Below are positions 1 through 64,000 of a stretch of DNA of 64,000 bases, piece by piece. The notes beneath the pieces are model-generated. The model had not been told where the DNA came from. It saw nothing but the letters and a program-made list of their open reading frames with translations, and ran no database searches. Made by a program: the position numbers and the translations under genes. How positions within the stretch are numbered: position 1 is the stretch's first letter; each line of letters starts with the position of its first letter. Source of the DNA: an uncultured Actinomycetes bacterium (GTDB taxonomy: Bacteria; Actinomycetota; Thermoleophilia; UBA2241). The DNA lies in NCBI GenBank assembly GCA_963755025.1, contig CAVWIH010000021.1, positions 1 to 64,000 of the forward strand. Direction: 5' to 3'.

Positions 1-1
1 C

Positions 2-466
2 TCTTCCTGCGTGAGCTACGCCAAAGCGACGGTGCGCAGCCTGCTGGGCACGGTCAGTCTGGTCGAGAAGGCGATGTGGGCCGTGACCGTGCTCTTTGCC
101 TTGGCTGCGATCCTGCTCACCTCGACCACCGTGCGTCTGTCGATCTTCGCCCGCCGCCGCGAGATCGAGATCATGCAGCTGGTCGGGGCGACCGACTGGT
201 TCATCCGCTGGCCGTTCGCACTCGAGGGGTTCATCACCGGCCTGATCGGTTCGCTGATCGCCGCGCTGGCCGTGTGGGGCGCCAACTGGGCGGTCGACGA
301 CTGGATCCACCAGGCAAAGCTCGACTTCCTGAGCCCGGTCCGCTACCCGCTCTTCGCACAGGCCGGTTCCTGGCCGCTGGGGCTGCTTCCCACGCTGGTG
401 CTCTGCGGCGCCGTGCTGGGGGCGCTGGGCAGCACGCTGGCACTGCGTCGCTACCTGCACGTCTGA
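2..466 (+). CDS. ftsX: Cell division permease FtsX, C-terminal part (5' truncated by window)
   Basis: TVRLSIFARRREIEIMQLVGATDWFIRWPFALEG is the FtsX signature. Confidence 0.9.
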   Translation, partial: SSCVSYAKATVRSLLGTVSLVEKAMWAVTVLFALAAILLTSTTVRLSIFARRREIEIMQLVGATDWFIRWPFALEGFITGLIGSLIAALAVWGANWAVDDWIHQAKLDFLSPVRYPLFAQAGSWPLGLLPTLVLCGAVLGALGSTLALRRYLHV

Positions 467-524
467 AAGCCCGGGGCGAACTGAGCGAACAGCCGGAGGG
501 CAAACCCAAAGAGAGGAGCTTCGT

Positions 525-893
525 GTGGCCGAGATCGAGCTCACCGCTGATACCCTGCTCGTCCATGTCAAGGGCGCCGACCGCATCTTTGCGCTGAAGA
601 GCGAGCTTGCCATCCCGCTCGAACACGTGCTGGGGGCCGCCAGAGACGAAGAGGAGGCGCGGCACTGGTACCACGGCGTACGGGCTCCCGGGACCAGCGT
701 ACCGGGCGTGATCACGGCGGGCACGTTCCACCAGAACGGCGAGCGCGTCTTCTGGGACGTCCACCATCCAGAGCGCGCGGTAGCGTTAAGTCTGCGCGAC
801 GAGACCTACGCCAAGCTCGTTGTCGAGGTGGAAGACCCGGACGCGACGATCCTCGCGATCGAGGCGGCGTTGGGCAGCCGCCGGCTCTCCTGA
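525..893 (+). CDS. Conserved hypothetical protein (RAPGT-x-PG motif)
   Basis: AGGAG RBS before GTG, 122 aa, high-GC codon pattern. Confidence 0.75.
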   Translation: MAEIELTADTLLVHVKGADRIFALKSELAIPLEHVLGAARDEEEARHWYHGVRAPGTSVPGVITAGTFHQNGERVFWDVHHPERAVALSLRDETYAKLVVEVEDPDATILAIEAALGSRRLS

Positions 894-916
894 GGCAGGG
901 ACGAGTTCGCCCGCGA

Positions 917-1063
917 TCAATCCCCGTGGGGCACGAACACCACCGCTGCGATCCTCATCGCCGCCTCCTCCTGCATCGCCGGGATGGCATGCGAATAGGT
1001 GTCGAGAGTGATCGCGACGGTGGCGTGGCCGAGACGCTCGCTGACGACAGGCCACACGCCAGT
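917..1063 (-). pseudogene. Tyrosine integrase C-terminal remnant
   Basis: VVSERLGHATVAITLDTYSHAIPAMQEEAA is the box II LGH...Y motif; the rest of the gene is absent. Confidence 0.85.
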
Positions 1064-1083
1064 GATAGCGCAGCGTTGCAAGC

Positions 1084-2007
1084 TCAGACCTGCGCGAGCC
1101 AGCCCTCGAAGTCGGGGTGCGCGGCGTTGGCGCAAAAACGCGCGATGCGGTCCGTACCGTACGCATAGAAGTCGAACCGGAGTCTGGAGACCTTGTACTG
1201 GATCATGGCCCAGATGCTCCACCATAGGTCGACGACCAGCTTGTAGAGCATCATGCGGGCATAACGGTGCTCCTCCACGCTCCCGCAGTAGGTGGTGAGC
1301 GCAGACCTCTCCTCGTCGTCTGTGAGCGCATGCTCGACGCAGAAGTCGCCCAGGTCGAAGTAGGGGTCGTTCATGCCGCCATGCTCCCAGTCGAGCACCC
1401 ACAGGCGGCCCGCGGGCGTGAGGATGAAGTTCTCGGAGAGCAGGTTGTTGTGGCAGGCCACGGGCGCAGGCTCGTCGCGCTGCATCGCCTTTTCGATGCG
1501 CTGTCCGACCCAGACCATCCATTCGGTCTCGTGCGGCTGTGGAGCGCCGACCTCGCGCGCCCTGCGCGTATAGTCGCGGATCATGTCGAAGACCCTGATC
1601 TCGTTGCCGAAGACGGACCCGTCGTGGCATGCCCTCACCGCCTCGACGATGAGACGCTGGCGCTCAGGATGGCCGGCGATCGTTTTGGAGTGCATGGTCT
1701 CGCCGACGACGAAGGGTACGATCGTGCAGTAGCCGGGCTGGATCAGGTGAAGCACCGGAGGGGCCACGCCGACGGCCGCCGCGGCTGCGCGGTTTCGTTG
1801 CTCGGACTCGCGGTCGATGAAGCTGTCGGTACCCTCGCCGGGGATGCGCAATACGAACTCACCGACGCCCGGCTGGCCGGCCTCGCCGGCGACCGTGACG
1901 AGGTAGTTGCGGTTGGTGAGGGCGCCGTCCAGCACCTGATAGCGCACCTCGCGATTGTGCCACTCGTCGATCTGGGCGATCACTTGATCGGGCGTCATGT
2001 CACTCAT
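1084..2007 (-). CDS. Choline/ethanolamine kinase-like phosphotransferase
   Basis: GALTNRNY, VLRIPG, CHNNL..ENF, LDWEHGG motifs; GAGGGG RBS before ATG 2007. Confidence 0.85.
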   Translation of the reverse strand: MSDMTPDQVIAQIDEWHNREVRYQVLDGALTNRNYLVTVAGEAGQPGVGEFVLRIPGEGTDSFIDRESEQRNRAAAAAVGVAPPVLHLIQPGYCTIVPFVVGETMHSKTIAGHPERQRLIVEAVRACHDGSVFGNEIRVFDMIRDYTRRAREVGAPQPHETEWMVWVGQRIEKAMQRDEPAPVACHNNLLSENFILTPAGRLWVLDWEHGGMNDPYFDLGDFCVEHALTDDEERSALTTYCGSVEEHRYARMMLYKLVVDLWWSIWAMIQYKVSRLRFDFYAYGTDRIARFCANAAHPDFEGWLAQV

Positions 2008-2154
2008 GTTCGTGTTCCCCTCGTCGCTTTCTTCACTGTACGTGCTTTCGCCGGCCCAGGCCGTGTTCACCACATGCTCTGAACGTTTCGTGGCGTGGAC
2101 GGCTGGTACGGAACCGACGCCACCCCTTTGGGGTGCACGCCAGTCACCTGTACC

Positions 2155-3492
2155 ATGACGTCCATGTCACTCCATGAACCGACATCCGCCGACGTCGCCG
2201 CAGCACAGCGGGTACTCGCCTGGTCCTTAACGAGGCTTGCCGATCGCGAGGCGGTCTTGCCACCAGCAGCGCCCGCGACGCTGCCCGAGCTGAGCGCGCA
2301 AGGCATCGGCATCCAGGCCGCCGTCGAGCTGCTGCTCGGCGTCGTGTTGCCCACCGCCGTGCCGCCCGATCACCCTCGCTACCTGGCCTTCATCCCCGGG
2401 GCGCCTACGGTCGCCTCAGCGATCGCCGACATGGCCCTCTCGGCGGCGATGGTCTACGGCGGCAGCCGTGCGGAGGCCGGCCTGGCCGCCGACGCCGAGG
2501 ACGCCGTGATCCGCTGGCTTGCCGACGTGGTGGGGTTTCCGGACAGCGCCGGGGGCACCTTTGTGAGCGGCGGTTCGATCGCCACGCTGAGCGCCTTGGT
2601 GGCCGCCCGCGGGGAACGCTGCGCCAGCGCCCGCCGACAGGTCATCGTCGCCGGCTCCTCGGCGCACGCCTCGGTTATGGCGGCAGCACGCATCATGGGC
2701 TGCGAGTGCGTCACGGCGCCCCCGGCCGATGCCTACGGCCGCCTCACCCCCGAGACCCTCAGAGTCGCCCTCGACGGTCGCGACCCCGACGATATCGTGG
2801 CCGTCGTCGCCACCGCGGGGGCGACCAACAACGGTGCCGTCGACGACCTCGCCGGCCTGGCTGCCCTGTGCCAGAAGCGCGGCATCTGGCTGCACGTCGA
2901 CGGCGCCTATGGCGGCGCGGCCCTGCTGGCCCCCCGGGTTCGCCCGCTGTTTGCCGGCATCGAGCGAGCCGACTCCTTCATCGTCGATCCGCACAAGTGG
3001 CTCTATGCGCCGTTTGACTGTGCCGCTGTGCTCTACCGCGACGCCGCAGTGGCGCGGCCGGCGCACACCCAGGAGGCCGACTACCTCGACTGGCTCTCCG
3101 GTACGGCCGGCGACAACCCCTCGGACCTTGCCATCCACCTCACGCGCCGCATTCGCGGCGTGCCACTGTGGGTCTCGCTGCAGGCCTACGGCTGGGGCGC
3201 CTACGCTGAGGCCGTCGAGTGCTGCTTTGCGATCGCCGCCTACGCCGCCGAGCAGGTCGCCCTGCACCCGCGGCTTGAGCTCGTGCTCGAGCCGGCTCTC
3301 ACTGTGCTGCTCGTGCGTCGTTGCGGCTGGAATGCAGCCGACTACGACGCCTGGTCGGCACAGGCGCTGCAGCGTGGCCTGGCCTTCGCGGTTCCCACCA
3401 GGCACGACGGCGAGACCGTGCTGCGCTTGTGTTTCATCAACCCGCTGACGAGCCGCGACGACGTCGACCTCGTGCTCGACGATCTGGGCTGA
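2155..3492 (+). CDS. Group II PLP-dependent amino acid decarboxylase
   Basis: HPRYLAFIP, GTFVSGGS, WLHVDGAYGG, DPHKWL (PLP lysine); start approximate. Confidence 0.9.
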   Translation: MTSMSLHEPTSADVAAAQRVLAWSLTRLADREAVLPPAAPATLPELSAQGIGIQAAVELLLGVVLPTAVPPDHPRYLAFIPGAPTVASAIADMALSAAMVYGGSRAEAGLAADAEDAVIRWLADVVGFPDSAGGTFVSGGSIATLSALVAARGERCASARRQVIVAGSSAHASVMAAARIMGCECVTAPPADAYGRLTPETLRVALDGRDPDDIVAVVATAGATNNGAVDDLAGLAALCQKRGIWLHVDGAYGGAALLAPRVRPLFAGIERADSFIVDPHKWLYAPFDCAAVLYRDAAVARPAHTQEADYLDWLSGTAGDNPSDLAIHLTRRIRGVPLWVSLQAYGWGAYAEAVECCFAIAAYAAEQVALHPRLELVLEPALTVLLVRRCGWNAADYDAWSAQALQRGLAFAVPTRHDGETVLRLCFINPLTSRDDVDLVLDDLG

Positions 3493-3610
3493 CGGGTCCG
3501 CCCAAGAGGCCAATGCACTACCAGCGGCCCGCCGCCTGCTGGCTCAGGCGACGGGCCGTGATCATCTTCTTCCGTTTGCGCTAGATCGTGGTCGTGTGCG
3601 AGCGCGTCCG

Positions 3611-3751
3611 TGTCCACGGATTTGTCCACGGGACCCGCTGAAACTGGCGCTCTGCGAGTGCGACAGGTGATAACGGCCGTGGACAAAATGTGGCCGCTTT
3701 GCAGGGGTTAAGTGAGATTCTGGCCGAGTGGCTGCGACGCCTGATAACGGC
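3611..3751. repeat. att/arm-site-like repeat cluster
   Basis: TGTCCACGG at 3611 and 3623, inverted CCGTGGACA at 3677; TGCGAC-nnn-TGATAACGGC at 3659 and 3733. Confidence 0.55.
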
Positions 3752-4403
3752 GCCCGTCGGTGTACTCGTCCCACTCGAGGCCCGCGCGGCGCAACGCGAC
3801 CACCCTCAATCGCTGACCCGCCCGCGTACCCTTGTTGGGCGGCAGCCCGCCGAGCAGCGCCACGAACGCCCCGTACGGATACACCTCGATCACCGCCGGC
3901 GGTCCTCCCAGCATGCCGGGCATGACGGCCTGCTCGGGGGTCTCGAAGCCGGCGCGCCGCAACCGGCGAAAGTAGTCAAAGCCTGCGCCCATCCAGTCGG
4001 GCAGGCGGGCTTCGCCCGACGCGACCGCATCTTTCGAGGGGACCGGATACAGCCTGATGCGGCGAGCGAGAAGCTCGCGGTCGCAGGCCCGCTGCCACGT
4101 CGCCGTCGCCGCCGCCTTGCCGCCGCGCGCCGGCGTGCCCGCAGGCCGCCGCCGCGGGCTCTTGAAGTCTTGTGGCGCGTCGATGCCGACCACGGCCGGC
4201 TCGTGCCGCCCGATCCACGCCATCAACGCGTCGACCTGGTCCGGCCGGCGATGATCGGCTTCCATCCATTCGATGACGGTCCCGACCACGCCCGAGCCGG
4301 AGCCGCCGCCGCGGCCCGGTCGGCGCGCCATGCGCACCGCCACCGCCGTGCTCGGCCGTACCGCCGCCACATCGATGCCTATGACCACGTTCGTATCGGT
4401 CAT
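3708..4403 (-). CDS. DUF429 family (RNase H-fold predicted nuclease), apparently C-terminally truncated
   Basis: GIDVA, GIDAP, R.CDREL, IEVYP motifs; the expected terminal D..DA motif is missing. Confidence 0.75.
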   Translation of the reverse strand: MTDTNVVIGIDVAAVRPSTAVAVRMARRPGRGGGSGSGVVGTVIEWMEADHRRPDQVDALMAWIGRHEPAVVGIDAPQDFKSPRRRPAGTPARGGKAAATATWQRACDRELLARRIRLYPVPSKDAVASGEARLPDWMGAGFDYFRRLRRAGFETPEQAVMPGMLGGPPAVIEVYPYGAFVALLGGLPPNKGTRAGQRLRVVALRRAGLEWDEYTDGRRYQASQPLGQNLT

Positions 4404-4561
4404 GCGTCGATTCTACCGCGCGCCGGCGTCGGCGCCGCGCGGCGGCCCATCTGCCGAAGCGCATCCGATAGACTGATCGACGACGCGCCGGACGGCCGTC
4501 GTCGATCAACGGCGGCCGTCCCCTCTGCCTTCACCCTCGTCGTCGGACTCGGAGGTGCTTC

Positions 4562-6032
4562 GTGAAACGGCCCCATCACGCCGGACGGACACGCAGCGGA
4601 GGCCTGTCACTCAACGTCTTCACCCCCGCCGAGATCGACGACATCCACGTGGCCACGCTCGAGGTCCTCGAGCGCACGGGGGTCTTCGTCGAAGACGACG
4701 AGCCGCTCGACATATTGAGCGACGGCGGCTGCCGGGTCGACCGCGACGCGCGGATCGTGCGCATGCCGGCGCACGTCGTGGCCGACGCCCTGGCCGCCTG
4801 CCCGCCCGCCATCAGGTACTGCGGTCGCACGCCCGACCGCGACTTCGTGGTCGAGCCGGGCCGCGTGACCTTCACCAATTTCGACGAGGGCATCAAGTAC
4901 ATCGATCCCTACTCCGGCGAGTACCGCGACCCCACCATCGCCGACGTCGCCGACATCGCCCGCCTGGTCGACGCCATGAGCGACATCGACGGCTACGAGT
5001 CGGCCGTCGGGGCCACCGATGTGCCCACCGAGACCTACGCCCTGCACGGCCTCGAGGCGGCCCTCAACAACACCACCAAACCGGTGGGCTGCGAGGCCAT
5101 CGACAAGTGGGAAGCACGCAAGTGCATCGAGCTGGCGGCCATCGTCGCCGGCGGCGAAGACAAGCTGCGCGAGCGGCCCTTCCTGGGCCTCGGGGTCTGC
5201 CCGGTGAGCCCGCTCAAGCTGCCGCGCGACGCCACCGAGGTGATCATCGAGTGCTCGCGGGCCGGCCTGCCCGACACCATCCTCTCGATGGCCATGTCCG
5301 GCGGCTCGGCGCCGGTCACGCTGGCCGGCACGCTCGTGCAGCACAACGCCGAGGTCCTGTCGGGCATCGTGCTGGCGCAGCTCACCGAGCGCGGCTCGCC
5401 GATCATCTACGGCTCTTCCACCACCGCCATGGACCTGCGTTACGCGTCGGCGTCGGTGGGCTCGCCCGAGCTCGCCCTGATCGGCGCCGCCGTCGCCCAG
5501 CTCGCCCGGCAGTACCGGCTGCCCAGCTACATCGCCGGTGCGTAGGGCGATTCCAAGCTCGGTGACGCCCAGAGCGGTCACGAGAAGACCCTCACCGGAC
5601 TGACGGTGGCGCTGGCAGGGGCCAGCATCATCTACGGCGCGGGGATGATCGAGTCGGGAGTCACCTTCGATTGCGCGCAACTCGTCATGGACAACGAGTT
5701 CGCGCAGATGATCAAGTTCGTGGTCAACGGCATCGACGATCGACGACGAGCGCCTCATGGTCGACGAGATCCACAAAGTGGGCGCCTTCGGCGACTTCCT
5801 GAGCCTCGACAGCACCTACCGGCACATGCGCGAGCAGTCACAGCCCAGGCTGCTCGACCGCCGCGTGCGCGAGGAGTGGCAGGGCGACGGCGCGACCGAC
5901 CTGTACGCGCGCTCCCTCGCCAAGGCGCGCGAGATCCTCGAGCATCACGTGCCCGAGCCGCTCGACGCCGACATCGTCGAAGAAATGCGCGCCTTCGTGC
6001 TCAAGGCTGACCGGGAGAGGGGCGTCGGCTAG
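4562..6032 (+). CDS. mttB: Trimethylamine:corrinoid methyltransferase MttB with in-frame amber (pyrrolysine) codon at 5543-5545; extra +1 frameshift near 5738
   Basis: [26 protein letters not shown]...[10 protein letters not shown]...QLVMDNE continues in frame past TAG; GGAGGT RBS; C-terminus ...[12 protein letters not shown]...HHVPEPLD in shifted frame. Confidence 0.93.
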
Positions 6033-6049
6033 CCGCGCCGTCGCGTGGA

Positions 6050-6186
6050 GCAGCGGCTCGGGGCGCGCAGCGGCTCGCGGCGCGCAGCGGCTCGGGGCGC
6101 GCAGCGGCTCGGGGCGCGCAGCGGCTCGGGGCGCAGCGGCTCGGGGCGCAGCGGCTCGGGAGCGCGCAGCGGCTCGACGCGCAGCG
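6050..6186. repeat. Tandem repeat, ~15-18 bp unit GCAGCGGCTCGGGGCGC, about 8 copies
   Basis: Directly visible between convergent mttB and cupin genes. Confidence 0.9.
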
Positions 6187-6212
6187 CTGAAGGCGCGGCG
6201 ACCCGCGGCCGC

Positions 6213-7148
6213 CTAGAGCCCTTCGCCGTCCCAGTAGTCGAGCTTCTCGATGCGCCCGATCAGGCCGGCGAAGCCGAAGCTGATCTTGTTGGAGCGCGGG
6301 TAGTAGCACATGTCGTCGGCGATGCGGTCGCCGTAGGCCAGATACGTGATGCCGGCGGCGCCGGCGCGGATGGCGTGGGCCACGCCGCTGCCGGGCGGGC
6401 GCACGACGATGCTGCCCACGCGCAGGGGGTGCTCCTCGTCGCCGAGCAGGCAGGCGCCGTCGCCGTCGAGCACGACGAAGGCCTCTTCTTCGGCGCTGTG
6501 CACGTGGGGCGGGCAGCCGATCCTGCCGGCCGCGACCGTGACGAGCTGCGCGCCGCAGGTTTTGGCCCCGGCGGCGCTGCCCAGGTCGCGCCGCAGGCGG
6601 TCGGTGTCGCCCACCGCCTTGGCCTGCACGGCGACGTCGCGGGCGTTGACGATATGGCGGGGCCGCGCGCTGGGCGCGGCCGGCAGCGGCAGCTCACCGG
6701 CAGCGACCTCGCGCGCCCACGGATGCTCGCCGTCGCCGGCGGTCGTCCAGGTGTCTCCTATCCAGGCCACGCCGGCGCGCGGCAGGTAGCCCACCTCGGC
6801 GTGGACGTCGGGGCCCATGATCAGCACGTCGAGACCCTCGACCCCGGCGATCAGGGTGTGCGCGCGCGAGTGCGGCAGGTGGTCGATGAAGTCGCCGTGA
6901 CCGATGGCGAAGGTCTCGCCGCCCTGCCAGCTCAGGCCGGCGCCGCCGAGCACGTAGACGAGCTCCTCTTCGACGGCGTGCCCGTGCACGGGCGTCGCGA
7001 GCCGGCCGGGGTCGATGCGCACGCGCCGGAGCCCCGACTTCGTCGCTCCGGCGCCGACCCCCAGATCGGTCCACTCGGCGGCCAACGGTCCCCAGTCGGC
7101 GCGCCGGCGCGGACAGTCGTCCCAGTGCACGATCCCGTCTGTCGTCAT
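6213..7148 (-). CDS. Two-domain cupin protein
   Basis: Two H.H..EEE...VL.G motifs (PVHGHAVEEE, PPHVHSAEEE); ends LDYWDGE. Confidence 0.85.
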   Translation of the reverse strand: MTTDGIVHWDDCPRRRADWGPLAAEWTDLGVGAGATKSGLRRVRIDPGRLATPVHGHAVEEELVYVLGGAGLSWQGGETFAIGHGDFIDHLPHSRAHTLIAGVEGLDVLIMGPDVHAEVGYLPRAGVAWIGDTWTTAGDGEHPWAREVAAGELPLPAAPSARPRHIVNARDVAVQAKAVGDTDRLRRDLGSAAGAKTCGAQLVTVAAGRIGCPPHVHSAEEEAFVVLDGDGACLLGDEEHPLRVGSIVVRPPGSGVAHAIRAGAAGITYLAYGDRIADDMCYYPRSNKISFGFAGLIGRIEKLDYWDGEGL

Positions 7149-7488
7149 GGTCGCTCCTTTCGACAGCGCATAGCCTACCGCGCGCCGCGCAAACGGTGTT
7201 GCGATACCACCATCGGGGCATCACCGACCTTGCCCATACCGCTGAGCCGGACACCTGGAGAGGGTGGCATCGCCGGCCCTGCGGCACGGCCCTTGGACCC
7301 CCAAGGTGTGTGCGACGGTTGGCCGGACCGGCGCCACAGGCGGCGGTCGCTCGTAAGGCGGCCGCTCAGCCAAGGAGAATGGGGCGGGTGGCTCTGAGCC
7401 ACTCGCCCCATTCGCGTTCTCGCTGTCCGGCCGGCCCGGCGGCCCTCACGTTCGTCGCGCCGCGGCGACCGGGTCTCGGCGACCCGCT

Positions 7489-9108
7489 CTACTTGACGGT
7501 CAGTGTGTTCGTGCCGATCCTGGTCTGCTTGTTGCCGGCCGGGTCGGTGGCCGTGGCGTGCACCGTGTACGTGCCCACCGCGAGGTTGCAGACGAACTTG
7601 GCCTCGTGGAGGGCGCTCGTCGTGACCTTGCCGACCACGAGCACCTTGACGACCTCGCTCTTGGCGTTCAGGACGCGGACGGTGACCATTGCGCTATGGG
7701 CGAGATTGTCGGTCACGCGATAGCCGATTGACGCCGTCGCACCCCTGGTCACCGTCACGGCCAAGGGCACGCGGACGCTGGGGCCGACGGTATCGAGCGT
7801 GATCGAGGCGAAGATCGTCGGCGAGGGCGCGCCGCTCAGGGCGGCGTAGGTCACGCTGATCGTCTTCAGGCCGTCGCCCGCCGTCAGATACCAGGGCGAC
7901 TTGCTCGGCCAGTAAGGCTCGGCCTTGCCCGCCGGCGCGCCGGCCCCGACGTTGGCCAGCGTCATCTGCGTGACCACACCAGTCTTGCCCTGGGCGAACA
8001 GCTTGAGGCTCGCGGTCTTGTCGCGCGTCCAGGCCGTGCCGCCGTCGATCGCGAGGCGCGCGTTCCAGGGCGTCAGCGTAGCCGTCCACAGATCGGCCAT
8101 GCCGCCGGTGCGCTTGTCGGCCCACACGACCCGGTAGTCGGAGATGGTCGGCTGGCTCTGGGACGCCGCCAGCGCGACGACCTTGAAGGGCTGCTGCAGC
8201 GACAGGTCGTAGCCCCGCACGTCGAGCCCTGTCGTGGTGGAGCGCGCGTCGTTCCACACGACGAGGTCCTGGTCGACCGCGGGCGAACCCTGGTCGCCGG
8301 CCGCCGTACAGACCGGGAACTCGCGGCTCGTGAGCAGGTCGTAGCCGTAGATGTCGGCGCCCGAGGTGGCGGCATTGCGGGCGTCGCGCCAGACCACGGT
8401 GTTGCCGGCGATGGCCGGCTGGTCCTGGATCGCGTCGTCTATGCAGATCGGGAACGTGTAGCCGTCGACGTAGCCCATGATGTCTTCGTCGCCGTACCGT
8501 TCGTCGACCCACACCACCGTGTCGCCCGAGACGTCGGGCTCGATCTGGTCGTGCGACTCGTCGCAGATCGGCGTGGCCGCCGAGACGGTGTCGGTCGCGG
8601 GATCGATAGTCGCGCCGTAGATGTCCCAGTTGCCGTTGCGGTCGTCCTGCCAGACGACCCAGTCACCCGAGATCCGTGGCGCCACCTGCTGCGCGGCGTC
8701 GGTGCAGATGGCGAGCGACTTGCCGGTGGTCATGTCGTAGCCGTCGATGTCGGCGTCGCCGTTGTGGTGGTCCTCCCAGACGATCAGCACGTGGTTGTCG
8801 GGCTGGCCGGGGTCGGTGTCGCTGACGCGCGGCCGGATCTGGTCGCCGGGGGCGGTGAGGGCCGTGACCTTGCCGGGCAACGTGCCGGATGCCCCGTCGC
8901 CGTAGTACACGTTCCAGTCGTCGCCGTTCAGCTCTTGCCAGACGAGGTTCGTGCCCGACAGGTCGGGGGCGATCTCGGCGGTCTTGTCGGCGGTGACGGC
9001 AGAGGTCGCTGTGACCTGCGTCGCGCGCGCCGTAGCGACGGCGAACACGGCCGCCGCCAGGAACACGCAGGACGCAACAACGAGAGCGATCGTGAGCTTG
9101 GCCTTCAT
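7489..9108 (-). CDS. Secreted beta-propeller repeat surface protein with C-terminal Ig-like domains
   Basis: Signal peptide; about 6 repeats of Q..P.ISG..VVW.D.R....DIYGYD. Confidence 0.8.
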   Translation of the reverse strand: MKAKLTIALVVASCVFLAAAVFAVATARATQVTATSAVTADKTAEIAPDLSGTNLVWQELNGDDWNVYYGDGASGTLPGKVTALTAPGDQIRPRVSDTDPGQPDNHVLIVWEDHHNGDADIDGYDMTTGKSLAICTDAAQQVAPRISGDWVVWQDDRNGNWDIYGATIDPATDTVSAATPICDESHDQIEPDVSGDTVVWVDERYGDEDIMGYVDGYTFPICIDDAIQDQPAIAGNTVVWRDARNAATSGADIYGYDLLTSREFPVCTAAGDQGSPAVDQDLVVWNDARSTTTGLDVRGYDLSLQQPFKVVALAASQSQPTISDYRVVWADKRTGGMADLWTATLTPWNARLAIDGGTAWTRDKTASLKLFAQGKTGVVTQMTLANVGAGAPAGKAEPYWPSKSPWYLTAGDGLKTISVTYAALSGAPSPTIFASITLDTVGPSVRVPLAVTVTRGATASIGYRVTDNLAHSAMVTVRVLNAKSEVVKVLVVGKVTTSALHEAKFVCNLAVGTYTVHATATDPAGNKQTRIGTNTLTVK

Positions 9109-9284
9109 GGCCCCTCCTCCAGAAGGTCGCTTGGCCGGGTGGCGCCCTATTCTATAGCGCTAGGAGCGCGACCATGCGAGGGGGGCTCGGGAGACCGCCT
9201 GCAGGTCGGGCTCGCCGGGTCGCAACCTGTTGGGCCTCGCGGTATTCTGAGTAGCGAGGCAATCGAATCCTCGGAGGGCTCGCC

Positions 9285-9426
9285 ATGGGGAAGACCATCC
9301 GCCAGCTTTGCTATGCCGTCGTCGTGCTCGCCGTGGGCCTCGTCTGGCTCTACCTGCCGTCGTTTGCGTTCTCGAAGGCGATGCCGCCGCGCCCGCCCGC
9401 TACCGTCGCAGGCCGAGGCGTTGTAA
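9285..9426 (+). CDS. Possible small membrane/secreted peptide (probably frameshifted)
   Basis: GGAGGG RBS, MGKTIRQLCYAVVVLAVGLVWLYLP hydrophobic segment. Confidence 0.35.
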
Positions 9427-9999
9427 CTCGAGGTCGGCAAGGCGCCACGCGTCGCCGCTCTCGGCGACACGCCACGGGTCGCCGCCCCAGGCTCGCGCCT
9501 GGGCATAGGTCATACTCTCGGCGGCACGTCGCGCCAGGTAGCGCGTCAACGCCGGATCGGCTGGGTCGGCCGCCAGCGCTCGTCGCACGTCGTTGACCTC
9601 GCGGCGCCAGGGCAGCCGCAGCGGCAGGTAGAGCAGCAGACCGAGCGCCGTCTGACCGACGCCCAGCGCGATCCCGAGGATCAGGCTGACGTGATGGATG
9701 GTGACCTTGGCCGAAGCCGCTTCGGCCTTGGCCGCCGCCGCGGTGTCGCCGAGCTGCTTGACCGCGCCGCCGAGCGAGCCGCCCACCAAAGGGATGCTCG
9801 CCAGGCCGCTTAACGTATCGGCCGTCTTCTGCAGGCCGTCGGCGGTACGTACCACCGTGTCCCCCAGCGTGCTCAGCTGTCCGATCTCGAGCGCCGCGGT
9901 CACCCCGATCACGATCCAGAACACGACCCACACCGCGACGGCGGCGTCGAGCATGCGCACCCGGCGGGCGCTGAGAAAGGGTGTCCGTGCCGTGGTCAT
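9400..9999 (-). CDS. Hypothetical membrane protein
   Basis: Two TM segments flanking a helical region; ends LADLELQRLGLR. Confidence 0.7.
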   Translation of the reverse strand: MTTARTPFLSARRVRMLDAAVAVWVVFWIVIGVTAALEIGQLSTLGDTVVRTADGLQKTADTLSGLASIPLVGGSLGGAVKQLGDTAAAAKAEAASAKVTIHHVSLILGIALGVGQTALGLLLYLPLRLPWRREVNDVRRALAADPADPALTRYLARRAAESMTYAQARAWGGDPWRVAESGDAWRLADLELQRLGLRR

Positions 10000-10336
10000 G
10001 GGCGTCATCCTACCGCGCCGGAACGCCTTTCCGGTCGACCGGGAAGAGGCGGCGTGGCGGCGGTGAGCTCCGTGAGGTGGCTCGACGGCGGGGCGGCTGC
10101 TGAGCGGCTCGACCGGGGGACGTCTGCCGAGCGGCTCGACGGCGGGGCGGCGGCAAAGCCGCCGCCCCGCCTGCTCGACACTCGGCGGATGGCCGGCCGC
10201 GACGGGGGGGACCATCGCGGCCAGGGACGGTGATGAGGGGGGTCAGGTCCCGTCCGTGAGCTGGTGGGTATGCATCCGTCGCGCGTAGGTTTCGCCACCG
10301 CGGGTCCGCCTCCTTTGTCGAGACCGAGGGTCTACA

Positions 10337-11713
10337 ATGGCGCAGGGTCGAGCGCACAAGAGCCGCGTGAGTCGCGAGGAGAAGTCGATGGCCGCAGGGG
10401 CGCCCTCACAGTCAGAGCCAAGCGCGCGGAGCGGTCTTGCCGACCTGATCGCGCGCGGCCTCGGCGCGACCGGCTGGGACGTCGCCCTCGCCGCCGGGAT
10501 GTGCCTGGCGGGCTTCGCCGTCGTGCTGCTCGGCGCGCATCTGTCACCCCAGCTCAACCACTTCAGCGCGCTCGGCGCCGTCTTGCTGCTGGCCATGACC
10601 TTGCCGCTGGTCGTCGTGCGCAGCCATTCGTGGATCGCCTTCGCCGTAATCGCGAGCGCCTCGGTGCTCGGCGCCGTGTTCGACCAGAGCGCCATCAACG
10701 TCGGCTACGCCGGCGGCGCCATCGCACTGTTCTTCGTGGCCTCGCGCAACGACATCTGGCACAGCCTGCTGGCCGGCATGCTGGCCTCGCTCACGCTGAT
10801 CGCGATCTTCGGCATGCTGCTCTACCGGGGCAACGCCACCATCTGGCTCGCCGTCGCGTCCTGGTTCGTGTTCTCCGCGGTGTGGCTGGCCGGCGTCGTG
10901 CTGCGCGCCTACCGGGAGAGCGTGCGCGAAGCGCGGGAGCGCGCTCGCGCCGAGCGCGAGCGCGCCGACCTCTACCTGCACGACCTCGAGATGCGCGCCC
11001 AGGAGGCCGTCGCCCTCGAGCGCAGCCGCCTCGCCCGTGAGCTGCACGACGTGGTCGGTCACGCGCTGAACGTCGTCGTGCTGCAGGCCGGCGCCGCGCA
11101 ACGCGTCTTCGACAAGCAACCCGCCGCGGTGCGCGAGTCACTCGGCTCGATCGAGTCGATCGGCCGGCAGGCGCTGCTCGACATCGAGCGTCTCCTCGGC
11201 ATCTTGCGAGCCGACGCCGCCGACCGCGAAGAGCTCGGTCCCCAGCCCGGCATGGCCGAGGTCGACGCCCTGGCCGCGCAGGTGCGCGAGGCCGGCGTCG
11301 AGGTGACGATCGACGACGAGTGCGCCGGCATCGACCTGCCCTCCAGCCTCGACCGTTCCGGCTACCGGATCGTGCAGGAGGCTCTCACCAACACCCTCAA
11401 ACACGCCGGCAGCGGAGCCAGGGCGCACGTGCGCCTGCGGCGCCTGGGTGACTGGTTCGAGATCGCCTGCACCGACGACGGCGGCGGCCGCCCGGCCGCC
11501 GACCAGTACAACCAGCGCCTGGGCGGCGGACGCGGCCTGCTGGGCATGCGCGAGCGCGTCGCCCTGTTCGGCGGCGAGCTCGAGCTCGGGCCGCTGCCTG
11601 AGGGCGGGTTTCGGGTGATCGCCCGACTGCCGCTCGAGGGCACGGGATCCCTGCCGCGGGGCTTGGCCCCGGCCGGCGACACGACGACGGGAGGAGGCCG
11701 CGATGGCTGCTGA
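10337..11713 (+). CDS. Membrane sensor histidine kinase (HisKA_3 type)
   Basis: ERSRLARELHDVVGH, YRIVQEALTNTLKHA, DDG, GRGLLGMRERV. Confidence 0.95.
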   Translation: MAQGRAHKSRVSREEKSMAAGAPSQSEPSARSGLADLIARGLGATGWDVALAAGMCLAGFAVVLLGAHLSPQLNHFSALGAVLLLAMTLPLVVVRSHSWIAFAVIASASVLGAVFDQSAINVGYAGGAIALFFVASRNDIWHSLLAGMLASLTLIAIFGMLLYRGNATIWLAVASWFVFSAVWLAGVVLRAYRESVREARERARAERERADLYLHDLEMRAQEAVALERSRLARELHDVVGHALNVVVLQAGAAQRVFDKQPAAVRESLGSIESIGRQALLDIERLLGILRADAADREELGPQPGMAEVDALAAQVREAGVEVTIDDECAGIDLPSSLDRSGYRIVQEALTNTLKHAGSGARAHVRLRRLGDWFEIACTDDGGGRPAADQYNQRLGGGRGLLGMRERVALFGGELELGPLPEGGFRVIARLPLEGTGSLPRGLAPAGDTTTGGGRDGC

Positions 11714-12383
11714 CGAGACGATCCGCATCGTGCTGGTCGACGACGAGCAGATGGTGCGCCAGGGGCTGCGCATGATCCTTGAGAGCGAAGACGGCTTCGA
11801 GGTCGTCGGCGAGGCCGGCGACGGCGCGGCGGCGGTGGCCCAGGTGAAGCTGCTCGACCCCCACGTGGTGCTCATGGACATCCAGATGCCGGGCATGAAC
11901 GGACTCGACGCGACCCGCGAGATCGTCGCGCTGGGCCGCGACGATTCGTCGCGGGTGCTGGTGCTCACCACGTTCGACCTGGACGAGTACGTCTACGAAG
12001 CGCTGCGCGCCGGGGCGAGCGGCTTTCTGCTCAAGCGCACACCCGCCGAAGACCTGATCGCCGGCGTGCGCGTCGTGGCCGCCGGCGAGGCGCTGCTCTC
12101 ACCGTCGATCACCAAGCGCCTGATCGGCGAGTTCGCCCGCCGCCCGGCGGCCGACCGGCCGTCGCCCACTGCCCTCGACCAGCTGACCGACCGCGAACGC
12201 GAGGTGCTCGGGCTGATCGCGCAAGGCCTGTCGAACCGCGAGATCGCCGAGACGCTCTTTCTGAGCGAGGGCACGGTCAAGACGCACATCAAGCGCATCT
12301 TCTTCAAGCTCGATCTGCGCGACCGCACGCAGGCCGTCATCCTCGCCTACAACATCGGCCTGGTGGCGCCCACCGGCGCCTGA
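11703..12383 (+). CDS. NarL/LuxR family response regulator
   Basis: VLMDIQMP, VLTTFDLDEY, LTDREREVL..IAQGLSNREIA. Confidence 0.95.
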   Translation: MAADETIRIVLVDDEQMVRQGLRMILESEDGFEVVGEAGDGAAAVAQVKLLDPHVVLMDIQMPGMNGLDATREIVALGRDDSSRVLVLTTFDLDEYVYEALRAGASGFLLKRTPAEDLIAGVRVVAAGEALLSPSITKRLIGEFARRPAADRPSPTALDQLTDREREVLGLIAQGLSNREIAETLFLSEGTVKTHIKRIFFKLDLRDRTQAVILAYNIGLVAPTGA

Positions 12384-12881
12384 GGTCGCGCCCCTCCGGC
12401 CCCGTCGGCAGCTTCGTGTCCGGCGACACGGCGACCGCCTTGAGCGCCGGCCTCCTCGAGCCCACCCGCCCCGCAAGGGTCAGTCCGGCGCGCCTCTCAG
12501 GGGGTCAGCCAGGCGCGCCGCCGGGGAGAGGGAGACCGGCGAAGTTCCCCCCTGGCGGTGACGGTGCGTTCACGCCGTAGCGAGACGCCGCGCGCGGCGC
12601 CGCTCTCTAGGCTGGCGGCAAGCCCTGGAGAGGACCGGAGGGACCCATGGAGCCGAACGCCGCGCCAGCAGACCACAGCCCCGACACGTCGTTCTCGGAC
12701 GGCATGCCCTACCCGCTCGCCGAGATCGACCGCGTGCTGGCCGTGGCCACCGGCCGCGAGATCGCCGGGCGTCATCCCCCCGCAGGGGACCGAAATCTCC
12801 CCCTGCGGGGCGACGACGCCCGGCGATCGCGCGGCTAGGCTGGGAGCAGGCTTGGAGGCTACGCCCAACAAGAAGGCAGTC

Positions 12882-14155
12882 ATGTCGGAAGCCCATACGC
12901 CAGACGTCGCGGCCCCGGGAGCGGGCGGCTCAGGCCGCCCGCCGTTCGCCCGCTTCTTCGGCGTCGTCGTGCGGCCGCAAAGCTGGCGCAACCTGCTGTA
13001 TATCGCCCTCGAGTTCCCGCTCGGCCTGTTCTACTTCGTCTTTCTCACGTCTTGCCTGGCGGTGGGCATCTCACTGCTCATCATCTGGGTAGGGATCTTC
13101 GTGCTCGGGCTCACGGCCGCGTGCTGGTGGGCCTTCGCCGCCTTCGAGCGCGCGCTCGCCGACTCGCTGCTGGGCACGAGCCTGCGCCCCTCGCCGCAAC
13201 CGTGGCGCCGCGCCGAGGGCGCCTGGCCGCGCATCAAGGCCCACTTCGGCTCGGGCGCCACCTGGAAGGACCTCGCCTTCCTGTTCATCAAGTTCCCGCT
13301 CGGCCTGTGCTCGTTCGTGGTCTCGATCACCCTGGCCGCGACGTCGCTGGCTCTGATCACGGCGCCGATCTACTACCGCTACGCGCAGTCCACCGATACG
13401 AACGGCGTCCTCCACCACGGCCTGAACTTCGGCGCCTGGTACCTCGACCGGCTCTGGCAGGCGCTCCTGCTGGTGCCGCTCGGCCTGCTCCTGGCGTTCG
13501 TGACGTTCCACGTGTGCAACGCTCTGGCCGCCCTGTCGCGGACGGTGGCCCGCGGCCTGCTTGCGCGCGACACCGCGCCGCGCCCGGAGCCGTCCGCCTG
13601 GCTCACGCCCAGTGCCTCCGACCGATCCGCCCCCGCGGAGCCCGCCTGGCCCCCGCCCCCCGAGTCGGCGCGGCCGGCGACACCGGCCGCGCCGGGCGCT
13701 CCCGTAGCGCCAGCCGCGACGCCGGCGCCCGGCGCCGGCGCGCCGCCGACCGGCGCGCCGGTCGCGCCGCAGCCCTACGGCTGGGTCTACTACCCACCGC
13801 CGCCCTACGCGGCGCAGGCCTATCCGCCGGCAGCCTATCCCTCGCCGCAAACCGCGGCGCCTCAGGCTGCGCCGCCGGCCTCGCCGCCGGCCTCGCCCGC
13901 CTACCCGCCGCCGGCCTACCGCCGCCGGCCGCGCCGCCACAAACGTCGCCCGCCGGCGTTCCGGCGCCGGGCGCCGCGTGGCCCGACGCGCCCTGGACGC
14001 AGTGGCCGCCCCTGTTCGGCGCACCGCAGACCGCACCGCCTGACTCCGGCGCGTCAAGCCCCGCGCAGCCGAGCCCAGGCGCGCCGTCGAGTCCCACGCC
14101 GCCGGAGACGCCCCCCGACGAGCAACCCTCAGCGCACGAGGAGGATCAGCCATGA
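12882..14155 (+). CDS. Putative sensor-domain membrane protein with Pro-rich tail (frameshift near 13920)
   Basis: SWRNLLY...FPLG and TWKDLAFLFIKFPLG duplicated sensor motifs; tail continues in another frame to ...HEEDQP. Confidence 0.75.
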
Positions 14156-15255
14156 GAACGTTGTGCGGCCCCCGCCGGATCGCCGTCGCGGCGACCGCCG
14201 CCCTCGCCCTCCTGATCCTTGGCGCGGTGGCGCCCGCACTCGCCGCGGCGGCTCCGGCGACCGGCGCCACGAGCAAGACAGTCGTGCGCTTTCAGGACTA
14301 CACCCTGGCGCAGGGACAAGCGGTCCGCAGCGTCGTCGTCGTCCACGGCAACGCGGTCATCGGCGGCACCGTCGCGAGGAGCGTCGTCGTGGTCGACGGC
14401 ACGGCGACCATCGAAGCGACGGCCGTCGTGGGCGCCGGCCTGGCGGCTCAGGATTCCAGCATCGTCGTGGTCGGCGGCCGTCTGGTCATCGAACCGGGCG
14501 CCACGATCCACGGCAAGACGGTGCGTGTGGCGAGCTTCGGCCTGAACGGCGGCCTGCTGCGGAGCGCGGCGGCGGCCGCGATCGCGCGCCCCGTGGGGGT
14601 CATCGTCGGCTGGTGGCAGCTGCTCTTCCTGCCGATCGTCGCGCTGGTCGTGGCGGGCCTGTTCCCGCGCTCCGTGAACCGGGTGAGCGATCGCGTCCAC
14701 GAGAGGTTCTGGCCGTCGCTCGGCTGGGGCGTCGTGGGGTTGCTGGTCGCGGGCGTGCTCCTCGCCGTGCTGGCCATCACCATCATCGGCCTCATCCTGG
14801 TCGTGCCCGCGGGGCTCGCCCTGCCGGCCGTCTTGCTCTTCTGCTTCGTCGGCAGCGCCGCGCTGGTGGGCCGCCTGGTGCTGTCGTCGTCGCGCTATCG
14901 AGACAACGTCCTCGCGGCGGCCGTGGTAGGCGCGCTGCTCGCGAGCCTGGTGTGGCTGGTGCCGTTCATCGGCGGCCTCGCCGTTCTGGTGGCCACTGTG
15001 GCCGGCTTCGGCGCCGCGCTCACGCTCGTCAACGAGTGGCGCGTGGCCCGCCGGTCGGCGCCGGCGCCCGCCGCCGGCGGACCGCCGCCGAGCTCGACTC
15101 CGCCGGGATGGACACCCCCGGACTGGACCCCGCAGCCTCCGGGTTGGACACCGCAGCCTCCGCCCGGCTGGAGCTGGTCGCCGCACTACGGGTGGTCGCC
15201 GCCCCCCGACGCCGGCGCCACTCCGCAAGGGCCCGCGGGGCCTCCGGTCCTGTAA
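14152..15255 (+). CDS. Membrane protein with N-terminal beta-helix (polymer-forming-like) region and PPGW tail
   Basis: Signal peptide, VVVV.G repeats, 5-6 TM segments, ATGA coupling to upstream gene. Confidence 0.75.
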   Translation: MRTLCGPRRIAVAATAALALLILGAVAPALAAAAPATGATSKTVVRFQDYTLAQGQAVRSVVVVHGNAVIGGTVARSVVVVDGTATIEATAVVGAGLAAQDSSIVVVGGRLVIEPGATIHGKTVRVASFGLNGGLLRSAAAAAIARPVGVIVGWWQLLFLPIVALVVAGLFPRSVNRVSDRVHERFWPSLGWGVVGLLVAGVLLAVLAITIIGLILVVPAGLALPAVLLFCFVGSAALVGRLVLSSSRYRDNVLAAAVVGALLASLVWLVPFIGGLAVLVATVAGFGAALTLVNEWRVARRSAPAPAAGGPPPSSTPPGWTPPDWTPQPPGWTPQPPPGWSWSPHYGWSPPPDAGATPQGPAGPPVL

Positions 15256-15331
15256 GGCGCGAGCGGCAGGGCGGCGCGCCTGAAGGCTCGCCGCCCTGCC
15301 GGGTCCAAAGGCTCGCCGCCCCGCCGCCCCG

Positions 15332-16711
15332 TCAGTGCGCCAAGCGCCCGAGCTCGAGCCGCAGCGCCGCCTCGAGCTCGGGGTAGCGCAGCGCGAAGCC
15401 CGCCTTCTGCAGCCGCTCCGAGACGACGCGCTGCCCGCCGAGCAGCATCACCTCGCCCATCTCGCCGAACGCCGCGCGCACGACCGCCTCGGGCAACGGC
15501 AGCACGGCCGGGCGGTGCAGCACGCGCCCGAGCGTCGCGGCGAACTCGCGGTTGGTCACCGGCTCGGGACTTGTGAGGTTCACGACGCCGTCGACGGTCG
15601 GGGCGTAGAGCAGGTCGCCGACGACGCCGATCAGGTCGTCGAGCTCGATCCAGCTCAGCCACTGGTCGCCGCTGCCGACCGGGCCGCCCGCGCCGCCGCG
15701 AAAGGCCGGCAGCAGGTTCCCGAGAATGCCGCCGCCCGCCGTGATGACGACGCCGAAGCGCATGGGCACGACCCTGACGCCGGCGCCGCTCGCCGCGGCG
15801 AGCGGCGCCTCCCACGCACGGCAGACGTCGGCCAGAAAGTCCGCGCCCCCCGTGCTCGACTCGGTCAGCACGGCGTCGCCGCGGTCGGCGCCGTAGTAGC
15901 CCACCGCCGACGCCGAGAGCAGCGTCCGGGGCGGCTGCGCCATGGCGGCCAGGGTGTTCGCAAGCAGCGTCGTGCCCTCGCGACGGCTGGCCACGATGCG
16001 CTCCTTGCGCGCCGCCGTCCAGCGGTGGCCGATGTTCTCGCCGGCCAGGTGTACGACGGCGTCGAGGCCGTCGAGCGCCGCCGCCTCGAGCCGCCCGGCG
16101 CCCGGGTCCCAGGCGACGTCGCCCGCGCGCGCCGGCGCGCCGCGGCCGATGCGCGCCACGGCGTGGCCGCCGCTCTCGAGGAAGGCGGTGAGCTGGCTGC
16201 CGATCGACCCGCCGGCGCCCGTCACCCCGACGCGCAAGCGCGGCTCGGCGGCGTGCGCGGCGTGGCGCGTGAGGTCGGCCAGGGTGCGTTCGTGACGAAA
16301 GCGGAAGAGGCGCTCGAGCATGGTGCGAATGGATGACCCCGCGACCACGTCGCCGGCCGTGCCGAGCGGCAGGCGGTACTCGACGTGGTCCTCGATCACG
16401 CAGCGGTCGGGACCGGCCGGCAGGAAGGAGTGCGTATGCTCCCACGCCTCGAACGGGCCGTGGAGCTGGCGATCGCTGAAGCGCCGTCCCGGCTCCGCGT
16501 CACCGTGGGCGGCCACCCAGCGCCCCCGCAACGGGCCGCTGCGATACTCGAACACCAGGATGCCGTGGTGCTCCAGGTCGCCGCTGCGCTCGATGACGCG
16601 CGTGCGCTGCCAAGGCGGGCTGAGCCGCTCGAACGAGCCCGGCCGCGCGTGCCAGGCGTAGACCTGGTCGGCGGAGAACGGGACGGTGCTGCGCCACTCG
16701 AACACGGTCAT
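15332..16711 (-). CDS. TIGR01777/YfcH-type NAD-dependent epimerase with N-terminal SRPBCC domain
   Basis: WHARPGSFERLSPPW, GPF..WEHTH; VVHLAGENI, SAVGYYG, GSGDQWLSWI. Confidence 0.9.
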   Translation of the reverse strand: MTVFEWRSTVPFSADQVYAWHARPGSFERLSPPWQRTRVIERSGDLEHHGILVFEYRSGPLRGRWVAAHGDAEPGRRFSDRQLHGPFEAWEHTHSFLPAGPDRCVIEDHVEYRLPLGTAGDVVAGSSIRTMLERLFRFRHERTLADLTRHAAHAAEPRLRVGVTGAGGSIGSQLTAFLESGGHAVARIGRGAPARAGDVAWDPGAGRLEAAALDGLDAVVHLAGENIGHRWTAARKERIVASRREGTTLLANTLAAMAQPPRTLLSASAVGYYGADRGDAVLTESSTGGADFLADVCRAWEAPLAAASGAGVRVVPMRFGVVITAGGGILGNLLPAFRGGAGGPVGSGDQWLSWIELDDLIGVVGDLLYAPTVDGVVNLTSPEPVTNREFAATLGRVLHRPAVLPLPEAVVRAAFGEMGEVMLLGGQRVVSERLQKAGFALRYPELEAALRLELGRLAH

Positions 16712-16985
16712 CGGGTGCCTCCCGGGTAGACGCGGGTGCGGGGCCGGCGGAGCGCGACGGGCCTGCCACCGCGCCGCCGCCCGTCAGCCGATCGGTCGGT
16801 CGGGGTTCTACCCCGCGAGCCCGGGCTTTGGAACGCCTCACCGCCCGCGCAGCGCCGAGCGTGGACTCGGCGCCCGCGGGGAACCATGGCGACGACGGCG
16901 CCGGTAGGCGCGCACCGCCTGCCGTGAGCCGTCGAGCCGGCCCACGAGACGAATCGACGAATCAGAAAACGAGGTCGCACGCCAT

Positions 16986-17459
16986 ATGTCAGAGAAAGCC
17001 ACGTTCGCAGCGGGGTGCTTCTGGGGGGTCGAGGAACGCTTTCGCAAGCTGCCCGGGGTCGAAGACGCCGAGTCCGGCTACACCGGCGGCTGGAAGCCCG
17101 ATCCGACCTACCACGATGTCTGCACCGACAAGACCGGCCACGCCGAAGCCGTGCGCGTCACCTTCGATCCCGAGGTGATCTCGTACGAGCAGCTCGTGAC
17201 GGCCTTCTTCGCCATGCACGACCCGACGACCCGCGACCGCCAGGGGCCCGACGTGGGCAAGCAGTACCGGTCGGCGATCTTCACCGAGTCGCCCGAGCAG
17301 GAGCAAACGGCGCGCGCCGTGCTCGCCCGCCTGCAGGCCGATCGCGAGCGCCAGCGGCCGATCGTCACCGAGATCGTGCCGGCGACCACGTTTTACCGCG
17401 CCGAGGACTATCACCAGCGCTACAACGAAAAGCACCAGCGGGCGCGCTTCGCCTTTTAG
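16986..17459 (+). CDS. msrA: Peptide methionine sulfoxide reductase A
   Basis: GCFWG, TGHAEAV, HDPT, QYRSAIF, AEDYHQ. Confidence 0.97.
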
Positions 17460-17560
17460 TGCGCATCGCCTTTAGGGCGCGCCCCCTTTAGGGCGCGCCT
17501 TTTGAGGCCGCGCCCCGCCGGTCGCGCCTCCAAACGGCGGCGCTGATGATGGGCCACACA

Positions 17561-17610
17561 CTAATAAGTAATCATTATTTGCATCATAAGGGTTACGACG
17601 CCATACTGCG
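17561..17610 (+). promoter_or_regulatory. AT-rich Fur-family-like box and promoter of the yezD operon
   Basis: CTAATAAGTAATCATTATTT resembles the Fur consensus GATAATGATAATCATTATC; CATACT -10 follows. Confidence 0.55.
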
Positions 17611-17613
17611 GCC

Positions 17614-17871
17614 GTGGAGCCAAGGGGATCACCCGATAGACCGAAGCGGCAGACGGCGTCAGCGCAGACCGACGTCGAGTGCCGCATCCTCGAGGCCGTG
17701 CGCGGCCTCGAGTTCGGCTCGGTCGAGATCGTCGTTCACGACTCGCAGGTGGTGCAGATAGAGCGCCGCGAGAAGCAGCGGCTCGACAAGCCGACGCGGC
17801 CGCGCAACGACGACCCCCAGCGCGCCACCCCCTCGAGGCCTCAAGGCCAGAGCGCACCCGGCGCACCCTAG
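17614..17871 (+). CDS. YezD/DUF2292 family small protein
   Basis: ILEAVRGLEFGSVEIVVHDSQVVQIERREKQRL. Confidence 0.85.
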   Translation: MEPRGSPDRPKRQTASAQTDVECRILEAVRGLEFGSVEIVVHDSQVVQIERREKQRLDKPTRPRNDDPQRATPSRPQGQSAPGAP

Positions 17872-18038
17872 ACCACGGCGGGCGGAGCCCGTCCCTCCCC
17901 TACGATCGCGGACCCACCGGACCACCGGCGGTCTCATGAAGAGCGAACCCTGCCGGGTCGCGCCTCTGTCTGAGCCGCCCCACCGGTCGATCGGATCGCT
18001 CTTCTTGCGAGCGTTTCTCGTGAAAGGAAGAGTGAGAC

Positions 18039-18836
18039 GTGATCGAGACCATCACCATCCTCGGAGGCCACGGCAAGACCGGCGAGCCCGAACCGCGTGG
18101 AGCGCCTCGACCTGCAGATGGGCAACGTGGCGAGCATCGTCGGGCCCACCGGCTCGGGCAAGACCACCCTCATCAACGACATCGAGATGTTCGCCGACGC
18201 GCGACACGCCCGTCGGGGCGCGCGCATCCTGATCAACGGCGAGCCCGCGCCCGAGGAGTACCGCAACGACCCCTCGCGCAACCCCATCGCCCTGATCACC
18301 CAGCACACCACGTTCCTGTCCGACCTGCCGGTCGGCGAGTTCCTCGAGATCCACGCCCGGGTGCGCTCCGAGGGCGGCAAGCACGCCGCGAGCATGATCG
18401 CCGACACTATCGACTTCGCCAATCAGCTCACCGGCGAGGCGATCGGCGCTGGACGTGCGCATGACGGAGCTTTCGGGCGGCCAGACCCGCTCGCTGCTGA
18501 TCGCCGACGCGACCATCATCTGCGACACGCCGATCGTGCTGCTCGACGAGGTCGAGAATGCCGGCATCGACCGCTCGCGATGTCTCGAACTGCTGCGCCG
18601 GCAGCGCAAGATCTTCATCTTCGTCACCCACGATCCCCGCATCGCGCTGCTCTCGGACTTTCGCATCGTCATCAGCGAGGGCCGCATCATGAAGATCCTC
18701 GGGCACCAACGAGCGAAGAGCGCGAGCTGGCCACGCGAGGTCACAAAGCTCGACGACGTGCTCTCGAGCCTGCGCGACAAGCTGCGCCTTGGTCTACTCG
18801 CTGACCGGCGACGAGCTCCAGGGGGTCCTCGCATGA
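18039..18836 (+). CDS. Stand-alone ABC-type ATPase (multiple frameshifts)
   Basis: GPTGSGKT, LSGGQTRSLLIAD, VLLDEVENAGID, VTHDP spread across frames. Confidence 0.85.
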
Positions 18837-19534
18837 AGCTCGCCATCGCCGCTGGGCCGGCCACGACCGGCAAGACGTCGGTGCTGCGCCACGCCATCGG
18901 CAAGCTGCTCGACCACGGCGAGCGCGTGGCGTTCCTCAAGATCGACGTGCAGTTCGCCGAAGAGGACGAGCTGCTCGCCAAAGAGTTCGGCATCCCGACC
19001 CGCAAGCTCTACTCGGGCGAGCTCTGCCCCGACCATTGCAGCGTGATGGTGCTGGGCGACGCCATGGAGTGGGCCGACAAGCAGGGCTGCAACATCCTCC
19101 TGGTCGAGACGGCCGGCCTGTGCCTGCGCTGCGCGCCCTACGTTGACGGCGGCCTCGGCATCTGCGTGCTCGAGGCGACCAGCGGCATGAACCTGCCGCT
19201 CAAGGTCGGCCCCATCCTCTCGCTGGCCGACGTCTGCGTCGTGACCAAGGGCGACCTGGTCTCACAAGCCGAGCGCGAGGTCTTTCGGGCGCGCATCCAG
19301 GACGTCTCGCCGCTGGTGCAGATCCGCGAGGCCAACGCGCTCTACGGCATCGGCATCGACCCGCTGGTCAAGAGCATCCTCGAGACCCCCGAGGCCGGCG
19401 ACCACATGCTGCTGCGCGGCAGCCCGCCGGTCGGTACCTGCACCATCTGCGTGGGCAAGCGCGAGGTCGGCTGGCAGTCGCACTTCGGCGTGGTGCGCGC
19501 CCTCGACAACCTCAACTTCTACCGGGGGCAGTAG
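18833..19534 (+). CDS. HypB/UreG-like (G3E) GTPase with Cys motifs
   Basis: GPATTGKT, LCPDH, ETAGLCLRCAP, TKGD, CTICVG; ATGA overlap with the ATPase. Confidence 0.85.
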   Translation: MKLAIAAGPATTGKTSVLRHAIGKLLDHGERVAFLKIDVQFAEEDELLAKEFGIPTRKLYSGELCPDHCSVMVLGDAMEWADKQGCNILLVETAGLCLRCAPYVDGGLGICVLEATSGMNLPLKVGPILSLADVCVVTKGDLVSQAEREVFRARIQDVSPLVQIREANALYGIGIDPLVKSILETPEAGDHMLLRGSPPVGTCTICVGKREVGWQSHFGVVRALDNLNFYRGQ

Positions 19535-19537
19535 GCC

Positions 19538-20719
19538 ATGGAGGACTACACGTATCTCGACCACGCCGCCACCACGCCGCTCGACCCGCGCGTGCGCGAC
19601 GCCATGGCGCCGTTCCTCGACGGCGCCTTCGGCAACCCCTCGAGCCTGCACCGCCGCGGCCGCGAGGCGCACGACGCCCTCGAGGCCGCGCGCGCCGAGG
19701 TGGCCGCGCTGCTCGGCGCGCTTCCAGCCGAGATCGTCTTCACGGGCAGCGGCACCGAGGCCGACAACCTGGCGGTCTTCGGCGCCGTAGCCGCCATGGA
19801 GGGGCCCACGCACATCGTGACGAGCGCGTTCGAGCACCCCGCCGTGCTCGAACCGTGCCGGCAGCTCGAACGCCGGGGCGTCGAAGTGACGTACCTGCCG
19901 GTAGACGGCGACGGCATCGTGCGGCCCGAGTCGCTCGCCGCGGCGCTGCGGCCCACGACGCGCCTCGTGTCGGTCATGGCCGCCAACAACGTCGTGGGCA
20001 CCGTACAGCCGCTCGTCGAGCTCGCCGGCCTGGCTCACGAGGCCGGCGCCCTGTTCCACACAGACGCCGTACAGGCGGCCGGCAAGCTGCCGCTCTGCGT
20101 CGATCGCCTGCCCATCGACCTGCTCTCGCTGTCGGCCCACAAGCTGCACGGTCCCAAGGGCGTCGGCGCCCTGTACGTGCGCGCCGGCCTCGAGCTCGAG
20201 CCGGTCGTGTGGGGCGGCGGTCAGGAGCGGGGGCTGCGCTCGGCGACCGAGAACGTCGCCGGCATCGTGGGCTTCGGCCGGGCCGCGTCGCTCGCCGGTG
20301 ACGAGATGGGCGTGGACTCTGCCCGCCTGGTCGGCTACCGCGACCGCGTCTCCGAGTCCGTCACCGCGCAGATCGACAACGCCTACCTCATAGGCCACCC
20401 GTACCGGCGCCTGCCCGGGTTTCTGTGCTTCGGCTTCTCGGGCCAGGAGGCCGACGCCATCCGCCTGCTGTTCGCGCTCGACGACGCCGGCATCGCCGTG
20501 TCGTCGGGCAGCGCCTGCAGCGCCCATAACGCCGGCGAACCGTCGTACGTGCTCACGGCGATGGGCTTCGACACGATCCGCGCCCGCGGTTCGCTGCGCG
20601 TGACCATGGGCCGCTTCACCACCGAGCACGACATCGACCACCTGCTCGAAGCGCTCCCCAAGGCGGCGGAGTCGCTCACCTCGATCGCGTCGCATGCCGG
20701 GTTCGGCGTGCGCTCGTAA
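19538..20719 (+). CDS. iscS: Cysteine desulfurase (IscS/NifS)
   Basis: YLDHAATT, FGNPSS, SAHKLHGPKG, SSGSACS. Confidence 0.95.
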   Translation: MEDYTYLDHAATTPLDPRVRDAMAPFLDGAFGNPSSLHRRGREAHDALEAARAEVAALLGALPAEIVFTGSGTEADNLAVFGAVAAMEGPTHIVTSAFEHPAVLEPCRQLERRGVEVTYLPVDGDGIVRPESLAAALRPTTRLVSVMAANNVVGTVQPLVELAGLAHEAGALFHTDAVQAAGKLPLCVDRLPIDLLSLSAHKLHGPKGVGALYVRAGLELEPVVWGGGQERGLRSATENVAGIVGFGRAASLAGDEMGVDSARLVGYRDRVSESVTAQIDNAYLIGHPYRRLPGFLCFGFSGQEADAIRLLFALDDAGIAVSSGSACSAHNAGEPSYVLTAMGFDTIRARGSLRVTMGRFTTEHDIDHLLEALPKAAESLTSIASHAGFGVRS

Positions 20720-20732
20720 AGGAGCCAGACAC

Positions 20733-21677
20733 GTGACCGATACGACCCTCAGCGAACTGGAGCTGCCCGGCCTCGATTGCGGCCTGTGCGGCTTTCGTAC
20801 CTGTACCGACATGGCGACCGCGCTGCCCGCCAAGCCCGAGCTGCTCAAGCGCTGCATCCCGCTGGCCGCCGACTTCATGAACGTGCAGGCAGCCCCGGCC
20901 GGCTCGCGGCCGGGCGACGGCGCGCCGCCGGCTGCGAGCGCGCGGCCGGCCGCCGCCACCACGCCGGCCGGCGCACGGCCGACCGGCGCGGCCGCACCGT
21001 CTGGCGGGCCGACCCTCGCCGGCGACTGCGCGAGCTGCGACCCGGCGACGGGCTGCGCGCCGGGCGCCGCGCGCGGCTGGGGCAACCAGGCTCCGGTGCT
21101 GAACGCGGCGCAGTTCGGTCCGGCGACGGCCGACACCACAGCCTCGGAGACCGCCGGGCAGACAGTGCCCCGGGACGTGCGTATCAGGGTCGCGTCCTCG
21201 CCGCGCGACGAGTGGCAGGACCACCTGGGCCGCGAGTACGACTTCGTGCTCGACCACTTCCCCGAAGAAGACGGCCCGCGCGAGCAGATCGTGCCCCACA
21301 ACCCGATGATCACCCGCGAGCTCGAGATCGAGCCCGGCGAGATCCTCATAGGCCGGCCGCTGGGCATCTCGTGCGGCTGCCCGATCACCCACTGCGGCAT
21401 CGTGCAGAGTGTCGATACGTTCACCGGCGCCATCGTCTGGTGCGTCACCGGCCCGCTGCACCCCCGCCAGCACGGCTTCAAAGACATCGGCTACTACTCG
21501 GCGCAAGCCTACGAGGGCCTCATCAACAAGGCGCGCATCGACGTCGAGATCGGCCGCCGATACTGGTTCCAGCCGCGCATGTGCATGATGCAGTGGCGCC
21601 ACAGCGGCCTGGTGAACTTCATCAACCACGGTCCTGACGGACTGCAGGTGCGCATCGAAGGCCTGTGGATCGGCTGA
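20733..21677 (+). CDS. Fe-S binding protein (N-terminal LPGLDCGLCGFRTC cluster domain plus conserved C-terminal domain)
   Basis: CxxCxxxxC...C motif; GRPLGISCGCPITHCG; CMMQWRHSG; AAGGAG RBS before GTG. Confidence 0.8.
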   Translation: MTDTTLSELELPGLDCGLCGFRTCTDMATALPAKPELLKRCIPLAADFMNVQAAPAGSRPGDGAPPAASARPAAATTPAGARPTGAAAPSGGPTLAGDCASCDPATGCAPGAARGWGNQAPVLNAAQFGPATADTTASETAGQTVPRDVRIRVASSPRDEWQDHLGREYDFVLDHFPEEDGPREQIVPHNPMITRELEIEPGEILIGRPLGISCGCPITHCGIVQSVDTFTGAIVWCVTGPLHPRQHGFKDIGYYSAQAYEGLINKARIDVEIGRRYWFQPRMCMMQWRHSGLVNFINHGPDGLQVRIEGLWIG

Positions 21678-21829
21678 CCGTTCGCGCCGCCGCCCGCCGC
21701 CCGACCGGGCGCCGCCGCCGCCGCCCGGCGTGAGCGCTCGCGGCGCCCCCCGCCCGGCGTGAGCGCTCGCGGCGCCGCCCGCGGGATCTTCCTGTGACAC
21801 CGTCTTCAGCTTGGGAATACTGTCCGCCA

Positions 21830-21900
21830 ACGCTATATGTGTGTTTGTTGATAGGTTTACTGAGGTTATACTGGGAACTGAAGACCGGACCACCGACATG
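21830..21900 (+). promoter_or_regulatory. AT-rich cysK promoter region
   Basis: TATACT -10 at about 21867; marked AT island in a GC-rich background. Confidence 0.55.
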
Positions 21901-21912
21901 GAGAGGGCCACT

Positions 21913-22874
21913 ATGACTTACGCAGAGAACATCTCCGACCTGATTGGAGGCACGCCGCTCGTCAAGCTGCAGGCGCTCTCCAAGGACTCGGGCGCGACGA
22001 TCCTCGGCAAGCTTGAGTCGTTCAACCCCGGGCGGCAGCGTCAAAGACCGCATCGGGCTCTCGATGATCGAGGCCGCCGAGAAGGCCGGCTTGATCACCC
22101 CCGGCAAGTCGACGCTGATCGAGCCGACCAGCGGCAACACCGGCATCGCCCTGGCCATGGTCGCCGCGGCTCGCGGCTACCGGCTGATCCTGACGATGCC
22201 CGACACGATGACCGTCGAGCGCCGCTCGCTGCTCAAGGCCTACGGCGCCGAGCTCGTGCTCACGCCGGGCGCCAAGGGCATGCCGGGCGCCATCGCCGCC
22301 GCCGGCGAGCTGCTGGCCGAGCACCCAGGCGCCTTCATGCCGCAGCAGTTCGAGAACCCGGCCAACCCCGAGATCCACCGCCAGACCACGGCCGAAGAGG
22401 TCTGGAAGGACACCGACGGCAAGATCGACATCTTCCTCGCCGCCGTGGGCACCGGCGGCACGGTGACCGGCGTGGGCGAGGTCCTCAAGGCAGCGCAAGC
22501 CCGACGTGAAGATCTACGCGGCCGAGCCGGCCGCCTCGCCGGTCCTGTCGGGCGGCCAGCCCGGTCCCCACAAGATCCAGGGCACCGGCGCCGGCTTCGT
22601 GCCGAAGGTGCTGGACACCGGGATCTACGACGAGGTCATCAAGGTCGGCAACGACGAAGCCATCGAGACGGCGCGCCGCCTGGCTCACGACGAGGGCATC
22701 CTCGTCGGCATCTCGGCCGGCGCCAACGCCTGGGCGGCGTGGGACGTGGGACGGCGCCCCGAGAACCGGGGCAAGCTGATCGTCACCGTGCTCTGCGACA
22801 CCGGCGAGCGCTACCTGTCGAGCGTGCTCTTCGCCGAGCCCGAGGTGCAGACCGCAGATGCGGCCAAGATCTAG
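21913..22874 (+). CDS. cysK: Cysteine synthase A (frameshifts near 22030 and 22495)
   Basis: [48 protein letters not shown]. Confidence 0.95.
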
Positions 22875-22899
22875 GGCCGTTACACTGACAAGCACCGGA

Positions 22900-22935
22900 C
22901 CAAAAGCGCGGCGGGGTGACCCGCCGCGCTTTTGG
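22900..22935. terminator. Intrinsic terminator after cysK
   Basis: AAAAGCGCGGCGGG-GTGA-CCCGCCGCGCTTTT perfect hairpin with T tract. Confidence 0.9.
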
Positions 22936-23015
22936 GGAATGATGGCGGCGCGGCACCCGTGAGAGCGGGACTGACAACCGGAACGACATCGAGCGGTGCG
23001 AACGTGGAGAGAGAT

Positions 23016-24116
23016 ATGGAAGCTGGCGGCCCGCCCAAGACGGGGACCGATGCGCTCAGGCCCGGCCTCGACGCCCCCCTAGACCAGGCGGCCATCGTCG
23101 CGTGGTTGCACGAAGACGACCCGCGACGCCTCGAGGAGCTGTGGCGCGCCGCCGACGACACACGCCGGCGCAGCGTGGGCGACGAGGTCCATCTGCGCGG
23201 CCTGATCGAGCTCTCGAACTACTGCGTGCGCGCCTGCGGCTACTGCGGGCTGCGGGCTGCGAACCGCGAGATCGAGCGCTACCGCATGAGCGCCGACGAG
23301 ATCCTCGAATGCGCCGGCAAAGCCAAAGAGTACGGCTACGGCACGGTCGTGCTGCAGTCGGGCGAGGACTACGGCATCCACGCCGACTGGATGGCCGACG
23401 TCGTGACGCGCATCAAGAACGAGGTCGGCCTGGCGGTCACGCTGAGCCTGGGTGAGCGCCCCGACGCCGACCTCGAGCTCTGGCGGGCGGCCGGCGCCGA
23501 CCGCTACCTGCTGCGCTTCGAGACCTCCGACGACGCCCTCTACAAGCTGATCCACCCAGACCTGCCGGGGCGCCCATCCGACCGCTTCGCCATACTGCGT
23601 ACGCTGCGCCGCCTGGGCTACGAGCCCGGCAGCGGCATCATGGTCGGCATCCCCGGTCAGACCTGGCAGAGCGTCGCCGACGACATCAGCGCCTTCCGCG
23701 ACCTCGACCTCGACATGATCGGGGTCGGGCCCTACATCTCGCACCCCGCGACGCCGCTCGGCGACCTCTCGTGGGCGCGCGAGATCGCGCCCGACGAGCA
23801 GATCCCCAGCGACGAGCTCACCGTCTACAAGGTGGTGGCGCTCACGCGCCTGGTCTGCCCCGAGTCGAACATCCCGAGCACGACCGCACTCGCCACGATC
23901 AACAAGATCGACGGGCGCGAGCAGGGCCTGCAGCGCGGCGCCAACATCGTCATGCCCAACCTCACGCCGCCCGAGTACCGCGTGCGCTACGAGATCTACC
24001 CCGACAAGGCCTGTGTGAACGAGACCGCCGAGATGTGCCGCGGCTGCCTGCAGGGCCGTATCGAGGCGATCGGCCGCGAGGTCGGCAGCGGCCCCGGCGG
24101 ACGCCGGCGCGCCTGA
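23016..24116 (+). CDS. hydE: [FeFe]-hydrogenase maturase HydE-type radical SAM enzyme
   Basis: RGLIELSNYCVRACGYC, LQSGED, YLLRFET, PSTTAL, MPNLTP..YRVRYEIYPDK, C-terminal CxxC. Confidence 0.85.
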   Translation: MEAGGPPKTGTDALRPGLDAPLDQAAIVAWLHEDDPRRLEELWRAADDTRRRSVGDEVHLRGLIELSNYCVRACGYCGLRAANREIERYRMSADEILECAGKAKEYGYGTVVLQSGEDYGIHADWMADVVTRIKNEVGLAVTLSLGERPDADLELWRAAGADRYLLRFETSDDALYKLIHPDLPGRPSDRFAILRTLRRLGYEPGSGIMVGIPGQTWQSVADDISAFRDLDLDMIGVGPYISHPATPLGDLSWAREIAPDEQIPSDELTVYKVVALTRLVCPESNIPSTTALATINKIDGREQGLQRGANIVMPNLTPPEYRVRYEIYPDKACVNETAEMCRGCLQGRIEAIGREVGSGPGGRRRA

Positions 24117-24170
24117 AGAAGACCGGCAGCGGCCCGGGCCGGCCGGCTGGCACCGGCTTGGCCTGCTGGC

Positions 24171-24836
24171 TCAGAGCAGCGTCGAGCGCCTGAGGACGAG
24201 GCTGAACGAACCCGTCTGGTTGGAGCCCGTCAGCAGCAGGCTGTCGTCGCTTTTGCGGTAGGCAAACGACAGGTGCGCGCCTATCTTGTCGGCCAGCGCC
24301 TCGATGATCGCACCGTGCGGACCGAGGGCGTCGTAGTCGATCACGAGCTTGTCGCCGCTGACCTTGCCCGGCAGCGACTCACGCGGCGCTCCGGCCTGGT
24401 TGGCGAAGACGATCATGAAGGCGCTGTCCTGGCGCGTGATCACTACCTTGTCCGACGAGTTGCCGGCGTAGGTCCACGTGCCCACGAACTTCTGCGGGTC
24501 GACCGCGGGGAACAGGCGCGGCACTGCGACCACCGCGAGCAGCGCGGCCACCACGACGACGACCGCCGCGATGACGATCGCCTTGAGGGCGTTCGAGCGG
24601 GGTGCGGTGACGGGCGCCGGCGAGCGGACCGGGAGCGGCGCGGCGACCCGGGAGCCCTGCGGCCGACTGGCCGGCGGGTCGTACCAGTTCGCCGTGGCCT
24701 CGAACGGCGACGGAGCCGACACGATCGGCTGCACAGGCGGCGGCGGAGGCGGCGCGACTTCGACGGCGGTGCCGCAGGTAGTGCAGTGCGTCGCGCCTTC
24801 GCGCAGTCCGGTGCCACAAACGGCGCAGAGCGCCAC
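24171..24836 (-). CDS. Zinc-ribbon membrane-anchored protein
   Basis: CAVC...CTTCG, Pro-rich linker, one TM helix. Confidence 0.75.
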   Translation of the reverse strand: MALCAVCGTGLREGATHCTTCGTAVEVAPPPPPPVQPIVSAPSPFEATANWYDPPASRPQGSRVAAPLPVRSPAPVTAPRSNALKAIVIAAVVVVVAALLAVVAVPRLFPAVDPQKFVGTWTYAGNSSDKVVITRQDSAFMIVFANQAGAPRESLPGKVSGDKLVIDYDALGPHGAIIEALADKIGAHLSFAYRKSDDSLLLTGSNQTGSFSLVLRRSTLL

Positions 24837-25025
24837 GGTAGACTCCCCAGCTCGCTTACGAATACCGTAGGCAGGTATCGGACGGTGAGCCGCCGACCTG
24901 AACCCGGCCGCGGATGCGGGCACAGCGTGCCGCCGTCCGGCTCTGCGCAAGCACGCGGGCGGCGCGGCGGGGGCATACCCGCCGGCCGTCGGGACCGTCG
25001 CCGCCCAGGACCGGCCCGCCGCCCG

Positions 25026-25874
25026 TCAGGACTGACCGGTCTCCCGCTTGAACTTGTCGAGGAAGTCGGCGAACTCGCGATCGATGTCGACGCCCGCCGG
25101 AGGCGCGGCCGCCGGCGGTGAGGCGGCGCCGGTCGCAGTTGCGGCGGGCGCAGTGGGCGCGGCGGCGGTGGCGCTCGCGTCGTCGCCGGTGTCGTCGTCG
25201 CCGACGTCATCGCTGTCGGCGGCGCCCGGGTCGTCGGCGCCGGAGTCGTCGCCGTCGAGGCCGTCGTACTCGACCTTGTGGCCGTCCCGGATCGCGACCA
25301 GGGTGTTGACCACCCAAGGCCCCGCATCGCGGTCGCGCAAGCTCCTTGTGAGGCGCTCGAGGGCCGGTTCGCCGATGTCGACGAGCATCTCGGAGGCAGC
25401 TCGCTTGAGGCGCTCGCCGGCCCCGCCTTCAAGGACCTCGACGAGCCCCAGCACGAGGTCGCCCTGCTCCATGGCTTCGAGGATGGCGAGGGCGTTCCCG
25501 GCGCGCGGCGGCACGTTGGGGTTGCGGGTCGCCGCCTCGAGCAGCGCGCCCACGGCGCCGGCCACCGAGATGATGTCGCTCAGGTGCAGCTCGGGCGGAG
25601 CGTCGCCGAGCGCTGCGCCGAGCAGCGCCTCGACCACGCCCGGCCCCCGACGGGCGAGCTTGCGCGTGACCTGATCGAGCAGCGGCCGGCTGGTGGGGTC
25701 GGGCGGCAGATCGAGGAGTGCCACGAGCACCGCGTCGTCGGTGTTGTCGTCGATCTCGTCGATGAAGTCGTCGAGCTGCTCGACGGCATACTCGCGCGCG
25801 TCGTCGTCGCCGTGTTCGAGCGCGTCGTCGAACGCGTCGACGAGCTGCCGAGCGACCTCTGCACCTGAGTCCAT
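25026..25874 (-). CDS. Hypothetical acidic HEAT-repeat-like protein
   Basis: Helical repeats with AA..L..IG.PA motif; acidic tail. Confidence 0.6.
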   Translation of the reverse strand: MDSGAEVARQLVDAFDDALEHGDDDAREYAVEQLDDFIDEIDDNTDDAVLVALLDLPPDPTSRPLLDQVTRKLARRGPGVVEALLGAALGDAPPELHLSDIISVAGAVGALLEAATRNPNVPPRAGNALAILEAMEQGDLVLGLVEVLEGGAGERLKRAASEMLVDIGEPALERLTRSLRDRDAGPWVVNTLVAIRDGHKVEYDGLDGDDSGADDPGAADSDDVGDDDTGDDASATAAAPTAPAATATGAASPPAAAPPAGVDIDREFADFLDKFKRETGQS

Positions 25875-25978
25875 GCCCGCATGGTACCGGGCCGGCGAGC
25901 GGCCGTCACGTTCCCGTGCGGGGACCGGTGCTCCGCGGTGTGACCGTCGCGCCGCCGCGCCCGCCCCCTCGAGCGACC

Positions 25979-26743
25979 TCAGATGTCAGATTCGCGTGGC
26001 GCGCCGGCGGTCGGGATGTCCGAGGGCAGCTCGCCGGTCTCGAAGAAGGCACGGTAGACCAGCCCGGCGATCACGCCGCCGACGATCGGGAACACGATGA
26101 AGACCCAGAGCTGACTGAGCGCCCAGCCGCGCTCGAACAGGGCCGGTCCCAGGCTGCGGGCCGGGTTCACCGAGGTGTTGTCGACCGGGATGCTGATCAG
26201 GTGGATCAGCGTCAGCGTGAAGCCGATGGCCAGGGGCGCCAGCGCCTTGGGCGCGCGCGGGTGAGTGGCGCCGTGGATGATGAGCACGAAGAAGAAGGTG
26301 AGCACGACCTCGGTGACGATCACCGCCGCGAGCGAATAGCCGCCGGGCGAGTGCGCGCCGTAGCCGTTGGAGCCGAAGCCGCCGCTCAGGCTGAAGCCGG
26401 GCCTGCCCTTGGCGATCGCGTAGAGCACGGCCGCGGCGGCGATGGCGCCGAGCAGCTGCGCGACGATGTAGGCGATCAGGTCGCTCGCCGGAAAGCGCTT
26501 GCCGGCCCACAGACCGATCGAGATCGCCGGGTTCAAGTGCGCACCCGAGATCGGACCGAACGCATAGGCCATCGTCAGCACGGTAAGCCCGAAGGCGAGG
26601 GCTACCCCGACGAAACCGATGCCGATGTTGCCGAGGCCGGGGCCGCCGCTGAACTTGGCGGCAAGCACGGCGGCTCCGACGCCGCCGAACACAAGCCAGA
26701 AGGTGCCGATGAACTCGGCGGCGGCGCGTTTGCTCAAAGACAT
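25979..26743 (-). CDS. aqpZ: Aquaporin Z
   Basis: Two NPA motifs ([18 protein letters not shown]); [12 protein letters not shown]. Confidence 0.95.
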
Positions 26744-26882
26744 AACTCATCCTTTGTAGAACGTCATACAACGTGGTAGCTATGCCCACTCCCCCCGTCT
26801 GGGAACCTTCGGGGTCCGGCCCGCACGCTCCCGCGAAAGGTGTATGGGCGCGGGGCGCGGGCTATGCTAGGAAGCGGAAGAA

Positions 26883-27936
26883 ATGTTCGACGCGCGAGGC
26901 GCGTCGGGGCGCGAGGCGCAGGCGCCCGGCAACCACGGAGACGACATGCCGCTCGGAGGTTTTTGCGAGGTCTGCGACCGCTGGGTGTGGCTCACGCCTT
27001 ACGGCGCCTGCGAGAACGGCCACCCTCCCACGAAGGTGCGCGACGTGCAGCAGCTCAAGGCGAGCACGTCGGTGGGCGTCGCGCCCTACGAGGGCGACTA
27101 CGCGCCGTTCTCGCCGGGCAAGGCGCGCTTTCGCTTCTGGTGGCGCCACTCGCTGTGGATCGGCTGGACCTTCACGCTCGGCTTCTTCAACTGGCTGGCG
27201 TTCGTCTACATCGGCATCCGCGCCCGGCACCCGGCCTGGACGATCGCCGGCTTCGCCTACCTCATGCCGCTGATCCTCACGCGCGGCGTCGATCGGCACG
27301 CCGCTGTTTCGCGGGCTCGTCGCGCTTTGCAGCTCTTCGTGTCGGCCGCCTCGGTCGCCCACGCGCTCTACCTGCGTCCCTACTACCGCGCCGTGATGTT
27401 CGGCGACGCGCCGCGCAACTCGCTGCCGGCGCCGCCCGCAAGACCCGCGCCTGCTGCCGCCGGCCGAGCGCCCGCCGCTGCCGCGCGGCATCGACGAGGC
27501 GGCGGGCGAGGTCATCCTCGCCGCCCGCCGCCAGGTCGACGCCGTCCGCGCCACGGCCGGCGCGATCGGCAAGCGCGCCGTGCAGGACAAGGTCGTGCGC
27601 CTCTGCCAGACCGCCGACCAGATCCTCGACGAGCTCGTCACCAAGCCCCGCAAGGTCGATGCCGCGCGCAGCTTCCTGACCTACTACCTAGACGCCGCGC
27701 AGCGCATCGTCGACGGCTACGCCCAGCTCTCGGCGCGGCCCTCGACCTCGCCCGACATCGCCCGCGCCCTGGCGCGCGCCGAAGCCTCGCTCGACAGCGT
27801 GCAGACAGCCTTCGACCGGCAGCTCGACGGCGTGCTCGAAGACCGCGTGCTCGACCTCGAAAGCGAGATCGAGCTGCTCGAGAAGACCGTCCACATGGAC
27901 GACTATTACAGCCAGACCGGCGGGCTGGAGACCTAG
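26883..27936 (+). CDS. XpaC-family protein with N-terminal Zn/TM region (frameshifted)
   Basis: ARSFLTYYLDAA..IV..Y, DLESEIELLE; directly upstream of telA. Confidence 0.75.
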
Positions 27937-28096
27937 GAGCGAGACCATCGGGAACGGTCGGCGCCACGGCCGCCGCCCGCGCCGGGCGCGGGTGTAGACT
28001 CGGCCCGAGCGCGGAGCAGGTGCAGCGCATGTTCGGCGATCGCCGCCGCGGGTACTTGAGAGACACCCGAGGCCGCTTCAGCCAGACTGGGAGACG

Positions 28097-29329
28097 TTGA
28101 TGACCGACGAGTTCGAGCGCGACCAGACAGGGCACGACAAGTCCGTCGACACCCAGGCGCCGCTGCCGGCGGTGCCGGCAGTCCCCGCGCCGCCCGACGT
28201 GAGCGACACGACGGGCGCTACCGGCGCCGCGGCGCCCGTCGCCGGACCGCTGACCGCGGCCGACAAGGCCCACATCGCCGAGATCGTCGGCGGCGTCGAC
28301 GTGACCGACTCGACCTCGGTCATCTCGTACGGCCTGCCGGCGCAGAGCCGCATCGCCACCTTCGCCGACTCGCTGCTGGGCGACGTGCGCAACAAGGACG
28401 CCGGCGCCGGCGGCGAGGCCCTGAACGAGCTGCTCAAGAAGGTCCGCGAGCTCGACGTCGACGCCCTCCGCCCGTCGGGCAAGACGCGCCTGCCGATCGT
28501 CGGGCGCTTCGGCAACGTCTTCAACCGCTTCGCCGCCAAATACCAGAAGGTGGCCGGCAGCATCGACCGCATCGTCGACGCACTCGAACGCTCGCGCATG
28601 GTGCTGCTTAAAGACATCACCGTGCTCGACAAGATGTTCGAGCTCAACCTCGAGTACCTGAAGCAGCTCGACGTCTACATAGCGGCCGGCGAGCAGGTGC
28701 TCGAGGAGCTCAACACCAAGCGGCTGCCGGAGCTCGAAGTCGAGGCCCGCACCTCGGGCGACCCCATGGCCGCCCAGCGCCTGGCCGACTTTCAGCAGGC
28801 CGTCACCCGCTTCGAGCGGCGCCTCTACGACCTCAAGCTGACGCGCACGATCGCCGTGCAGACGGCGCCCCAGATCCGCCTGATCCAGGGCTCCGACCAC
28901 GACCTGGTCGAGAAGATCCAGAGCTCCATCCTGACCACCGTGCCGCTATGGAAGAACCAGATCGTCATCGCCATCAGCCTCTACCGCCAGCAGAAGGCGC
29001 TCGAGCTCCAGCAGCAAGTGACCAAGACCACCAACGAGCTGCTCGCCAAGAACGCCGAGCTGCTGCGCGAGGGCCAGGCCAAGGTCGGTCGCGAGGTCGA
29101 ACGCGGCGTGGTCGACGTCGAGACGCTGCGCAAGGTCAACTCCGACCTGATCGCCACGCTCGAAGAGACGATCCGCATTCAGGACGAGGGCCGCCAGAAG
29201 CGCCTGCAGGCCGAGGGCGAGATCGTCCAGCTGCAGGGCGAGCTGCGCCACAAGCTGATCGAGCTGCGCAGCCAGGTGCCGCAGATCTCCCCGCCCGACG
29301 AGCCGCTCCTGCCCCGCGGCAACGACTAG
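28097..29329 (+). CDS. Toxic anion resistance protein TelA/YaaN
   Basis: QTAPQIRLIQ, EKIQSSI.TTVPLWKNQ, TNELL.KNAE. Confidence 0.93.
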   Translation: MMTDEFERDQTGHDKSVDTQAPLPAVPAVPAPPDVSDTTGATGAAAPVAGPLTAADKAHIAEIVGGVDVTDSTSVISYGLPAQSRIATFADSLLGDVRNKDAGAGGEALNELLKKVRELDVDALRPSGKTRLPIVGRFGNVFNRFAAKYQKVAGSIDRIVDALERSRMVLLKDITVLDKMFELNLEYLKQLDVYIAAGEQVLEELNTKRLPELEVEARTSGDPMAAQRLADFQQAVTRFERRLYDLKLTRTIAVQTAPQIRLIQGSDHDLVEKIQSSILTTVPLWKNQIVIAISLYRQQKALELQQQVTKTTNELLAKNAELLREGQAKVGREVERGVVDVETLRKVNSDLIATLEETIRIQDEGRQKRLQAEGEIVQLQGELRHKLIELRSQVPQISPPDEPLLPRGND

Positions 29330-29343
29330 GCCCGAGAGACCGC

Positions 29344-30995
29344 CTAGGCCGTCGTCGAGCGACCGCCGCGTCGACCGGTCGCCGGCCACGACGCGCAAGG
29401 TAGCCAGCGTCAGGTCGCGCGGGCCGTGGACCAGCACGCCGCGGCGCGCCGCCTCGGCCAGGTAAGCCACCGTCTCGCCCGAGATCTCCTCGCCGGGGCC
29501 GAGCACGGGTATTCCGGGCGGGTAGGGCACGACCATCTCGGCGCTCACCCGACCGGCGCAGTCGGCCAGACTCACCACTTCCGCAGGGCCAAAGAAGGCG
29601 TCGCGCGGGCTGCAGACCTGACGCGTGAAGAGCGGCAATGGCGGTGACGCCGGACTTGCCGCTTCGTTGCCGCTCCTTCCGGCTGCTTCCGCGACACCCT
29701 GGGCGGCCGCCGTCCCGGCAGCGCCGCTGCTCTGACCCGCCGCCCCGGCCGCGCCTGCTGCGCCGCCACTCTGACGGCCCGCCTGCGCCGCGACGCCGGC
29801 GACCGCATCCACCAGCCGGTCGACCGTCGCCGAGCGAATCCCCGAACGTGATGTTGACGACCACGTTGTGGGGGTCGGCGGCCTCGACGGCGAGGGCGTG
29901 GTCGGTGCGCAGCCGGCGTTCGAGCTCGTAGCCCGAGAGGCCGAGTGTGGCGAGCGACAGCGTGAGGCGCACGGGGTCGAAGTCGGCCGCGCCAGGCTGC
30001 CGTGCGCCGCCAGCGCCGAGCACCGTGACGCCGGGGATGGCGCCCAGGCGCTCGCGGGCGCGAGTGGCGAGGCTCAGGGCTTCGCCCCAGAGAGCCTCGC
30101 CACTCGCCAGCATCTGCCGGCGGGCCGCGTCGATCGACACGTAGATGGGCGCCAGCGGGCTCGTCGTGCGCAGCATGGCGACCATGCCGCGCAGCCGGTC
30201 GGGGTCGACACGGGCGCCGCGGGCGAGCACGATCGAGGCCTGCGACAGACCGGCCAGCAGCTTGTGCACGCTGATCACGGCGGCGTCGGCGTCGGCCGCC
30301 AGGGCGTCGGTCGGCAGCGCCGTCGAGAAGCGCAGGTGAGCCCCCCAGGCCTGGTCGACGACGAGCGGCAGGCCGGCGGCGTGCGCGGCGGCGGCCAGCC
30401 CCGCCACGTCGGCGCAGAAGCCGTTGTAGCTCGGCGAGGTGACGAAGACGGCGCGGGCCCGCGGGTGCTCTTCGATCGCGGCCGCGAAGCGCTCGAGCGG
30501 CACGTTCACGGCCACCTGCCAAGTGGGGTCGAAGGTGGGCTCGACGTAGACGGGCATGGCGCCCGAGAAGATCAGGCCGGCCAGCAGCGCCTTGTGGGCG
30601 TTGCGCGGCACGATGACCTCGTCGCCGGGACCGGCGACCGCCATGACCAGCGCTTGCAAGCCGCCGCTCGAGCCGTTGCCCACGAAGAAGGAGTGATCGG
30701 CGCCCCAGGCGAGCGCCGCCAGCGCCTCGGCGCGCGCCAGCAGACCGCCCGACTCCTGGGTGTCGTCGAGGCCGTTGGCGATGCCCATGTCGGCCGACAG
30801 CAGACGCTCGCCAAGCGCGTCGACCAGGTCGGGCGGCGCGCCGGCGCCGAGCTTGTGGCCGGGCGTGTGGAAGGCCGCCATGCGCCGCTCACGGTAGGCG
30901 CGCAGCGCCTCGACGAGCGGCGCCTCGCTCTGATCGGGCTCCGCCACGCGGCCCTGGCCGGGCTCTGACACACCGCCTCGCTCTCGTCCTGACAC
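29344..30995 (-). CDS. Orn/Lys/Arg decarboxylase, fold type I (frameshifted)
   Basis: FHTPGHK, PRNAHK, DQAWGAH, SVHKLL, PYPPGIPVL.PGE. Confidence 0.88.
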
Positions 30996-31198
30996 GGCGA
31001 CTCCTTTGCTCGACTGGAGTCTACCGGAGCTGCGGCGTCGGCGGTGCCTCGTGCCTGTGTGGGCGACGGAGCGCCCTGGACCGGGCGACGGAGCGGCAGC
31101 GGCGGCCGACGGCGGCGGCGGGGGCGGCGGCGGGCGGCGGCGGCGGCGGGGCCGTGCTTAACCTAGCTTCGGTCGTCCTTAACACAGCCTTAAACGAT

Positions 31199-31283
31199 GG
31201 GGGCGATACTCCTTATCGACCCCCCTCAAGGGCGACCCCAAGCCCTAGACGAGCCCCGTCCCCCGCGGGGCTCGTCCCTTTTT
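31199..31283 (+). ncRNA. Candidate small RNA with C-rich hairpin loops and intrinsic terminator
   Basis: Three hairpins (loops CTCCT, GACCCCAA, TCCCCCG); last stem 31248-31276 is followed by TTTTT; no + strand gene feeds it. Confidence 0.45.
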
Positions 31284-31299
31284 GGGGGTCGTTTCGTCG

Positions 31300-31773
31300 T
31301 CAGGCGCCGGCGGCGGCTTCGCCGGCCGGCTCGTCGAACAGGCTGAGCAGGTCGCCGTAGCCTTCTTCGGCCATGCGCTCCCGCGGCACGAACCGCAGCG
31401 CCGCGGAGTTCATGCAGTAGCGCTGCCCGGTCGGCTCGGGGCCGTCGCCGAAGACGTGGCCCAGGTGCGCGCCGCTGGCCACGCTGCGCGCCTCGGTGCG
31501 CGGCAGCACGAGCTTGAAGTCGCGCCGCGTCTCCACGGCGTCGGGCCGCAGCGGCCGGCTGAAGCTCGGCCAGCCCGTGCCGGAGTCGTACTTGTCGCGT
31601 GAGCTGAACAGCGGGGCGCCGGAGACCACGTCGACGTAGATGCCGTCGCGGTGCTCGTCCCAGTACTCGTTCTCGAACGCGGGCTCGGTGCCCTCAGCTT
31701 GCGTGACCTGGTATTGCAGCGGGGTCAGCCGGCGGCGCAGCTCGTCGTCGTCGGGCTTTTCGTAACGTGCCAT
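31300..31773 (-). CDS. msrB: Peptide methionine sulfoxide reductase B
   Basis: [23 protein letters not shown]. Confidence 0.97.
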
Positions 31774-31792
31774 CAGTCCTGTCACCTCGTGG

Positions 31793-32062
31793 TCAGACGT
31801 AGATCTCGTCGATGTAGCACCAGCGCCAGTCCTCGCCCGGCTCGAACGAACGCACGATGGCGTGGCCGGTCTCTGCGGCGTGCCGGCTGGCGTGCTGGTT
31901 CTTCGACGAGTCGCAGCAGCCCACGTGACCGCAGATCAGACAGAGACGCAGGTGGACCCATGCGTCGCCTGTCTCGAGGCACTCCTTGCAGCCCCCGCCC
32001 GACGGCGCGACATCGCGGATCTGGTCCATGTGGGTGCACTTCGCCTCGTCGGGCGCGCTCAT
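31793..32062 (-). CDS. UBP-type zinc finger protein
   Basis: CTH...CKEC...[22 protein letters not shown]. Confidence 0.9.
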
Positions 32063-32171
32063 GGGGCCTCCTTGGTGGCTTGCCGGGGTCGTGCTGCGGG
32101 AACGCTCCAAGCGGTTCTACCCGGGAACGACCGAACTGATGGCCGGCCGGACATAAAGCGAGGAGGATCCG

Positions 32172-33089
32172 ATGGCGCAGCAGACGACTTGGCCGGCTCT
32201 CGACTCCGATGCGTGCCGCGACACGATCGCCACCCTTCACCTGTACGCCCAGGTGATCGGCAAGGTGCAACTCGCCCTCTCGCCGTCGCAGGCCGAATGG
32301 GCCCAGGCGCCGCTGCGACTGACCGCGCGGGGCCTGTCGAGCCAGCTGCTGCAGACCGGCGCACGAAGCATGACGATCGCCTTCGACCTCACCGGCCACG
32401 AGCTGCGCTTCGACCTGAGCGACGGCGCGCAGCGGGCACTACCGCTCGAGCCGCGTACCGTCGCCGACTTCTACGGCGCCGTCATGGCCGCCCTTCGCGA
32501 GCTCGGCGTCGAGGTGACGATCGACCCGGCGAGCGTGGAGACGACGACGCCGCTCTCGCTGGCGACCGACGCAGCGCACGCAAGTTACGACCACGCCTGC
32601 GTGGCCTCGCTCTTTCAGGCCTGGACCGCCATCGGCGCGGTCTTTGACCGGTTCCGCTCGGGCTTTCGCGGCAAGCAGAGCCCGGTCGACCTGTGGTGGG
32701 GCACGTTCGACCTGTCGGTCGCGCGCTTCTCGGGGCGCGCGGCCAGCCCACCGTTCGACCGCGACACGATCGAGCGGGTCGCGATGGACGCCGAGCAGTC
32801 GCTCGTGGGCTTCTGGCCGGGCGACGAGGTCACGCCTGCGCCGGGGTTCTTTGCCTACACCCACCCCAAGCCGGCCGGCATCGAATCGGCCACCCTGGCC
32901 CCCGAGGGTGCGCTCTGGAGTCCCGAAGCAGGTGAGTTCATCGTACCCTACGCGGTCGTCGCTCTCGCCCCCGACCCGGCCCGCGCGCTGCTCGACTTCT
33001 GCGAATCCACCTATGCCGCCGGCGCCAGACTGGGAGGCTGGGACCGCGCGCTGCTCGAGCGTCCCTCGTCGATGGGCCGCGTCGCGTGA
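32172..33089 (+). CDS. DUF5996 family protein
   Basis: TLHLY.QV.GK, F.GKQSPV..WWGTFDL...RFSG, GFWPG. Confidence 0.8.
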   Translation: MAQQTTWPALDSDACRDTIATLHLYAQVIGKVQLALSPSQAEWAQAPLRLTARGLSSQLLQTGARSMTIAFDLTGHELRFDLSDGAQRALPLEPRTVADFYGAVMAALRELGVEVTIDPASVETTTPLSLATDAAHASYDHACVASLFQAWTAIGAVFDRFRSGFRGKQSPVDLWWGTFDLSVARFSGRAASPPFDRDTIERVAMDAEQSLVGFWPGDEVTPAPGFFAYTHPKPAGIESATLAPEGALWSPEAGEFIVPYAVVALAPDPARALLDFCESTYAAGARLGGWDRALLERPSSMGRVA

Positions 33090-33204
33090 GCCGACGCCGC
33101 CGTACCCCCCACGGCGTCGCGTGAGCGACGCGCCGCGCGCAGCGCTCGCCCGTGCGCAGCGCCGCGTGACCTGACGAAGGCCCCCGGGGCGCCACACCCC
33201 GTGG

Positions 33205-33235
33205 TTGACCCTGACGCTGCGGTAGGGTCTACCCT
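33205..33235 (+). promoter_or_regulatory. MerR-type promoter/operator
   Basis: TTGACC-19 bp-TACCCT with dyad ACCCT...AGGGT across the spacer. Confidence 0.85.
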
Positions 33236-33325
33236 CGAGTGCGCGCCAGAGCGTCGCCGCCGACAGCCTACGGCGACGGCCGGCGGCGGCGCTGTCGGCA
33301 TTGACAGACCGACGCTTGGATGGGA

Positions 33326-34107
33326 ATGAGCAACAAACGCACGATCGGCGAGGTCGCAGCGCTAGGCTAGCCGGTGTCAGCGTGCGTACGCTGCGCCACT
33401 ACGACGCGGTCGGGTTGCTGCCGCCGTCGACTCGCAGCGAGGCGGGCTACCGCCTCTACGCACCGGCCGACCTCGCGCGTCTCCAGCAGATCCTGTTCTT
33501 CCGCGAACTTGGCTTTGGCCTGCGCGAGATTCGCCGCATCATGACCGACCCGGGCTTCGACCAGCGGCGCGCCCTGGCGGCGCAGCGCACACTGCTCGCC
33601 GCCAGGGCGCGCCGCCTCGACGCCGTGCGCAGTGCGCTCGACGACGCCATCGAAGCACTCGAGAAAGGCACTGAGATGGATGCAGACGATCAGTTCGGAG
33701 CCTTCGGCGACTTCGAGCCTTCGCGCTACGACGACGAAGTCGAGCGCCGCTGGGGCGGCGCCGACGCCTACGCGGAGAGCGCGCGCCGCACGGCCGCCTA
33801 CGGCAAGGCCGACTGGCAAGCCATCAAGACGGAGGCCGCCGAGATCACGGCGGCGTTCGTGGCGGCGCTCGATGCCGGGCGCGCCCCCGACGACCCCGCC
33901 GTGCAGGCGATCGTCGCCCGCCACTGGCGGCATCTCGCGCGCTGGTTCTACACCCCAACGGTCGAGGTGTACGCGGGCTTGGGCGACCTGTACGTCGACG
34001 ATCCGCACTTCACGAAGAACATCGACAAGGCTCACGCCGGGCTGGCCGCCTACCAGCGCGCCGCCATGCGCGTCTACGCGCTCGGTGGGCCGGGCGGCAT
34101 TGGGTAG
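33326..34107 (+). CDS. MerR family regulator with TipAS domain; 5-bp duplication frameshift at about 33361
   Basis: MSNKRTIGEVAAL / AGVSVRTLRHYD...GYRLY; ERRWG, GLGDLYVDDP.F. Confidence 0.88.
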
Positions 34108-34197
34108 TGCAGACCGACCGACGTGGCGACCAGGCGACGGCGATCAGGCGAGATCCATCGCGCCCCTCGCGGCGGCGCGAGCCGGCCGCTCTCGTGC

Positions 34198-34494
34198 TCA
34201 GCCGGCGACCAGGTCGGCGTAGTCGGGATGGCGCTTGATGTAGGCGGCGATGAAGGGGCAGCGGGGCACGACCGACAGGCCGCGGCTGCGCGCGTCGTCG
34301 AGGGCGAACCGGGCCAGGCGTGAGCCCAGCCCGCGACCCTCGAAGCGCGGCTCGACCTCGGCGTGGGGGATCGTCATGGTCTCGCCGCTAAGCACGTAGT
34401 CGGCAAAGCCCGCAAGCTCACCCGCCACGAAGAGCTCGTAGCGCGACTCCGCGCGGTTGTCGCGCACGACGACGTCGCGGTCGTCGGGCGTCAC
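34198..34494 (-). CDS. Small GNAT acetyltransferase (YjdJ-like)
   Basis: GRGLGSRL, VVPRCPFIAAYIKRHP. Confidence 0.88.
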   Translation of the reverse strand: MTPDDRDVVVRDNRAESRYELFVAGELAGFADYVLSGETMTIPHAEVEPRFEGRGLGSRLARFALDDARSRGLSVVPRCPFIAAYIKRHPDYADLVAG

Positions 34495-35087
34495 GTGGCG
34501 ACCTCGGCGGTCGGCCCGGCGATGGCGCTCAAGTCGCGGCGCAGCCGCTCGATCTGGTCGGCTTCGAGCCGGCCGCCGACCAGTCCCATGAGGCCCGAGA
34601 CAAAGAGCGGCGCCGCCGACTCGAGTACGCTCGCGCCCCGGTCGGTGAGCCCCGCATAGACGACCCGGCGGTCGCTGGGGCAAGCCGCCCGCAGCACCAA
34701 GCCGCGCTCGGCCAGACGATCGACCAGGCGCGTGACCCCGCTCTTGGAGAGGCGCAACGACTCGCTCACGTCGATCATGCGCAGGCGCCCTTCGGGAGCG
34801 GCGGCGAGCACCATGAGCAGCTCGACCTCTTCGGGCGCCAGGCCCGGTCCCGCTTCGAGGCAGCGCGAGAGCCGGGAGCGCACCCGGTCGGTCGCCCGGC
34901 TGAGCTCACCCCAGAGGGCGACGACCGCCCGCTCGCGTTCGGCCGTAGCGGCGTCGGCAGGGCCGTTCGTGGCGCCGCTCTTGAGCGTGCCGCTCTTGGG
35001 CGCGCCGCTCTTGGGCGCGCCGCTGTCGCGTGCGCCGGTCGGAGCGCCGAGCCGGGAGGTGACGATTTGATCGCTGTGGTCGTCCAT
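34491..35087 (-). CDS. MarR family regulator
   Basis: LSKSGVTRLVDRL..RGLV.R..CPSDRR. Confidence 0.9.
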   Translation of the reverse strand: MDDHSDQIVTSRLGAPTGARDSGAPKSGAPKSGTLKSGATNGPADAATAERERAVVALWGELSRATDRVRSRLSRCLEAGPGLAPEEVELLMVLAAAPEGRLRMIDVSESLRLSKSGVTRLVDRLAERGLVLRAACPSDRRVVYAGLTDRGASVLESAAPLFVSGLMGLVGGRLEADQIERLRRDLSAIAGPTAEVAT

Positions 35088-35201
35088 AGACCCTTATGTA
35101 CCCGTTTCGTGTGAGTCGGTACCGGTCAGAATACTACCGCATACAACTACCGTCGAGAGGCGAGCGGCAGCCGGCCGCCCATTCACCAGGAGGGACCCAC
35201 C

Positions 35202-35834
35202 ATGAAGATCGCCATCATCGGAGCAGGCAACGTCGGCAAGGCGCTCGCCGGCTCATTCGTACGCGCGGGCCACGGCGTGACGCTGAGCGCGGCGCACGCC
35301 GACCACGCCCGCGCCGCCGCCGACGCGACCGGCGCACGGGCGGCGGCCTCCGCCCGCGACGCGGTAGCGGGCGCCGACGTCGTCGTGCTGGCCGTGCCCT
35401 ACGGCGCCTTGCTCGCCGTAGTCGACGAGCTCGGCGACGCCCTCACGGGCAAGGTCGTCATCGACGCCACCAACCCGCTGCGCGACGACTACACGGGGCT
35501 CGCCCTCGAAGGCACCTCGGCGGCCGAGCAGGTGCAGTCGCACGCCAAGGGCGCCAAGGTCGTCAAGGCCTTCAACTCGGCCCTCGCCGCGCGCCAGGCC
35601 GAGCCGCGCGTCGCCGGCCTGCAGAGCGACGGCTTCGTGGCCGGCGACGACGCCCAGGCCAAAGCGACGGTGCTCGAGCTCGTGAGCTCGATCGGCTTCA
35701 ACCCGATCGACGCCGGCGCCCTCGAAGTCGCGCGGGCGCTCGAGGGTCTCGCCCTGGTGAACATCCTGTTCCAGCTCCACAACAACGGCAGCTGGCAGAC
35801 CGCCTGGAAGCTGATCGGGGCGCCGACCGCCTGA
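35202..35834 (+). CDS. NADPH-dependent F420 reductase-family oxidoreductase
   Basis: IIGAGNVG, LAVPY, DATNP, VVKAFN, DAGAL. Confidence 0.88.
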   Translation: MKIAIIGAGNVGKALAGSFVRAGHGVTLSAAHADHARAAADATGARAAASARDAVAGADVVVLAVPYGALLAVVDELGDALTGKVVIDATNPLRDDYTGLALEGTSAAEQVQSHAKGAKVVKAFNSALAARQAEPRVAGLQSDGFVAGDDAQAKATVLELVSSIGFNPIDAGALEVARALEGLALVNILFQLHNNGSWQTAWKLIGAPTA

Positions 35835-35875
35835 GGCGCCTCGGCCGTGGTCCGCGAAAGGGGCGGCCGCCGGCC

Positions 35876-36754
35876 CTACGCGAGCTCGCCGGGCCGGCGG
35901 CGCCGGCCGGCCACGGCTTGGGCGTGGTTGAGGGCCGCCACAAAAGCCACGCCGCCGAGCACGTTGCCGAGCAGCGTGGGCGCCATGAAGTGGCCGAGCC
36001 AGGTGACCCAACCGAGCTTTCCGGTGGTCACCAGGTACAGGGTCTCGACCGACCCGGCGATGATGTGGCTGAGGTTCGCCAAGCCCACGAGATAGGTCAG
36101 GATGATGATCACCACGACGCGCGACCCGGCCGCGACCGGCTGGAGCCAGACGACGGTGGCGATGATCCAGCCGGCAAACACGGCGCGCACCACCGTGCTC
36201 CAGAAATCGGGGCTCAGAGCGGCGACGCCGAGCTGCGCGAACTGTGTCTTGACCAGCGGCCCGTAGGCGTCGGTCGCGCCCAGGATCCAGGCGAAGGCCA
36301 GGGCGCCCAGCAGGTTGGTGGCGAGCACCACGACCCAGAACTCCAGCACGCGCGCAAGCGTCGCCGCCGTGCGCCGAGTAAGCAGCGGCAGCACGACCGT
36401 CACCGTGGTCTCGGTGAATAGCTGCTGGCGCCCCAGGATGACGATGAGGAAGCCCACCGGGTAGCCGAGCTTGATGACCAGCGGCGCCCAGGAGGTGGGG
36501 GGCAGGTAGGCGTTGAGCAGGCCCTCGGCGACGAGCGAGAAGCCCATCGACAGGCCGGCGGCGAGGCCCGAGAAGGCGACCGCCTCGAGCGGGCGCCGCA
36601 ACTCCTCCTCGCCCTCCAGACGGATCGCCTCGTGCACGACGAGGGCGCTGACGGCGGCTCGCTTGCGGCCCTCGGCGAGCTCCTCGCTCGGTCCGCTGGG
36701 CGCGACCTCCACGGCCGGCTCGTCCGCGGGGTCGCTGTGCAACGGCGTAGCCAT
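35876..36754 (-). CDS. Formate/nitrite transporter family (YfdC-like)
   Basis: EGEEELRR, AGLSMGFS, QQLFTE, HIIAGSVE, GNVLGG. Confidence 0.88.
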   Translation of the reverse strand: MATPLHSDPADEPAVEVAPSGPSEELAEGRKRAAVSALVVHEAIRLEGEEELRRPLEAVAFSGLAAGLSMGFSLVAEGLLNAYLPPTSWAPLVIKLGYPVGFLIVILGRQQLFTETTVTVVLPLLTRRTAATLARVLEFWVVVLATNLLGALAFAWILGATDAYGPLVKTQFAQLGVAALSPDFWSTVVRAVFAGWIIATVVWLQPVAAGSRVVVIIILTYLVGLANLSHIIAGSVETLYLVTTGKLGWVTWLGHFMAPTLLGNVLGGVAFVAALNHAQAVAGRRRRPGELA

Positions 36755-36966
36755 GCAGGCACGATTCCCGTAGCACGGCCCGGCCTTGCACGGCCGCCGT
36801 TGCCGCCACCCGGCCTCGTCCGCGTGCATCGCGCGCCGCGCGGCGCGACCCCGGCCTCGTCCGTGCTCATGGTCGGCGCTGCATCGCCAGTTTCGCGCCG
36901 CCGGCTCGGTGGAAGTCGCACTTCAAGGGGGCGGCGTCGACCGCCCGGCCGGAAAGGGAGTGAGCC

Positions 36967-37773
36967 ATGGCGACACCGATGGAACGACCGCTCAGAGCCT
37001 CTGTCGGCACCCAGCCACAGACACCGCGCCTGGTACGCGGCCTCACGATCGAACCCAGCCAGCGGCGCGTGCGGGCGTTCTTCGGCGGGGTGCCGGTGGT
37101 CGACAGCCGGCGCCCTCTCCTGGTCTTCGAGCCGGCGCGCCCGCCTATCTACTGGTTCCCCCGCAAAGACGTGCACGCCGACCTGCTGCAGTCCGCCGAC
37201 CTCGACGGCGCCGCGCAGCCGCCGGTCGAGCGCTGGACGCTGCGGGTCGGCGACCGCATCGCCCAGCACGCCGCCTGGAGCTACCCCAAGCCGCAGGGCG
37301 AGCACGCCGCCCTCAAAGACCACCTCGCCTTCGAGTGGAACAAGCTCGACGCCTGGTTCGAAGAAGACGACGAGGTCTTCGGCCACCCCCGCGACCCCTA
37401 CCACCGCGTCGACGCCCTGCGCAGCTCGCGCCGGGTGCGGGTCGAGGTCGAGGGCCAGGTGGTCGCCGAGACCAGCCGCCCCTGCCTGCTGTTCGAGACC
37501 GGCCTGCCGGTGCGCTACTACATCCCCAAGCTCGACGTGCGCCTCGAGCTGCTCGAGCCCTCCGCCAGGACGACGCGCTGCCCCTACAAGGGCGTCGCCG
37601 TGTACTGGTCGCTGCGCGTCAACGGCCGGCTGTTCCCCGACCTCGTGTGGAGCTACCCGCAGCCGATCCCCGAGTGCCCCAAGATCGAGGACCTGCTGTG
37701 CTTCTGGAACGAGCGCACCGACACCATCGTCGACGGCGAGCTCGAAGAACGCCCGGTCACGCCCTGGTCGTGA
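36967..37773 (+). CDS. Tandem DUF427 protein
   Basis: HPRDPYHRVD, LFETGLPVRYY, CPYKG. Confidence 0.9.
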   Translation: MATPMERPLRASVGTQPQTPRLVRGLTIEPSQRRVRAFFGGVPVVDSRRPLLVFEPARPPIYWFPRKDVHADLLQSADLDGAAQPPVERWTLRVGDRIAQHAAWSYPKPQGEHAALKDHLAFEWNKLDAWFEEDDEVFGHPRDPYHRVDALRSSRRVRVEVEGQVVAETSRPCLLFETGLPVRYYIPKLDVRLELLEPSARTTRCPYKGVAVYWSLRVNGRLFPDLVWSYPQPIPECPKIEDLLCFWNERTDTIVDGELEERPVTPWS

Positions 37774-37865
37774 TCAGGCGGCGCGGGGGGCGGCTGTAGC
37801 CTGGCAGGCCGGGCGCTGCCGCGGGGGCGAGGCGGTGATCAGGCCGGGCGCTGCGGCGGGGGCGA

Positions 37866-38327
37866 TCAGGCGGCGCTGGGCCGGCCGTGGCCGGCTCGCC
37901 ATTCTTCATAGGGGGGCACCGGTTCGGCTACGGCCCACAGAAAGTAGTAGGCGCCGCTCTCGCCCAGGAACCTGAAGTCGCGCCGCAGCTCGGCCGCGGT
38001 CTCGTCGAACGCGCCGTGCGAGGCCAGGTAGCCCGCAAAGCCGCCCTGCCGGCGGTCGAGCTCGAGCATGACGGCCGCATTGTGGATGATGGCCTCGATC
38101 TTCTTGCGGTTGCGGATCACGGCCGGGTCGGCGGCCAGGCGGTCGACGTCGGCGGGCGTCAGGGCGGCGACGCTCTCGGGGTCGAAGTCGCGAAAGCGGG
38201 GCCGGATGCCGTCCCACTTGGCATCGACGACCCTCCAGCTCATGCCGGTCGCAAAGACGATGCGGCTCATCGTCTCGAGATAGCCGGCCAGCGATGCCGG
38301 CCGGGTCGCTTCGTGTGTCGGGCTCAT
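37866..38327 (-). CDS. 3-methyladenine DNA glycosylase I-like protein
   Basis: F.TGMSW.VV..KW, IRNRKKIEA, FRFLG. Confidence 0.8.
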   Translation of the reverse strand: MSPTHEATRPASLAGYLETMSRIVFATGMSWRVVDAKWDGIRPRFRDFDPESVAALTPADVDRLAADPAVIRNRKKIEAIIHNAAVMLELDRRQGGFAGYLASHGAFDETAAELRRDFRFLGESGAYYFLWAVAEPVPPYEEWRAGHGRPSAA

Positions 38328-38385
38328 CGCCTGCTCCTCGGTCGGAGAGTGGTGCGAGTCTCTGTTCCCGACTGTATTCCCGACC

Positions 38386-38994
38386 TCAGCTGCGCCCGAG
38401 AGCCGTTTCGGCCTGCAGCAGCCAGCGCTTGCGGGCAAGCCCCGAGGCAAAACCGCGCAGGTCGCCGGCGGCGCCGATCACCCGGTGGCAGGGCACCACG
38501 ATCGGCAGCGGGTTGCGCCCCACGGCGGCGCCCACCGCGCGCGCCGCCGTGGGCGCGCCCACCGCGCGCGCCAGCTCCGTGTAGCTCACGGTCTCGCCGT
38601 AGGGCACGCTGAGCAGCGCCCGCCAGACGCGCTCCTGAAAGGCCGTGCCCCGCAGCTCGAGGGGCAGCTCGAACTCACGGCGCCGCCCGGCGAAGTACTC
38701 GGCGAGCTGGCGCCACGCCTCGCCGAGCACACCGCCCGCCACCGCGCTCGCAGCCTCGGCGGCGTTACGCATCTCGCCCGGCTCGAGCGACTCGCACGGC
38801 CCGGCCGTCGCCCGCGGCAGCCCGGCCGTCGCCCGCAGCAGCCCGGCCGTCGCGGGCGGCAGCCCGACCGTCGCGTCGGGCAAGCGGATCTCGCAGACCG
38901 CGCCGGCCCGGGCGGCGATGAAGATCTCGCCGAGCGGGCTGCTCACGGTGGTCGTCGCGACAGCGTCGGCTGCCGTCTCAGTGAAGGTCGTCAT
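38386..38994 (-). CDS. ogt: Methylated-DNA-protein-cysteine methyltransferase
   Basis: GT.FQ..VW, PYGET.SY, ARAVG, VPCHRVI. Confidence 0.95.
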
Positions 38995-39095
38995 AGTGCG
39001 CCTTTCCTTTGTGATCGACGTCGTGAGCGGCGGGCGCTTGCGCCCGCCGCGTCGGCTCTTGGCTTACTGTGATGGTGCCACCGCGGGGCGGCTTG

Positions 39096-39156
39096 GACTG
39101 GCGGGTTTCGGCCGCGTACGCGCCGTCGCGCTCAGGCCGGCCGATTCCCGCTAGTC
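39096..39156. promoter_or_regulatory. Inverted pair of putative Ada-type operators
   Basis: GACTGGCGGGTTTCGGCCG (39096-39114) and inverted GACTAGCGGGAATCGGCCG (39156-39138) between divergent ogt and alkA. Confidence 0.6.
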
Positions 39157-39187
39157 GACCCTCGGCGCGGCGGGTACAGTCACCATC

Positions 39188-40816
39188 GTGTTGCCCGATC
39201 CCGACACCAGCTACCGCGCCATGCAGAGCCACGACCCGCGCTTCGACGGCTGGTTCTTCGTGGGCGTCACGACGACCGGCATCTACTGCCGGCCGAGCTG
39301 CCCCGCGCGCACGCCGCAGCGCGAACACGTGCGCTTCTTCGCCACGGCGGCGGCCGCCCAGAGCGCCGGCTTTCGCGCCTGCCTGCGCTGCCGCCCCGAC
39401 GCGGTGCCCGGCTCGCCGCAGTGGAACCTGCGCGCCGACGCCGCCGGGCGCGCCATGCGCCTGATCGCCGACGGCGTCGTCGACCGCGAAGGCGTCGAAG
39501 GCCTCGCCCGGCGGCTCGCTTACAGCCCGCGCCACCTGCGGCGAGTGCTGCTCGATGAGCTCGGCGCTGGACCGCTCGATCTGGCGAGGGCCCAGCGCGC
39601 CCAGACCGCCCGCCTGCTGATCGAGACCACCGAGGTGCCCTTCAACGACGTCGCCTTCGCGGCCGGCTTTGCCAGCCTGCGGCAGTTCAACGACACCGTG
39701 CGCGCCGTCTTTGCCATGACGCCCACAGAGATCAGGCGGCGGGCGGAGAGGCGCCGGCCCGCCGGCGCCTCTGGGCCCGCCGCCGCTCGGGACGCCGTCG
39801 CGCGGCATCCCGCCGCACGGGCCGGCGCCGCGCAGGGCGCCGCCGCGCCGCAGGCCGCCGCCGGCGGGCCCGCCGCGCTGCTGCTGCGGCTGCCGCGCCG
39901 CGCGCCGTTCGACGGCGCGGCGCTGCTCGCCTTCTTGCGGGCCCGAGCGATCCCCGGCGTCGAAGAGGTCGAGGGCGATGCCTACCGGCGCAGCTTGGCG
40001 CTGCCCCACGGCGAGGGCGTCGCCGAGCTCACGAGCCGCGACGACCACGTCGAGTGCCGGCTGTGGCTGGCCGACCTGAGCGACCTGGCGGCCGCCGTGG
40101 GGCGCTGCCGCGCGCTCTACGACCTGGATGCCGACCCCGCGGCCATCGACGCCGTGCTCGGCGCCGACGCCGTGCTCGGCTCGCGCGTGGGCGCCGCGCC
40201 CGGCCGGCGCGTGCCTGGGGCCGTCGACGGCGCCGAGATCGCCGTGCGCACCGTGGTGGGCCAGCAGGTCTCGGTGGCCGGAGCGCGCGCCGTGCTCGGG
40301 CGCATGGCGGCCGCCCTGGGGCGGCCGCTGGACGCGCCGCGGGGCGCGCTGCGCGTCGCCTTTCCCACGGCCGAGGCGCTCGCCGCGGCCGACCCGGCAC
40401 TGCTGCCCATGACCACGGCGCGCCGAAGCACGGTGGTGGCCTTGGCCCAGGCGATCGCCGAGCGACGCCTCGAGGTGAGCGCGGCCGCCGAACGCGACGA
40501 GCTGCGGGCGCGGCTGCGGCTGCTGGCGGGGGTGGGCGAGTGGACCGTCGAGTGCATCATGATGCGCCTGGGCGACACCGACGCGTTCCCGGCAAGCGAC
40601 CTGGGCGTGCGCCGCGGGCTGCGGCTGCTGGGGCTGTCCGACGACCGCGCAAGCGTGGGCCGCCTGGCGGAGCCGTGGCGGCCCTGGCGCGCCTACGCCG
40701 TGCAGCACCTGTGGAGCGTGGGCGGCGCAGAGCCGCCGACGGAGCGACCGGTCGCGCGTCGGCGCGCCTCGACGCCGCCGATCGGACAGCACGGCGCCGT
40801 CCCACGCCGGGGCTGA
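39188..40816 (+). CDS. alkA: Ada-AlkA fusion (Ada Zn domain, AraC HTH, 3-methyladenine glycosylase II)
   Basis: TGIYCRPSC, GFRACLRC, FASLRQFN, GQQVSV, GVGEWT, DLG. Confidence 0.93.
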   Translation: MLPDPDTSYRAMQSHDPRFDGWFFVGVTTTGIYCRPSCPARTPQREHVRFFATAAAAQSAGFRACLRCRPDAVPGSPQWNLRADAAGRAMRLIADGVVDREGVEGLARRLAYSPRHLRRVLLDELGAGPLDLARAQRAQTARLLIETTEVPFNDVAFAAGFASLRQFNDTVRAVFAMTPTEIRRRAERRRPAGASGPAAARDAVARHPAARAGAAQGAAAPQAAAGGPAALLLRLPRRAPFDGAALLAFLRARAIPGVEEVEGDAYRRSLALPHGEGVAELTSRDDHVECRLWLADLSDLAAAVGRCRALYDLDADPAAIDAVLGADAVLGSRVGAAPGRRVPGAVDGAEIAVRTVVGQQVSVAGARAVLGRMAAALGRPLDAPRGALRVAFPTAEALAAADPALLPMTTARRSTVVALAQAIAERRLEVSAAAERDELRARLRLLAGVGEWTVECIMMRLGDTDAFPASDLGVRRGLRLLGLSDDRASVGRLAEPWRPWRAYAVQHLWSVGGAEPPTERPVARRRASTPPIGQHGAVPRRG

Positions 40817-40850
40817 AGAGCGGCCTCTCGAGCGCCGCCGCGCTCGCGCC

Positions 40851-40902
40851 GGGCGTGACGCGCCGCGCTGGGCGTGACGCGCCGCGCTGGGCGTGACGCG
40901 CC
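40851..40902. repeat. Tandem repeat GGGCGTGACGCGCCGCGCT, about 3 copies
   Basis: Directly visible between convergent genes. Confidence 0.8.
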
Positions 40903-40938
40903 CGTGCCGCCACAGCGCTCCCGAGCCGGGCGATGCGC

Positions 40939-41892
40939 TTAAGCCGCCGCCGGCTCGGCGAGGGTCGTCTCGAACCCCACGCGCCACGAGCGAAAGCAGG
41001 GCTCGAAACCGAGCTGCGCCTTGGCCCTGGCGTTGCTCGCGCCGCGCCGCTCGGTGGAGCGGTAGATGAACTCGTCGCGCCCCAGCACGCGCACGACGAA
41101 TGCCGGCACGTGACGCGGCGGCGGCGCGCCCAAGCGGGCTGCGTAAACGGGCAGCCACTCCGACTGAGGGGCGGGGTCGTCGTCGCAGATGTTGTAGACG
41201 CCGCTGCGCCCGCTCAGGGCGAGCGCCGTGGCGGCGGCGGCGTCGTCGACGTAGATGAACGAGGTCATGCCGGCGCCGCCGCCCACTATCGGCAAATGAC
41301 GGCGGCGCACGAGCTGGGCGAGCGCGCCGTCGGCCGCATACGCGGTGCCCGGTCCGTAGAAGACGCCGTACCGCAGGGCGACCCCCTCGATGGCCGACGC
41401 CCCGACCACGGTCTGCTCGAGGCTCTGGATGGCGGCGGCGTTGCGACGGCGCCCGGCCGGCGTCTCGGGGTCTACGTCGAGAGGCTGGTCTTCAGCCTTG
41501 ACCCAGTCGCCACGCGGCGCATAGGCGTGCGCGTAGCTCTGCGCGATCACGCGCCGCGCGCCCGCCGCCCGGGCGGCGTCGACCAGGTTGGCCACGCCGG
41601 TCGTGCGCAGCCGCACGTTACCGTCGAACTGCGTCTCGTCGCTCGGGGACAGCGTCCGCGGCAGGTCGCTGAGCTCACCGATCACTACCTCGGGCCGTTC
41701 GGCGGCGAGCAGGTCGTGGAGGCCCTCGCGGTCGAAGACATCGACCACCGCGCTCCGTACGCCCTGGCGGTCCAGGCCGGCGGCGCGCTCGGGCGACCGG
41801 CTCGTGCCGACCACCTCGTGACCGCCGGCCAGGAGCATCGGCGCCAAACTGCGGCCGATCACACCACAGGCCCCGATCAGCACGATCTTCAC
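40939..41892 (-). CDS. NAD-dependent epimerase/dehydratase
   Basis: GACGVIG, LRYG.FYGPG, YNICDDDP. Confidence 0.88.
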   Translation of the reverse strand: MKIVLIGACGVIGRSLAPMLLAGGHEVVGTSRSPERAAGLDRQGVRSAVVDVFDREGLHDLLAAERPEVVIGELSDLPRTLSPSDETQFDGNVRLRTTGVANLVDAARAAGARRVIAQSYAHAYAPRGDWVKAEDQPLDVDPETPAGRRRNAAAIQSLEQTVVGASAIEGVALRYGVFYGPGTAYAADGALAQLVRRRHLPIVGGGAGMTSFIYVDDAAAATALALSGRSGVYNICDDDPAPQSEWLPVYAARLGAPPPRHVPAFVVRVLGRDEFIYRSTERRGASNARAKAQLGFEPCFRSWRVGFETTLAEPAAA

Positions 41893-41951
41893 TGTCGTCC
41901 CTCGTTCACCGACGTCCTTCGGCTCTCGGGCAAGGCGGGCGGCCGGCGCAC

Positions 41952-42815
41952 CTAGGCGGCTTTCACCTGCAGCGCGCCGATCTGCTCGACCTCGCGCGCC
42001 GAGAGCTTGATCTGCGCCGCCGCGACATTCTGCGCGAGGTGCGACGTGGAACCAGTGCCGGGGATCGGCAGCATCACCGGCGAACGGGCGAGCAGCCAGG
42101 CGATGACGATCTGGAAGGACGTCGCGCCGTGGCGGCGAGCGACGTCGTCGACGACGTCGTGGTCGACGTTGCCCTGGCCGATGGGGGCCCACGGCAAAAA
42201 GGCGATGCCCTCGCGCTCGCAGACGTCGAGCACATCGTCGGAGCGCCGGTCGAGCGGGTTGTAGCGGTTCTGTACCGCGACGACCTCGGTCAGCTTACGG
42301 GCGCGGCGCAACTCGTCGCGGCTTACGTTGGAGACGCCGATGTGGCGGATCTTGCCCTCGGCCTTGAGCTCGACCAGGGCGCCGACCGACTCCTCGTAAG
42401 GCACCTGCGGGTCGGGGCGATGGAGCTGGTACAGGTCGATGCGCTCGAGGCGCAGGGCGCGCAGGCTGCCCTCGATGGCCTCGCGCAGGTGCTCCGGGCG
42501 GCCGTCGGGCGGCCACTCCCCGGGGCCGGTGCGTAGCAGGCCGCCCTTGGTGGCGATGACGAGGCCCTCGGGGTACGGGTAGAGCGCCTCGGCGATGAGC
42601 TCCTCACTGACCCGCGGACCGTAGCTGTCGGCCGTGTCGATGAAGTCGATGCCGAGCGCCACGGCGCGCTGCAGCACGCGCTTGGCCTCGTCGCGATCGG
42701 GGGGATCGCCCATGATGCCCCGCCCGGTGATGCGCATGGCGCCAAAGCCGAGGCGGGTGACGGTAAGGTCGCCGCCCAAGGTGATCGTGCCGGCGACGGC
42801 GGAGAGGTCGTTCAT
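41952..42815 (-). CDS. Aldo/keto reductase
   Basis: LGFGAM, DTADSYGP, IATKGG, IDLYQLH, PIPGT. Confidence 0.93.
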   Translation of the reverse strand: MNDLSAVAGTITLGGDLTVTRLGFGAMRITGRGIMGDPPDRDEAKRVLQRAVALGIDFIDTADSYGPRVSEELIAEALYPYPEGLVIATKGGLLRTGPGEWPPDGRPEHLREAIEGSLRALRLERIDLYQLHRPDPQVPYEESVGALVELKAEGKIRHIGVSNVSRDELRRARKLTEVVAVQNRYNPLDRRSDDVLDVCEREGIAFLPWAPIGQGNVDHDVVDDVARRHGATSFQIVIAWLLARSPVMLPIPGTGSTSHLAQNVAAAQIKLSAREVEQIGALQVKAA

Positions 42816-42855
42816 CTCATCTGTCCTTGTCGTTCGTTTGTCCGCTTACTCTGGC

Positions 42856-43746
42856 TTATGCCCGAAAACGGGCGGCGGGCACGAACGCCCAGCCATAGTC
42901 GCGCGCAAACTGGCCGAAGCCGATCGGCGGACGGCCGGTGAGCCGCTCGACGTCGCTGGTGACGACCGCCAGGCGTCCGGCGCGCATCTCGGCGCCGAAC
43001 TCGTGCAGCGCCTCGCTGACCGCGCGCTCGTCGGCGCTCGCGGGCTCACGACCGGAGTCTTCGGGCTCGTCGCGGTAGGCGATCGGCCGGCCGGTGACCT
43101 CGGTGAGCACCGCCGCCATCTGCGCGCCGGTGAGCGCCTCGGGGCCGGTGAGCGTGAAGACGTCGGCGTCGACCTCGTCGATCAGGGCGGCCGTGGCGGC
43201 AGCGGCGATGTCGCGCACGTCGACGCTGCTCATGGCGGCCGTGCCCAGCGGCAGGCGGAAGCTGTCGTCGCCGCGGATGGAGGGACCGTAGATCGTCACG
43301 AAGTTCTGCATGAACGAGTTGGGCCGCAGCAGGGTGTAGGCGAGGCCCGACCCGACGACGAGCGCTTCGGCCTCGCGGTGCCAGCGGCTGAGCGTGTCGC
43401 GCCCGCCGTCGGCGCAACACAGCGACTGGCGCACGATGCGCTGCACCCCGCACTCGCGGGCCGCCTCGACGGCGGCCTGCACCTGGGCCACCATCTGCGG
43501 CACCTGAGGAGTCAGCAGGTAGAGCGCCTCGACGTCTTGCAGCGCCGCGCGCAGGCTCTCGGGAGCGGCGAAGTCGATCGCCACGCGGTCGATGTCGAGG
43601 TCTTCTTCGGGCACCAGATCGTCGCGCCGGTGCACGCCGGCCCGCACCAGAGCGCCGGCGCTCACAAGCATGGCCACGAGCTCGCGCCCCACGGCGCCGC
43701 CCGCGCCCGTCACGAGCACGCGGCCCGACGGCGGCTCGTCGCTCAC
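42856..43746 (-). CDS. NmrA-like atypical SDR oxidoreductase
   Basis: VLVTGAGGAVG, LRPNSFMQN, VDVRDIA, LTGPEALT. Confidence 0.85.
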   Translation of the reverse strand: MSDEPPSGRVLVTGAGGAVGRELVAMLVSAGALVRAGVHRRDDLVPEEDLDIDRVAIDFAAPESLRAALQDVEALYLLTPQVPQMVAQVQAAVEAARECGVQRIVRQSLCCADGGRDTLSRWHREAEALVVGSGLAYTLLRPNSFMQNFVTIYGPSIRGDDSFRLPLGTAAMSSVDVRDIAAAATAALIDEVDADVFTLTGPEALTGAQMAAVLTEVTGRPIAYRDEPEDSGREPASADERAVSEALHEFGAEMRAGRLAVVTSDVERLTGRPPIGFGQFARDYGWAFVPAARFRA

Positions 43747-43796
43747 GCTGACGCTGTCGGGAGCCCGTCCATGAGCGACGTTGTACCCGCCGCGCG

Positions 43797-44375
43797 CTAC
43801 GCTCTCTCGAACATCGTCGTTCGGCTCAACCGTACGTGCGGCGTCGAGGTGGGCCGCAGGCCGGCCGCCACCGCCAGGTCGACGGTCGCGGCGAAGGCGC
43901 GCGTCGACACGTGACCGCGAGGCTCGACGAGCAAGAAGCGGCCGCCGGGCTTGAGCGCGGCCGCGACCTCGCCCAGAAAGCGCGCCACGTCGGGCACCTC
44001 GTGGACCATCCAGAAGGCCAGCGCGGCGTCGGCGGGCGGAAGCTCGCCCACGGTGTCGGTCGCGCAAGGTCGCAGCGTGATGCGCTCGGCAAGCCCGGCG
44101 GCGCAGGCGCGCTGGTGCACCCGTTTGAGCATGGCTGCCTGCAGGTCGACGGCCACGACGCGACCCTCGGGACCGACCATCTCGGCCAGCGGCAGGGTGA
44201 AGTAGCCCGGTCCACAGCCGAAGTCGACGGCCGTCTCGCCGGGAGCCGCGAGCCCCGCCAGCACGCGCCGCGGGTTGTGGAACAGCCGGCGCAGCGGGGT
44301 GGCCAGCCAGCCGGCGTGCTCCGCCGAGCAGACGCCGCCGCCGCCCGCCGCCGCCTGCCCGACCGCGGGCGTCAC
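43797..44375 (-). CDS. Class I SAM-dependent methyltransferase
   Basis: DFGCGPG, AVDLQ, FWMVHEVPD, LKPGG; GTGA coupling to the MFS gene. Confidence 0.88.
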   Translation of the reverse strand: MTPAVGQAAAGGGGVCSAEHAGWLATPLRRLFHNPRRVLAGLAAPGETAVDFGCGPGYFTLPLAEMVGPEGRVVAVDLQAAMLKRVHQRACAAGLAERITLRPCATDTVGELPPADAALAFWMVHEVPDVARFLGEVAAALKPGGRFLLVEPRGHVSTRAFAATVDLAVAAGLRPTSTPHVRLSRTTMFERA

Positions 44376-45992
44376 GGCCGCATCTCGGCCGGCGCGGACG
44401 CAGCGTCGTCGTCGAGCGTGACGTTCTCGACCTGCTGCGCCACCGCCTCGCGCGCGGCCACGTGGCGCGGCGCGGTGCGGCGGATCGTGAGAAAGGCGAT
44501 GGGCGCGCCGGCGAGCATCATGAGGCCGCTCACCCAGAGCGCCAGGTGCATGCCCGAGGTGAAGCCCATGGCGAAGGCGTTGCCCACGGTGCGCTGAATG
44601 GCGGCCGCGTCGAGACCGGGCGGCAGCTTGCCCGTCGCTGCGCTGCGCCCCTCTTTGGCCATGGTCATGATGGCGTTGCCCACGGCGGCCGGCAGGCGCA
44701 GCGTGCGCAGGGCGGTCACCATCTGGTCGGTGAAGCGCCGCGTGACGAGCGTGCCGAGCACGGCGATGCCGAACACGCTGCCCACCTGGCGCATGGTGTT
44801 CGAGGTCGCCGAGGCCATGCCGGCGCGCGCCGCCGGCACGGTGCCCATGATCGCCGTGGTCATGGGGCTCATGATCAGGCCGTTGCCCACGCCCATGACC
44901 AGCAGCCAGTACCAGAACGAGGCGTAGCCGGTGTCGGGCTGCACCGAGGTCAGACAGAGCAGCGCCGTGCCCGTCATGCAGCAGGCCGACGGTGATCGGC
45001 AGGCGAGCGCCGATGCGCCCGACGATGCGCCCCGAGAGGATCGCCGCCGCCATGATGCCCAGTGTGGCGGGGAGCTGCAGCGCGCCGGCCTGGGTCGGCG
45101 AGTAGCCCTGCACCTCCTGCATGAACAGCGAGAGGAAGAAGATCACGCCGAAGAAGGCGAAGCTCACGATCACGCCGACCAGGTTGGCGCCGGCGAACGT
45201 GCCGTTGCGAAAGAACTTGAGCTGCAGCAGCGGCGTCTTGCCGCGCAGCTCGACGACGATGAACAGGCTGAGGGCGATCGCCGAGACGACGAAGCACGAG
45301 ACGATGCGCGCCGATGTCCAGCCGTAGCTGTTGGCCTCGATGAAGGCGTAGGTGAGCGCTACCAGGCCGATGACCGCGGTGACCTGGCCGACGAGGTCGA
45401 GGTCGCGCCCGGCGCGGTCCGACGACTCGGGCACGAACAGCAGCGCCATGACGAGGGCCACAACGCCGATGGGCACGTTGATCCAGAAGATGCTCTGCCA
45501 GTCGAAGCGGTCGACCAGAGAGCCGCCGATCAGCGGGCCCACGGCCAGGGCGAGGCCCGAGATGCCGGCCCACATGCCGATCGCCCGGGCGCGCTCGCGA
45601 GGGTCGGGGAAGGTGTTGGTGAGGATCGACAGCGTGCTCGGCAGCATGAGGGCGCCGCCGATGCCCTGCACCACGCGCGAGCCGATCAGGAACGACGTCG
45701 AGGGCGCCAGAGCGCAGAGCACCGAGCCGCCGGTGAACAGCGCGAGGCCGGCGATGAACGCGCTGCGGCGGCCGAACAGGTCGCCCAGCGTGCCGCCGGT
45801 GAGCAGCAGGCTGGCCAGCGCCAGCACGAAGGCGTCGACGATCCACTGCACCTCGGAGAAGCTCGCGCCCATCTTCACCTGGATGGTCTTCAGGGCGAGG
45901 TTCACGACGGTGCTGTCGAGCATCACCATGAACAGGGCGAAGCACATGCAGGCCAGGGTGAGCCGTTTTCTGCGTCGCAGGCTGCCGGTCAT
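44372..45992 (-). CDS. DHA2 (EmrB/QacA) MFS efflux transporter (frameshift near 44980)
   Basis: LDSTVVNLAL, GTLGDLFGRR, IFWINVPIG, RQVG. Confidence 0.92.
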
Positions 45993-46140
45993 TGCTCCCT
46001 CCGTGATGGCGGTGTCGGCGGCAACGCGCGCGGTCGTGGCGACGCCGTCGTTTGCCGGTGCGCCCGCGGTCGTGGCGGCGCCGTCGCTTGCGGGTGCGCG
46101 CCCGCGGTCGTCGTGGCGCCGTCGTTTGCGCCGGCCCCGG

Positions 46141-46824
46141 TCACTGGGGCGCCGACCATTCGCTCTTGAGGCCGTTGACGAAAGCGCGCAGCAAACGGCG
46201 CTGCTGGGCGCGCAGGCGGGCGGCCGTCGTGGGCCGCTGGCGCTGCTCGAGCGTGGCGAGCCCCTGGGCCAGGGCCCAGGCGCCGTAGGTCATGAACTCG
46301 GCGTCCTGCGGCTCGGGCATGGTGAACAGGCCCTCGGCGGCGCCTTCGCGAAAGACGCCCATCACCGTCGCTTCGAGCTCGTCGTGCTCGGGCGAGTGGG
46401 GACCCACGGCGACCGACTCGTGCATGGTGACGATAGCCACGTCGGCCGGGTTGTGGCGTGCGAACTCGAGGTACGCCATGCCGATCTCGACGGCGCGCTC
46501 GTCGGGCGGCAGCCCCACCGGTACGGCGGCCAGGGCGTCGAGCAGTGCGCCCATGGCGCGGTCGGCGAGCGCCTTGACCACGTCGTCTTTGTTGTCGAAG
46601 TACTTGTAGAGGGCGCCGGGCGAAAAGCCGGCGCGGCGCGCGATCTCGCGCAACGAGAGGTCGGCCGCACCGCGCTCGAGCAGCACTTCGCGAGCCGCTT
46701 CGAGGATCTCGTCGCGGGTCTCGCGGTGGCGCCGCGCGCGGCGCGCGACGAAGCGATCGGCGGGGTCGACGGGGGCCTCGCAGCGGCGCTGGCGCCCGCC
46801 CTCCCCATGGTGTTCGGCTCTCAT
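46141..46824 (-). CDS. TetR family regulator
   Basis: ILEAA...LSLREIARRAGFSPGALYKYF. Confidence 0.92.
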   Translation of the reverse strand: MRAEHHGEGGRQRRCEAPVDPADRFVARRARRHRETRDEILEAAREVLLERGAADLSLREIARRAGFSPGALYKYFDNKDDVVKALADRAMGALLDALAAVPVGLPPDERAVEIGMAYLEFARHNPADVAIVTMHESVAVGPHSPEHDELEATVMGVFREGAAEGLFTMPEPQDAEFMTYGAWALAQGLATLEQRQRPTTAARLRAQQRRLLRAFVNGLKSEWSAPQ

Positions 46825-46911
46825 ATCGTCGCCTCGCCTGTGGTTGTGACCGCGCCCGATCGGGGGTCCGGATCGTAAACGGTGCTCTCGATCGCGAACA
46901 TCGTACCGGAT

Positions 46912-46928
46912 AGTGAACGGTGTTCACT
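46912..46928. promoter_or_regulatory. TetR operator palindrome
   Basis: AGTGAAC-GGT-GTTCACT upstream of tetR. Confidence 0.75.
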
Positions 46929-47092
46929 TTACGGACTGAACCAGGGCGCGTCAAGCGTCGGCGCACAGGCGCCGTCGTCGACGCGTGGAAGGGCTGCCTG
47001 GTGAAGCGCTCGGCCCCAGCTCAACGCCTCGACGCTGCGCCGCAAGAGGAAGACTTCTCTCGCCAGTACCGCGCATCGGAGGTCGTAGTCAC

Positions 47093-47479
47093 ATGAAACG
47101 AGTCACCGGCATCGGCGGCGTCTTTTTCAAGGCCAAGGACGCCCCCTCGCTGCAAGCCTGGTACAAGCGGCACCTGGGGATCGACGTCCAGGTCTGGGGC
47201 GGCGCCGCCTTCACCTGGACCGACGCCGAGGGCAAGCCGATCGCAGGTACGACGGTCTGGTCCATCGGACCGCAAGAGGACGATCGCTTTGCGCCAAGCT
47301 CTGCTTCGTTCATGGTCAACTACCGGGTGGACGACCTCCACGCCCTGGTCGAAGTCTTGAAGGAAGAAGGCTGCACTGTGCTCGAGACGATCGACGAATC
47401 CGAGTTCGGCAAGTTCGCCTGGGTCATCGATCCAGAGGGGAACAAGGTCGAACTGTGGCAGCCGCCGCCGGGCCAGTGA
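47093..47479 (+). CDS. VOC/glyoxalase family protein
   Basis: RVTGIGGVFFK, NYRVDDL, DPEGNKVELWQP. Confidence 0.92.
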   Translation: MKRVTGIGGVFFKAKDAPSLQAWYKRHLGIDVQVWGGAAFTWTDAEGKPIAGTTVWSIGPQEDDRFAPSSASFMVNYRVDDLHALVEVLKEEGCTVLETIDESEFGKFAWVIDPEGNKVELWQPPPGQ

Positions 47480-47554
47480 GAGGACCGCGAACGCCTCCGG
47501 CCCGCGAGTAGTACGGTTACAGCTTCGTCCCTCACGACAGTCCCGGAGGTTCTG

Positions 47555-47932
47555 GTGACAGACAAGACCGTTGCTCAGAAGGCACGCGTGAGGCCAGGCA
47601 CCACGATCGCGGTACTCAATCGGGTCGCCGGCGTGGTCGAGTCGCTGGGACTCCCCGAAGATGCGACGTTCGTCGAGCCCACCGATGCACACCTCGTGTT
47701 CTTGTTCGTCAGCAGCCGCGACGAGCTCGAGGCGCAGATGCCCCCGGCGGTGGCGGCGCTCGCCCCTGGGGCGGCGATCTGGGTCTTCTTCCGTAAGGGG
47801 TCCAAGACCGCCGGCCTCGACATGAACCGTGACACCGTCTGGGGTGTCGCCGAGCGGCTCGACCTTCGGCCCCTCGGCCTGTTAGGGGTCGACGACACCT
47901 GGTCTGCGTTTCGGCTGCGCCGCGCTCAGTAG
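47555..47932 (+). CDS. Conserved hypothetical protein (DUF3052-like)
   Basis: WV..RKG, DMNRD, VDDTWSAFRLR. Confidence 0.75.
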   Translation: MTDKTVAQKARVRPGTTIAVLNRVAGVVESLGLPEDATFVEPTDAHLVFLFVSSRDELEAQMPPAVAALAPGAAIWVFFRKGSKTAGLDMNRDTVWGVAERLDLRPLGLLGVDDTWSAFRLRRAQ

Positions 47933-47958
47933 CAGGCCAGGCACGGCCTCAGGATTTC

Positions 47959-48049
47959 GCCGAACAAGCGAACCGAACAGAGCGGCCGGCAGTATGATGG
48001 AGCTCGGAGCCGCGCTTGGTTCGTGCAGCTCCCAGGCAACACGTTGGGC
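47959..48049 (+). mobile_element. Integron attC-like recombination site (degenerate)
   Basis: Starts GCCGAAC (RYYYAAC-like) and ends GTTGGGC (GTTRRRY); 91 bp with imperfect internal dyad; 27 bp after a stop codon. Confidence 0.55.
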
Positions 48050-48349
48050 CGGCGGCGACGTGGATGGTGAACGACGGGTTCTCGGGCTCTGGATCGTGGG
48101 CTGGCTCGCCATCGGCGCCCTCGACCTGGGACTCGGACTCAACAACGCCGCGCCCCACGAGATCCTGACCCTGGCCGGTGCTCGGCCCTGGGCCGGGCCT
48201 CGCGACGATTGAGGTCACCGCACGGCGGCTCTGGAGCCGAACCCCTGCGAGCCGTTTTGCCCCTTGCCCTTTGCCGGTCATCCCCTCAGGGTGGGAACGG
48301 CAGCCCGCGCCGGTCACGCGCGGCACGCCGGACAGAAACAGGAGCGCAA

Positions 48350-49468
48350 ATGAGCGTCCGCCGAAGTCTGTGGTTCCTCGCCATCGCGGGCTTGGCCGCG
48401 GCAAGCCTGGCGGCCTGCGGCTCCCACACGAGTGACCCAAGCGCCGTCCTCACCCCGGGGCCCACGCCGGCGGCGCGCCCTGGCGCCTTCGTCTGGGTCG
48501 TCGGCTATCCCACCCTCGTAATCGGCAGCGCGAACGGCGGCGCCACCTGGCAGGTACGTCACCGCCACGCGAGCGACGACATCGTGAGTGACAGCCTTTT
48601 CGCGGTCGCCTTCGGTGACGCGACCCACGGCTGGGCCGTGCGGCGCGCCGCTGGCAGCCTGGTGGCCACGGTGCTGACGACCTCGAACGCAGGCAGGACC
48701 TGGCGCTGGCAGTACCCGGCGCCGAAGCGTGGTGAGCTCCTGTCGGTGGCGGCGACCGACGCGACGCACGCCTGGGCAGCGGGCTACCAGGGCGACCTTC
48801 GCCGCAACGGCCTGATGATCGCGACCAGCGACGGCGGCAAGACCTGGACGCGGCAGCGCCTGCCCGCCGGCTTCGTGCCTCTCGGGGTTGCCTTCGCCGA
48901 TGCGCTCCACGGCTGGGCCGTGGCCGACGAGGCCGACAACGACTTCAGCTCCAACGTCCGTTACTGCGTCCTCTCGACCACGGACGGAGGCGCGCACTGG
49001 CGCATCAGTTACGCGAGCGGCTCGGGGGTCACCCTCAACGCCCTCACCGCGGTCGGGCCACGGCGCTGCTGGGCGGTCGGGTACGCGGAGGGCCGGCATT
49101 GCGGGCTTGTGGTGCGCACTACCGACGGCGGCCTCCAGTGGAGCGTGCAGCGCCCGATCCTGCATCAGAACCTCAAGGCCGTCTCGTTCCCCGATGCCCG
49201 GAACGGCTGGGCGGTCGGCTCCGGCGGCACCGTCCTCGTGACCCACGACGGCGGCGCGAGCTGGTCGCCGCAGCGCTCCGGCGTGGGCATGCCGCTCAAC
49301 GAAGTCTCGTTCAGCGACCCCCTGCACGGCTGGGCGCTCATCAGCGACAGGGCGCTCCTCGGCACGGTCAATGGCGGCGCGTCGTGGTCGGTGGTCCGGC
49401 CCATGGGCACCTGGAACCTGCTGCTCGGTCTCGCCACCGTCGACTCGCGGTCGGGCGCCCCTCAATGA
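48350..49468 (+). CDS. YCF48/BNR-repeat beta-propeller lipoprotein
   Basis: Lipobox LAAC; repeated T.DGG.TW Asp-boxes and F.D..HGWAVG. Confidence 0.85.
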   Translation: MSVRRSLWFLAIAGLAAASLAACGSHTSDPSAVLTPGPTPAARPGAFVWVVGYPTLVIGSANGGATWQVRHRHASDDIVSDSLFAVAFGDATHGWAVRRAAGSLVATVLTTSNAGRTWRWQYPAPKRGELLSVAATDATHAWAAGYQGDLRRNGLMIATSDGGKTWTRQRLPAGFVPLGVAFADALHGWAVADEADNDFSSNVRYCVLSTTDGGAHWRISYASGSGVTLNALTAVGPRRCWAVGYAEGRHCGLVVRTTDGGLQWSVQRPILHQNLKAVSFPDARNGWAVGSGGTVLVTHDGGASWSPQRSGVGMPLNEVSFSDPLHGWALISDRALLGTVNGGASWSVVRPMGTWNLLLGLATVDSRSGAPQ

Positions 49469-49509
49469 GCCATCTGTCCGGCAAGCGGAACTGCTGCCGG
49501 AGGCCCGGC

Positions 49510-49740
49510 ATCTTTGGTGAACATCGGCATCGTGCTCGTGTTTGCCGCCTTCTACTTGCGATTTCTCAAGGGCCGGTGAGCCGCATGCCCCGGCGACTCT
49601 CGTGACCGTGCCGGCATACGATCGGGGCTCCTGGGAGCAGCTCTGGTCGCAGACCCTGCGCGAGCACGCCGACCACGTCGCGCGCCGTCCACCCAACGCA
49701 CAGCTCGTGACCGAGGCTGCCGACCTGCCGCCGGGCGGCG
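49510..49740 (+). pseudogene. Gene fragments including a methyltransferase-like N-terminus
   Basis: WEQLW...PNAQLVTEAADLPPG breaks off before the SAM-binding motif. Confidence 0.45.
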
Positions 49741-49804
49741 GACCAGGGGCGACCGACACACGCATCGACCCGATGCCCCACGGTCTTCGTAGCAAGCTGA
49801 GACC

Positions 49805-50386
49805 GTGAGCCGCCACCGGACAGGGGCAGTCGTCGCGCTTCTCGCGCTGCTGTGCGTCGCCGCGTTGTGCACGCTCGGCTGCGGCGGCGGCACGACCGCA
49901 CCGAGCCGACCGACCGCCTCGACCGGCCCGAGCACGCCGGCCAGCGCGACCAGCACCACGTGGACGCCGGCCCCCAAGCTCGCGGCGACGGCCAGCGCGT
50001 TCAAGTGGGCCAGCTCAACAAGGTTGCGCGGCAGGCTGCAAGCCAAGACCTGGACGTACACCCGGTCGTTTGGGCTGCCCGGCGGACCGGCGCTCGTCGT
50101 GGGCGTCCTGACGGTCCCAGGCTCGAGGATGCCTCGTTTCACCGCCCGCCTCATGCCCGACCAGCACCCGGCTGGGTTCGCCGGTTACCTTGCGAGTGGT
50201 CGTGTCGTTTCCCCCCCTTCCTTCGTGATACATCTACCCAGCATGGGGTTCGACATGGGCGCCCTGATCGACTGGTTCCCGTACGCTCTTCCGGCCGGCA
50301 GGTATCGGCTCATGATCCGCCGGGTCGGTGCGGCTCCGGCGCGCGGCACGTACGACGTCTCGATCGCGGGCGTCAGTAGTTCGTGA
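49805..50386 (+). CDS. Hypothetical lipoprotein
   Basis: Signal peptide with TLGC lipobox, Thr/Pro linker. Confidence 0.6.
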   Translation: MSRHRTGAVVALLALLCVAALCTLGCGGGTTAPSRPTASTGPSTPASATSTTWTPAPKLAATASAFKWASSTRLRGRLQAKTWTYTRSFGLPGGPALVVGVLTVPGSRMPRFTARLMPDQHPAGFAGYLASGRVVSPPSFVIHLPSMGFDMGALIDWFPYALPAGRYRLMIRRVGAAPARGTYDVSIAGVSSS

Positions 50387-50515
50387 CTCCGCCGCGCCCA
50401 TGCTCGCTCCGCAGCTCGACCAGACCGGGCCGCAGCTACACGCTTATCGACAGAGAAGTCCGGGCATGGCTCGACGCCACGACGCTGGCTCTGGTCAGCC
50501 CAACGGAGGTGCGGA

Positions 50516-50920
50516 GTGTACTGTCCCAAGTGCCACGCTGAGTACATCGCCGGCTTCACGCGCTGCTCCGATTGCGACGTCCCCCTGGTCGACGAACTGC
50601 CGTCGCCGCCCGAGCGGACGCACCGGTCCGGCGCACACGATGCGCTTCACGCCGGTCGGCCACCGCGCGATGACCTCGATCTCGTCACCGTGCTGGCCTC
50701 GGGCGACCCCGGCCTGATGGCCGTCGCCAAGTCGCTCGTCCGCTCGGCCGGCATCCCGTTCCTGGTGCAGGGCGAGGGCGTGCAGGACCTGTTCGGCGTG
50801 GGCCGCATCGGCAGCGGCTTCAACGTCGTCACCGGCCCCGCCAGACTGCAGGTGGGAGCCGACGATGCCGACGACGCGCGCGAAGTCCTAGCCGACCTCA
50901 TCGCCGGCCAGAACCGGTAG
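50516..50920 (+). CDS. DUF2007 family protein with N-terminal Zn ribbon
   Basis: YCPKC.AEY..GF..CSDCDVPLV; AKSL..SAGI; A..ARE.L. Confidence 0.85.
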   Translation: MYCPKCHAEYIAGFTRCSDCDVPLVDELPSPPERTHRSGAHDALHAGRPPRDDLDLVTVLASGDPGLMAVAKSLVRSAGIPFLVQGEGVQDLFGVGRIGSGFNVVTGPARLQVGADDADDAREVLADLIAGQNR

Positions 50921-50978
50921 CGCACCGTAGACGTGGGGCGTGCACCGAGCGCGCACCCTGCCCGAAGGGATCGGACCC

Positions 50979-51311
50979 ATGCCGTTGGTCGCCGTCTTCA
51001 ATCTGCGCAGAGAAGACCGATTGTCGGACCTCGAGGGCGCCACCAGGCGCGCCCTGCTGAGCATGCCCGAGCTCGCCATCAACGACTGGGAGATCGACGT
51101 GGTGCCGGTCGTCATGCCCGACGGCTTGGCCGGCGAGGTGACCAGGATCGACGTCGACCTCTGGGAACACCCTGAGCGCACCAAGGAAGCCCTGCAGGAG
51201 CTTGCCACGCGACTCGCCAGAGCCTTCCAGTCGGTAGCCGGCGACGACCGGAGGGTGAAGGTCGTGATCAGGCCCTATGACGTCGGGCGGAGCGGGTGGG
51301 TCTCGCTGTGA
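50979..51311 (+). CDS. Hypothetical protein, possibly tautomerase-like
   Basis: N-terminal Pro (MP...), PERT.E..Q.LA. Confidence 0.55.
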   Translation: MPLVAVFNLRREDRLSDLEGATRRALLSMPELAINDWEIDVVPVVMPDGLAGEVTRIDVDLWEHPERTKEALQELATRLARAFQSVAGDDRRVKVVIRPYDVGRSGWVSL

Positions 51312-51484
51312 CGACGGAAGCGCCCGCCCCAGGGAGAGTCCTGATGCGTGTGCGGTTGACCGCCCACGGCTCAGCGGACTCGCTGTGAGTCGCCTCCACG
51401 GCGACGCTGGGCAGGCGATCGGGTAACTGACTGGACAGAGGGGCAGCGACCGCTGTGCCCGCGATACGACAAAGGAACCAGGTC

Positions 51485-51973
51485 ATGGCTCAGCTCCGCG
51501 TGGCAAGTTTCTCGCTATCGATCGACGGCTTCGGCGCGGGACCCGATCAGGACCTTGAGAATCCCATGGGCAGCGGCGGGATGGCCCTGCACGAGTGGGT
51601 CTTGCAGACCCGCACGTTTCAGCGCATGTCTGGAAAGGACGGCGGCACGACCGGCACCGACGACGACTTCGCCGTGCGCGGCTTTCGCAACATCGGCGCC
51701 TGGATACTGGGTCGCAACATGTTCGGGCCCATCCGCGGGCCCTGGCCGAACGAGGACTGGTGCGGCTGGTGGGGCGACGAGCCGCCATACCACACGCCGG
51801 TCTTCGTGCTCACCCACCACCCGCGCCAGCCGCTCGTGATGGACGGCGGCACGACGTTCCACTTCGTGACGGACGGCATTCTCGACGCCTTGGAGCGTGC
51901 CAGAGGCGCCTTGGGGCTTTGCGGCTGCACCTGCGTGTCGGTGCCTTTCGCTACCCATACCCGCTCGAGGTGA
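51485..51973 (+). pseudogene. Dihydrofolate reductase/RibD-C family, truncated after ...ALERAR
   Basis: SLSIDGFGAGP, ILGRNMF, PVFVLTH; the GG motif and C-terminal third are missing. Confidence 0.75.
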
Positions 51974-52009
51974 CGGGGAGCCGTTTGCCTGGGCTGCCGG
52001 GGCGCCCGT

Positions 52010-52483
52010 CTACCCGGCGAGCAGTCCGCGCACGCGCGCCGCGGTGGCCTGCTGTACTGCCTCGGGCAGCGGCGGGAACTCCGCGCTCACGAACTCCGTG
52101 AGGCCGCTCGCCAGGCGGCGCTCAACGAGCGGCCCGCGGACCATGTGGTCGTTCAGGGCGTCGCCGGCGGAGTGCGGCGCGAGGTGCAGGTGCAGGTGCG
52201 CGACGCCGCCGCCAAAGACGTAGACGTAGACAAGCTCGGCGCCCGTCGCCTCTTTGAGCGCTCCGGTGACCCTGGCGAGCACGGCGCCGAACGAGGCGGC
52301 CTCGGGTCCGTCGAGATCGTCGATGTGGGGAATGTGACGGCGCGGCTCGAGGTAGCAGAAGCCGGCCACTTCGGCGACGAGCGCGGCGGTCAGGCGCCAC
52401 AGCTCGTCGCGCCAGACCTCGACGCGCAGCAGCTCGGGATCGGCCGCCTCGGCCCGGCAGAGCACGCAGCTCTCAAGCGCCAT
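52010..52483 (-). CDS. HIT family protein
   Basis: CxxC, PRRH, HLHLH. Confidence 0.85.
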   Translation of the reverse strand: MALESCVLCRAEAADPELLRVEVWRDELWRLTAALVAEVAGFCYLEPRRHIPHIDDLDGPEAASFGAVLARVTGALKEATGAELVYVYVFGGGVAHLHLHLAPHSAGDALNDHMVRGPLVERRLASGLTEFVSAEFPPLPEAVQQATAARVRGLLAG

Positions 52484-52976
52484 CGGCTCGCTCGGGCTCA
52501 GGGTTCAGTCGCCAGATGCCGGCGTTCAGGTAGGTCGCGACGCTCACCCAGCCCAGGTAGGGCACGAGCAGGGCGCCGGCCAGCGGCCTGACCGCCCAGA
52601 AGGCGACGATGGTGATCAGGATGGTGAGCCACAGCCCGACGACCTCGATGAGCGCCGCGCCCAGGCGGTGCTGGCCGAAGAAGATGAGCGACCAGGCGAA
52701 GTTGAGTGCCAGCTGCGCCGCGAACAGCCCCAGCGCCAGGGCGGTGAGCCGCGAGAGTCCCTCGCGCCACACGAGCCAGGCGGCCACGCCCATGAGCAGG
52801 TACAGCGTGGTCCACACCGGACCGAAAGCCGCCGGCGGCGGCGTGTAGGGAGGCTTGCGCAGCCGCTTGTAGTAGTCGACGAAGTCGCCGCCCGCGGCGA
52901 GCGCGCTCAGGCCGCCGATCGCCTCGGCGCCGGCGACCGCCACCAGGACCCCGACGATGTCTTTGGAGGCGCGCAT
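52473..52976 (-). CDS. tspO: TspO/MBR tryptophan-rich sensory protein
   Basis: LRKP..TPP..FGPVWT.LY, LNFAWS.IFF, LLVPYLGWV. Confidence 0.93.
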   Translation of the reverse strand: MRASKDIVGVLVAVAGAEAIGGLSALAAGGDFVDYYKRLRKPPYTPPPAAFGPVWTTLYLLMGVAAWLVWREGLSRLTALALGLFAAQLALNFAWSLIFFGQHRLGAALIEVVGLWLTILITIVAFWAVRPLAGALLVPYLGWVSVATYLNAGIWRLNPEPERADGA

Positions 52977-53203
52977 GGTAAGGCACTATGCCCTTCGCAA
53001 GGCGCGCTTAGTCCCCGGCGGCTGCGCGCCTAGCGCGTCGATCGGCTTCGTGGTCGCCGCTCAGGCGTGCGTCACTTCGTCGCGCGCCTGGTCCCCGCCG
53101 GCCGCGCGGGGCTGGGCACCCCGCGCGGCGCGAGCGGAGCCTCTGGCGCCGTCGGCCGGGGCGGCGCCGCGATGCTCGCCGACGACATTGCCGCGACCGA
53201 CGG

Positions 53204-54803
53204 CTAGACCTCGCAGGTCCCCAGCACTTCGTCGCAGGGCTGCTCGCGACCCTTGCGGACGGCGGAGCTCAGGCGCCAGCGTCCGGTCCAGGTCGTGACC
53301 AGGGCGACGACAAAGCCGAAGAGGACGATCGCGGCGGCCACGCGAAAGGCGGTCGAGAACCCCGCCGTGAAGGCCTGGTCGACCACCCTGGTCGAGGCGC
53401 GCGCGACCGAGCCCGACGACGCCGCGGCGCCGACCCTCGCTCCACTCGTGGCGAGCTGGTTCGTGACGCTGTGCGCCACGGAGCTCCAGGCGATCGTGCC
53501 GATCGCGGCCAGGCCGATCGCGCCCCCTACCTGCTGCCCGATGTTGATGCCGCTCGAGGCGACCCCGGCCTCCTGCGGCGGCACCCGCGAGACCACGGTC
53601 AGGGTGAGGGGCACCAGCATGCAGCCCATGCCGCCGCTGACCATCAGCATGCCCGGCAGCAGGTTCGGCCAGTAGTGACCGTCGGCGCTGAGCCCCGACA
53701 GCCACAAAAAGCCGAGGCCGGCGAGCAGCGGCCCGAACATGAGCAGCGGTCGCACGCCGATGCGTCCGACCAGCACCCTGGCCACCAGCGTGCTCACGAC
53801 GATGATCGTCAGAGGGAACGGCACCCAGGCGAGCGCCGGTGCGCACCGGGCTGTAGCCGTACACCGTCTGGATGTAGATGGTGAGAAAGAAGAACACCGA
53901 GAAGACGCCCGTGTACAGCAGCAGCATCATGAGGTAGGCGCCCGAGCGCCGGCGCGAGCCTAGCAGGTGCAGTGGCAGCTCCGGCTGTCTTGTGCGACGT
54001 TCGATCGCCACGAAGGTGACGAGCAGGACCGCGGACGCCACCAGCGCTCCGATCGTGACCGGGCTTCCCCAGTGCGACACGCCGTTGGCGCCGGCGGCCG
54101 CGTGCGTGAGACCGTAGACGAGAAAGGCGAGACCCGCGCTGCTGGTCACGACGCCGGGCACGTCGAGATGCAGCCGCGAGCGCGCGGTCGGCACCAGGGC
54201 GATCGGGGCGAGCGCGACCACGGCGATGCCGATGGGCACGTTCACGAAGAACACCCAGCGCCACGACGCGTAGGTCGTGAGCACGCCGCCGAGCAGCAGG
54301 CCGATAGCACCGCCGGCGCCGCTCATGGCGGCGTAGACGCCGAACGCCCGGTTGCGCGGCGGCCCCGCCGGGAACGTGGTGGCGATCAGGGCGAGCGCCG
54401 TGGGCGCGGCGAGCGCGCCGCCCGCGCCCTGCACGGCGCGCGCCGCGAGTATCCACCACTCGCTGGTCGCGAGGCCGCCGGCGAACGATCCCAGAGAGAA
54501 CACGAGGACGCCGGCCATGAACACGCGGCGGCGGCCGTAGATGTCGCCGAGCCGTCCGCCCAGCAGCAGCAGGCTGCCGAAGGCGAGCGAGTACGCCGTG
54601 ACCACCCACTCGAGGCCGGCCCCGCTGAAGCCGAGCGCCCGCTGCACGTGCGGCAGGGCGACGTTCACGATGGTGGCGTCCAGCACGATCATGAGCTGGG
54701 CGGCGGCGATCACGACCAGCGCGAGGCTGAGGCGCGTCGGCACGCGCGCCTGGGGCGCCGGACGTTGCGTGGGAAGGGGGGACTGGGCTTCGGCTCGGGC
54801 CAT
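53204..54803 (-). CDS. DHA2 MFS transporter (frameshift near 53840)
   Basis: LDATIVNVALP, GGRLGD.YGRR, WVFFVNVPIG, QQVGGAIG. Confidence 0.92.
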
Positions 54804-54947
54804 GAGATGGGTCTCCTGGGTCTACGAGTCTCGCGGACCTGGGCCGCCGCAATGGCGGACCGCCGTCCGCGAGAACGGAAGGGACTTGCGGGTATCCGAG
54901 ACAGGTACCCGAGCGGCTCCGGCCAAAACCCGCGGTGAATAAACAGA

Positions 54948-54977
54948 GAGGGGCGGGGCCTACTGGCCCCGCCCCTC
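54948..54977. terminator. Hairpin terminator downstream of the oxidoreductase gene
   Basis: GAGGGGCGGGGCC-TACT-GGCCCCGCCCCTC; T-rich continuation on the minus strand. Confidence 0.7.
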
Positions 54978-55096
54978 GTCGCTTCCTGGTCTAGCGGTGA
55001 ATACGCGCCCTCAGTATACCCCGCCCGGGGTGAGGGCTTCGCGGCCCACACCGATCCTCACGCGCGTCTCCCTGTACTCCGTCTTCCCGTACTCCT

Positions 55097-58000
55097 TCAC
55101 GCGTGGGTCTCGCGGCCCTGCAGGTAGTCGACCATGGGGCCGGTCACGAGCGGCACGACGTCGCCGATCATGTGCGGCATGAGGTTGTCCATGATGCCGG
55201 GCATCATGCCGGGCATCTGCTCGGCCATGTAGTCGGGCATGGGCACGCGCTCGGCGATGCGCTCGAGCATGGTGTCCATGACCTTGGGCATCATGAGCGG
55301 CAGCAGCCGAGGGAACAGCACCGGGAACATCGGTTTCATCAGGTCGAGGGCGCCCGGGACCTTGCCCATCGCCTTCATCATCGGCCCCATGCCGAAGGGC
55401 ATGGCGTCGATCAGCTCGGGCCACATGCTGCCCATCAGCTCGGCGAAGCCCTGCGGGGTCATGAGGGCGATCATCGCCTCGAACACGGCCCACTGCTTCT
55501 GCACCTCGGGGTTGGGGTCGGGCAGCTCGTAGCCCAGCGCGGCGGCGCTGAAGTGGGCCAGGTCGACGACGTCGATGTCGATGCCCTTGGCCTGGGCGCT
55601 CACGCGCAGCTGGAACTGGCAGCAGGGGCAGAGCGCGAGGATCGTCTCGGCGCCCACCTCCTGAGCTTCGCGCAGCCTGACCTCGCCGATGTCGGCGGCG
55701 GCGGCCGGGTCTTTGAGCAGGGTGAGCACGCTGCCGCAGCAATGCGCCTCTTCGCGGTTGAAGGGCAGCTCTACGAAGTCGGCGCTGGGGTTGGCTTTGA
55801 TCAGCTCGCGAGGCGGCTCGTAGACCCCCGACGCCCGTCCGATGTGACAGGAGTCGTGCCAGGTGACCCGCGTCTTGTGCGGCGCGTCGTGGGCGGCGTC
55901 GGCGGGCGAGGCTGAGCCGGGCGCTCCGGCGGCCGCGGCCGCACCGGCCCCGTCGCCTGCGGCCGGCTTGCCGCTCTTCTTGCCGCTCAGCTTGCCGCTC
56001 GCATCACGCCGCGGCGGCGTCGCGGGAAAGGCGAACTCGCCGCTGGCCAGCTTGTCGGCGACGAGCTCGGAGTAGTGCCTGACCGCGATCGGGTAGTCGA
56101 CGCCGAGCTTGGCGGCCCACTCCGGGTAGACCGTGCGCCACATCATGTCGCAGGCCGGGCAGCTCGTCGTGACGGTCGTGGCTCCGGCGGCCACCACGGC
56201 GGCGATGTTGCTGCGCATGACGCTCTCGAACTGCTGCCACTTGCCGGCGACCAGCATGGGCGTGGCGCAGCAAAGCTCCTTCTCGCCCAGGTAGGTGAAG
56301 TCGACGCCGGCCTCGTCGAGCAGGCGCACCGTGCCTATGCCGATGTCGCGCTCCACGAAGCTCGCCGTGCAACCGGCGAAGTACACCGTGTCGGCGGCGT
56401 GCTGCGGGCCGTGCTTCTCCCAGAGGTCCTCGGGAAACCAGTCGGCGCGGTTCTTGCGGTAGCCCGCCCAGATGTCGCCCTGGTCGCGCAGCGCGGCGCT
56501 CATCATCTCGAAGGGCGGCAGGGTCATGCGCTTGTCGTCTTCGATCAACCGGCCGCGCAGCTTCATCCAGCTGGGCTCGATGGGCAGCACGGCCGAGCAG
56601 CGCGTGTCGCAGATCTCGCAGGTGGTGCAGGTGATGAAGGTGTCGACCATCTCCTGGCTCCAGGCTTCGCGGCCCTCGATGAACTCGCGCAGCCAGAACC
56701 ACTTGCCGCGCGGGCTCTGGCTCTCCCAGCCGCGCCCGTAGAACTGGTCGCACTGGTCGATGCAGTAGCCGCACTGCGAGCACGAGTAGGCGTAGAGCGC
56801 CACGTCGGCCGGGATGCCGCGCACCGACGCCGCGGGGTCGGGCTTGGCGACCGCCTTGGCGATGACGCGGTTGCCGAGCGGCCTGATGAGCGGCTCGAAG
56901 GCGGAGGCAAGCGAGAGCGCCTTGCCCAGCGCGCCGCTGCCGATCACCTTGCCGGGGTTGAGCACGCCGCGCGGGTCGACCTCGCGTTTGAAGTCGCGCA
57001 GGGCCTTCACGCGATGGGCGCCGAGGATCTCGTCGGCGCGGCTCGAGAAGTACATGCCGGTCGAGTAGGGCCGGCCGCCATGCGCCCTGGCGATGTCCAT
57101 GATGGTGAGCACGAGGCCGAAGACGAAGTTGTAGTCGAAGCGGCGCTGGTCGGAGGGGATGAAACCGAGGATGATCGCTTCGGGGCGCCCGTGGGCGCCG
57201 TGCCTGACGATCACGCCCTCTTTGACCACCGGCTGGTCGACCTTGTGCTCGATCTCCTCCATGACGGCGCCAAGCTCGGCGAGCGGCACGACGACCTCTG
57301 AGGGCACGAGCGACGGCCCCAGGCGCTTGACGATCATGAGCTGGAAGCGGTGCTCCCACTCGTGGTCGGCGATGCGCTGCGGCAGGATCTCGGCCTGCAT
57401 GGGCGCCACCAGCCCGGGCAGCGCGGCGGCCACGGCGGCCTGGTCGGCGGCCCGGCAGGCAAGCGTGAGGATGTAGGCGGCCGGCAGCAGCACGCGCTCC
57501 TCGGCGGGGTGGCCGTTGTGCTCGCGCAGCGGCGCGCGGTTCTTCATCTCGGCCATGCGCGGGTTGATGTAGACCATCGACCAGATCGGCAGGTCGGCGG
57601 CGATGATGGCGTCGATCAAGGCCTGCAGGTCGCGGGCGTCGGCGCAGGCGACGGCGGTGACGGCGTCGGCCTCGAGCGGGCGCACGCGCAACGTGACCTG
57701 ACTGAGGATGCCGGTGGTGCCCTCGGCGTCGGCGACCAGGGCGACGTCGGCGACCGGAGAGCTCGCGCACGTTGCCGCCGGGCAGCACGACGCGCACCGA
57801 GACGACGTTGTCGGCGAACCAGCCGTACTCGTACGAGCCGATGCCGGCGCCGCCCTGGGCGAGCCAGCCGCCGACGCTACGACGAGGGGTAGCTCGTGGG
57901 GTAGAGGCGCAGCGTCAGGCCGTGCCCGGCGAGCTCGCGGTCGAGCTGCTCCCAGGTGATGCCCGGCTCGACGGTCACGGTCAGCGCGTCGCGGTCGATG

Positions 58001-58320
58001 GCCGTCACGTCGCGCATGCGGTAGAGGTCGACGACCAGGCCCTTCTTCACCGGGATGGCGCCACCGTAGCCCGACGAGCCCTTGCCGCGCGGCGTGAGCG
58101 GCACGCCCCGGCCGCTCGCCCAGCGTACGAGCTCGACGAGCTGCTCCTCGCTCGTGGGCTGCACGACCGCGTCCGGCGTCGTGTCGCCGACCAGCGGGCG
58201 CACGAGGCTCGGCATGGCGGCGATGTCGTGGCCGTAGAGCCGGCGCTCGCGACGGTCGAAGGTGACGTGCCGACCGAGCAGGTTCTTCAGGCGGTCCCTG
58301 TCTGCCGTCGAGAGGGGCAT
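55097..58320 (-). CDS. FAD-binding / 4Fe-4S / CCG-domain oxidoreductase (GlcD-GlcF-like fusion) with Met-rich tail; frameshifts near 57880 and 57755
   Basis: PRGKGSSGYGG, DP..VLNPGK, CSQCGYC...C, CTTCEIC...C, CCATP, CCGS, HDSC. Confidence 0.88.
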
Positions 58321-58345
58321 GGCGACTCCTTTCAGCCGTGGAGAG

Positions 58346-58678
58346 CTACGAAAGGCCGCTCGCAAGCGCAGCCTGCTGCGCGAGCGCGCTCATGAGCACG
58401 GCGCGCAGCGTGTCGAGGGCGTCGATCACACGCGGGTCGGCCAGCGCGTAGAGCACGCTGGCGCCGTCGCGCTGTGTGGTGACCAGGTGGCGCTCGCGCA
58501 ACACCTTGAGGTGCCGCGAGACGGTCGACTGCGGCGCGTCGAGCAGCTCGGCCAGGCCGCCTACGTGGCGCGGCGCCTCGGCCAGCGCGTAGAGGATGAG
58601 GAGGCGCGTGGGGTCGGCGAGCGCCTGGCAGAGGTTGGCGTGCAGCAGCGTGACTTCGTGTCTGAGTTGTTCGTCCAC
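58346..58678 (-). CDS. ArsR/SmtB family regulator
   Basis: ALADPTRL.IL, QSTVSRHLKVL; AAGGAG RBS. Confidence 0.92.
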   Translation of the reverse strand: MDEQLRHEVTLLHANLCQALADPTRLLILYALAEAPRHVGGLAELLDAPQSTVSRHLKVLRERHLVTTQRDGASVLYALADPRVIDALDTLRAVLMSALAQQAALASGLS

Positions 58679-58863
58679 GTCTGCTCCTTGATGACATGCG
58701 GACATACGATCGGGCGGATATGCCGGACTGTAGCACGCTGCGCCGAAAGTCCGCCAACGTTCGGCAACCGCGCGGCAGTCAGGCCACACGGCCGAAACGT
58801 TGCCCTCGACGCTCTTGTGCCGTCACGATAGGGGCCACTCAGGAAGCGCCAAGGAGGCGGCCG

Positions 58864-59337
58864 ATGGACGAGGACGAACTGGCTCGCGTGCTCGATACGC
58901 TGGCGGCGCTCGGCGAGCACGAGCGCGCCCTGGCCGGGCTGTACGCCGCCTGCGGCGCTGTGTGGAGCGGCGACGTCGGCCTGTGGGCCGACCTCGCCGC
59001 CTCGGAGCGCGGGCACGCCGCCTGCCTCGCCACGATGGCCGACATGGTGAGCGGCCGCCCTGCCGCGTTTTCGCCGGGACGACCGTTCACCGCCGCGGCC
59101 GGGCGGCTGCAGGTCGCCTACGTCGAGGGCCGCACTCGCGCGGTCGAAGCCGGCGGCATGGCGCGCCGTACGGCGTTGCTCATGGCGCGCGAGATCGAAC
59201 GATCGATCATCGAGACCCGGCTCGACGAGCTCCTCGAGACCGACGATCCCGATTATCTCACCGTGGCCGACAAGGTCGTGGCCGAGACCGGCGCGCACTA
59301 CCGCCTGCTCGAGCACGAGCTTCAGGGCGACCGGTGA
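58864..59337 (+). CDS. Ferritin-like (rubrerythrin-like) hypothetical protein
   Basis: HE..LA.LY, LA.SE.GHA, IE, ET..H pattern. Confidence 0.6.
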   Translation: MDEDELARVLDTLAALGEHERALAGLYAACGAVWSGDVGLWADLAASERGHAACLATMADMVSGRPAAFSPGRPFTAAAGRLQVAYVEGRTRAVEAGGMARRTALLMAREIERSIIETRLDELLETDDPDYLTVADKVVAETGAHYRLLEHELQGDR

Positions 59338-59359
59338 CCGACAAGGGGGGTCACGACTC

Positions 59360-59953
59360 ATGACCGCAGCCGCCGAAGGGCCACTCTCGCTCGAGGGCTT
59401 CATCTTCGAGACGAACCGCGACGGCACCCGCGCCATGCCGCTCGAGCAGTTCGCGGCCCTGGCGCTGCGGCTCGACCTGGACGACGCCCTGGTGGGCGCG
59501 CACGTGCGCTTCTGCGACGACCACTACGCCCGCAACCTGATCTGCCGCACGACGCAGTTCGAGCTGCTCGTGCTGTGCTGGAGGCCGGGCCAGACCTCGA
59601 CGATCCACGACCATGCGGGCTCGCTGAACGTCACCCGCGTGTACTCCGGCGATCTCACCAGCCGCGTGTTCCGGCGCCGCCACGGCGGCAGCGGCGTGGC
59701 TACACCGGGCGGCGTGACCGGCGAGCTGCCCAGCGGCCCGGTCGACCTGGTCGACGAGCAGGTGCTCGCCGGCTCAGGCGCCGCCACGGTCGACCGCGGC
59801 GCGATCCACCAGCTCGGCAACTGGTCGCACGAAGGCCTGATCACCGTGCACCTCTACGCGCCGCCACTCACCGACATCGTGGTCTACTCGACCACTGAGG
59901 CGCACACCGAGGTGCAGCGCCTGCGGTACAGCCTGGCCGACGACTTCGCCTGA
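59360..59953 (+). CDS. Cysteine dioxygenase family protein
   Basis: YARNLI, LCW.PGQ.S.IHDH, IHQL.N, HLYAPP. Confidence 0.88.
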   Translation: MTAAAEGPLSLEGFIFETNRDGTRAMPLEQFAALALRLDLDDALVGAHVRFCDDHYARNLICRTTQFELLVLCWRPGQTSTIHDHAGSLNVTRVYSGDLTSRVFRRRHGGSGVATPGGVTGELPSGPVDLVDEQVLAGSGAATVDRGAIHQLGNWSHEGLITVHLYAPPLTDIVVYSTTEAHTEVQRLRYSLADDFA

Positions 59954-60103
59954 GGGGCGCGCCCGAGGGGGCACGCCCGCCCCCGCCGCCGCCGCCGGCG
60001 CGGCTCCCCGGTCCCGGCGGTCGTGCGCGCCGCAGCCGGCACGGTCGGTCGCGTAGCGCGCCTTATGGTTAGCGGCGTCGCGGACCGGGGGTAGGATGCC
60101 GCC

Positions 60104-62069
60104 ATGACTCTGGGCGACCGCCACGAGCACGCCCACGCACAGGGGGAGCCCAGCCAGCGCCGATCCCGGCAGCGACCTGCGCTTCTCTCCCCGGCCCAAC
60201 CGCGCCCACGAGATAGCCTGGCGCCCCTGGGGCCACGATGCCTTCGCCGAAGCCCGCCGTACCGGCAAGCCGGTGCTCCTCGCCATCTCGGCGGTGTGGT
60301 GCCACTGGTGCCACGTCATGGACGAGACGACCTACTCCGACCCGCGCGTGCTGGCGGCGCTCGCCGCCGACTTCGTGGCCGTGCGCATCGACAACGACCG
60401 GCGGCCCGACCTCAACCGGCGCTACAACATGGGAGGCTGGCCGACCGTCGCCTTTCTCACGGCCTCGGGCGAGATACTCACCGGGGCCACCTACCTGCCC
60501 CCCGACCAGTTCCTCACGGCGCTCGAACGGGTGCGCGACTACTACGCCGAGCACGGCGACGCCCTGCTCCGCGCGGCCGACGCCGACGCGGCGGCGCAGG
60601 GGGCGACAGACGAGAGCCCGAATGGAGCGGCGCGGGGGACGACAGGCGAGAGCGGCGGCGAGCGCGGCGCTACCGAGTCGCCCGCCGCGGCGCCTCTCGC
60701 GAGCGCGGCCGCCGCCGCGCCGGGCGGCGCATCGGCCGCCCACCCAGCCGCTTCTGTGCCCACCATCGACGCCGCGGCGGCCGCCGCCACGGTGCGCGCC
60801 GTCGCCACCCTCTACGACCCGCTCTACGGCGGCCTGGGCAGCGAACCCAAGTTCCCCCAGCCCGAGGCCATCGGCCTGCTGCTCACGGCTGGCGTGCGCG
60901 CCGGCGAGGAGCGTCTCGTGGCCATGGCCCGTCACTCGCTCGACGCCATGGCCGCCGGCGAGCTGCACGACCCCGTCGAAGGGGGCTTCTTTCGCTACGC
61001 CACGCGGCGCGACTGGTCGACGCCGCATTTCGAGAAGCTGCTCGACGACAACGCGCGGCTCGCTCTCCTCTACCTCGACGCCTTCGCCTGCACCGGTCAC
61101 GCCGCCTACGCCGAGGTCGCGCTCGGCGTGGTGGCCTACCTCACGGCCGTGCTGGCCGCCCCCGACGCGCCCGTGTTCTTCGGCAGCCAGGACGCCGACG
61201 AGCACTACTACACCTGCGATGCCGCCGGCCGCCGTGCCCTGGCCGCGCCGCCGGTCGACCGCACGGTGTTCGTCGACGCGAACGCGCTCGTCGCCCGCGC
61301 CCTGCTGCGCGCCGCCACCCTGCTCGACCGGCCCGACCTGCTCGCAGCCGCGCTGGCGGCGGTCGACGACCTCTGGCAGCGCGGCCACGGCCGCCACGCC
61401 ATGACCCACTACCTGGGCGGCCCGATCGACGGCTTGCTGGCCGACCAGGCGAACATGACGGCGGCCCTGCTCGACGCCTACGAGGTCAGCGGCGAGCGTG
61501 CCTACCTGGCGCGCGCCCGGCGCGTCGCCGACTGGTCGCTCGAGCGCCTGCAGGCTCCCGACGGCAGGTTCACCGACCGGCCCCGGGTGTCCGGCGAGGC
61601 GCCCACCGGCGTGCGCGACGCGCCGCTCGAGGTGCTCGAGGGCGGCGCCGAGCTGGCCGACTGCCTCACCCGTCTCTCGGCCTTCAGCGGCGTGCCTACC
61701 TACCGCGAAGAGGCGGCGCGGTCGCTCGCGGCCTACCGGGTCGCGGCAGCCGAAGCCGGCCCGATGGCCGCGGCCTGGGCTCTCGCGGTCGTGCGCTTCG
61801 CGGAGCACCCCGCCCATATCGTCATCGTCGGGCGTCGCGGCGATGCGCAGGCCGGCGCGCTGCTGCGCGCCGGCCTGCGCATCGCCGAACCGCTGCGCTC
61901 GGTGCAGCTCCTCGACCCCGACGCCGACGCCGAGACGATCGCACGCGAGGGCTACACGCTGGGCGACGAGGGCGCGGCGGCCTTCGTCTGCCTGGGCGGC
62001 GTCTGTCTGGCCCCCACCTCCGACCCGGAGCGCCTGGCGGGCCTCGTGGCGGGTACGGCCGCCGACTGA
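60104..62069 (+). CDS. YyaL/SSP411-type thioredoxin-domain (DUF255) protein (frameshift close to start)
   Basis: WCHWCHVMD, GGWP, PKFP, GGFFRY, PHFEKLL.DNA. Confidence 0.9.
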
Positions 62070-62209
62070 GGGGCGCCGCGCTTGGCCTTCCCGGCGGTTT
62101 GCGCTCGGGAATAGTATCTGGCCGAGGGAAGTGACGACGGTGATCGGTCCGGGCGCGTGCGTCGGAAGCTGCGCGAGTCACGGACTTCCAGACACGAAAC
62201 GAGGTGCAC

Positions 62210-62845
62210 ATGCTCACGCTCTACCAGGCCGAATGGTGCCCGTACTGCCACCGGGTGCGGCAGGTGCTGACCGAGCTCGAGCTGTCCTACACCTGCGTCA
62301 ACGTCCCCCTGGCGCGCGCCGATCGCGTCCAGGTACGCGAGGTCTCCGGGCAAGACGTGGTGCCGGTGCTCAAAGACGGCCGCAAGGTCATCGCCGGTTC
62401 CGACGAGATCATCGCGCACCTGCGCGAGCTCTACCCCGCGCCCGACGACGCCGAGGCGCACGCCGAGGTGGGCCGCTTCCGGGTGGCGCTCGAACTCGAC
62501 GAGAGTCCCGACGAGGCGCTCGCCCTGCTGCGCGAGGCGTTCGCCACGACCGATATCCGCATCGTGAGCGAGACGCGCGGCTTCGAGCTCGGCGCCGACC
62601 ACCTGCCCGAGGGCTACGTACTGGTGCAGGCCACCGTGGTCGAGGCGTTCGAGCAGGCCGTCGCGGTCGATCCCACGGTGCCGGCCGCGACCACGTTCTC
62701 GCTGGCCGTGTTCGCCGTCGACGGCGGCAGCGCGATCGCCGTGACCCGGCCCTTCGCCGAAGCGTGGCTCTACGGCGAGCCAGCCCTGAGCACGCTCACC
62801 ATGGCGGTCACGCAGCGCGTCTACGAGGCGCTCGGCAAGCTTTGA
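62210..62845 (+). CDS. Glutaredoxin-domain protein with C-terminal DUF302-like domain
   Basis: CPYC, VPVL.D, GSDEII. Confidence 0.8.
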   Translation: MLTLYQAEWCPYCHRVRQVLTELELSYTCVNVPLARADRVQVREVSGQDVVPVLKDGRKVIAGSDEIIAHLRELYPAPDDAEAHAEVGRFRVALELDESPDEALALLREAFATTDIRIVSETRGFELGADHLPEGYVLVQATVVEAFEQAVAVDPTVPAATTFSLAVFAVDGGSAIAVTRPFAEAWLYGEPALSTLTMAVTQRVYEALGKL

Positions 62846-62871
62846 CCGGCTGGAGACCTGGTACGTCGATC

Positions 62872-62990
62872 GACTTCGTCGTCTCCGCTCAGACGGGCGC
62901 GACTATCGTCGCGCGTCTAGTGCCGGAAAACGACTACGTCGTTTCCGCTCAGACGGGCGTGACTTCGTCGCGCGTCTAGTCCCAGCGAAA
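62872..62990. repeat. Imperfect ~55-60 bp direct duplication including the permease stop codon
   Basis: GACT.CGTCGT.TCCGCTCAGACGGGCG.GACT..CGTCGCGCGTCTAGT occurs twice. Confidence 0.85.
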
Positions 62991-63866
62991 GATGGCGGCG
63001 GCCAGCAGCGTCGTGGCCAGGCCGATGCCGCCCACGATCGTCGCCTGCAGCAGGTTGATGCCGTAGCCGTTCCACGGATCGACGAGGCTGATGACCACGT
63101 GGTACAGCGGCAGCGCCTTGCCGAGCGCCACCATCCAGGGAGGCAGCTCCTCGAGCGGCGCGCTCGTGCCCGACACGAACAGCATGATGAACCAGATCAG
63201 CAGGCCGACGCCCTGCGCGGCGCGCGCCGTGGGCGCCAGCGAAGCGATCAGCACGCCCAGAGCCGAGAAGGCGAACACGCCGGCCACGAAGCCGACGGCG
63301 ACGCCGCCGATCGAGACCGGCACCACCACCCCGTAGGCGAAGATGCCCAGCACGCTGATGGCCAGGGCCCCGATCAGGCAGGTGCCCACGCCCACCAGGA
63401 ACTGCGAGCCCAGCAGGGCCCACTCCGACACGCCCGAGGCGCGGTAGCGGCGCAGCACGCCGCGCTCGCGGTAGGTCGAGAGGTGGACCGGCAGCGAGAC
63501 GGTGCCGATCGAGGCGATCACGAGGCCGATGTAGCTGGGCACGTACCAGTCCATCATCTTCAGACCGGCGTAGTCGCCGCCGCTCATGCGCTGGCCGCCG
63601 AAGATGCCGCCCAGCAGCACCAGCACGAGCACGGGGAAGGCGAACGAGAAGACGAGCGTCACCGGCTCGCGGATGAGGAGCTTGGTCTCGATCCAGGTCA
63701 TGCGCAGCAGGACCTTGGCGGAGGCCACGGCCCAGCGCCAGGGCGCCGCCGCGACGGTGGCGGCCGCCGCGCGCGGCGCCGCGCCGGTCGTGGCGCTGCG
63801 GCGCGCCGCGTCGGCCTTGCCCGACGGGGGGTGCTGGGCGGGAGGCTGTTGGCGCTGCGCGCTCAT
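62976..63866 (-). CDS. ABC-2 type transporter permease
   Basis: REP, YRERGVLRR, 6 TM segments, LPPWM..LPL. Confidence 0.9.
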   Translation of the reverse strand: MSAQRQQPPAQHPPSGKADAARRSATTGAAPRAAAATVAAAPWRWAVASAKVLLRMTWIETKLLIREPVTLVFSFAFPVLVLVLLGGIFGGQRMSGGDYAGLKMMDWYVPSYIGLVIASIGTVSLPVHLSTYRERGVLRRYRASGVSEWALLGSQFLVGVGTCLIGALAISVLGIFAYGVVVPVSIGGVAVGFVAGVFAFSALGVLIASLAPTARAAQGVGLLIWFIMLFVSGTSAPLEELPPWMVALGKALPLYHVVISLVDPWNGYGINLLQATIVGGIGLATTLLAAAIFRWD

Positions 63867-64000
63867 TCGGCCATGACGTGCCCGGTGAGGCTGAGAAAGA
63901 CGTCTTCGAGGGTGGGCGCCTCGACGTGCAGGTCGAGCGGCGCGATACCGTGCGCGACCAGCGCCGCGGCGACGTAGGCGAGCACCGCGTCGCGGCCGTC
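63863..64000 (-). CDS. ABC transporter ATP-binding protein, C-terminal end (truncated by window)
   Basis: PTLEDVFLSLTG motif; ATGA coupling to the permease. Confidence 0.85.
   Translation of the reverse strand, partial: DGRDAVLAYVAAALVAHGIAPLDLHVEAPTLEDVFLSLTGHVMAE

Follow-up and report, generated by a model that had tools for sequence, protein, structure and literature searches.

The gene at positions 4562–6032 on the plus strand of the window, by which we mean the whole 64,000-nucleotide stretch of DNA that was analysed, very probably encodes a pyrrolysine (Pyl)-type MttB of a soil or peat Thermoleophilia bacterium in which an in-frame UAG is read as pyrrolysine and the frameshifts are artefacts. 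The reading frame that opens with GTG at 4562 comprises 327 codons (4562–5542), meets TAG at 5543–5545 as codon 328, just where the initial annotation had the open reading frame halt, and then runs on in phase. The accompanying claim that the same frame continues after the TAG stands as far as about position 5738 (5546–5738, ending in VVNGID and supported by translation, structure alignment and codon-phased variation), but 4562–6032 is not one frame, as a +1 shift had been overlooked. Beyond 5738, the frame of 4562 yields Arg/Pro-rich nonsense until it ends at 6008–6010. By translation, the real C-terminus (5740–6029, ending in RERGVG, with a terminator at 6030–6032 that is itself TAG) lies in the +1 frame, that of 5736, and the last 98 codons of mttB are thereby read in a frame other than that of 4562. 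The equivalog profile TIGR02369 (trimeth_pyl) follows the gene through both parts, its positions 2–378 corresponding to 4562–5737 and its positions 379–469 to 5736–6032. The first 392 residues alone reach 548.4 bits, above the cut-off of 525, and the C-terminal piece adds 99.2 bits.

The TAG at 5543–5545 is real and lies on the Pyl column of the family. When the read-through protein was compared with the Methanosarcina barkeri MttB structure (7xcl_A; residues 7–391 aligned, E=2.5e-91), the residue derived from the TAG, number 328, fell opposite X334 in the motif YVAGSXSDAK..D.QAGHEKT. This agrees with the initial annotation, which had put the Pyl of methanogen MttB at about residue 334, and TAG is kept in close as well as distant homologues. 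The same annotation had stated that non-Pyl homologues of MttB carry a standard residue there, which is borne out by the Leu at the Pyl column of MtgB (2qne; E=3.8e-52 to the read-through protein). Across a nucleotide alignment comprising the window and its eight orthologues in related genomes, every sequence (9/9) has the TAG, and hence no sense codon takes its place among these relatives. Independent sequence data likewise cover the codon: Logan contig X3 record 19 (5092–5658), which stems from another, independent run in the public archives, spans 5543–5545 with two other letters and no gaps along its length, and the sole change listed for this run is at position 5314, away from the TAG.

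The +1 shift downstream is caused by one extra base, the A in GACG-A-TCGAC at about 5739, which is present in this assembly only (1/9 sequences) and is a gap in 8/8 relatives. A 7-base tandem duplication (ATCGACG at 5732–5745) had been considered and was ruled out, as the alignment of the relatives shows a single extra base. Variation among the aligned sequences is periodic on either side of this point. After the TAG, counted in phase with the upstream codons, 27 variable columns fall on position 3 compared to 10 on position 1 and 11 on position 2, and after the frameshift, counted in the phase of the +1 frame, the respective numbers are 19, 8 and 4. Since the substitutions are codon-phased on both sides, selection treats mttB over its whole length as one coding sequence.

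A frameshift in the assembly may also be read as decay, i.e. this copy would be a pseudogene that retains an ancestral TAG and carries a genuine frameshift at about 5739, leaving the work to the other four TAG-containing mttB copies of the genome. We regard this as unlikely, although several observations fit it. The terminator is TAG here, whereas it is TGA in 5/5 aligned orthologues, and beyond this TAG the frame stays open for more than 100 codons; no corrinoid protein gene adjoins the gene; and paralogues are available to take over its function. The public reads speak on both sides. Two contigs with zero mismatches (X1 record 6 and X4 record 28) omit one base at 5736, which argues against a genuine shift, but the same two contigs also omit two bases at 5701, a deletion seen in no relative. 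Because the omission at 5736 is accompanied by the gap at 5701, the reads provide no clean intact mttB. The 2-base gap at 5701 would by itself break the mttB frame. Contigs over the locus are short and shallow, at a depth of about 3, stretches lacking cover were given no weight as evidence, and no public run contained half of the sampled sequence words of the locus. Decay is further opposed by the codon-phased substitutions on either side of the break and by the protein identity of 93–94% to the orthologues over the first 391 residues of MttB, the sequence being kept on both sides of the break.

A further argument against decay concerns the assembly as such. When the entire genome was scanned by codon score for places at which the coding signal jumps to another frame although the old frame remains open, this returned 378 candidate frame breaks, 174 of which were strong on both sides, corresponding to about one per 9–19 kb; the scan carries no estimate of its false-positive rate. 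Nine strong plus-strand loci were hand-picked and their pieces run against Pfam. Breaks lie inside ftsH (AAA profile positions 1–40, then 42–130) and cysS (profile positions 4–137, then 137–300, then DALR), and they also split uvrD (UvrD_C), pnp, typA/bipA, lhr (two breaks), a MoxR ATPase and a sensor kinase. Among the nine checked loci, one (L058) gave a family match on one of its two pieces only and another (L063) matched no family. No organism could survive with these genes disrupted. As essential genes are broken alike in this assembly and the extra base at about 5739 is private to it, the +1 shift is read as an assembly error, and an assembly indel is its most likely cause as judged from these sequence comparisons.

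Every genomic check suggested in the initial annotation turned out positive. If UAG is decoded as pyrrolysine, the genome should hold the genes for it, and the search that the initial annotation had proposed recovered pylT, pylSn, pylSc, pylB, pylC (in two frames) and pylD. ARAGORN places a tRNA-Pyl(cta) at 71096–71168 of contig C10 of the same genome. Its predicted fold is a cloverleaf whose anticodon loop displays CUA (–33.5 kcal/mol, z = –2.61). Contig C10 also encodes PylSc (TIGR02367, 277.8 bits, cut-off 178.15) and PylSn (TIGR03912, 125.7 bits, cut-off 51.15), with pylSc about 4 kb from pylSn and on the opposite strand. Split PylSn/PylSc systems are known from Desulfitobacterium hafniense and Acetohalobium. 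PylB (421.7 bits, cut-off 348.2) and PylD (173 bits, cut-off 150.05) were found in the surroundings of the tRNA gene, and the pyl cluster contains in addition a MarR regulator and a corrinoid protein, the latter scoring 213.4 bits with TIGR02370, just below the cut-off of 215.3. PylC is distributed over two frames (65 and 244.3 bits, profile positions 2–84 and 88–370), with the split at a CCCGGG run. In the 11 other genomes of the genus PylC exceeds the cut-off without exception, and in none of them is it split as in this genome. The pylC frameshift thus forms part of our preferred explanation as a sequencing or assembly indel rather than a biological event, and a pylC that is broken in this assembly only is a further point against decay of mttB.

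Release factor RF1 is present in the genome, and among the confident genes TGA serves as stop codon 941 times, TAG 568 times and TAA 142 times, TAG thus accounting for 34% of the stops. With RF1 encoded and TAG in frequent use as a stop, UAG is ambiguous in this organism and not reassigned. The same two facts, together with the split pylC, could be taken to mean that the genes are real but that UAG is not Pyl, so that mttB would give a truncated product of 327 residues, or that a truly broken pylC leaves the cell without pyrrolysine. This we consider very unlikely, since the stretch that follows the TAG shows in-phase conservation and is hence under coding selection, and since the catalytic half of MttB is encoded after the TAG. 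Moreover, dozens of paralogues throughout the family retain the TAG, along with PylSc, and TAG terminates just 3 of the 74 Pyl-mttB genes of relatives, as would be predicted if UAG were read through.

That mttB and the pyl genes lie on different contigs, C21 and C10, raises the further alternative that binning has combined DNA of different organisms, and the genome is indeed metagenome-assembled, with 39 contigs, a rated completeness of 84% and a contamination of about 5%. Such an artefact is extremely improbable because three relatives assembled into only 6–20 contigs (G010, G011 and G013) hold both an orthologous TAG-containing mttB and PylC or PylSc. The other genomes of the host genus, g1, show the same association, with TAG-containing mttB in 11/11, PylC in 11/11 and PylSc in the 5/5 that were sampled.

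The related loci come from public metagenome-assembled genomes (MAGs) titled Thermoleophilia bacterium, uncultured Actinomycetes bacterium or Actinomycetota bacterium, which is in line with the Actinomycetota-like host proposed in the initial annotation. One orthologue, at 93% identity, belongs to the MAG 'Actinomycetota bacterium isolate bog_752' (locus L066), and the next relatives after Actinomycetota are Desulfobacula and Desulfobacteraceae at 54–55% identity. Public metagenome runs from peat, soil, bog and freshwater contain close relatives, which share under half of the sequence words. In a survey of 41 related genomes, MttB matches were present in 23 of the 24 genomes of the family and in all 11 others of the genus; in each of these 11, one or more of the matches contain exactly one internal TAG, and every Pyl-type match among those listed contains one TAG. 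Among 201 sampled genomes of the class, PylSc exceeded its cut-off in 32 of the 35 that belong to the host's family (f1), in 5 of 35 of a second family (f4) and in none of 130 genomes from the other ten families.

The genome contains five TAG-containing mttB copies, namely the gene described here on contig C21, a pair on C14 and single copies on C16 and C34, as well as many non-Pyl MttB paralogues without internal stops. One of the copies on C14 (391890–393683, minus strand) is likewise out of frame at its C-terminal end. Two genes matching Dimeth_Pyl (mtbB) carry an internal TAG (538 and 575.9 bits), and a third mtbB fragment on C34 covers profile positions 7–352. A scan for same-frame ORF pairs tightly joined by a stop codon, which required both parts to exceed 60 and missed the mttB gene at 4562–6032 itself, yielded 29 pairs for TAG compared to 12 for TGA. 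Of these 29, 25 are plain adjacent genes such as pyrH-frr and hrcA-dnaJ, and the single genes are two mttB and two mtbB. As most pairs are adjacent genes, the excess of TAG pairs is no evidence for a large Pyl proteome.

Among the neighbours of the mttB gene at 4562–6032 that were examined, there is no corrinoid protein gene and neither mttC nor mttP is adjacent; the neighbours are a choline/ethanolamine-kinase-like gene, a PLP decarboxylase, a DUF429 gene and a cupin. Only the downstream cupin is syntenic at the orthologous loci, as judged from the 3-kb flanks of the relatives. The upstream choline-kinase-like and PLP-decarboxylase genes, which are not syntenic in these flanks, were dropped as a clue to function. 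The other mttB copies cluster with corrinoid (B12-binding) proteins, permeases and TetR or AsnC regulators, and two RamA-like activase genes (RACo_C_ter) are present in the genome. Neither MtmB nor the acetyl-CoA synthase CdhC was found in this genome rated 84% complete, and no public run recorded as RNA contains the locus.

The existence of a Pyl recoding signal for mttB is generally doubted in the field. The sequence that begins at the TAG (5543–5642) matches the Rfam model PYLIS_3 (RF02510, pyrrolysine insertion sequence mttB) with 53.6 bits, the gathering threshold being 38 (E about 1e-10), over model positions 1–100 of 100, several of the model's pairs being non-standard in this sequence. 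This match mostly reflects shared coding sequence. We compared 81 distinct Pyl-mttB fragments, comprising the window, 78 fragments with Thermoleophilia or Actinomycetota titles and two from Desulfobacula, whose nucleotide identity ranges from 0.47 to 0.99. At conserved residues, the third-position entropy of codons +1 to +30 is 0.47 bits, compared to 0.93–1.01 bits upstream.

Within this constrained region, RNAalifold and direct counting located a hairpin at 5611–5626 (GCUGGC-AGGG-GCCAGC, 6 bp), which begins 68 nt past the T of the TAG. It is not among the annotated helices of PYLIS_3. All six pairs can form in 75 of the 81 fragments, and 478 of 486 cells are paired as compared to 52–228 after sliding of the 3′ arm. 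Covariation is seen at one pair, which is C-G in 14 fragments and U-A in 62, though the fragments are kin and the underlying events may be few. The stem uses codons that are rare in the genome: GCA makes up 2.0% of the Ala codons, yet is found in 81/81 fragments, and TTG makes up 2.8% of the Leu codons, yet is found in 62/81. The non-Pyl paralogues were unusable as a control for the hairpin, as they lack the ALAGAN motif. For this region of mttB, a 2013 study had noted 'no sign of common structure' (PMC3639795). The more far-reaching proposal, in which a family-wide inherited Pyl decoding with an enlarged set of Pyl enzymes operates in an abundant Thermoleophilia lineage of soil and peat although TAG provides a third of all stops, and in which the read-through of mttB is promoted by this hairpin with its rare codons, its covarying pair and its occurrence in Desulfobacula as well, strikes us as rather doubtful. 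If true, the hairpin would represent a bacterial Pyl recoding signal.

Taking 4562–6032 as a functional Pyl-type mttB, we infer the following route from the family to which the protein belongs and from the genes of this genome. The UAG at codon 328 would be read by tRNA-Pyl(CUA) after charging by the split PylSn and PylSc, with pyrrolysine presumably made by the PylB, PylC and PylD encoded on contig C10. Suppression of UAG would compete with termination, and the PYLIS_3-like or hairpin-forming mRNA just downstream may help it. As TAG makes up 34% of the stops, read-through must be limited or regulated. The full-length MttB would use its Pyl residue to activate trimethylamine (TMA) and to methylate a corrinoid protein encoded elsewhere, and the RamA-like activases may hold the corrinoid in its reduced state. 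In this way, methyl groups of TMA and dimethylamine (DMA) would be passed to the corrinoid protein and from there to a folate-type acceptor.

The protein resembles the MttB of M. barkeri (PDB 7XCL, 7XCM and 7XCN) in belonging to the TIGR02369/PF06253 family, in the motif YxAGxOxDxK..D.QxGHEKT and in its UAG at the Pyl334 column. It differs from the M. barkeri system in that the host is a GC-rich, non-methanogenic bacterium, the synthetase is split and neither mttC nor mttP lies next to this copy. The MtgB-type non-Pyl members of the MttB superfamily (PDB 2QNE and 9YCE) share the fold family and carry a standard residue at the Pyl column, and such enzymes are known for the use of quaternary amines rather than TMA (PMC10805028).

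The initial annotation had held that an Actinomycetota host would be unusual for Pyl, a view that was dated already in the light of two publications from 2022 (PMC9630628) and 2023 (PMC10805028). Guo et al. 2022 counted 81 bacterial genomes with PylRS, two Actinobacteria among them (PMC9630628). Ellenbogen et al. 2023, working on Stordalen Mire, described the expression of Pyl-encoding mttB and mtbB by some Actinobacteriota MAGs, recognised the Pyl genes via their truncation at the amber codon and counted Bog-752 among the genera of bacterial methylotrophs that were most active (PMC10805028). The present gene is of the same kind and from the same phylum, with its orthologue in the bog_752 MAG being 93% identical. 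The Pyl trait is thus already reported for Actinobacteria and this host is not a first.

What goes beyond the main text of Ellenbogen et al. 2023, in which pylS and Thermoleophilia are not mentioned (PMC10805028), are the pyl cassette, the family-wide distribution and the paralogue counts. As in the split Pyl systems of Firmicutes and Deltaproteobacteria (PMC9630628), pylSn and pylSc are separate, one cluster contains pylT and pylBCD, and UAG still serves as a stop elsewhere. Unlike in those systems of Guo et al. 2022, Pyl here looks like a family-level trait (PylSc in 32/35 genomes), accompanied by five TAG-containing mttB and at least two TAG-containing mtbB genes, and pylSc lies about 4 kb away from pylSn on the opposite strand. 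Beyond PMC9630628 and the main text of PMC10805028, our literature search found no dedicated account of family-wide Pyl in Thermoleophilia. What may still interest specialists is the distribution across the lineage, the expansion of the paralogues and the hairpin.

For the organisms concerned, these findings mean that Pyl-dependent use of methylamines reaches GC-rich, non-methanogenic Actinomycetota. Standard gene callers split Pyl genes at the TAG, and assemblies rich in indels add false frameshifts, so that the trait is hidden in automated annotation. The lineage represents a natural case of ambiguous UAG in which TAG is a common stop, and it should be useful for learning how read-through stays on the right mRNAs. 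Such bacteria could rival methylotrophic methanogens for TMA and DMA in peat, soil, bog and freshwater.

Downstream of the in-frame TAG at 5543-5545, which represents the pyrrolysine (Pyl) codon of the trimethylamine methyltransferase gene mttB, the sequence can be folded into a 6-bp hairpin (GCUGGC-AGGN-GCCAGC, window 5611-5626) that starts 68 nt past the T of the Pyl UAG. This hairpin is retained in 75 of 81 Pyl-mttB homologues, among which one of its base pairs covaries between C-G and U-A, and it is made up of the rare codons GCA and TTG. The match to the Rfam family PYLIS_3 (RF02510, window 5543-5642) encloses the hairpin, which is absent among the helices of that model.

The mttB gene itself terminates with a second TAG (window 6030-6032, forward strand), whereas all five aligned orthologues end with TGA, and more than 100 codons without an in-frame stop follow this terminator. 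Relatives contribute 74 full-length Pyl-mttB genes, of which 65 end in TGA, six in TAA and three in TAG; in the confident genes of the source genome, TAG accounts for 34% of the stops. Directly past the mttB terminator lies a GC-rich stretch (window 6045-6230) with GCGCAGCGGCTCG-like repeated units, bordered on its other side by a convergent cupin gene.

Within mttB, two mismatch-free contigs from different public sequencing runs (X1 and X4) lack the CG of TTCGCGCAG at window 5701-5702. This two-base loss is found in none of eight relatives nor in the window, and could stem from a sequencing artefact common to both runs or reflect genuine variation. When the whole source genome was scanned by codon score, one frame break was detected per about 9-19 kb of the assembly. 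Since some of these breaks reside inside essential genes, exemplified by ftsH (contig C10:13017-15018) and cysS (in the gltX-cysS region, C10:85310-88271), genes of this genome should be termed 'pseudogenes' only after comparison with relatives.

A further pair of reading frames linked by an in-frame TAG (locus L043, window 18443-20719) resembles two adjacent genes, encoding a CobW/HypB-type GTPase and a class-V aminotransferase, rather than a Pyl protein. The source genome also carries a tRNA-SeC(tca) gene (contig C24:14507-14604), near which two ORFs in the same frame are separated by a TGA (C24 16476-19146, script coordinates). Hence, the 21st amino acid may be in use in this genome alongside the 22nd.
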